Positions 1 through 64,000 are shown, counted from the first letter of the stretch. The stretch: DNA of 64,000 nt from Malacoraja senta (GCA_038087875.1 CM075985.1:16430001-16494000), one strand, 5' to 3'. The notes: generated from the sequence alone by a model not told the origin. A program made the numbers and translations.

Positions 1-744
1 GACTTAATATATTACTCATAAACTAGTAATTTTTATGAGTAATATATTAAGTATATGTTTAATCAGAGGATTCTGTGCTGGCAGTAAGATTTGTAGCCAC
101 AGGGTAGGGAAAGCTAGAGAAGCAGAGACCCAGGTTATTCTGTGGCACCTCCTGCCATTGTACCAGGCCTCATCAGTTACAATTACAATGACCTTGGTCA
201 GAGAAGACATGGCATAGGCTTCTGTACATGTTTTAGGACCAGGGTTCAAGTCAACCTTTGGCCTTTTAATAGTTATCCTTGGGAGATGTGAAGCGCAGGT
301 GAGTGGAATGTTAATAGAATGTGAGATGGGAAAATGAGATATATCAGACACTAAAATACAAACAAATATTAAGTTGCATGTTGTAAAACAACATTTTTGG
401 TGTGATGCAATGTTTTATTTACCATATACTGTAGCTCATCACTGTAACATAGAATTAACTTGGGACAGAAAGTGATATGCAACAGGAAGAGATATGGGCA
501 GCAATGGGAATGCAAGAGCTGAGAGTGAGAATGAGAGGTGAAGAGAAAGGGAAGTAAAGGTGATAATAATAGGAAGCATGATAGAGAGAGATGGAAGCAA
601 TCTGTATGCCAAAGGTTTATGGCCTATTAAGTTACATGCATCGAAATTTGGCCGTGAGCAATTCATTTATGTAGAAGTAAGGTTCTGTCTCCTTGCAGAC
701 AATAGCAAATGTAAATTAAAGAAATTTGCTGGAATTTTTTGAAT

Positions 745-1285
745 AAATAACAGGACAGACAAAGGAGAGTCAGTATACCTAGTTGTATACCTAGATTTTC
801 AGAAAGCTTTTGATAAGGTGCCACACGAGAGGCTGCTAAGGAAGATGGGAGCCCACGGTATCAAAGGGAACATACTAGCATGGATATCAGGTTGGCTGGG
901 TGGCAGAAGACAAAGAGTGGCAATAAAGGGGGCTTTTTCTTGTTGGCTGCCAGTGATTAGTGGAGTTCCACAGGGTTCGGAGCTGGGCCGCTGCTCTTCA
1001 TATTGTATATTAATGATTTGGATCAGGGGATTGAAGGCTTTGTGGCAAAGTTTGCGGATGATACAAAAATAGGTGGAGGGGCAGGTAGTGTAGAGAAAGA
1101 GAGACTGCAGAAGAACTTGGATAGGTTTGTAGAGTGGGCAGAGAAGTGGCAGATGGAATATAGTGTAGCAAAGTGTGGAATCATGCATTTTGGTAGTAGG
1201 CATAGATTATTTTCTAAATGCGGAGAGAATCCAGAAATCGGAGGTGCAAAGGGACATGGGAGTGCTGGTGCAGGATTCTCAAAAT
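745..1285 (+). mobile_element. CR1-clade LINE reverse-transcriptase fragment (degenerate)
   Basis: Fragmentary frames encode [38 protein letters not shown]; frameshifted. Confidence 0.9.
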
Positions 1286-4200
1286 TACATGATCCTATCA
1301 CTTATGACCCTATCATTTTATGAATTAAACATTTGTAGAACTTATGCCAAGGTTAATTGAAATCCATCAATACCTAACCTGTAATGAGTTTACGATGAAT
1401 TTAAAGAACTATGCTGAACCTGTGGACGGAAGGGAGGGAATGGTGAGACGTGAGCTGCAGAATTGGAGAACATGGCTGGGGGTTCCAGTGAGCTGGTGGT
1501 GTGCTCAATGACTATGGCAACAAGGTGCTAGTCACCACTACACCTCCCTTCAGTTAAGCTCAGGGTCTTCTCCACAATAGGCCCAAGGTTGCATCTTTTT
1601 ACCCCTGCAGTGTCCCGCTATGTATTCTGCTCAAAAGCCAGGGTCAGGCTGACCCTGGGCTGATTGCCATGCACCCAACTGGGTCTCTGGTGTGTACCCA
1701 GGGATTGGGTTGGACATCGGAGCTCAAGGTAGACAGATGGGCCGGTCAGGGAAGAAAATCAGGAAGCAACAGGTTGAACAGTGATGCAGTGGATTCACCA
1801 GAGTGCCTTGTGCTCGGGGTTCATGACATGGTTGAATGTGGAGTGAAGAAAGGATGACGTTATTGCCTCTCCTGAAAGGTGTCCCAGTCTAGCACTAAGC
1901 TGGGAACGCTGGGCTGTCTCAACCTGGCAGACATTCATAGCATGAAGTTCACAAAAGGAAACTGCATAGAATGGAATGTAAAACCGTTTCTCCCCAACAG
2001 GGAAATTGTTTCAGAGATATGAGGGCAACTCATGGCTCGAAGTACCCAGTCCGATTTCCAGAGTAATGTGAAATGACCATGATCATGTTTCGCTCTGAGA
2101 AAGAAAGACTTTCAACTCTGCACAATACTGAAGAATGTAACATTATGTCAAATAAATTCTAGGCAAAGGCGCCAAATCAACATTGCACACTGATCCTTCT
2201 TGGCTGATCCTTGTGTGATCTTTATTCACACGGCGCATTTAATGCTATTTCAGAAGCAATTCTGCACCGATGGTGCTGAACATGTAACGTACATTCCTAG
2301 CCAAAAATCCCTTAAACAGACGCCACAATAAACAAAGCAAATAAAGTAAAGGCTTCTCCATAACGACACAAAAAGGTTTCGAGTGGTCATTCCACCTCCA
2401 CTGTGTGGAGCTCACATTCATCTTCTTTGTGGAACTAACAATTGTGTGAAGCATTACAAGGAGGACTGAATATAAAACGGTAAATTGTCCCTTTGCACAT
2501 TCCGAAACTTCACAATAAAATAAAGTAGCTTGGATGTTTTTCTCAACGGTAGGTCTATCTCAATCTTGGGGATTTAAACTTGAACAATTTTCAAATGTTC
2601 TGCAAAACAAGCCTTGTCCTCAGAGGAGGAGGTTTGGAGTCAGCTTCAATATTGCACTCGTTTCACAACATCTGGGCTGTTTCAGAACAAATGCAATTTC
2701 CTACTACTGAGTGCTTAATTTTACAAAGCAGAAACAAGGTCTCTAAATCCTTAGTGCATTTAGCATTTTTTGTTGTGCTCAAAATGATTTCCTTCCCTGT
2801 AGGGCAGCTTTCATTGTTGCCGTGACTGTAAGAACATTTTTGAAAAACATTTCTCTCTTGAACTGTTAATCTTGATCAATAAACTCTTCCCTATTCCTGC
2901 CAATCTCACCCAGATAGGAACAATAACACATCATATCATCAACCTAACCAAGATAGACATTCATATTTAACATCCTCAGCATGCAGACTAGATCTAATCT
3001 ATGTGTGGATACATGGATAGGAATGGTTCAGAAGGATATGGGCCAAAAACAGGTTGGTGGGACTAGTGTAGATGGGTATCTTGGTCGGCATGGGCAAGTT
3101 GGCCATTGGGCTTGTTTCTGTGCTGTGGGACTCAGTGACTATGTATCTGGAGAGGAGGGGGAGGAGGAAAATCAATGGCTCTTATACTTATGTCAACAGA
3201 AGGAGCACAATGATTATGGTGAATTACTTTGTAGTCGTTACAAAACTATATTTGAACAGTTGTTAAAATAGATGTAGGTATTTTATGGTGAAAAGCCCCA
3301 TCTTTTGCTGCCTGATGCTGATAGAGATATCACATCAATTATATCGGCATTTCCTGCTGCGCCTGACTCCATGTTGTCTCAGGACTCTTGGTCATTTATT
3401 CAGTTAAAATTATCTTGTCCTGCCCCAAGTCAACCATCAATCTTCATTCCCACTGGTGCATGTTCAGTTTGGCACTATTCAGTTTCTCTTACAGTCATCT
3501 ATGGATTTTACTTTATTAACATAAAACCAGATTCCAGTTTAATTCAACATATATTGCCTTATCATTGGTTTAAAAGTTTGCGTATTTCAGCAGAATTCCA
3601 GAATGGATCACACAATCCAAACTGACATCAGCGCTCTGCTGCCCAAGTCTGACAGTCCCCATCTTTCAGATGAGGTTATTGTGTGATTCAGCATAGATAC
3701 AGACCCTTCGGCCCATCTAAGCTCATGCTGATAACCGTGTACCTGTCTATACTCACCCAATTTATCAGTACCTGTTCAACAGCCTACTATGCCTCAGCAA
3801 TTCAACTGCTCCTCCAGATGCTTCTGAAATGTTGCTTGACTCACATGTCTCCACCACCTTCTCAGGCAGTGCATTCAAAACTTTAGCCATCCTCTGTATA
3901 AAAATTCTCCCTCAGATTCCAGCTAAACCTCTTCTCAACTTAAGCCACAGCTTCTGGGCATTGCTCCCTCTGTTGTGGAGAAAAAATTCTTACTATCTAC
4001 CCTATCCATGCCTCTTCTGGGGAAAGTCGTGGTTCTTTCCTCATAAGGGCAACATTTTGTCTCAGGCAACATCCTGGTGTATCTCCTTTGCATCCTCTTG
4101 ACTCAGATCCTTCCCCTAGTGTGAGAACTATATAGATTAATCTAGCTGTGACTTGGCCAATAAAGTTGTACCAAGACCTCTCTGATCTTTCATTCTGTAT

Positions 4201-5648
4201 CCCAGCTAAGGAAGGCCAGCATCCCAACTGCCTTTGATTCTACCCTATCTGAACTGCTATCTTCATTCGTTCTTCAATACACTGCTGGGTACACATCAGT
4301 CATAGTATATGTCCTATGAATATATGTAGTATATGTCCCAGCCTTATTTGACACTTCAAAATATATAATTTCACAGTTACCAGAATCAAATGCTATCTAC
4401 CATTGCTCTACCAGTTGAGCAAAGTCAAAGTCAAGGTCAATTTAATTCATCACAGTCGCAGTTTTAAGTGTATCGCTGCTGGCAGGCAGCTGACTCGCAG
4501 CACACCCACCGAACGACAGCAATATCATTCTGTAACCAGAGACCATCTTCCTCACTATCAACAGCAAACCAAGACCACTCTATCCTACTTTGCTGATAAT
4601 GTTGTTCATTAACTAACATACAGGGATACTTTAAGAAAAGCAGGAATTTCTACCCTTCTCCTTGATTTTCTTTCTCTCCAAGGCCGTACAACCAAGAGTG
4701 ATTCATTGATCATTTATCACTAAAGCTTCTTGTAAAATCGTTGTTTGCAAAGGGCTGAAGTGAAAATAACAATAGCCACTGCGCTTCAACATGGTTCATT
4801 GTGAGCACAGTGTAGTGGTTGTTCCTGACAAATGGCAGATTTTGAAGCCAGTGGTGAGTGCAGACAGATCATGTTGCACTTTGATATTAAAAATATGAAC
4901 TTGAATGAGGCGAGGTCCCAGTGGGAAATTGCAGTGCAAAGCTGCTCAGATCCTTTGCGTGAGACTACACGCAGCGAGGATCCAAAGAAGTGAGAGAAAC
5001 CATCCCACCGGCACCAGTGTCTGCCCACAAAGAAAAGAAAATATCTGACAGTCAGCTGAATCTTGACCTAAAACATAACTGGAACCGTCCATGGCCGATG
5101 GAATGTAGTTCAAAGGCGATAAGAAAGCTTTAAAACTTTAAACATCAAATCGACAAACCTAAACACTTTAATGCAATCACATTTGAACAGTCACTTAACT
5201 CAAAGACTAAAAAAAAGGATCTAAAACTTACATCAGTATCTTGAGGAAGTTCAGTCAATTGCATCAATTGGGAGCTCTCACCTAGAACAGGATCTTCTGT
5301 CGGGAGGTCAGAACCTCACTGCCCTCCAGCATCATGGGGTTGTCTGCTGCTCACCAGCAAGTCACTGGCAGTAACCTTTGGATGTGTGTCCTCACATGGA
5401 AATCGAAAGCCGCTCCTAGTTTAAGGTTAGGCTGGCCTGATATTAATAACGTCAAATTTTGCCATCATTATCAAAGTCTGAAGTTGCTAAATAAATACAA
5501 CTCTTTTTCTTTCTGGTAATGCTGAACATCAAATATTTTAATATTGATTCCATTAATTTACTGCCGGAAGCATCCCTAGAGTGTTCATTTCTCATACAGT
5601 CCATTCATAAGGTAAATAAAGGTTCACAAATTCAGCATGGTGAAGCAT

Positions 5649-5676
5649 TTTAATGATTTAACATAAATCTTTTATT
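5649..5676 (-). terminator. Candidate distal polyadenylation signals of CACNA2D1 (AATAAA 5676-5671, ATTAAA 5654-5649)
   Basis: Two hexamers on the gene strand at the end of an AT-rich, UTR-like non-repetitive stretch; no transcript evidence. Confidence 0.4.
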
Positions 5677-8014
5677 CTGAATATATTTGCACAAGAATAA
5701 AGTAACACAACATTTCTAAGATTATAAACTTTTTTTTAAAGTGTATTGTACAAATTTATACAAAATTTCTTTCAGGCTTGTCAGGTTCCACATAACGTTC
5801 AGAAAGCACAAGAAGACCATAAATAAAACAATCCATTGAAACAGGATCTGGACACTGCACTATGGTCAATAACAGCACAATTCCCTTCATTCACATTGTA
5901 AGACAGCTTTGCAACTTGCAACCCAGTAAGGCTACAGGGCTAGATGATTATTTATTTTAAAAAAGCTATTTAAACCTCATATAAACACACACAAATGGCA
6001 GCATTGCTCTTCACCAATTCATCTAAGCATAAGCTTTAAAGAAAAATCAACATCAAATTGTACATGTAAAAGGGTCTTCAAAGTTTCACAGTTCTAGCAC
6101 AACTAAAACTGCTTCATTGAAAATGTGTTCAAAACCAATCCATCCACTCACTGGCTATACTTTATGTGGATGCAACAATTCTGTTTAATTTCTCTCAATT
6201 AATCTGAAATAATGACTTTCAAATCGATGATTAGAATGAGCACTGTGTATTTTCCTATTCACAGTTCTAGTCATATAATCTTAATATTGTGAATTCATAT
6301 TTTACTTATGAAACATTATGCTTCTTTCTTTTTCACAAAGGAAGATAAAGGGTATTTGGTGTCATTGCCAAATTTGTTAAGTTAAATGAGTCTTTTAGCC
6401 ACCATTTGAAGAGTGCAATGAAATTCTTGATTCTATTTTACAAGTGGACTGAACTAGCCCTTGAGCTAATATAAACTTTAACAAGCTGACCAAGGCCCAT
6501 TTTTATTGGGATGCACTAAACAGAATAACCTTATTAAATAAGAATTTTCAGTTCAAAAGACATAATCGAGCCAAACCCTACCTGTGTCGCATGGTATCCA
6601 ATGTTTATTGGAAGAGTACACAAATATTAATACCGTGTAAATATGCCATTTTCTTAATATTTAACAGTCCAGGATTTCTGGATGGTTTCAAGAGGTTTCA
6701 GGAGGACTCTAATCATGCAAATGTTTAAAATTTGGACGTAATCACAGCTGGGGAAACTAAGGCCAGGTAACCTGACAAGTTGTGGTTAAATAGTTAAATC
6801 ATAAAACACATGTTTAATTGCATGTTCTCTGAAGAGATTGGAGACAAAAAATGACACTGCAGGTGTTAGAATCTGGAGCAAAAAGCAGACTGGTGAAGTC
6901 TGCAGTTTATTTGGGTCAAGCAGCATCTGTGGAGGCAAAGGATGGTCGATCTATTGGGTCATGACCTTACAGTTTCCTTTTTGCTCATCAGTGGTTGTTA
7001 GAAATCCTCAAGATATCATTCAGGAAAAGGAATCATGTACCATTAATCCTGCCAAATTTGTTGTACAAAATACTATATAATGACATTATCACACGCTTAC
7101 TGAAAACCATGTATTACAAAGTGCCACTTACTTGCCTACAAGATGAATGGCAATGAAGGACAATTTCTGGAAGAAGCATGGAAATCAATGCAGGGGACTT
7201 CTATAATCACAGCATTTCTGTGTTGAAAGCAGTTAGTAGAGGAGTTTACAGCATTTTGTGTTAGGGAGGTTGAAAATTATGATTGCTTTCATGATCTGTA
7301 GTAAAGATCTGTATGAAGGCATTTGGAGGAACTAATCATAAGCTTATGGATGGGTGAAACTTTAGGCAAATTCTAAAGCCATGAATATAAACAAAATTGC
7401 TACAGTTAGATCTAATGGTGATAACAAATTACGAGGTTGATGCTAAACATGCTAATACCATGCAAAGCCCTGAACTACTCAATAATGTTACTGTACATGT
7501 TAATAGCAGGTTCCCTACTGGCTCTGTGAGGCTCAAATAAAAACAAATATCCCATTTTTCATCTTAAATGATCCAACATGAAATAATTTTTTTGATAAAG
7601 CTGAGGGGATTTGCCAAAAACTTTCACTTTATAAGAAGCTCAATTAAATTTAGGCCCGAAAATAAACTATGAAAGAAATCTAAATTGTTATGTTTATAAA
7701 AAGTGCCATGTACTCTAACATGCAGAGAGAGTGTAAACAGGTGGGCAAGAGTGTTCCTCTATCACTGGGAGTGGGAGAAACAAGGAATCTTTCTCACTGT
7801 AGAGAGAGCAATCCTATGTCAACTCCTCTTTTTACCAGTGACACTCATGTAACGGAATTTGATCTACACATAGAACGCTTCTCATTCTAACAGAGAATGT
7901 CAACATTAACTAAATTCTTTTAAAAGTAAAACATAAACCAAAGAATGATTCTGCATTGTGGCAGAGTGAAATACATTCTTATCATTGGCAAAGCAGAAGG
8001 AGCAAACTCTGACA

Positions 8015-8138
8015 TGTAGAAAAGAACTGCAGATGCTGGTTTAATGGACACAAAATACTGGAGTAACTCAGCGGGACAGGCAGCATCTGTGGGGAGAAGG
8101 AATGGGCGACGTTTCGGGTCGAGACCCTTCTTCAGACT
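8015..8138 (-). mobile_element. Penelope-like element (PLE) terminal repeat with a minimal hammerhead ribozyme core at 8108-8135
   Basis: Minus strand reads CTGAAGA-A-GGGTC-TC-GACCC-GAAAC-GTC, followed by the family body gatgctgcc...ccgctgagttactccag. Confidence 0.75.
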
Positions 8139-8924
8139 CTGACTTCATCCTCCTAAAACTACCAACAAATTTGTACTCTCAAATCAGGGAAATTAGACTC
8201 AATTTTTAAGCCACAACAAACAAGAAAATAAAATGTTGCCTTCAGAATTACATGAGTGCTTCATATTCACTTTATGGGAGGAATCTTTGATGAAATAAAT
8301 GTCCCCAGAAACGACACCTATTTTTGAGATTGATTATTCTGACATTGGTATTCGTGCCTGATCTATAAATTTATGAATGGCAGCATTAACTTGTTTTTTT
8401 GTTCAGGAAAAGCATCCAACCATTTACCAAAGCTGAACCATTAGGAAATTAAAAACAGAACATCAGAAGCAGATAGTTACCGCAGGAGAGAACACTATGC
8501 CAATGGCATATTGAGGTCTCTGTGTCGTACAAGAATAAAACAAGTACTTCTGCCAGGATCTGTTAAATCAGGGCCTCATGCAAACCCTGATTACTGACAA
8601 GATTAACAAAACAAAGACAATCATGGTCATGGAGTACTCAGCGTAAACACTGAGTTACAGAGTTAAAACCAAATGGAAGAATTAGAATTTAGAGATTATA
8701 AAACAATCTGCAATTTAAAACTGAAAAACACTTATGGGGGAGCCATATTTGGCAAACTTAGCTTGGATGGGAGCATCTAACAAGCTGCCACAGTGAAACT
8801 GAGTATAATACAAATCCTGAAAATGCCTAGATTTGATTTTCAAATCAGTGGTAATCACATTGATCTTGCTTATGCTTTTATGTTGAGGCTTTTTCTTTCA
8901 TGGGTAATACTAGATGTAAAGAGG

Positions 8925-9855
8925 GGAAGAGGTGGTCGGTGGGGGCGCTGTGAGACGGCTGCCCTGCCAGCAGTGAGTTCATTATTTCCACATTTTTTGT
9001 TTTTTTTAGTGTCCAAATGTTTGTTTTAGTGTCTCTCGGTGTGTCTTGTGTGGGGGGGTGGTGAGGGAGGGTAAGGGAGGAACCGCTTTCGGTCGCCTCC
9101 TCCACCGAGGGGCAACTTTTTTCATATCGCCTCCCTCGCAGCCTAACAGCATGGATTGGAGCGGCTTTTCGCAGAGTCGGGCCTGGAGTTTCAGCAGTGG
9201 ACTTTTCATCGCGGAGCAGGCGAGCCCTTGCCGGGGTCGCCGGAAGGGAGTGCTCCGATCGCTGGCCCGCGGACTGTCACATCCTGAAGCCGCGGTCTGC
9301 GGAGCTTCTAGCCGCGGGCGCGGCGTCCGGAGCCTGGGATCCCTCGTTGGGGATCCCCAGAGAAGAGCTCCGACTGCTGGCCCGCGGCCTTTAACATCCT
9401 GAAGCCGTGGTCTGCGGAGTTTCTTGCCGAGGGCGCGGCGTGGACTTACCATCTGGAGCCTGGGTTCCCTCGCCAGGGGACAGCCAGAGAAGAGCTCCGA
9501 CTGCCGGCCTGCGGCCAACAACATTCTGAAGCTGCGGTCTCCGGTAGGAAAGCGCCGATTCGGGACCTCCAAGCCGCGGAGTGTGTTCGACCGTCCCGAC
9601 GAGAGGGCCTGTACATCCAGCCGCCCGTAACGGCGACTGCGGAGGTTGATGGCCCCGACCACGGGTGAACAATGGAGGAGGACTGACTGTTCTTTGTGCC
9701 TTCCACCACAGTGAAGAATGCTGTGGTGGATGTTCGTGTTAAATCTTATTGTGTATTGTGTGTTCTTTTTCTTTTATTGTACCGCTGCTGGCAAATTCAT
9801 TTCCCTGCACTTATATGTGTATGTGATGAATAAAACTGATTAATTGATTGATTGA
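8925..9855 (+). mobile_element. CpG-rich non-autonomous SINE-like repeat with internal imperfect units of about 110-120 bp and a Rex1-like tail
   Basis: Three gctccgact/gctggcccgcgg...acatcctgaagccg units; ends with tgaataaa and (attg)n; related copies at 39095-39885 (+) and 33705-33885 (-). Confidence 0.65.
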
Positions 9856-11374
9856 AATGGGCCAAATCATATGACATTGATAACGTACTACTACATTGTA
9901 TGCATTAGGGTTTTGACTTCATGGTCTACCAGAGAAAGTGATTTGAACGGAAGACCCGAGAATTTGTGAAGTGTATTTGTAAACTGCACAATTTATTTAC
10001 CCACCTGTGATGCTATTTGTGGTGTATTGCCACACTTTCAATGTCTATTCATTTTTCTTTGCACATCCTACCCTGAATCTTCTCGGAATAAGTTCTGCGA
10101 ATGTTATTTTACATTATTAGAATTTTTTTTTATGTTATTTTTTAACTCATGGATATCGTCACTTACGTCACTGTGAATGGCCATTCTTTAATGCCAAGAA
10201 GCAGAGATTGGTCTGTGAATGGATTGTGTTGTGCAAGTATTTGCGATAAAGTGGCCACAATTCTAAAAAGTGATACATGGAGGCAGTTTGTAACAAAACC
10301 TATTCTACTTCCGCATGGATACGTTTTGGCATTTTACTAATGACATGCTGACTGTTTTAAGCATTTTTCTCCAATAGTTAAAAATAGATGTGAAATAACA
10401 TGACAAGGGTAGTATTTCTGAACAAGGTTGTGGTTAGTTAATGAGCTAGCACTACAATTACACAGGCAACTAGTGGTTTTCTTGGGCATGCTGTCTTATT
10501 ATCCAAATTATAATAGTGCCTGCCAATAAAGCAAAACTAAAACAATTACTGGCTTCAGTACAAAATCCCCTACGGTAAGATTTACGCAGGGCAATGTGAT
10601 GGAGCAATGTAAAAACTAATTACTTTAAAAACAAAATTAATGTAAAAACAAATGAACCTGTTCTGTTTTGGATTGGAGTAAAACTGGAAACCAATATATT
10701 TTCGGTTCTCGGTCCCTTGGAACTTCATTACTGTGTATCACCTTTCTACAGATATCTATTGCATCAATTTGGGGAGAAACAGGAAACAGAAAGGTATTGC
10801 AGAGTATTATTCCCTGAAGCAGGTGGTTAACACTATCAGTGATGGATTAGCATCATTATATTTGCCACTGAGTGTGAGACAACCTTCATATTTCATTAAC
10901 TTGTACATTGTCAGGTTGACAAGTTATAATGATTGGTATTCCATAGGGAGCAATTTTTGGGCCTCAACTTTATTACAGTTTATATACTGACGAGCATTAA
11001 TTATGTTTGTCATGACTTAAAGAAAGGTGGGGAAGTCAATTGCAAAGAGAACATAAGGAGGCGACAGTGATGTGGGTAAGTGGTGAGAAGGCAAAGATCT
11101 GTTAAGTTGGGCACAATGTGGGAAAATATAACACTGTCCATTAAAGCTGTAAAAATAATAAAGGAGTTGACAAAACCATGAAAGATTAGAAAGCAATGAG
11201 ATACAGGGGAATCTAAGTGACCATGACCACGATTCACAAAAGACTAGCTAGGAGACTAGTGAGGAAAGCCACCCAAATATTATTCCTTATTTCTAGGTCA
11301 ACGTAACACAAAGATAGGTAGGTTATCCCTCACTTATGTGGAGCTACATCTGCTCTTGTTATTGAAGCCAGATG

Positions 11375-11655
11375 CAGGCTTGAGCAACTCAGCACCTCAG
11401 GCAGCATCCCTGGAGAACATGGATATGTGGTGTTTCGGGTTGAGGCCCTTCTACAGACTTATTTCTGGGGTGGGGTGGGGAAGCTAGAAAAGTCGTGCTC
11501 CACTCTTCCCTCAACTGCAATCAGTCTGAAGAAGGACCCCGACTTGAATCGTCACCTGCCCATGTTCTCCAGGAATGCTGCCTGACCCGCTGAGTTACCC
11601 CAGCATTTTGTGTCTTTCTTTGGTTAAACCTGCATCTGCAGTTCCTTGTTTCTTC
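11375..11655. mobile_element. Inverted pair of PLE terminal repeats
   Basis: 11375-11460 (-) and 11520-11655 (+) copies of the same repeat. Confidence 0.75.
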
Positions 11656-13394
11656 TACAAGTTTTGGGTTTGTTAAAAGCAACTGAAAGAAGGATTTTTC
11701 TACCAGTACCTGGAATGAGGGAGCTGTCATATAAAGAAAGGTTAGATAGGGTTGACTTGCATCAGAAGCAGTTTAGAAAAGTGAGAGATGACTCAGTGGA
11801 AAAAGAACAAGATACTGAGGAGTGTTGAAAGGGTGGAAAGTACACAAAAATGCTGGAGAAACTCAGCGGGTGCAGCAGCATCTATGGAGCGAAGGAAATA
11901 GGCAACCAAATCTATAAAAAGGAGTCACAGTATATAAACAAGATATGTTGAATAAAGAGGCCGTGAGGTATCAAGGAAAGAGCGTTCACTTCGCGGCCCT
12001 GTTTCCAGCAATCTTTCCACCACCACGCACAAGAAGCGCAAGACAGACATCATTGAATGCAGATGCTGAGAAGTGATTTCAGCTCTGGCTGAACAACTTC
12101 TAATCTTGTGTGTGGACTCGACAAGAAGAAAATTACAAAGTTTAATATAGTTTCTCCAGAGTAAAAGTTCGAACGATGTCAGAAAATTACGGCTAAGAGG
12201 ATGTATTAAATGTATATTTGAAGCATACATGTTCTGTGAATAGGAAAACAATCATTTTACCAAATTTGAATCATTAACAACCAATCAGGATCATTGCATA
12301 CAACTAATTTAAGTGCTTCAAATCAGTAATGGATGACCCTTTTGACAGCACAGATTAACTATACAATATCAGAAATGAACTATACATTCAACTGATCAGA
12401 GGATTACAAGAATCACAAAACCGCTTGCAATTGCTCTGAAGCAACATGTTGGGCAAATATTGATTCAGATCCTTAGAGGCAGACTCTTCATTGAAATCAA
12501 TTAATTTGCAAGGTTGCAGCTATCATCAAAAAAAGAGACTTGAAAAACACTTACATATCAATCCGGTGCTTCAAGCAAGTAAATAAGAAAAGCAATAATC
12601 AAACCATTCCTTGTGATAAACTGCATATGCATCTACTCTAATTTCCCTTACAATGTGTCACCAGGCTAACCTTAGCCTATAGAATCCAACCTAAGTAACA
12701 AACTGATTGTGCCACAGGGCTAGAAGCATCCTCCTTTTATAATTCCAATTCTTTTTGAAACCTAAGCATCGAGAAGTTGAATATAATCCAAGGTGGGTCA
12801 ATTTCTTTGTGAAACCCAAATATTTTAAGGTTGGCAAAGAAAAGTTAATGCTTTCTCTTGTATATTGTAAATTACCTTTTGGCAACGGATGTGTGAATTT
12901 GTGAGCTGAGGATGTCCATTCTCAATGATGGCAAATACTTCCTTTGCAGTTTATTCTTGACTAATATCTATTTCTCAGAATCTTAATGTTAAATTGGCTC
13001 AGTGTTTAGGACACAATTTACAGCATAAATGATTTACACCAATTCCATGTAAGCTATTAAGTGACCAAAGCATAGATATTTGATTGTTTATCCATAACTT
13101 TTAAAATTTGGGGTGAAGATGCCTAAAGACAATTTAAACTTAAAATAATGTTTCAAAACAATAGGAAATATTATTTCTGAAATCATGAAATATTAATGAC
13201 AAATTCATTGAAATGTGCCTCCAAGATCAATGAAAAGCTAGAATCTCTTTGATGTGCAAAATTACCTCTGAAAGTTGCCAAAATGTCATGGCTGCACATC
13301 TTTGTGTCTTTTGAATGTCTTGCCACCTGTTCTCTCCACACTTGTACACCTTATCAGCAGTGTTGGCCAAAGTACATGAATAATTCACCCTGTT

Positions 13395-13835
13395 ATGACA
13401 GCATTTGATTCCATTTATACCTCACACTGCCTCGGCAAGACCAGTAGCATAATCAAGGACAAGTCACACCCTGGCCACTCCCTCTTCTCTCCTCTCCCAT
13501 CAGGCAAAAGGTACAGAAGTGTGAAAATGCACACCTCCAGATTCAGGGACAATTTCTTCCCAGCTGTTATCAGACAACTGAACCATCCTACCACAACTAG
13601 AGACCAGTGCTGAACTGCTATCTACCTCTTTGATGTCCCTCGGACTATCCTTGATCGGACTTTGGTGGCTTTACATTGCACTAAACGTTATTCCCTTATC
13701 ATGTATCTATACACTGTAAATGGATTGATTGTAATCATGTATTATCTTTCTGCTGACTGGTCAGCACGCAACAAAATGTCTTTACTGTACCTCGCTACAC
13801 GTGACAATAAACTAAACTGAACTAAACTGAACTGA
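13395..13835 (+). mobile_element. Rex1/Babar-type LINE 3' end
   Basis: IIKDKSHPGHSLFSPLPSGKRYRS...RFRDNFFPAVIRQLN C-terminal motif; tail tgacaataa followed by (actaa/actga)n. Confidence 0.85.
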
Positions 13836-14665
13836 TTTAAATCAAAGCGTGCTAACATTTGATCTAATGTAACAATGAACTCATTAGAGAATACTTGCAT
13901 TCAGCTCAGAGAAAGCCTCAAATGGAGGCAAGACCGCACAGGAAGAGGAAGAAAATTTGAGGTTGTTCACATGTGCCTGTTAGCAGTGCTTGCAGAGGGA
14001 GTAGGCCATTTACTCAACCAATTAAAAATGGGACATATTTAAAAATAGAGAGAAATATTAGCATGGCATGTTACTTTGCTTTACTCACTGCTGAATTAGG
14101 CATCAATCTGTAAATGGAACCACCAAGGGAACATGTGGACAGAGGATAATACTGCCTGGACAGAGATTAAAAATATTGACTAATTGCAAGTGGTCTAGCT
14201 TTTAGATTCCCTAAGCCTGGTTACAATTAAAATAACATCTGTGTCCATTGTTTAACCTGTTGCCCTGGCTGCGAGGTACCCCACTGATCACATGCCATAA
14301 CGATATTTTGACGTGCCCCAAATCAGACGTATAATTTTGTATGGCCCAGCACCACCAGAAAACAAGGTCTGGGCACTGCGTACTCAAAAATGCAGTAGAT
14401 AATGTTCTGGGCCATTTGAAATAAAACAATTAATGCCGAGTTAATGAAGTCTTCTGCTAATTTGATGCTGCAGCAAAGAAAGCCAACGACTTAAAGCTTG
14501 CAGGCAAAAGGGTGACTGAAAGTCGCAGAATCCACTTGCAGGCTGCTGCCTCTGGCAACATCTCGTTCAAAGATCCTACCCAAAGTGATTTTAACCAGCT
14601 GCGCAGTAAAACTGACCTTCTCTTACACAAAATGTATTAAATACTGTTTCCGTACACATTAACAT

Positions 14666-14671
14666 TTTATT
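14666..14671 (-). terminator. Candidate proximal poly(A) signal AATAAA
   Basis: tgtgtaagtAATAAAatgttaatgtgtac on the gene strand, about 1.7 kb after the stop codon. Confidence 0.3.
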
Positions 14672-16371
14672 ACTTACACATCATGAAATACTGAATCGCT
14701 CTTGCAGACGTTTTACAGCGTACCTCTGTTTTTGAATAAAAATAGATGACCCAAACAACCAAAACGTTGCAGTGATTTTTGCTGCCATCTTTTTTTTTTA
14801 CTGATGCAGTTTAAATTATTTTGTCATTTAAATTATTTACTTTAGGAAAATTCTCCCTCCCTATAGCCCCGGACAGCTGATGTTGACAGAGCAATTATTA
14901 TATTTCAGAATAAATACTTTGGAGTAATGATTTTACATTGAAATAAAGAACTTGTATCCTCTCAGTAAATGCTCTGCACCGTCAAGCTGAAGCGTGAAAT
15001 GGAAATCCTTAATATTAGCCCAAAGCTCTATTCAACTTGAAGGCACACCTTTTTGGGTTTTGTTGTCTTTACAATGTGTAGGGTTGTTATCAGCAGCATG
15101 ATTTGTAGGTAAATACAATGATTATCTGACTCTGATATGAAATCCCAAATTGCAGCTCATAATCTTTAATTTCCCCATAGAATCAAATGGCTTTCAAATT
15201 TCAGCTTAATCTATTTTGCAATAAATTCAAATTTCATTTGCTGCATTCCAAACAATTTGGGAATTTTCCTGTACATCAATTAAGTGACTGACACAACTCT
15301 TATTTCTCATGTTACAGATATTCCTCAGAAGTAGATTGTCATAATCCAGCCTTCAAATTAATACTAGCCATTCAAAAATATATAATCTAAATTTTGTAAT
15401 GGCTTTTAGTATCATTCCCAATCTTTCAGCCTGTTCACTGCACTTTGAGAGAGGTATGTTTGACAATATTCAGTTGCTTTAAGTGAAACAGTTATATCAC
15501 ATCATATTATCTAAATTCCACATCAACAACATTTCACTCACTCAATCGCCCTTGCACATTAACTATACTCCAATATTGAAACAAAAAGAGAAAATAGTAG
15601 CAGCATCTCATGCAAAAAAAGCATCAGTGTCCAAACTCAATTGCCACAATGACAGCTTTTTCATTCACAAGCCTTAGCACTATTTCTTATGTGGGGTACA
15701 ACAATCATTAAGCATTTGCTTCAGCAAACATGAAGGGCGTCAGGCATTGAATTATGGCTTAATGGGAGGAAAGAGGAGGGTAACAGGCATCCTTTGGTAA
15801 CAGAACAGCAAATGATAACATAATGGTATATAAAGCCACGGAATAATCAGTGGCCTTTGGTGCTTGAAATGGTTGCAATTACTCCTTCGTAATGTTTAAG
15901 TTTTCCAATGTATATTACCATTAGGGCAGGTGGCCATGCTTACATGTTACCTGCCCATTTAAATGGTGTTAAAATTAGTTACAGGCAGCCAATGTAAGCC
16001 ATGAACTAAAAATATCCTTCATCCTAATTCAAGTCAGCTAAACAAAAAAATGAACCTGATGATAATTAAATCTAGATTTTTTAAAATCATTTGTTTCTTT
16101 TGTATAAATGCATTAACGTTCCCATAGGTTGCCTGGCAGGTTTCAGTACTGACAATCCAATTTGCTACCATTGTATGACCGTTAAATTTATTTTAAACTC
16201 GTCAATGGAGCACCTTAACCATTTTTCATATGGAGAGTCAACAATGAATCTTTCACACAGTGATACACCAGGATATGAATATGGTCAGTCTTCTACTGCC
16301 TGGGGACAAAAGTTTCCAAGGCTACAGAGTGGTGGATCTAGAAAGCTGAGATGGATGTCCGTTCTCTGCGG

Positions 16372-16488
16372 TCATGATGGATAAGGCCTGGCACTACTTA
16401 GCAGCCAGAGCAGAACAAGCTGGATTCCTATCATTGACCATAAGGATGGGCTCAGACTAGAGCTCCCGCCACACTCAGTGTCATCCTC
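16372..16488 (-). CDS. CACNA2D1: CACNA2D1 canonical terminal exon, coding part ([38 protein letters not shown]), GPI-signal-type C-terminus
   Basis: ctaac...tttctccccttggcaacag|GAGGAT; stop TGA at 16374-16372; matches human EDYTDCGGVSGLNPSLWYIIGIQFLLLWL. Confidence 0.95.
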   Translation of the reverse strand, partial: EDDTECGGSSSLSPSLWSMIGIQLVLLWLLSSARPYPS

Positions 16489-19400
16489 CTGTTGCCAAGG
16501 GGAGAAACATAAAGTTAGTGACCACATCGCATCCTGTACCAGCAGTTCTCAATTGATCTCTTAAGCTAAGGCAGCATTTAAGCACATTTATTTTTGCAGT
16601 CTTAATACCATTTGCATTGCTTCAATTATGGAGATACACGGAACTGCAGATGTTGCTTTACAAAAGAAGACAAAGCAAGTAACTAGGCAAGTCAGGCAGC
16701 ACCTCAGGAGAACATGGATAGGCCATAGATGTTTCGGGTCTGGACATGGATAGACTACAGAACATGGATAGTTGATGTTTTGGAGAAACAAAGAACTGCA
16801 GAAGCTGGTTTATACCAAAGATAGACTCAATGTTCTGGAGTAACTCAGTAGGTTAGCCAATATCTCTGGAGGGAAAGGAATAGGTGACGTTTCAGGCCGA
16901 GTCCTTTCTCTCTCTACTTCTTCGAAAAAGGGTCCAGATCTAAAATGTCACCTATCCTTTTCCCCAGAGTTGCTGCCTGAGTTACTCCAGTACTTTAAAT
17001 CAATCTTCAGTCGACGTTTTGGGTCTGGTCCCTTCTTCAAACTCTGAAGAAGGATCCCGACCCATTATGTCACCCATCCATGTCCTCTTGATTTGCTCCC
17101 TGACCCGCTGAGTTTCACCAACATTCCATATCTTCTTCTGCTTCAATTATGGGGCCTTTTTTTAAAAACACATTTGTGAGTCCTACTCTGAGATTCGGTA
17201 TTGAAGGAATTGTGAAATGAATAACATTTCTTTGGTTCAATTGGTGTACAACTCAAGCTCAGGAAAATAAAATCAAGCTATCAGCACCGAACATGTCCGA
17301 AATATCTTCAACCAATTGCCTGAATGTTTAGCACTGGCAACTAATGAAGATTTTGCCCATTAATCTACAATATTAAATGTATTTAAAACATAGAACTGAA
17401 GATACTCACTTTTTGCCTTTAAGACACAATTGAATATCCTTTTAATTCCATCTGACTGCCACAAGACAGGTCTGGATTATTAGAGCACACTTGTGGAGAT
17501 ACAGGACCTAGAACTTTCTATTCCTATTCCATGGCGCTAACTCATTCAAGCACACACACCAAAGACCAACTGCAACAAGGACTTCATGTCACCAGTGTTC
17601 AACATCAAAGCAGCCCTTACAGGTAACAGTTCCATCTCATCTCGGCTGTGACTAAAGTTCCTACACTGTCTGAGATATTAAAGTATTTCACCCTGCAAGC
17701 AGTTATACAAACAGACCCTTGCCACTCCCTTCTCAAACTGGTGTTCATACTCAAGAAATAGGCAATGCACTAACAGCGTTTTTTAGACTCTCACAACATA
17801 AGTTTTAGTTCAATTAAATTATATAGGGAGACTTTGAAAGGAAGCAGATTGCCATTTTTCTGGTGCACAGAACAAGGCGAACTACAATGTTTCTCATATT
17901 TTATAGCATCCCACACTCCTTAAGCATGAGTAATTTCCTTTGAAGTACACAGACTGCTTTAGGTGGGGTATGACCCGAGCATTAAACAGAGGCTTCTTTC
18001 TCTCTCTTGTGGATGACACCCTACACCACAGCACAGGAACCCAGATTTGTGAACAAAATTAAATGTTCTGAGAAAAAGAGAAAAACTGGGAAATGCAGAG
18101 AAAGAACAAAACTATCTTTTGTTTTGTTTTCCTGTTCCAAGCTAACCATGTGAAGCCCAGCTGCCAACAAAAAAAGCATGGAAATGGGAATAAAATGATG
18201 CTGATGTATTGGATCTTCGCTTAATATTTGTGGTAGTGGTGCGTCTGGCTACAGCCTTAATCAGAAAACTGCAATGTATTAAGTAACTTGGCCTGCCATG
18301 ATGTAGGTGGCCCAGTGAAGTGATGTTAATGGCAGGACTTCAGGTGAATGCCAGGTTATTCCAGTAAAGATGGTGATGCACATTCTAATGGGAAAAATAC
18401 ACAGAACTTGAAGAAGTCTGAATTAGTTTGCAGTGTTGGTTTTTCTTGGGGGAAGGGGCGGGGATGGCACTTATTCCAAATCTGATTATTTCTCTGTGCT
18501 TGTTTATAATCAGTAATTTATAATTAGTGTGGAAGAAAGTCAGGAGACTCCCTCCTCACAACCCACGGTGTTGACTCTGTAACTAGGCCTGGCAATGCCC
18601 ATAAACTTGAAAGGAGCAGGGAAATGGCTCAGAGCAAAGGATACGATGCTCAACTAAAGGTAAACTTAGACCTAGTGTCAGGAAGTTCTTCACTCCAAGA
18701 ATGATCTACAGTTGAAATGAGGCGATTAAATTATTTCAGGAATAATTCGATTCTGAATGGGTAAATTAAAACAAGCTAAGGAACCTTCCTCCTATGTAAG
18801 AAGAACTATTTTGAAGTTTTAACAATAGTCATACTATTGGAAAGTATTTATGTTGAAATAAGTCAAATCAATGCTATAGTTTTATTGTCACTTCTTCATT
18901 ATTTGGATCTTTAATAAAATTGTGACTCTTTCTTTCTTAGCTTTGTAACACATGTTCCAACTTATTGACTCCCAATGTCTTCCAAAAGTTCACAGCAAAG
19001 AACTGTCAACGTTTCTGATTTGCATTTGCATCACAATTCCAATCCTCAATACTATTTTTAAGGCTAGGTGTATACAGAGCGAATTGAACTATATAATTTT
19101 ACAGGATATGGCTAGAATGAGATCCTCATTCCAGATGGTTAAATTAACTATTCTAACTTTGTCACTTCACACCACCTGTGATATTAACTAAGATTTTCTC
19201 TCTGCATTAGCCTCCATGCCTGACCTTGTTGGGAATGTCCCATAGCCCTGCTACGTACAACACATTTAGGCTTCATTGATTGTATAATCAACCCTCTGAC
19301 TGCCTCCATGAACCCCACAGCCACTCTATCAAAGGTGTTCCCTTTCTCTTTTATCTACCATCCTCTTCTCCATCATCACCCAGAAAATGGAGAACAGGAA

Positions 19401-22400
19401 GAGCTTGAAAAGGGAAGGGTATTAACTTGTAAGGGGAACTTGGGAGATTCATGGCCACATTCAATCAAACTTACTAAACTAAAAAAACACAGCAAGCTAG
19501 TCTTTTGAAAAATCATGCTGACTATGAACCATCAAAAACCATAAATTGACATAAAAAATACTTTCCAACACTACAATATGTATTTTTGCTTTTAGAAATA
19601 ATATTTGGAAAATAAGTTGAGATGATGCAGATAATGTTGAAAAGTCGTTTTTTATGTCAATTTATGATTTTTGATGGTTATAGTCCATCAAAAATCTGCA
19701 TCATCTAAACTTATTTTCCAAATAATATTTCTTAAAGCAAAAATATATATTGTAGCGTTGAAAAGTAGTTTATGTCGATTTATGATTTAAGAATACTTAA
19801 ATGTGGTTAATATTTGCTATAATTATCTTTTATCTATTGAGATAAAAACTTTGAACAATTATTTTTTGCCAGTGAAACTAAATTCAAATATATCATTAAA
19901 GAATACAGAAACAATGCACAAACAATTACTGAGTTCTGAGAAGCATTGAAAATTGATAGCTCAACAAACAATTACTGTAGTTCAGAAAAGAAACTTAATT
20001 TTAAAAACTAATATGAAATATCAAACCACTCTAAGTTCGCTCTGGACCACAATTATTTGTAGGATGTTAGTTTCATGTTAATATCACACCTAAGAAGGAA
20101 ACTACAGAACAAAATCCAGTGAAAGTAACTGACCCTCCGCACCACATCAAAACTTGCAGTAAAATGAAGAGAGGAGCTGACGCCACGGCAGGGGCACGAC
20201 TTGTTGTGCATATAGGCTCATCCTATTAACAACGGGCAAAGTAGCAAGAAGGAAAAAAAGGGAACACAAAAAAAAAGACATAACAAAATGAGTTCATGCA
20301 TTTTTTGCTGCTGGCAGAGATAATGTGGGCGTCCACCTAGAGCAGAAAGTCACAGTGTAAATCACAAAACAGAAAATACCCCACTATTAACAAATTAAAA
20401 AACACACACAGTCACACGTCAATCAGCAAAGACATCAAGCTTGTGAGCAACAGTGTTACTGTACTTTCACGCATCGAATTTATGGGGAGCTATTTTTGTC
20501 ATCAGGAAAGATGAGGAATGTTCAGATCTTTCAGCTAGTTGTAGGTGAAGTTCATGCATTGATGCACAATGTGGATTTTTGTTTTCAGTGACTCAATCCC
20601 CAAGCACAGTGGCGCAGTGGTAGAGTCACTGCCTTACAGTGCCTGAGACCCAGGTTCAATTCTGAATATGGGTGCTGTCTGTACGGAGTTTGTATATTCT
20701 CCCTGTGACCATATGGGATTTCTCTGGGAGCTCCGGTTTAATCCCACATCCCAAAGACGTGTAGGTCTGCACATTTTATCTCTGTTTGCTTTGTTGTTAC
20801 CTTCTCTTAGCTAACAATGATCTATTCTACATTTTAATTGATCTACATCCGCTTTGCCTCATTTTCACACTTTACACTTCCTTATCTCGGTATTTTCCTC
20901 TCCCCTGACTCAGTCTGAAAAAAGGTCTCGAGACGAAACCCATTCCTTCTATCCAGAGATGCTGCCCGTCCTGCTGAGTTACTCTAGCATTTTGTGTCTA
21001 TCTTCAGGCCTGTAGGTTAGGTCTGTAGCTATTGGCTAAATTGTCCCTAGTATGTTGGATAGAACTGGTGTATGCGTGATTGCTGATTGGCGCAGACTTG
21101 GTGGACCTGTTTCAATGCTGTGTTTCTAAACACGTGATGACAGCAATATTCTGTCTAATTGGATTATCGAACTTCATTGCTTCATCATCAGGCAAATGGA
21201 TCTCATTCAGGATCTGCAGCAATGAAGTGTTCATTTTGCATGTCAGGATACATAGAAACAGAGAAAATAGGTGCAGGAGTAGGCCATTCGGCCCTTTGAG
21301 CCTGCACCGCCATTCAATATGATCATGGCTGATCATCCAACTCAGTATCCTGTACCTGCTTTCTCACCATACCCCCTGATCCCTTTAGCCACAAGGGCCA
21401 CATCTAACTCCCTCTTAAATATAGCCAATAAACTGGCCTCAACTACCTTCTGTGGCAGAGAATTCCAGAGATTCACCACTCTCTGTGTGAAAAATGTTTT
21501 CCTCATCTCGGTCCTAAAAGATTTCCCCCTTATCCTTAAACTGTGACCCCTTGTTCTGGACTTCCCCAACATCGGGAACAATCTTCCTGCATCTAGCCTG
21601 TCCAACCCCTTAAGAATTTTGTACGTTTCTATAAGATCCCCCCTCAATCTTCTAAATTCTAGCGAGTACAAACCGAGTCTATCCAGTCTTTCTTCATATG
21701 AAAGTCCTGACATCCCAGGAATCAGTCTGGTGAACCTTCTCCCTCTATGGCAAGAATGTCTTTCCTCAGATTAGGAGACCAAAACTGTACGCAATACTCG
21801 TCTCACCAAGACCCTGTACAACTGCAGTAGAACCTCCCTGCTCCTATACTCAAATCCTTTTGCTATGAATGCTAACATACCATTCGCCTTCTTCACTGCC
21901 TGCTGCACCTGCATGCCTACTTTTAATGACTGGTGTACCATGACACCCGGGTCTCGTTGCATCTCCCCTTTTCCTAATCGGCCACCATTCAGATAATAGT
22001 CTACTTTCCTGTTTTTGCCACCAAAGTGGATAACCTCACATTTATCCACATTATACTGCATCTGCCATGCATTTGCCCACTCACCCAGCCTATCCAAGTC
22101 ACCTTGCAGCCTCCGAGCACCCTCCTCACAGCTAACACTGCCCCCCAGCTTTGTGTCATCCGCAAACTTGGAGATGTTGCATTCAATTCCCTCGTCCAAA
22201 TCATTAATATATATCATAAATAGCTGGGGTCCCAGCACTGAGCTTTGCGGTACCCCACTAGTCACTGCCTGCCATTGTGAAAAGGACCCGTTTACTCCTA
22301 CTCTTTGCTTCCTGTCTGCCAGCCAGTTCTCTATCCACATCAATACTGAACCTCCAATACCGTGTGCTTTAAGTTTGTATACTAATCTCTTATGTGGGAC

Positions 22401-25400
22401 CTTGTCGAAAGCCTTCTGAAAGTCCAGATATAACACATCCACTGGTTCTCCCTTATCCACTCTACTAGTTACATCCTTGAAAAATTCTATAAGATTCGTC
22501 AGACATGATTTACCTTTCATAAATCCATGCTGACTTTGTCCAATGATTTCACCACTTTCCAAATGTGCTGCTATCCCATCTTTAATAACTGATTCTAGCA
22601 GTTTCCCCACTACCGACGTTAGACTAACTGGTCTGTAATTCCCCATTTTCTCTCTCCCTCTCTTTTTAAAAAGTGGGGTTACATTAGCTACCCTCCAATC
22701 CTCAGGAACTACTCCAGAATCTAAAGAGTTTTGAAAAATCATCACTAATGCATCCACTATTTCTGGGGCTACTTCCTTAAGTACTCTGGGATGCAGCCTA
22801 TCTGGCCCTGGGGATTTATCGGCCTTTAATCCATTCAATTTACCTAACACCACTTCCCGGCTAACCTGGATTTCACTCAGCTCCTCCATCTCATTTGACC
22901 CCCGGTCCCCTGCTATTTCCGGCAGGTTATTTATGTCTTCCTTAGTGAAGACAGAACCAAAGTAGTTATTCAATTGGTCTGCCATGTCCTTGTTCCCCAT
23001 GATCAATTCACCTGTTTCTGACTGCAAGGGACCTACATTTGTTTTAACTAATCTTTTTCTCTTCACATATCTATAAAAGCTTTTGCAGTCAGTTTTTATG
23101 TTCCCTGCCAGTTTTCTTTCATCATCTATTTTCCCTTTCCTAGCTACCAGCTACTTTCAACTCAAACAAAGAATTCCTCAGTCGTATGAGTAAAAGCCAC
23201 GGCAGAGGCATTGTAAAAGGTGAAAAGTCAGAACAAAAGTGAAATACAGTAACTTCTACACGTGAGCAGAAAGGGTTTCATCTTCGACAGTGCTCCATTA
23301 TCACAATCGAACGGATGCCTAGATTTTTCTGTTCCCAGATTTGGATGGGATTGCAACTTAGGATACTTGAGGATGCTTCCTGCTATAACACAGCTGGCAC
23401 AAGGAAGTGCTCAAAGTTCATATGGAGTCATAGATAAAAAGTAGTAAAGTCAAACAGTGCGGAAACAGACTCTTTGGCCTAACTTGTCCATGCCGACTAA
23501 GATGTCCCATCTACGCCAGTCCCATTTAAAGTCATGGAGACATTGAGTCAATGGAAGTAGAGGGAAATTTACAAAAATGATTCTTCACACTGAGGGTATT
23601 TAGGATGACAAATTCTCTTTACAATGCTTTGTGCATCTGTCAATATATATATATTTTCTCAGAGAAATCAAGCAGATTTCCTTTGCTTGTTATCCAACAT
23701 AGCCAGTACCCACAGAGCCTCTACCTTACACACTGACTGACTTCCTTAAATGGAATTCAGTACAGAAATAGACCGATTTGTTATTTGATTGGCCTTCTTT
23801 TGTTGGAGAGTCTTATGATATTACAGAGACGATTTGTACAGGAGGAATTAAACTCCAAGCACTGGGGACAAAGTCGAGTCACAATTTACCTGATTTTTTT
23901 GCCTGAAAGTAGAGTATTCAGAGAAAGGATATCGAAAGCTGCAGTTAATTTAATGTTAACATTCCGAAAGAGTTATGATATGTAATCAAAATAAAAAAAC
24001 TATGGTCCAGAGCAATGACACATTTGTGCAAGGTTGCTATCTGGACACATCCTTGCCAGATGCTACTTTCAAAAAGTAGCCAACAGCAATACTCCCTGAT
24101 GTCCATTCACTTTCCTCGTTTCTCTTTGAATCCAAACTTTGCATACTTACACGCTCATCAGAATCAAAGCATGCTTCGGGACCTTTCCTATGTCTGGGAT
24201 TCTTAGCTAAAAAACAAGGATCTGGTCCATCAGCTGTAAAGTCTGATTAAGGAAGAAACACAACACCAAAAAAACAAAAACACATTCCATTGTTGAAACA
24301 AAGCACTGCAGATGCTGGTTTACCAAAGAAGGCACAAAAGGCTGGTAACTCAGCGGGTCATGCAACATCTCTGGAGAACATGTATTAGTATGAAGAAGGG
24401 TCCCAACCTGAAATATCACTGATCCATGTTCTCCAGAGATGCTGCCTAACCCGCTGAGTTACTCCAGCACTTTGCATCTTTGCATTCCATTGTTGCTCAT
24501 TTTAATTTTCCAGGTTAAAATAATTTTGTCCGTTGTGAACTAATAGTGTGGATATTTTGGCATTATTTGGGGAGGGACTGCATGCTGAAAGGTTAAAGGG
24601 AAATTGGTCAAATTTGCAGGGTTGCCAGTATTTTATTTTATTTTTTTATTTTTTTATTTTTAAAAATATTTTATTTATTAGAAGTAAGTACATTACATTT
24701 TGATTGTACCTTTTTACAGGTTCCTAGAATTATTAAAACATTTTATGTACAACTTCCTTTTTTTTTTTTTGCAAAGAAATGAGAAAGAAAGAAGTAGTGA
24801 AGAGTAAAGAAAAGTCTAGTGAGTGTGAAGTAAAGAAAATAAATAAGTAAGAAAGTGAAGCAGAAAGGAGATTCTCCCTCGCCACAAGTCGATGCTTTTT
24901 TATATTCTTAATCATTTTTCGCCCAAACCCCTATTTTTTTTAATTTTACAATACTATTGCACCACATGAATCCACAAGGTCAATAAATGGAGACCAACTC
25001 GTTAAGAATTGGTCTTGTTTATCTATTAGGAGGAGTATCATTTCTTCCAAGTGGGCAGTTTCCAACATATTACCAATCCACATTTTGAGTGTTGGTATAG
25101 TAGCATTTTTCCAAAATTTAAGTATGAGTTTTTTTGCTGTTATTAAACCATAATTTAAAAATGAAATTTGGGATATATTTAATCTGTTTCCATCTCCTAC
25201 TACTCCGAAGATAATCATTTCCATATTAGGTTCCATTTTTATCTTAAATAAACTAGTAAATATATCAAATATATCATACCAAAATCCATGAAGTTTTGTG
25301 CAAGAAACGAAAGAATGTGTGATATTGGCATTTTGAGAAAGACATTTATCACAGATGGGAGAAATATTTGAATAAAATTTATTCAACCTAACTTTTGAAT

Positions 25401-28400
25401 AATATAATCTATGTAATATTTTAAATTGAATTAAATTATGTCTAGCGTTAATCGAACATTTATGTATATATATCAAATACCTCTCCCATGTTTCTTTAGA
25501 AATTTTTGCCATTAATTCTTTTTCCCAGTCTTCTCTAATTGCCTCTGTTGATGGCAATTCTCTATTAAGAATACTATTATATAAATATGATATTAATTTT
25601 TGTGAGTCCGCCTTAATATTCATTGCTTCTTCCAGTGGGTCTATCATTATGCTCTGTAGTCTTGGTATATATTTTTTTATAAAGTCACATATCTGTAAAT
25701 ATTTAAAGTATTGGTTATTATTCAGATTAAATTTTGATTTTAATTGTTGAAATGATAATAAATTTCCCATTTCATACATGTCACCCACCTTTTTAATTCC
25801 CAATCTTTCCCATTGTCTATATGTTGTATCCATAAAAGATGGTTTAAATACCGGATTATTCACTATTGGTGTTAATGATGATAAGTTCCTTAATTTTAAA
25901 GTTAATTTTATTTGTTTCCAAATTCGAATTATATGTGTATTCACGCATACTTTTGATGTAAATGAATTTAGGGCTGAGCAAATGCACCATCTTACTGATT
26001 TCATAGTTTCAGCTGGATGCACCAATTTGTAGCTAAAGTTTAAGAACATCTGAGTAAAATAAGAGCCACACAATGCAAAGAGAAGAAGAAGTTCCAACAA
26101 GTCAACTTATATAGTTCTACAAAACAAAATCAATTTAACTACGAAACAGTATTTCCAGAAATCTTACGATCTGGAAACTGAGCAGTTAAATAACCCATAC
26201 AGAGGTGAATAATAGAATTAATAGATCAATCAACTAAAGCTGGGAGCATTTAGTTTCAGCTCGGTGGGTAATTATTCGGTACAAATGCAACACATCTTAA
26301 ATAATACCAAGAACATCACCATTGGACCATCCTCAAATTTCTTACCTCAATTTCTTCCTCACATAGTACCTCAAACAGAAAGACTGCAGTGGTTCACCAC
26401 TACCTTTTCAAGGGCAATGAGACATGAGCAATAAATGTTGGCTTTGACAACAATTCCATAAATAAAGGAGAGATTCCACATAACATTAAAATTCTAAACC
26501 AATTGTGCCAGAAACAAGATACTGTAACATTGTTTGGAATTTTGTGGGAATCAGTAAATACCAGGGATAGTCCAACATGCTGGAATAAAAGTGGTTGCCC
26601 ATAATGCATCTGGGCAACCACAAAGTCTGACTGAAGACTGAAGAGTGAGCTGTGTTTGCTGAACAATCGGAGATTAGAACCGATAGAACCGATTAAAAAT
26701 CTGCATGAAAATATCCTTCCAATTGTGATCTTAAATGGCATTAAGAAAGTATTTGGAATATAGATTTCCAAAGCAATGGCATTGACAATCTAATGGGGAG
26801 CCTCCCAGATAGCACAATTCACTACTGCACAATCTTTTTGAATGCTACGGAGAAGCATCCTTCATAATGCAAAATCAGTGGAGTCTGAGGGGAAATTTAT
26901 TTGAATAAAACAAGCCAAAAATAAACATAATTCAAATTTCAAAAAATGGTATCACTGGTTTGCAGTCTTGGCTAAGATGGGTGGGTTTGACATCAGTGTT
27001 GGATCATTTGCGCACTTTACTCTATTTCTCTTTCTATTACAGTTTAGTTTAGTTGAGTTTAGTTTAGTTTAGAGATACAGCATGGAAACAGACCCTTCGG
27101 CCCACCGAGTCCGCATCGACCAGCGATCCCCGCACATTAACACAAGCCTACACATACTTGGGACAAATTACTCTTATACCAAGTATACAAACCCAAGCCA
27201 ATTAACCTACAAACCTGGAGAATGGGAGGAAACCAAGGATCTTGGAGAAAACCCTCGTGGTCACGGGGAGAACGTACAAACTCCATACAGACAGCACCCA
27301 TAGTCGGGATCGAACCCAGGTCTCTGGCGCTGTAAGGCAGCAACTCTACCGCTGCGCCACCGTGCCGTCAATGGAAGTGAAATAGTGTATAATGGCCATC
27401 TGATCGGCCGCTGCTCATTTTGTTCCTCCATCCAAAATATATTTTGACTCGAAAAGATCTTTCAAAGAATTTAAAAAATGAGGACAGTAGGTCACTTAAC
27501 CCAGAATATCCAGGTAACACAGAGAGCTGCTAATGCTATTTTCTATATTCTAGCTTGGTTTGTGGCCTTGCGGGTGGGGGCATCAAGTGATGGAAAGTGC
27601 CTGCCCCACCATTCTTTGGGTGAAAAATGTTTCCTCATTAATTATCTGAAGTCGATGACTCCTAATTATTGAGATATTGTCCAGGAACCTTTATCCCTCC
27701 GCACAATTGGGTATTTATGATCAGCATATTATATTGCCGTGTTTGCTTTCCCCAAACGTGTTATCTTGCATTTCCCTACACTGAATTATTTTTTACACTC
27801 CCGACCAATTCACTGATCCCTTCCTACAGTCACAATGCTTTTTCCTCAGTTAACGAGCCTGCTGATTTAGGTACCGTCAGCAAACTTAAATCGTGAGCCC
27901 TGCATTTACATACAAATCATTTTGACTGGAGGATACATTTTTGCTCTGCTTGCATGAGAGACTTTGAGTCACATGACTGACATGTATGCTTACTCTCCAC
28001 CAGTAAAAACACCAGGTTTGTGTTGGAGAGTTTCTCCGCATGGTAAAGCCTAAAAAATAAACAGAGAAATCAATTTATATTGAAACAAGACAGGAATCAT
28101 TTTGGAACAAGAATACTTTTGTGATGAATAATGACAAAGGTGGAAAGATGTTTATCGTTTCATGGTCACTTCTGTTCAAAGGATAATTCATTACCACACC
28201 TATTACAACCCCACTTGGATGAGATTTTCATCAGATTCACGGGGTTGAAGTTGATTTCTACCCGCTGTATGAAATGGACTCTCAGAAAATCACCAACATG
28301 TTTCACTCCCTTACCTAATTGTACTTTTCCTTGCTTTCAAGGCATGATATAAAGTGGGATATTAATTCACTATGAATTCACTTCATGCTACTCTGTTAGG

Positions 28401-31400
28401 GAAAAACCCAACCATATTTCATTACCAGATAATCTGCAGTCAATTAAAATCCCTAATGGTGGACAATGGTCTTGTGACATTGAAATCAAGTCCTCATCCT
28501 TAATGAAAAGTATCCCACAAGATTTTTTCGTAACAAGTAGAAAATATCAACAATGTCAACTCTCGGCGGTTGTACCTCTCGGTAATTATATCAGTGTGGT
28601 AAAATTGAGATTGCAGTTTCTTCTCAACCAGCTATTGTTCCATTTGTCGGGCATGGGAGCAGTTTTATCAAGAGCAATATAGAGATATATAGATGTATAG
28701 ACAGTGATGTGCAGACAGTGTAGGTGGTTATTTCCAGTGCCAAGAGCTGCCTGCCACAGGTAGTCCCACCCATCTTCCCATCGTTCACCTCTTGGCCTCG
28801 CTGCGGATGTGTCTCCAGTTCTATAGCGTCCTCATTTGGGAACTCTCAAAACTGCGAGGGACTACTTTAGAAGAAGAGTAGCATTACACTTCAAATATAT
28901 TTAATTGGCTATAAAGACCTAGAATGTATCCTGAGATGGTAACAGGGGCTGTTAGACTTTATTTCTGGTGCCTAATGAGAATTTTCTTTTGGGTATATTT
29001 CTTCTAATGACATCTAGTAGTAAGTTTTGGAAACACTTCAGTATTATGAAATATTGTATATTCTATAAAGCACCAATCCAAGCCATGGTACAGATAATAT
29101 CCATCGACGCTACCACGTGCTGTAGCCATACCTTGAGCAGTTGCCACAATCCACAAGTCCACTGAAGGAGGATTCATTGTCATAAAAGTAATACTGAGTC
29201 TGTTCAGTGATACAGCTTGACTTTGATAAGGGTTCGGAGAAATCATCGATGTCTGCATCAACTGCAAAGCGAGAATAAAAGGTGAATGAATGTCAAGCTA
29301 AATTATTCTGCATTCCAAGAGCAGATTGCAGTCAGTATAAGACACGTGGAAAAGTGGGAAAAATCAATCCGCACAATGAATGTTCTAAACAGCACATTTA
29401 TATTACAGTTGTAGAAACTTAAAGAAACCTGCAGGGTTAATACCTTAAATGAAAAACCAAACATCCTCAATAAGGCTCAGTGGAGCCAATCTAGACTGAG
29501 GGAAACCCTGGTTTAAAAAAAATTCCACTACACCGTTGACTACACCAATTAGCATGTTTCCCATCTCTACTGCTCTGACAATTCTGGTGCTGAGCAATAT
29601 CTTGGTATTCACAGGAGCATGCCACAGCAATGGTAAGATTTTTTTATTTATTGAAGGACTATGCTATCAATACCAGGTTTATTGCCCAAATACACTGATT
29701 CTGTAAACAAATGATGATCAAATGCTTTGTCCTGGCACCAGATTTGCTAACCACAGTACGTCTGTTGCTTTCCGAAGCTTTATGCTGGCTCCTGCTTCTG
29801 ACGAAGGCATACTAACATGAATATTTTATTTTTTGTACACATTTTGCTTATTACAAGGAAGTACATGCCGATGAGCCTGACATCAGTATTGGAAAGTTTA
29901 GTTTAGTTATGGAGATACAGCGCGTCCCACTGAGTCCACGCCGACCAGCGATTCTTGTACATTAACACTATCCTACACACACTAGTGACAATTTACATTT
30001 ATGCTAAGCCAATTAACCTACAAACCTGTACGTCTTTGGATGTGGGAGGAAACCGAATATCTCAGAGAAAATCCATGCAGGTCACTGGGAGAAGGTAAAA
30101 ACTCTATACAGATAACACCCGGGTCTGGCGCTGTAAGCGCTGTAACTGTAAGGCAGCAACTCTACCGCTGCTCCACCATGCCGCCCTAACAGTTACTAGA
30201 GTTAATTATGAGGTTCAGGATCTACCAGTATTTGGATAGAGAAGGACTGACTGAAGATAGTTAGCATGGATTTGTATGTGGGAAATTGTATCTCAAATCT
30301 GTTTGAGTTTTTGGAAAGGTAACTGAGTGGATTGGTGAAGTGCGAAAGTGGACTTTGTCTATATAAACGTTAGCAAGGCCTTAGACAAGCTCATTTAAAT
30401 GTAAAGTCAAATTTAAAGTTAAATTGCGTGGGATCCAGGGAGAGTCAGCTAATTGGATATATAATTGGCATGATGCAGGCAATTAGGGCGATGGTGAAAG
30501 ATTAGTTTGCAGACTGGAGGTCTGTGAATAGTGGTGCGCCTCAGGGATCCATGCTGGGACCATTGTTATTCATCATTTATATAAACGATTTGTTTGAGAA
30601 TGTACAAGACATGGTTCTTAAATTGGCAGATGACATTAAATAGCAGGGTAGGACTTTCACAGTGAATGGTAGGGCCTTGGGGAAATGCTGTTAGACAAAG
30701 GGATCACAGAGTACAAGTATGTAGTTCCTTGAAAGTAATGTCACAGGTAGACAGCTTGGTGCAGAAGGCATTTGACAAACAGACCTTCATCAATCACGGC
30801 ATTGAATCTTGTGTTATGTTTGGACGTTATGTTGCGACATTATTTTGCAGTTGTGCAAGACATTAGTGAAAGCATACTTGGAGTATTGGGTTCAGCTTTG
30901 GGTACCCTGCCATTGGAAAAAAGTCAGTAAACTGGAAAGAATGCAAAATAGATTGATGAGAATGTTACCATGAGTAGAGGACCAGTTATAGGATGAGGTT
31001 GGGCCAGCTGGGACTTTACTCCTTGGAACGTAGGAGATTGGGGGATGACCTTACACAGATGCATAAAATCACGCAGAGATATAGATAAGTTGAATGCACA
31101 CCATCATTTTCCAGAAAAGGGAAATCAAAAACTAGGGCAGGGTTTAAGGTGAGAGAGGAAAGATTTCATACACTTCATCCCAAAGACATGCAGATTTCCA
31201 GGTTAATTGGCTTCTGTAAATTGCCCCTACTGCATTGGGAGTGGATAAGACAGTGGGATAACATTGAACTCGTGTCACGGGTTGGCATGAACCCGGTGGG
31301 CCAAAGGGCCTGTTTCCATGCTGTATCTCTGGACTAACAGAGGATGACTCTTATATGGAATGAGCTGCCAGAAGAAAGTGGGTGAAATATATACACTAAA

Positions 31401-34400
31401 TATATACACTAACAATATTTAAAGGACATTCAGACGGGTGCATGGATAGGAACATTTCAGAGGGATATGGAGCTAATGTGGGCAAAAGGGACCTAGCTTA
31501 GATGGGCATCTTGGTCAGTGTGGACGATTTGGGTCGTAGGTTCTGTTTCCATGCTATATTTAAACTCAGGCATGCTAAGACTTATTTATAAGTATATTGA
31601 TGTGGAAGAAAGTTCAGTTAAATATTCTCCAACTGTGCAACAAAATGTATGCTTATTTATCAGCTGTAGAATGAGGGCAGACTTTGGTAAAGATGGATGT
31701 GCTAAGCAACCAGTGGTGGGGAAGTGTGGGCTAGCTGGTTGGAGGAAGTCCTGTGGTAACAGGTCAGGAATCGATCCAAACCACACTTGTCAAGCATCCT
31801 GTATCATTATTAAAACATGCAATCAAAGTGGAAAATCAAGGTGCAGTGTGAATACACTATGACACACCCCTCTTCAGTCATTGTCACTGCTAACAGAAGG
31901 CAGGAGTCAGCCCCAAACAAAAGTTCATGTACCTGCTTCCAGAAAGTGTGGGAAGGTAAGGGTGAGGAATAGCTGCTGCAGCAGAGACCTAGACAGCAAA
32001 AGAAAGATCAAAGAGTGAATCACTGGGCACATAAGGCTAGTGTCTCCCCCTCACAGCTGTCTGTGGTGGGTGACAGGTCCTTCACAGCAATCCCCTCCCA
32101 GTGAAATAAAGAGCAGACCAAGGGTATGAAGGACATGTAATCTGCTGTGCTCCACTCCTGGTCAGGCAATTAAAGGTGAACAGCCCAGCCCCGTCTGCAG
32201 AAGGTTAACGTCAGAACTTGGTAGATCATGAATTATTTACCAATTCCTGAGAATATATTTAAAAATCTACACCTGGAAAGAGTTCCACCAATGGTTTGTT
32301 TTTTGCACCTGACCATAGGCAATGGTTTCAGCTGACATTAGGCTACAAGGTCTTTTAGCTGAGAAAGGCTGCAGAAAGACAATACATTCACCTGAAGCTT
32401 CACAGTTCAACCTGACACTGCACTTTACTGTGGATTTTTTTGCGGACATAGGTGTCTTTATGGGAGAAAGCTGCAAATGTCTGCATCCCCTTCCCTTGCT
32501 GCTTCAGAAGAAATGTCAAACCAACTCAGATAGAAACATCATCTGCATCTCACCCCAATGACAAAATAAGAATAAGGGTTAGGCCATTTAGGACTGAGAT
32601 TTTTCATCCAGAGTTTTAAATCTGGGGAATTCTCTGCCACAGGCAGTGGAGGCCAATTCACTGGATGTATTCAAGAGAGAGTTAGAAATAGCTCTTAGGG
32701 CTAACGGAATCAAGGTATATGGGGTGAAAGAAGGAATGGGGTACTGATTTTGGATGATCAGCCATGATCATATTGAATGGCAATGCTGGCTTGAAGGGCC
32801 AAATGGCCTACTCCTGTACCTATTTTCTATGTTTCTATATAAATCGCATCTGTCCCATCGAGCACACTCTGCAAATGCCAGCAGGTAGCTCCAGCATCCG
32901 ATAGATGGGCTGGGACAGCAGCAGCCACACACTCATTTCACCCACACCCTGCATTTTCACCAATATTTACCTTGCTGTTGGGTCCGTCTGTTAGAATTTG
33001 GAAAGCTTGCTCAATAGAGCAGTTTGCATGTTAGTCCAAAGAACTGGATTCAATTAGTGACGAAGCAATGCTTACAACAGACCTAGCAAACAACATTAAC
33101 GGCACCAAGTCTAAATGAGTCAATCCAGCAACATTAGACACCAGTGCAGAAGCAGGGGTACATAGGCACTGAGCCCATCAGATAAATCACAGCTACCTGC
33201 ATGGGGGGACGACTGTACTCTTACATTTCACAATGAGTGCGTCGCAAGATCTACAGATGCTTCTTATCCAAACAAATGTAGCCAGAGGATACACCATCAA
33301 ATTAGATATTCTACAGAGAAGATTAAAACCAGGAAAGGCTTTCCCCAAATATCAGGATGTATCCCGTGGTAAACTATGTGTGTGAAATCTTAAACATCTG
33401 CATAATGGATTCAGGTTACTGGGCGGCCTATCAAGGTGACTGCTTCCTGCTGTCTTCAAAACTCACCAAAGCATTAACTTATCTCAAACAAAGCAAGTGT
33501 GATATTGGAGGACGTGAAAATTACTTTACTTACCATGCCGCAGTGGATGCCCACCAACCTATATTCAAAATTTCGACTATGCTGGGCTAAAAACAATTTC
33601 AGAAACATTATTATTAATTTAGCACATTGATTGCGTAAGCAATACCTAACCCACCATAATATTAAATTATTTACATTAACACAAGATCATTCAGGAATAT
33701 ACAAGGTACAAGATACATTTATTTGTCACATGTGCCAGTTGGCACAGTGAAATGTGTGATTACCATACAGCCATACAATAAAATAAAGAACACAACACAT
33801 CATAGGGTTCAACATAAAACATCCCCACACAGCAGAATCTAATGTTCCCACTGTGAGGGAAGGCACCAAAGTCAGTCCTCTTCCTCTAATGTTCCCCACT
33901 GTTGCGATTTCTCCTGTGGAACATGTACAGCCATGTTCTTAGCCTGTCGTGTCAAACACCTCCCTTTATGTTCAACCCAAATCTTCCCTGATCTTCACAA
34001 AGTCCAGTTTCTCATGGTGTCACAAACTTACTTGGCTGAATGCTGTTTGATGCCACACACTGGCATCGGGAACATACAATATAGGATACAAACAAAATGC
34101 TGAAAACACCTGGCAGGTCAGGCGGTATCTGTGGAGAGGAGAACTGAGTTCACGTTTCTGGTCAGAAATAATGAAGGGTCTCCGACCTGAGATGTTATCT
34201 CTGTATCTGTCTCCACAGCTGCTACTTGATCTACCGAGTATTTCTATCATTTTCATTATCGTTCTTTATTTCAGGCTTCCAGCCTTGGCAGAATTTTAGA
34301 TTTTCACTCCTTGGAGCTGGGGTTCCCACGGTTTAGTCAGCTACTGGCCATAAAGCCATTTTGGCCATAATGCCATAATGCAGTGGAACACAATTAGATT

Positions 34401-37400
34401 TCACTGCAGCACGCTATTTCGTAACAGGCTTCTTCTACAAGTTCTACGGCTTTCAATAATTCTCCCATTATAAAATCAATAAAGAATACCAAGTTTCTAA
34501 AGTACAATAAAAATTTCAATTACAATTTCCTCAAGATAAACTTGAAAAAAAACCGGAAGTGTAATCTGTTACAGTTTGCCATCTTTTCAGCATGCAGTTA
34601 TTTTACAACATAGGCTACATCGGAATTAATATGGAGAGCATCACTTACAACGTAGACAGAACGAAGTCCTGCCGCTGCTTTTGTTTCACTTTCTGGATCA
34701 CACACTGACTGGAAATCATAGGACCTGTTGAAGGCGTATAGGGATGTGTTCAGGAGACGTCTCATCAAGCTTGGGTCAATCTCACCAAAGAACTTGCCAA
34801 TCTGAAATGGCAATGGTAATTGAGAAAATTATTTGAACTGAAGTTTAAAGTCCAGTGCCTGGAAATTCCTCAGGAAATCTCTAGAGCAGTCACCAGAAGT
34901 CAGTGACCTTTTTTTTTTGCGAATTTGGTGTGATTGATCTGGGGAAGCATCAAGGAAATTCCAGACCTACCTTTTGCATGCCATGGTTTCTTAACGAACA
35001 CGTTTTGAGTCGATGGGTATGCTTCTTCCCCTCTGTTATCAGGCTGCTGGCCAGTCATTCCATAAGCTAGGGTACTGTCCAATTCACCTCTACCCCATTG
35101 CAGACATTGGATTTTGTCTAGGGAACTGATGCGCTGCAATGCTGAGAACTATATTCTGCACTCAGTATCTTCCCCTTTGCTCTACCTATTGTACTTGAGT
35201 TTGACTTGATCGTATTTATCTCTGGCATATCGGATTTGTTTGGACAGCATGCAAAACAAAATGTTTACCTGTAGCTCGGTATAAGTGACTATAATAAACC
35301 TAAACTATCCTGGAAAAAAGGTGCCCAAAAGAAAGTGGAAAAGAGATAATGGGTCTCTCCTAAAATAAATAGCCCTGTAGGGAAAATACAATAATCATAA
35401 GCCCTATTCCTGAGACAATTAATCTCTGCGGAAATGCATTGAGGTGCTGTATTAAACACAGATGGTCACCAGATGTGGCTCAACATAGGAGGCCTTTTGA
35501 GCATAAATGATTTCTGAAGAAAGTGGTTAACAATAATCAAGTGCCGACTGAATCATAGGAAATCTTGTTGTGATCAGATTTTGACCAGAAGCAGGCCTTC
35601 GTTACACAATGTCCACACAAGGAAAAATTATGTTAGCAGTAACTCATCATGCGCCTTCTTACTTCAGATTGGTTAAACGGTGACAGTCAAATAGCTGTAC
35701 ATTGGAATTGTTACCCTCATCTCCAAAATATCCCTTACAATACCGTGCTCTGTATAATCAAGTAAAGTAAGTGGGCCATGCCCAGAATCTAAAATCAGGA
35801 CTGTGCCCTTCCTGCAGAAGAGAGATTGATCGATTAAATGACATGTTGATGCTGTGGCGTCCGCAACTCTCTGAGGCAGAGCATTCTGAGATTCACCACC
35901 CATCGCGAGAAGAAATTTCTGCAAACCATGGGGCTCTTATTTTGAAACTAGGTCACCTCATTCAATCCTCTTCCACAAGTAACAACATCTCAGCAACTAT
36001 CCTGTTATGCTCCTTTAGGTTTCATATTTCTTAATAAGATCATTCCTCATTTTATTAACTCCAAAGATTACAGGCTTTGATTAATTAAAGATTATAAATT
36101 GAATCTCTCTTAGTAGGAGGTTCCTCTCATCCTCAAAATTAGCCTGATGAATGTCCTTTTGACTAACTCCAATGCTAGTACAGGTAAGGGGACCATAACA
36201 ATTGCGAAACTCCACCTGTGCCCTAACCAGCAGAGTGTACAATTGTTATACAACATCCTATTTCTAAACTCCAACTCCTCTGCAATAAAGGCCAATATGC
36301 CATTTGCCTTTAAGCATCTCCTGCAAAAGCTGCTTACTTCTTGCAATTACAGAGACCCCTCCGCACTTCACCCTTTTCCATTTAGATATTAATTAAGGCC
36401 AAACGACATACTGTAGGAACAGAATTAAGTTAGTTGCCCATTGAGTCTACTCTGCCATTCAATCATGGCTGACTTATTTTTCTTCTCAACGCCATTCACC
36501 TGCCATCTAATAATCTGTATTCTGATTTCTCTTACCAAAGTGCATGCCCCCACACTTTCCCACATTAAACTCCATTTGTCAAGTTCTCACCCACTCACTC
36601 AACCTATTTATATCCTGTTGCAGTCACAACATCCTCATCACAACATGCTCATCCACAAAGACGCCAACCCACAATGTTACTTATTTCTCCCATAGTTTAA
36701 GATTATTATCAATGTTTCTTCTGGATAAAATTGATACATTCACTTCAAAATCACACCTATTAACATGTATTAGAGAGAAATAATGATCATCACCCAAATG
36801 ATAACAAAGGTAAATCAAAAGATTAAAGTTCGAAAAGTTGTAGAGCATTTACCTTTGCAATGTAATCGTCTTGGTTTGACATTAGGAGAAATCCACCATC
36901 ATCCAATATAACACAGTCAAAGTGCTGCAGAAAATAAAGAACACCACAGGTGAAAAATAACTTTAGAGAGAAGAATTTTCTCATCATCTCGGTGCTAAAC
37001 TATAACATAGAAACATAGAAAATAGGTGCAGGAGTGAGCCATTCGGCCCTTCGAGCCAGCACCGCCATTCGATATGATTATGGCTGATCATCCAAAATCA
37101 ATACCTTGTTCCTGCTTTTCCCCCCATTTCCCTTGGTTCCATTATATCTAACTCTCTCTTGAATACGTCCAGTGAATTGGCCTCTACTGCCTTCCGTGGC
37201 AGAGAATTCCACAGACTCACAACTCTGGGTGAAAAAGTTTTTCCTTATCTCAGTCCTAAATGGCCTACCCCTTATTCTTAAATTGCGACCCCTGATTCTG
37301 GACTCCCCCAACATCAGGAACATTTTTCCAGCAAGCTGTTAGCTGTGCGACAACACCCATAGTTCTAGATTCTCCAAACAGATGAAATAGCTGACAGGCA

Positions 37401-40400
37401 TTGATCATCTGTCGACCCTGTTGAGGACATTGATAGAGATCACCTCCAGCGAGAGCAGGCCAATCTTACTCAATTTCTGCACAGGATCACCTACATGTGG
37501 TGGGATTCAGCCTAGTCAATCTGTGTTGCACTGACTCCAAGCAAACATATCCTTTCCTCAGTACTTAAGCCAAAACCCCCTGGGAAATGAGCAGCCTCAC
37601 CAAAGCTTTGAATAATTGCTGAAAAACGTCTTTACTCTCATTATCCAGCACCAAAGCCATAAAAAGTTTGCCTTTCTAATCGCTTGCATGTTTATTTTTT
37701 GTGCCTCATCAGTAAACACATCCAGATCCTCGTGGCCCAATTAGTTCTCACTTTCTTTTATTCTTCTCACATTTTCCATTTAATAGCCCACCTATCATCT
37801 TCTAGCTCACTTGAAATCCCTTTGTAGATTTTGTATCTACTTTACACTCTACTTTCCCTCATAAGGCAAGGTTGTCAGCAAAAGTATATATATCATAGAG
37901 ACATAGAGACAAACAGCACAGAAACAGGCCCTCTGGCCCAACTCGTCCATGCTGCCCAAGATGCCCTGTCTAAGCTAGTCCTATTTATCCACATTGGACC
38001 CATATCCCTCTAACCGTAGAAATCTTTTCTAACCGTATACCTGTCCATACTTTCATCCATTTCATTTACATAGGATTGAAAATAGCTGTGGACCCAATAT
38101 TAATCCACATTTTCTTCTGAGTTAGTCCCAAAGGATCAATGATAGGAACCTCAACTTTGTTTTTCTGCATTCTGAGATGGCTAATAAGGCTAACGTGGGT
38201 GGTTGGGTAGTTTCTCAGGTGGTGCAACAAAGGGTCTCCGTGTTCGGCTGATCAATGGCCATCCAAATCGTAACACAGCACAGCCTTAAAAGACACTCAT
38301 TAAGAGATCCCATGAAGATTGTGGATGTTTAAGCACAAATTAAGTGATGTAAAAATCAAGTTTCTGCAATCTTTTGCACTAATTTAGAAACACTGTGCTA
38401 GAAGCTGGCGCCACCCACAACAAGAGTCATTTCCCCCAAGGCAAATCAATCGGCATTTGGCCTATTGAGTATTTCCATTCATTTATTCAAGGAACAAATA
38501 AGGAATCTCTCAAGAATTTAACTAACCATTTTGAGTGAAGGGACACAAGAACCAACAAAGGTACTTGATGCAATTTGTAAAACAATGACGGTGGCTTCGA
38601 AATATAATTGTGCAGCACATTTCTTACATGTGCAATGGGACTGGATTGATGCATTAGATCAATTGCTTGTAGGACCTTATAACATCTATAATACATATTG
38701 CAACATTAATTCACATCTCCTTGTGAATAGTGGCAGGCACATGAAGGGAACCAAGAACATAGCAGTGATGCTGATCAACTGGCACTTGCATTGTGCAAAT
38801 ACTGTACATGGTCCATGGAGAGGGCATCAGCACAAAATGAAGAAATCTGGCCAGCTCATGCAATGCTTCAAGAGGAACCCCATTGCTTCCACTTTCATTG
38901 GAGAGTTAAATACAGCAACAATCAGCTCATGCCTATGACCATGTTTGTTGAGCCAAGTGACAAATAAGTCTATGGAAGCTTCCTCCATCTTTATCACAGT
39001 GGTGTGAAATAGCCTAAAATGAAGATTTCTGGTTTTATGTGGGCTAAATATTATACTCCATCACCTTACATTCAGCTTGTTTCCTTGTGGTGTGGTGTGG
39101 TGGCGCCTATCGGCAGCGGCTCGACTACAGTCCGTCTGTCTTTTTTTAAATTTTTCTCTCGTTAAATGTATGTCTTGACTCTAGTTTTTATTATTTTTCT
39201 TTAGCTGTGTATTTGTGGGGGGGTTGGGGGGGGGGTGGAAACCGTTAGTCTCTTCCCTCTACGGGGACCCGACGTTTTCCCTGTCGGGTCTCCGATGTCG
39301 TTGGGCCTGACATCGTGGAGCCGGCGGCGGCCTCCGGCCGGGACCAGCCTGAGGGCTCCAGTCGCGGAGCCTGCGAACCTGCCATCGCGGAGCTGGCCGA
39401 CTTCGGAGCTGTGGTGGCGCGCGGCTGTGACCCGACTTCGGAGCTTCGGAGCCTCCAGCCGCAGGCCTGGTGGACAGGAACATCGGGAGCTCGCAGGTCC
39501 TCGGTGGGAGACCGCTTTTTCCCGCAACGGCAACTTCTCCCGCTGGAATTGCGGGGTTTAAAGGACTCGGAGCAGGGCCTAACATCGCCCGGCGTGGCTC
39601 AAACGGCCACAAGACTTACCATCGCCCGCCGGAGGCTTTAACATCGGGAGCCCCAGTTCGCCTTGACGCTGCAGTTGGACTGCTGGACCGCGGGAGAAGA
39701 ACAAAGGGAAGAGATAAGACTTTGCCTTCCATCACAGTGAGGAGATGTTGGAGATCCACTGTGATGGATGTTTATGTAAACTGTGTTAAGTGTGGGTCTT
39801 GGTTTTTTTTTTGTAATGTAAGACTGTAGAAAATGCAATTTCATTCAAACCAAGCTGTTTGAATGACAATAAAAGGCATTCTATTCAAGGTCAACTGAGT
39901 AAAGATAAGTAATCGGTTTGAAATTAAAAGGACAGCTTTGCAAACACGCAGGTTGTCTAGCCTGTGTGTTTGCAAATCTGTCCTGTCAATTTAAAACTGG
40001 TTACTTCTTTCAATGTACATTAGAACAGATATTCTGAAGTCTGGGTCTTTTTTTGAATTAATGGCTGATACTTCCCCATAATGTTATAACCCCTGAATGA
40101 TCTTCAACGAGTAACTCAGATGAGGAATTCCACATTTTTAATGGAATCCTCAAACATTCCCTCTACCATCAAAATCACCAACTTCTCCCTGGAGGAGTGA
40201 AGGGCCGACTCCTATATTCACTTTTGTAGAAAGACACAAAAAGCTGGAGTAACTCAGCGGGTGAGACAGCATCTCTGGAGAAAATGAGTAGGTGACGTAT
40301 CGGGACAAAACCATTCTTCAGACTGCACTCATTGCACCAGTTAATCTTAAACTATCCCACAAGTCCCAGCAACTCCTGGAGTTGACCCGGCTACTGCAAG

Positions 40401-64000: not shown

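What the first reader, a model, noticed from the sequence alone, without database searches (positions are those of the whole stretch)
20073..20222. Hidden second terminal exon that would swap the membrane anchor of alpha2delta-1
Seen: inside the last intron, a very strong acceptor (tgtc-(t)n-gtgttccc-(t)n-ccttcttgctactttgcccgttgttaatag|G) opens a 49-codon frame in exactly the phase (0) left by the penultimate exon. The product would be ...CFDSDER|[49 protein letters not shown]. It parallels the canonical exon (EDDTECGG...LW..IQLVLLW): acidic start, Cys at position 5 versus 6, small-residue spacer and hydrophobic tail. It is longer, with two hydrophobic segments separated by WCGGS. It is not in the ORF track and not repeat-derived. 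Established: the canonical last exon supplies the GPI-attachment signal and the delta-chain Cys reported to form a disulfide with the alpha2 VWA region. Inference: mutually exclusive last exons give two alpha2delta-1 isoforms with different anchors (a different GPI signal or a true transmembrane form) and different 3' UTRs, keeping the linking Cys. I do not know of this being described for mammalian CACNA2D1.
Basis: partly seen in the sequence, partly recalled or inferred. Interest (0 to 1): 0.9.

Follow-up and report, generated by a model that had tools for sequence, protein, structure and literature searches.

The report
Frame-shifting cassette exon in skate CACNA2D1
The "hidden exon" in the last intron of this skate's calcium-channel alpha2delta-1 gene is really spliced into RNA in related skates, but as an 89-base internal exon joined on to the normal last exon, whose shifted reading frame would replace the protein's membrane-anchor signal with a different hydrophobic tail.

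Summary
An AG acceptor at 20224-20223 opens a 49-codon frame at 20222 (- strand), in phase with the penultimate CACNA2D1 exon, which ends at 24151.

RNA assemblies from four related organisms (four separate studies) show the site is used, but not as a terminal exon. In two runs a single contig joins the penultimate exon to 20222, and joins 20134 (donor AGG|gtcagt) to the canonical last exon at 16488.

- **What it is:** an 89-nt cassette exon, 20134-20222.
- **Frame shift:** 89 is not a multiple of 3, so the last exon is read in the +1 frame.
- **Predicted tail:[30 protein letters not shown] + [11 protein letters not shown], 41 aa in place of the canonical 38-aa GPI signal.
- **Stop codon:** it lies in the last exon, so no nonsense-mediated decay is expected, and the 3'UTR is shared.
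its last 19 residues are intronic in every junction-spanning contig.
- **Coexistence:** one contig is exactly the 147-nt bubble arm expected if the inclusion and skipping forms coexist.
- **Relatives:** they show no stops or frameshifts, and one has an in-frame 3-nt deletion.

Sequence features alone are not beyond chance. Conservation outside skates, tissue pattern, translation and anchor type are untested. The papers I could search describe no C-terminal cassette in alpha2delta-1.

The parts
24151..24242 (-). Penultimate coding exon of CACNA2D1 (..[30 protein letters not shown]), ends in phase 0 with donor CGT|gtaagt
   Evidence: Matches rabbit alpha2delta-1 residues 1040-1066. The loose ends of X2 and X3 behind 20222 equal its last bases.
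20223..20285 (-). Pyrimidine-rich tract and AG acceptor (AG = 20224-20223) of the cassette exon
   Evidence: The X2 and X3 contigs end their match exactly at 20222 and continue into the penultimate exon.
20134..20222 (-). 89-nt cassette exon encoding [29 protein letters not shown](G); length mod 3 = 2, so the last exon is read in the +1 frame
   Evidence: X2 (147-nt contig) and X3 (397-nt contig) cover 20133-20222 with 0 mismatches and are flanked by penultimate-exon and last-exon sequence. Searches give coordinates and translation. One search shows the contig length equals the expected bubble arm.
20128..20133 (-). 5' splice site of the cassette (AGG|gtcagt)
   Evidence: the loose ends before 20133 (X2, X3) and before 20143 (X1) are the start of the canonical last exon. 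Base 20133 (G) is ambiguous between intron and last exon.
20073..20133 (-).
   Evidence: No contig combines the 20222 acceptor with read-through of the donor.
20223..20336 (-). 5' extension from an upstream alternative acceptor (ctctag|GTGGAC, AG = 20338-20337), used in organism D. In-frame stops TAA TAG lie at 20228-20223.
   Evidence: X4 record 25 (1656 nt) lies on 20019-20304 and 24149-24233. The 34 letters between correspond to 20305-20336 with a net +2. Translation.
16372..16488 (-). Coding part of the canonical last exon (EDDTECGG...ARPYPS*, stop at 16374-16372); supplies the GPI-signal tail in the skipping form
   Evidence: Matches rabbit alpha2delta-1 residues 1069-1102.
16452..16454 (-). 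Stop codon (TGA) of the inclusion form, in the +1 frame of the last exon, 35-37 nt after the junction

Best explanation
The feature is an alternatively spliced 89-nt cassette exon (20134-20222, - strand) between the penultimate and last coding exons of skate CACNA2D1 (alpha2delta-1).

**Shown**
- In related skates the exon is spliced at its AG acceptor to the penultimate exon, and at a GT donor to the normal last exon.
- Both the inclusion and the skipping forms occur in at least one sample.

**Follows from the sequence**
- 89 is not a multiple of three, so inclusion shifts the last exon into its +1 frame.
- The 38-residue canonical tail (the CGG omega-site region plus the hydrophobic GPI signal) is replaced by a 41-residue tail: [30 protein letters not shown] + [11 protein letters not shown].
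- The new stop lies in the last exon, so the mRNA should escape nonsense-mediated decay and keep the same 3'UTR.

**Inferred**
- The new tail has an acidic start, a Cys at position 5, a run of small residues (TTS, APAVASA) and then a hydrophobic core of about 13-19 residues followed by Arg.
- It would therefore act as an alternative C-terminal anchor signal. That could be a GPI signal with a different omega site (for example near Ser8/Ala10) or a short type-I transmembrane segment with an 11-residue cytoplasmic stub.
- The result would be an alpha2delta-1 isoform with a different membrane attachment.
For: **Junctions**
- X2 (organism B) and X3 (organism C) contigs match 20133-20222 with 0 mismatches.
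- Their loose ends are ACGCTCATCA..., the end of the penultimate exon, and ...CACTCAGTGTCATCCT, the start of the last exon at 16488 (verified).
- X1 (organism A) also uses the donor. Its loose end translates as its own EDDSECGG last exon.

**Coexistence**
- the X2 contig length (147) and flanks (28 and 30) equal exactly the inclusion arm of a k=31 graph bubble. So inclusion and skipping coexist in that sample.
- The X3 contig runs 297 nt into the last exon without a break.

**Product**
- translation and stop position.

**Relatives**
- Their peptides are open: P11S in D, and A14V plus an in-frame loss of Trp27 in A. The exon is 86 nt in A, which gives the same frame shift.

**Conservation hints**
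- D versus the window: 2/89 differences in the cassette and 12/286 in cassette plus flanks, against 9/85 in the penultimate exon.
- A versus the window: 10/331 around the cassette, against 13/175 in another part of the intron.

**Independence and gene identity**
- The four runs come from four different studies and organisms.
- Gene identity.
Against: - No RNA run of the window's own species was available, so inclusion there is inferred from identical exon sequence in B and C.
- Run kinds are only guessed ('RNA?'), and tissues are unknown.
- Contig depth is a poor measure of usage. In X1 the cassette contig (10.5) is small beside the penultimate exon (bin mean 110), and that contig is unspliced upstream. 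So inclusion may be minor or partly reflect unfinished processing.
- All four organisms are close relatives. Two synonymous and two non-synonymous changes cannot show purifying selection.
- Sequence features alone are within chance.
- No protein or transcript fragment carrying the exon was found in the protein collections. These searches were poorly suited to the task.
- Translation, GPI or transmembrane behaviour and function are untested. The hydrophobic core is short and is followed by an Arg, which is atypical for a GPI signal.
Confidence: 0.7

Rival explanations
1. Non-functional splicing noise. This would be a young cryptic exon that the spliceosome includes at a low level in skates. It would look conserved only because the sampled species diverged recently, and its open hydrophobic frame would be a by-product of T-rich sequence.
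For: -: 1.5% of random segments give an equally hydrophobic open product, and 24 other AG..GT candidates exist in this intron.
- in X1 the cassette contig is about 5% of penultimate-exon depth and is unspliced upstream.
- X4 uses a different acceptor and ignores the donor, which suggests sloppy processing here.
- No homologue was found outside these runs.
Against: - Both junctions occur in single contigs in two organisms from different studies.
- X2 depth is 5.5, against roughly 7-9 for the penultimate exon.
- The X3 contig passes into the last exon without the branch that a dominant skipping form would create.
- The cassette and its flanks are less diverged than the neighbouring intron and exon.
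- The only indel inside the exon is 3 nt and in frame, while the flanks carry 1-, 1-, 1- and 5-nt indels.
- The stop falls in the last exon, so the product is not simply degraded.
Confidence: 0.22
2. This is an alternative terminal exon with its own 3'UTR, encoding the full 49-residue tail ending ...[19 protein letters not shown], mutually exclusive with the canonical last exon.
For: -: the X4 contig (organism D) is joined to the penultimate exon and reads through the donor for at least 338 nt, colinear with the genome. So an unspliced or terminal-like form of this region exists.
- It is the only contig covering the penultimate exon in that run.
Against: - That contig uses the upstream acceptor at 20336, not 20222.
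- From 20336 the frame stops before DEPICTT, at TAA TAG in the window species. In D, which carries a net +2 indel, it stops after VDAHINSASSQQNA.
- No contig combines the 20222 acceptor with donor read-through.
- Three organisms splice the donor to the last exon.
- No poly(A) signal lies within about 1.2 kb downstream.
Confidence: 0.04
3. A regulatory switch that makes anchorless alpha2delta-1. Use of this intronic region, above all through the upstream acceptor at 20336, would serve mainly to terminate the reading frame before any functional anchor signal. The product would be secreted or loosely attached.
For: - In D the upstream-acceptor form predicts a 14-residue hydrophilic tail and then a stop (my reconstruction).
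- It is the only assembled path through the penultimate exon in X4.
- An engineered alpha2delta lacking the C-terminal GPI motif is mainly secreted yet partly functional (Kadurin 2012, as summarised in PMC5043047).
Against: - The ORF after 20336 is not conserved between D and the window species, which reads [36 protein letters not shown].
- It rests on a single contig in one run.
- If the donor is later spliced, the stop lies more than 55 nt upstream of a junction and the mRNA would be an NMD target.
Confidence: 0.04

Closest known systems
Alternative splicing regions A, B and C of alpha2delta-1 (Angelotti & Hofmann 1996; Lana et al. 2014, PMC3988960; summarised in PMC5043047)
   Same: Same gene. 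Cassette exons or alternative acceptors give tissue-specific isoforms (skeletal muscle, brain, DRG).
   Different: A, B and C lie in the alpha2 part and are in-frame insertions. The exon here lies in delta, between the last two coding exons, shifts the frame and replaces the anchor signal. The reviews I read (PMC5043047, PMC7351808) describe no such event.
GPI-versus-other-anchor switching by alternative 3' exons: NCAM-120 versus NCAM-140/180, and acetylcholinesterase H (GPI) versus T forms, first worked out in Torpedo (my own knowledge, not checked here)
   Same: Alternative splicing near the 3' end swaps the C-terminal hydrophobic signal and so changes how an extracellular protein is attached to the membrane.
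   Different: Those cases use alternative exons that each carry their own tail in frame. Here a frame-shifting cassette re-reads the common last exon. Neither anchor type has been tested for the new tail.
Frame-shifting C-terminal splice events in calcium-channel alpha1 subunits, e.g. exon 47 variants giving long or short C-termini (CaV2.2: PMC10666670; CaV2.1 from my own knowledge)
   Same: A small splice change near the last exon shifts the frame and changes the C-terminal peptide without triggering NMD.
   Different: Those change cytoplasmic tails of pore subunits. This one changes the lumenal or membrane anchor signal of the auxiliary subunit.
Engineered alpha2delta-1 lacking the C-terminal GPI motif (Kadurin et al. 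2012, cited in PMC5043047)
   Same: It shows that the last ~30-40 residues decide membrane attachment, and that changing them alters secretion and surface association.
   Different: It is an artificial truncation. The natural isoform here keeps a hydrophobic tail.

Membership tests
CACNA2D1 (alpha2delta-1) gene, 3' end | Flanking exons are homologous to the C-terminal delta region of alpha2delta-1 rather than to other paralogues | tested here: met
   only alpha2delta-1 chains are hit (E 2.5e-09 and 4.8e-08), at rabbit residues 1040-1066 and 1069-1102.
Cassette (skipped) exon | Acceptor and donor are both used in the same RNA molecule, joining the upstream and downstream constitutive exons | tested here: met
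   the X2 and X3 contigs carry both junctions. Verified against the window.
Cassette (skipped) exon | A skipping form coexists | tested here: met
   Indirect. The X2 contig is exactly the 147-nt inclusion arm expected at k=31 if a skipping path exists. The skipping product is the canonical protein. The skip junction itself was not displayed.
Alternative last (terminal) exon | No downstream 5' splice site is used; the transcript ends at its own poly(A) site | tested here: not met
   The donor at 20134|20133 is used in organisms A, B and C. The nearest AATAAA or ATTAAA is about 1.2 kb downstream. Only X4 reads through, and it does so from another acceptor.
Poison (NMD-inducing) exon | A premature stop lies more than ~50-55 nt upstream of the last exon-exon junction | tested here: not met
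   the cassette frame is open, and the stop (16454-16452) lies inside the last exon.
GPI-anchor attachment signal | Small residues at omega and omega+2, a polar spacer of ~5-10 residues, and a C-terminal hydrophobic stretch of ~15-20 residues | tested here: inconclusive
   By inspection and hydropathy only. Candidate omega sites are S8/A10, the spacer is PAVASAP, and the hydrophobic core [10 protein letters not shown] has a maximum KD11 of 2.43, against 2.49 for the canonical tail. The core is short and is followed by CGGR and 10 more residues. No GPI or TM predictor was available.
Conserved coding exon | Open frame, splice sites and length class are kept across distant species, with dN/dS < 1 | tested here: inconclusive
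   Kept in four close relatives: no stops, one in-frame 3-nt deletion, and 2 synonymous plus 2 non-synonymous changes. No genomes outside this group could be searched with the tools.

The most novel reading that the evidence does not exclude
Skates, and possibly a wider range of cartilaginous fishes or vertebrates, make a second natural alpha2delta-1 isoform in which a frame-shifting cassette swaps the GPI-anchor signal for a different anchor. That anchor could be a true single-pass transmembrane segment with a short cytoplasmic stub, or a GPI signal with another omega site. The isoform would be dominant in some tissues, and would change the channel subunit's raft targeting, mobility or release from the membrane.
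Probability: 0.3. Interest if true: 0.65.

Novelty: new member of a known kind. Interest (0 to 1): 0.45.

Why it matters
How alpha2delta subunits are held in the membrane, by GPI anchor or by transmembrane segment, has been debated since 2010. It bears on lipid-raft targeting, trafficking of CaV1 and CaV2 channels, shedding, and the non-channel synaptic roles of these gabapentinoid targets.

All described alpha2delta-1 splice variation (regions A, B, C) lies in alpha2. A natural isoform that exchanges only the anchor signal would be a ready-made experiment on what the anchor contributes. It would also prompt a look for an equivalent exon in the last intron of other vertebrates' CACNA2D genes.

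If it is confined to skates or is low-level noise, it is a small annotation point.

Tried and rejected
1. **Terminal-exon model.** Rejected by the donor junctions and by the lack of a nearby poly(A) signal.
2. **Exhaustive HMMER search of 1.84 billion representative proteins with the 49-aa ORF.** The only hit, P0001, is a translated tandem repeat with 8 weak stretches, so it is spurious. Isoforms differing only at the C-terminus would in any case be collapsed at 50% clustering.
3. **The search for homologous proteins with the 49-aa ORF, and with the penultimate exon via a stop-free reference, region 1-40.** Neither returned candidates. The length window (0.55-1.75x) prevents reaching full-length annotated isoforms, and no long stop-free reference containing the exon exists.
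4. **Exon duplication.** The cassette is not significantly similar to the last exon at DNA or protein level (shuffle p about 0.06), and nothing else in the window resembles it.
5. **Repeat origin.** Rejected. It is single-copy, with only low-depth contigs, unlike the adjacent LINE.
6. **Structured RNA.** No Rfam family in 15000-25000.
7. **Earlier notes of the scan.** Nothing at this place. A words look-up gave only the organism type.
8. **Literature searches for a C-terminal CACNA2D1 cassette, and for the cryo-EM cysteine numbering.** Nothing relevant was found.
9. **Acceptor strength by local pyrimidine content.** Unremarkable, so 'very strong acceptor' is not a quantitative argument.

Full report
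**1. Observation**

The - strand around 20222 reads ...tgtc(t)9gtgttccc(t)7ccttcttgctactttgcccgttgttaatag|GATGAGCCT....

The penultimate exon ends ...GAT GAG CGT|gtaagt at 24151 on a full codon. The canonical last exon begins at 16488 and encodes [38 protein letters not shown]. Both flanking exons hit only alpha2delta-1 chains among solved structures, at rabbit residues 1040-1066 and 1069-1102. An earlier follow-up on the same genome calls the organism a skate.

Sequence alone is not compelling:
- 21% of random 89-nt segments of this intron are open, and 1.5% are open and as hydrophobic.
- 24 other AG...GT candidates would give a similar product.
- The acceptor's local pyrimidine content is ordinary.

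**2. Transcript evidence**

Two searches for sequencing runs returned three groups:
- the probable source DNA (organism H);
- DNA of close relatives;
- RNA-type assemblies from other organisms. Two of these (X2, organism B; X3, organism C) hold both the canonical 3'UTR and a short piece of the candidate region.

Laying four RNA runs on 19400-24400 was swamped by a high-copy repeat. It still showed one 1656-nt contig of X4 (organism D) lying on both 20019-20304 and the penultimate exon.

A second lay on the repeat-free stretch 19700-20520 was decisive:
- **X2 and X3.** X2 (147-nt contig) and X3 (397-nt contig) match exactly 20133-20222 without a mismatch. Beyond 20222 they continue ATGCTCATCAGAATCAAAGCATACTTCG and ACGCTCATCA. 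That is the + strand of the penultimate exon's end, with two substitutions in B. Before 20133 both continue ...GAGCTCCCGCCACACTCAGTGTCATCCT, which is identical to the + strand of the start of the canonical last exon at 16488.
- **Boundaries.** Base 20133 (G) fits both the intron's GT and the last exon's first G. So the exon is 20134-20222, 89 nt, with donor AGG|gtcagt.
- **X1 (organism A).** It uses the same donor, and its loose end reads as its own last exon (EDDSECGG). It is unspliced upstream as far as 20473 and beyond.

**3. Both forms coexist**

Assume a k=31 assembly graph. This k is my assumption about how the Logan contigs were built, not something a tool stated. The inclusion-specific arm of a skip/include bubble should then carry:
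- 30 minus 2 = 28 nt of the penultimate exon, because the cassette and the last exon share their first two bases;
- 30 nt of the last exon.

The total is 147 nt. The X2 contig is exactly that: 28 + 89 + 30 = 147. This is indirect but specific evidence that inclusion and skipping transcripts are both present in that sample.

Contig depths are of the same order in X2: 5.5 for the cassette arm against roughly 7-9 on the penultimate exon. In X1 the cassette is much lower, 10.5 against a bin mean of 110. Such depths are a poor measure.

**4. Consequence for the protein**

The skipping form gives ...CFDSDER|EDDTECGG...ARPYPS*. The inclusion form gives ...CFDSDER|[30 protein letters not shown]|[11 protein letters not shown]. 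Its stop is at 16454-16452, inside the last exon.

- No nonsense-mediated decay is expected, and the 3'UTR is shared.
- The 38-residue canonical tail holds the CGG region and the hydrophobic stretch taken to be the GPI signal (PMC5043047). A 41-residue tail replaces it, with an acidic start, Cys5, small residues and a hydrophobic core. The maximum 11-residue hydropathy is 2.43, against 2.49 for the canonical tail.
- Whether the new tail is a GPI signal or a short transmembrane helix followed by Arg and ten residues could not be computed here.

**5. Conservation**

| Organism | Changes in the cassette |
|---|---|
| B and C | Identical to the window |
| D | One synonymous change and P11S |
| A | One synonymous change, A14V and an in-frame 3-nt deletion (loss of Trp27) |

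The deletion in A makes its exon 86 nt, which gives the same frame shift. No copy has a stop or a frameshift. The flanks carry 1-nt and 5-nt indels.

In D the cassette (2/89) and its flanks (12/286) are less diverged than the penultimate exon (9/85). In A the cassette region (10/331) is less diverged than another intron piece (13/175). This suggests constraint but is far from proof, because all four organisms are close relatives.

**6. A second acceptor**

The X4 contig is joined to the penultimate exon through an upstream acceptor (ctctag|GTGGAC, exon start 20336). The 34 letters between its two matches correspond to 20305-20336 with a net +2. The contig then reads through the donor for at least 338 nt.

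- From 20336 the frame in the window species gives [36 protein letters not shown] and stops at TAA TAG just before DEPICTT.
- In D my reconstruction gives VDAHINSASSQQNA and a stop. That ORF is therefore not conserved.
- This form is either an unfinished processing intermediate or an anchorless variant.
No contig combines the 20222 acceptor with donor read-through, and no poly(A) signal lies within about 1.2 kb.

**7. Comparison with what is known**

Reviews and the primary paper on alpha2delta-1 splicing describe only regions A, B and C in alpha2 (PMC5043047, PMC3988960, PMC7351808). Searches for a C-terminal cassette found nothing.

As a mechanism it belongs to a known kind, in which alternative splicing near the 3' end swaps a C-terminal anchor signal. 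NCAM and the acetylcholinesterase H/T forms are examples from my own knowledge. The frame-shifting device is like the exon-47 events of CaV2 channels (PMC10666670). I therefore file it as a new member of a known kind.

It may already be present in automatic gene models of skate genomes, which I could not inspect.

By my numbering inference, that cysteine is in the penultimate exon. I did not verify this.

**8. Limits**

- No RNA of the window's own species was available.
- Run types are guessed and tissues are unknown.
- Only contigs, not reads, were examined.
- Protein searches could not reach full-length isoforms.

**9. Verdict**

The exon is real and spliced in related skates. It is a frame-shifting cassette rather than a terminal exon. 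The functional reading, an alternative anchor, is plausible but untested.

- Interest: 0.45.
- Confidence in the best explanation as worded: 0.7. The splicing part is about 0.9. The claim of a functional alternative-anchor protein is about 0.35-0.45.

Noticed in passing
window 21342-23066 (- strand); high depth over 20569-23240: A 5'-truncated LINE fills much of the intron between the penultimate exon and the cassette. It carries a 431-aa reverse-transcriptase ORF (Pfam RVT_1, E 7.6e-32) on the same strand as the gene. It is extremely high-copy and abundant in the RNA assemblies of all four relatives.
   Followed up: partly
window 20336 (acceptor AG 20338-20337), - strand: An upstream alternative acceptor is used in organism D (X4, 1656-nt contig), which then reads through the cassette's donor. 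The ORF from this acceptor is not conserved between D and the window species. In D it would end the protein without any hydrophobic tail.
   Followed up: partly
window 20295-20299, - strand: A GCATG (Rbfox-type) motif lies about 73 nt upstream of the cassette acceptor. A pyrimidine tract with UCUU-type elements lies between them. No differences are listed at the motif in the contigs of organisms A and D. This may bear on tissue regulation, but it was not tested.
   Followed up: no
window 24151-24242 (penultimate exon): The 3' part of this coding exon varies unusually among relatives. There are two non-synonymous changes in 28 nt in organism B (A>V, R>H) and 9/85 differences in organism D. That is more than in the cassette region.
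   Followed up: no
window 54920-55105, 55376-55521, 59351-59759: Three runs of N (assembly gaps or masked stretches).
   Followed up: no
P0001: The only hit of the exhaustive protein search is a 559-aa translation of a ~62-residue tandem repeat. It scores through 8 weak stretches against the hydrophobic ORF. It illustrates how repeats inflate phmmer scores for short hydrophobic queries.
   Followed up: yes
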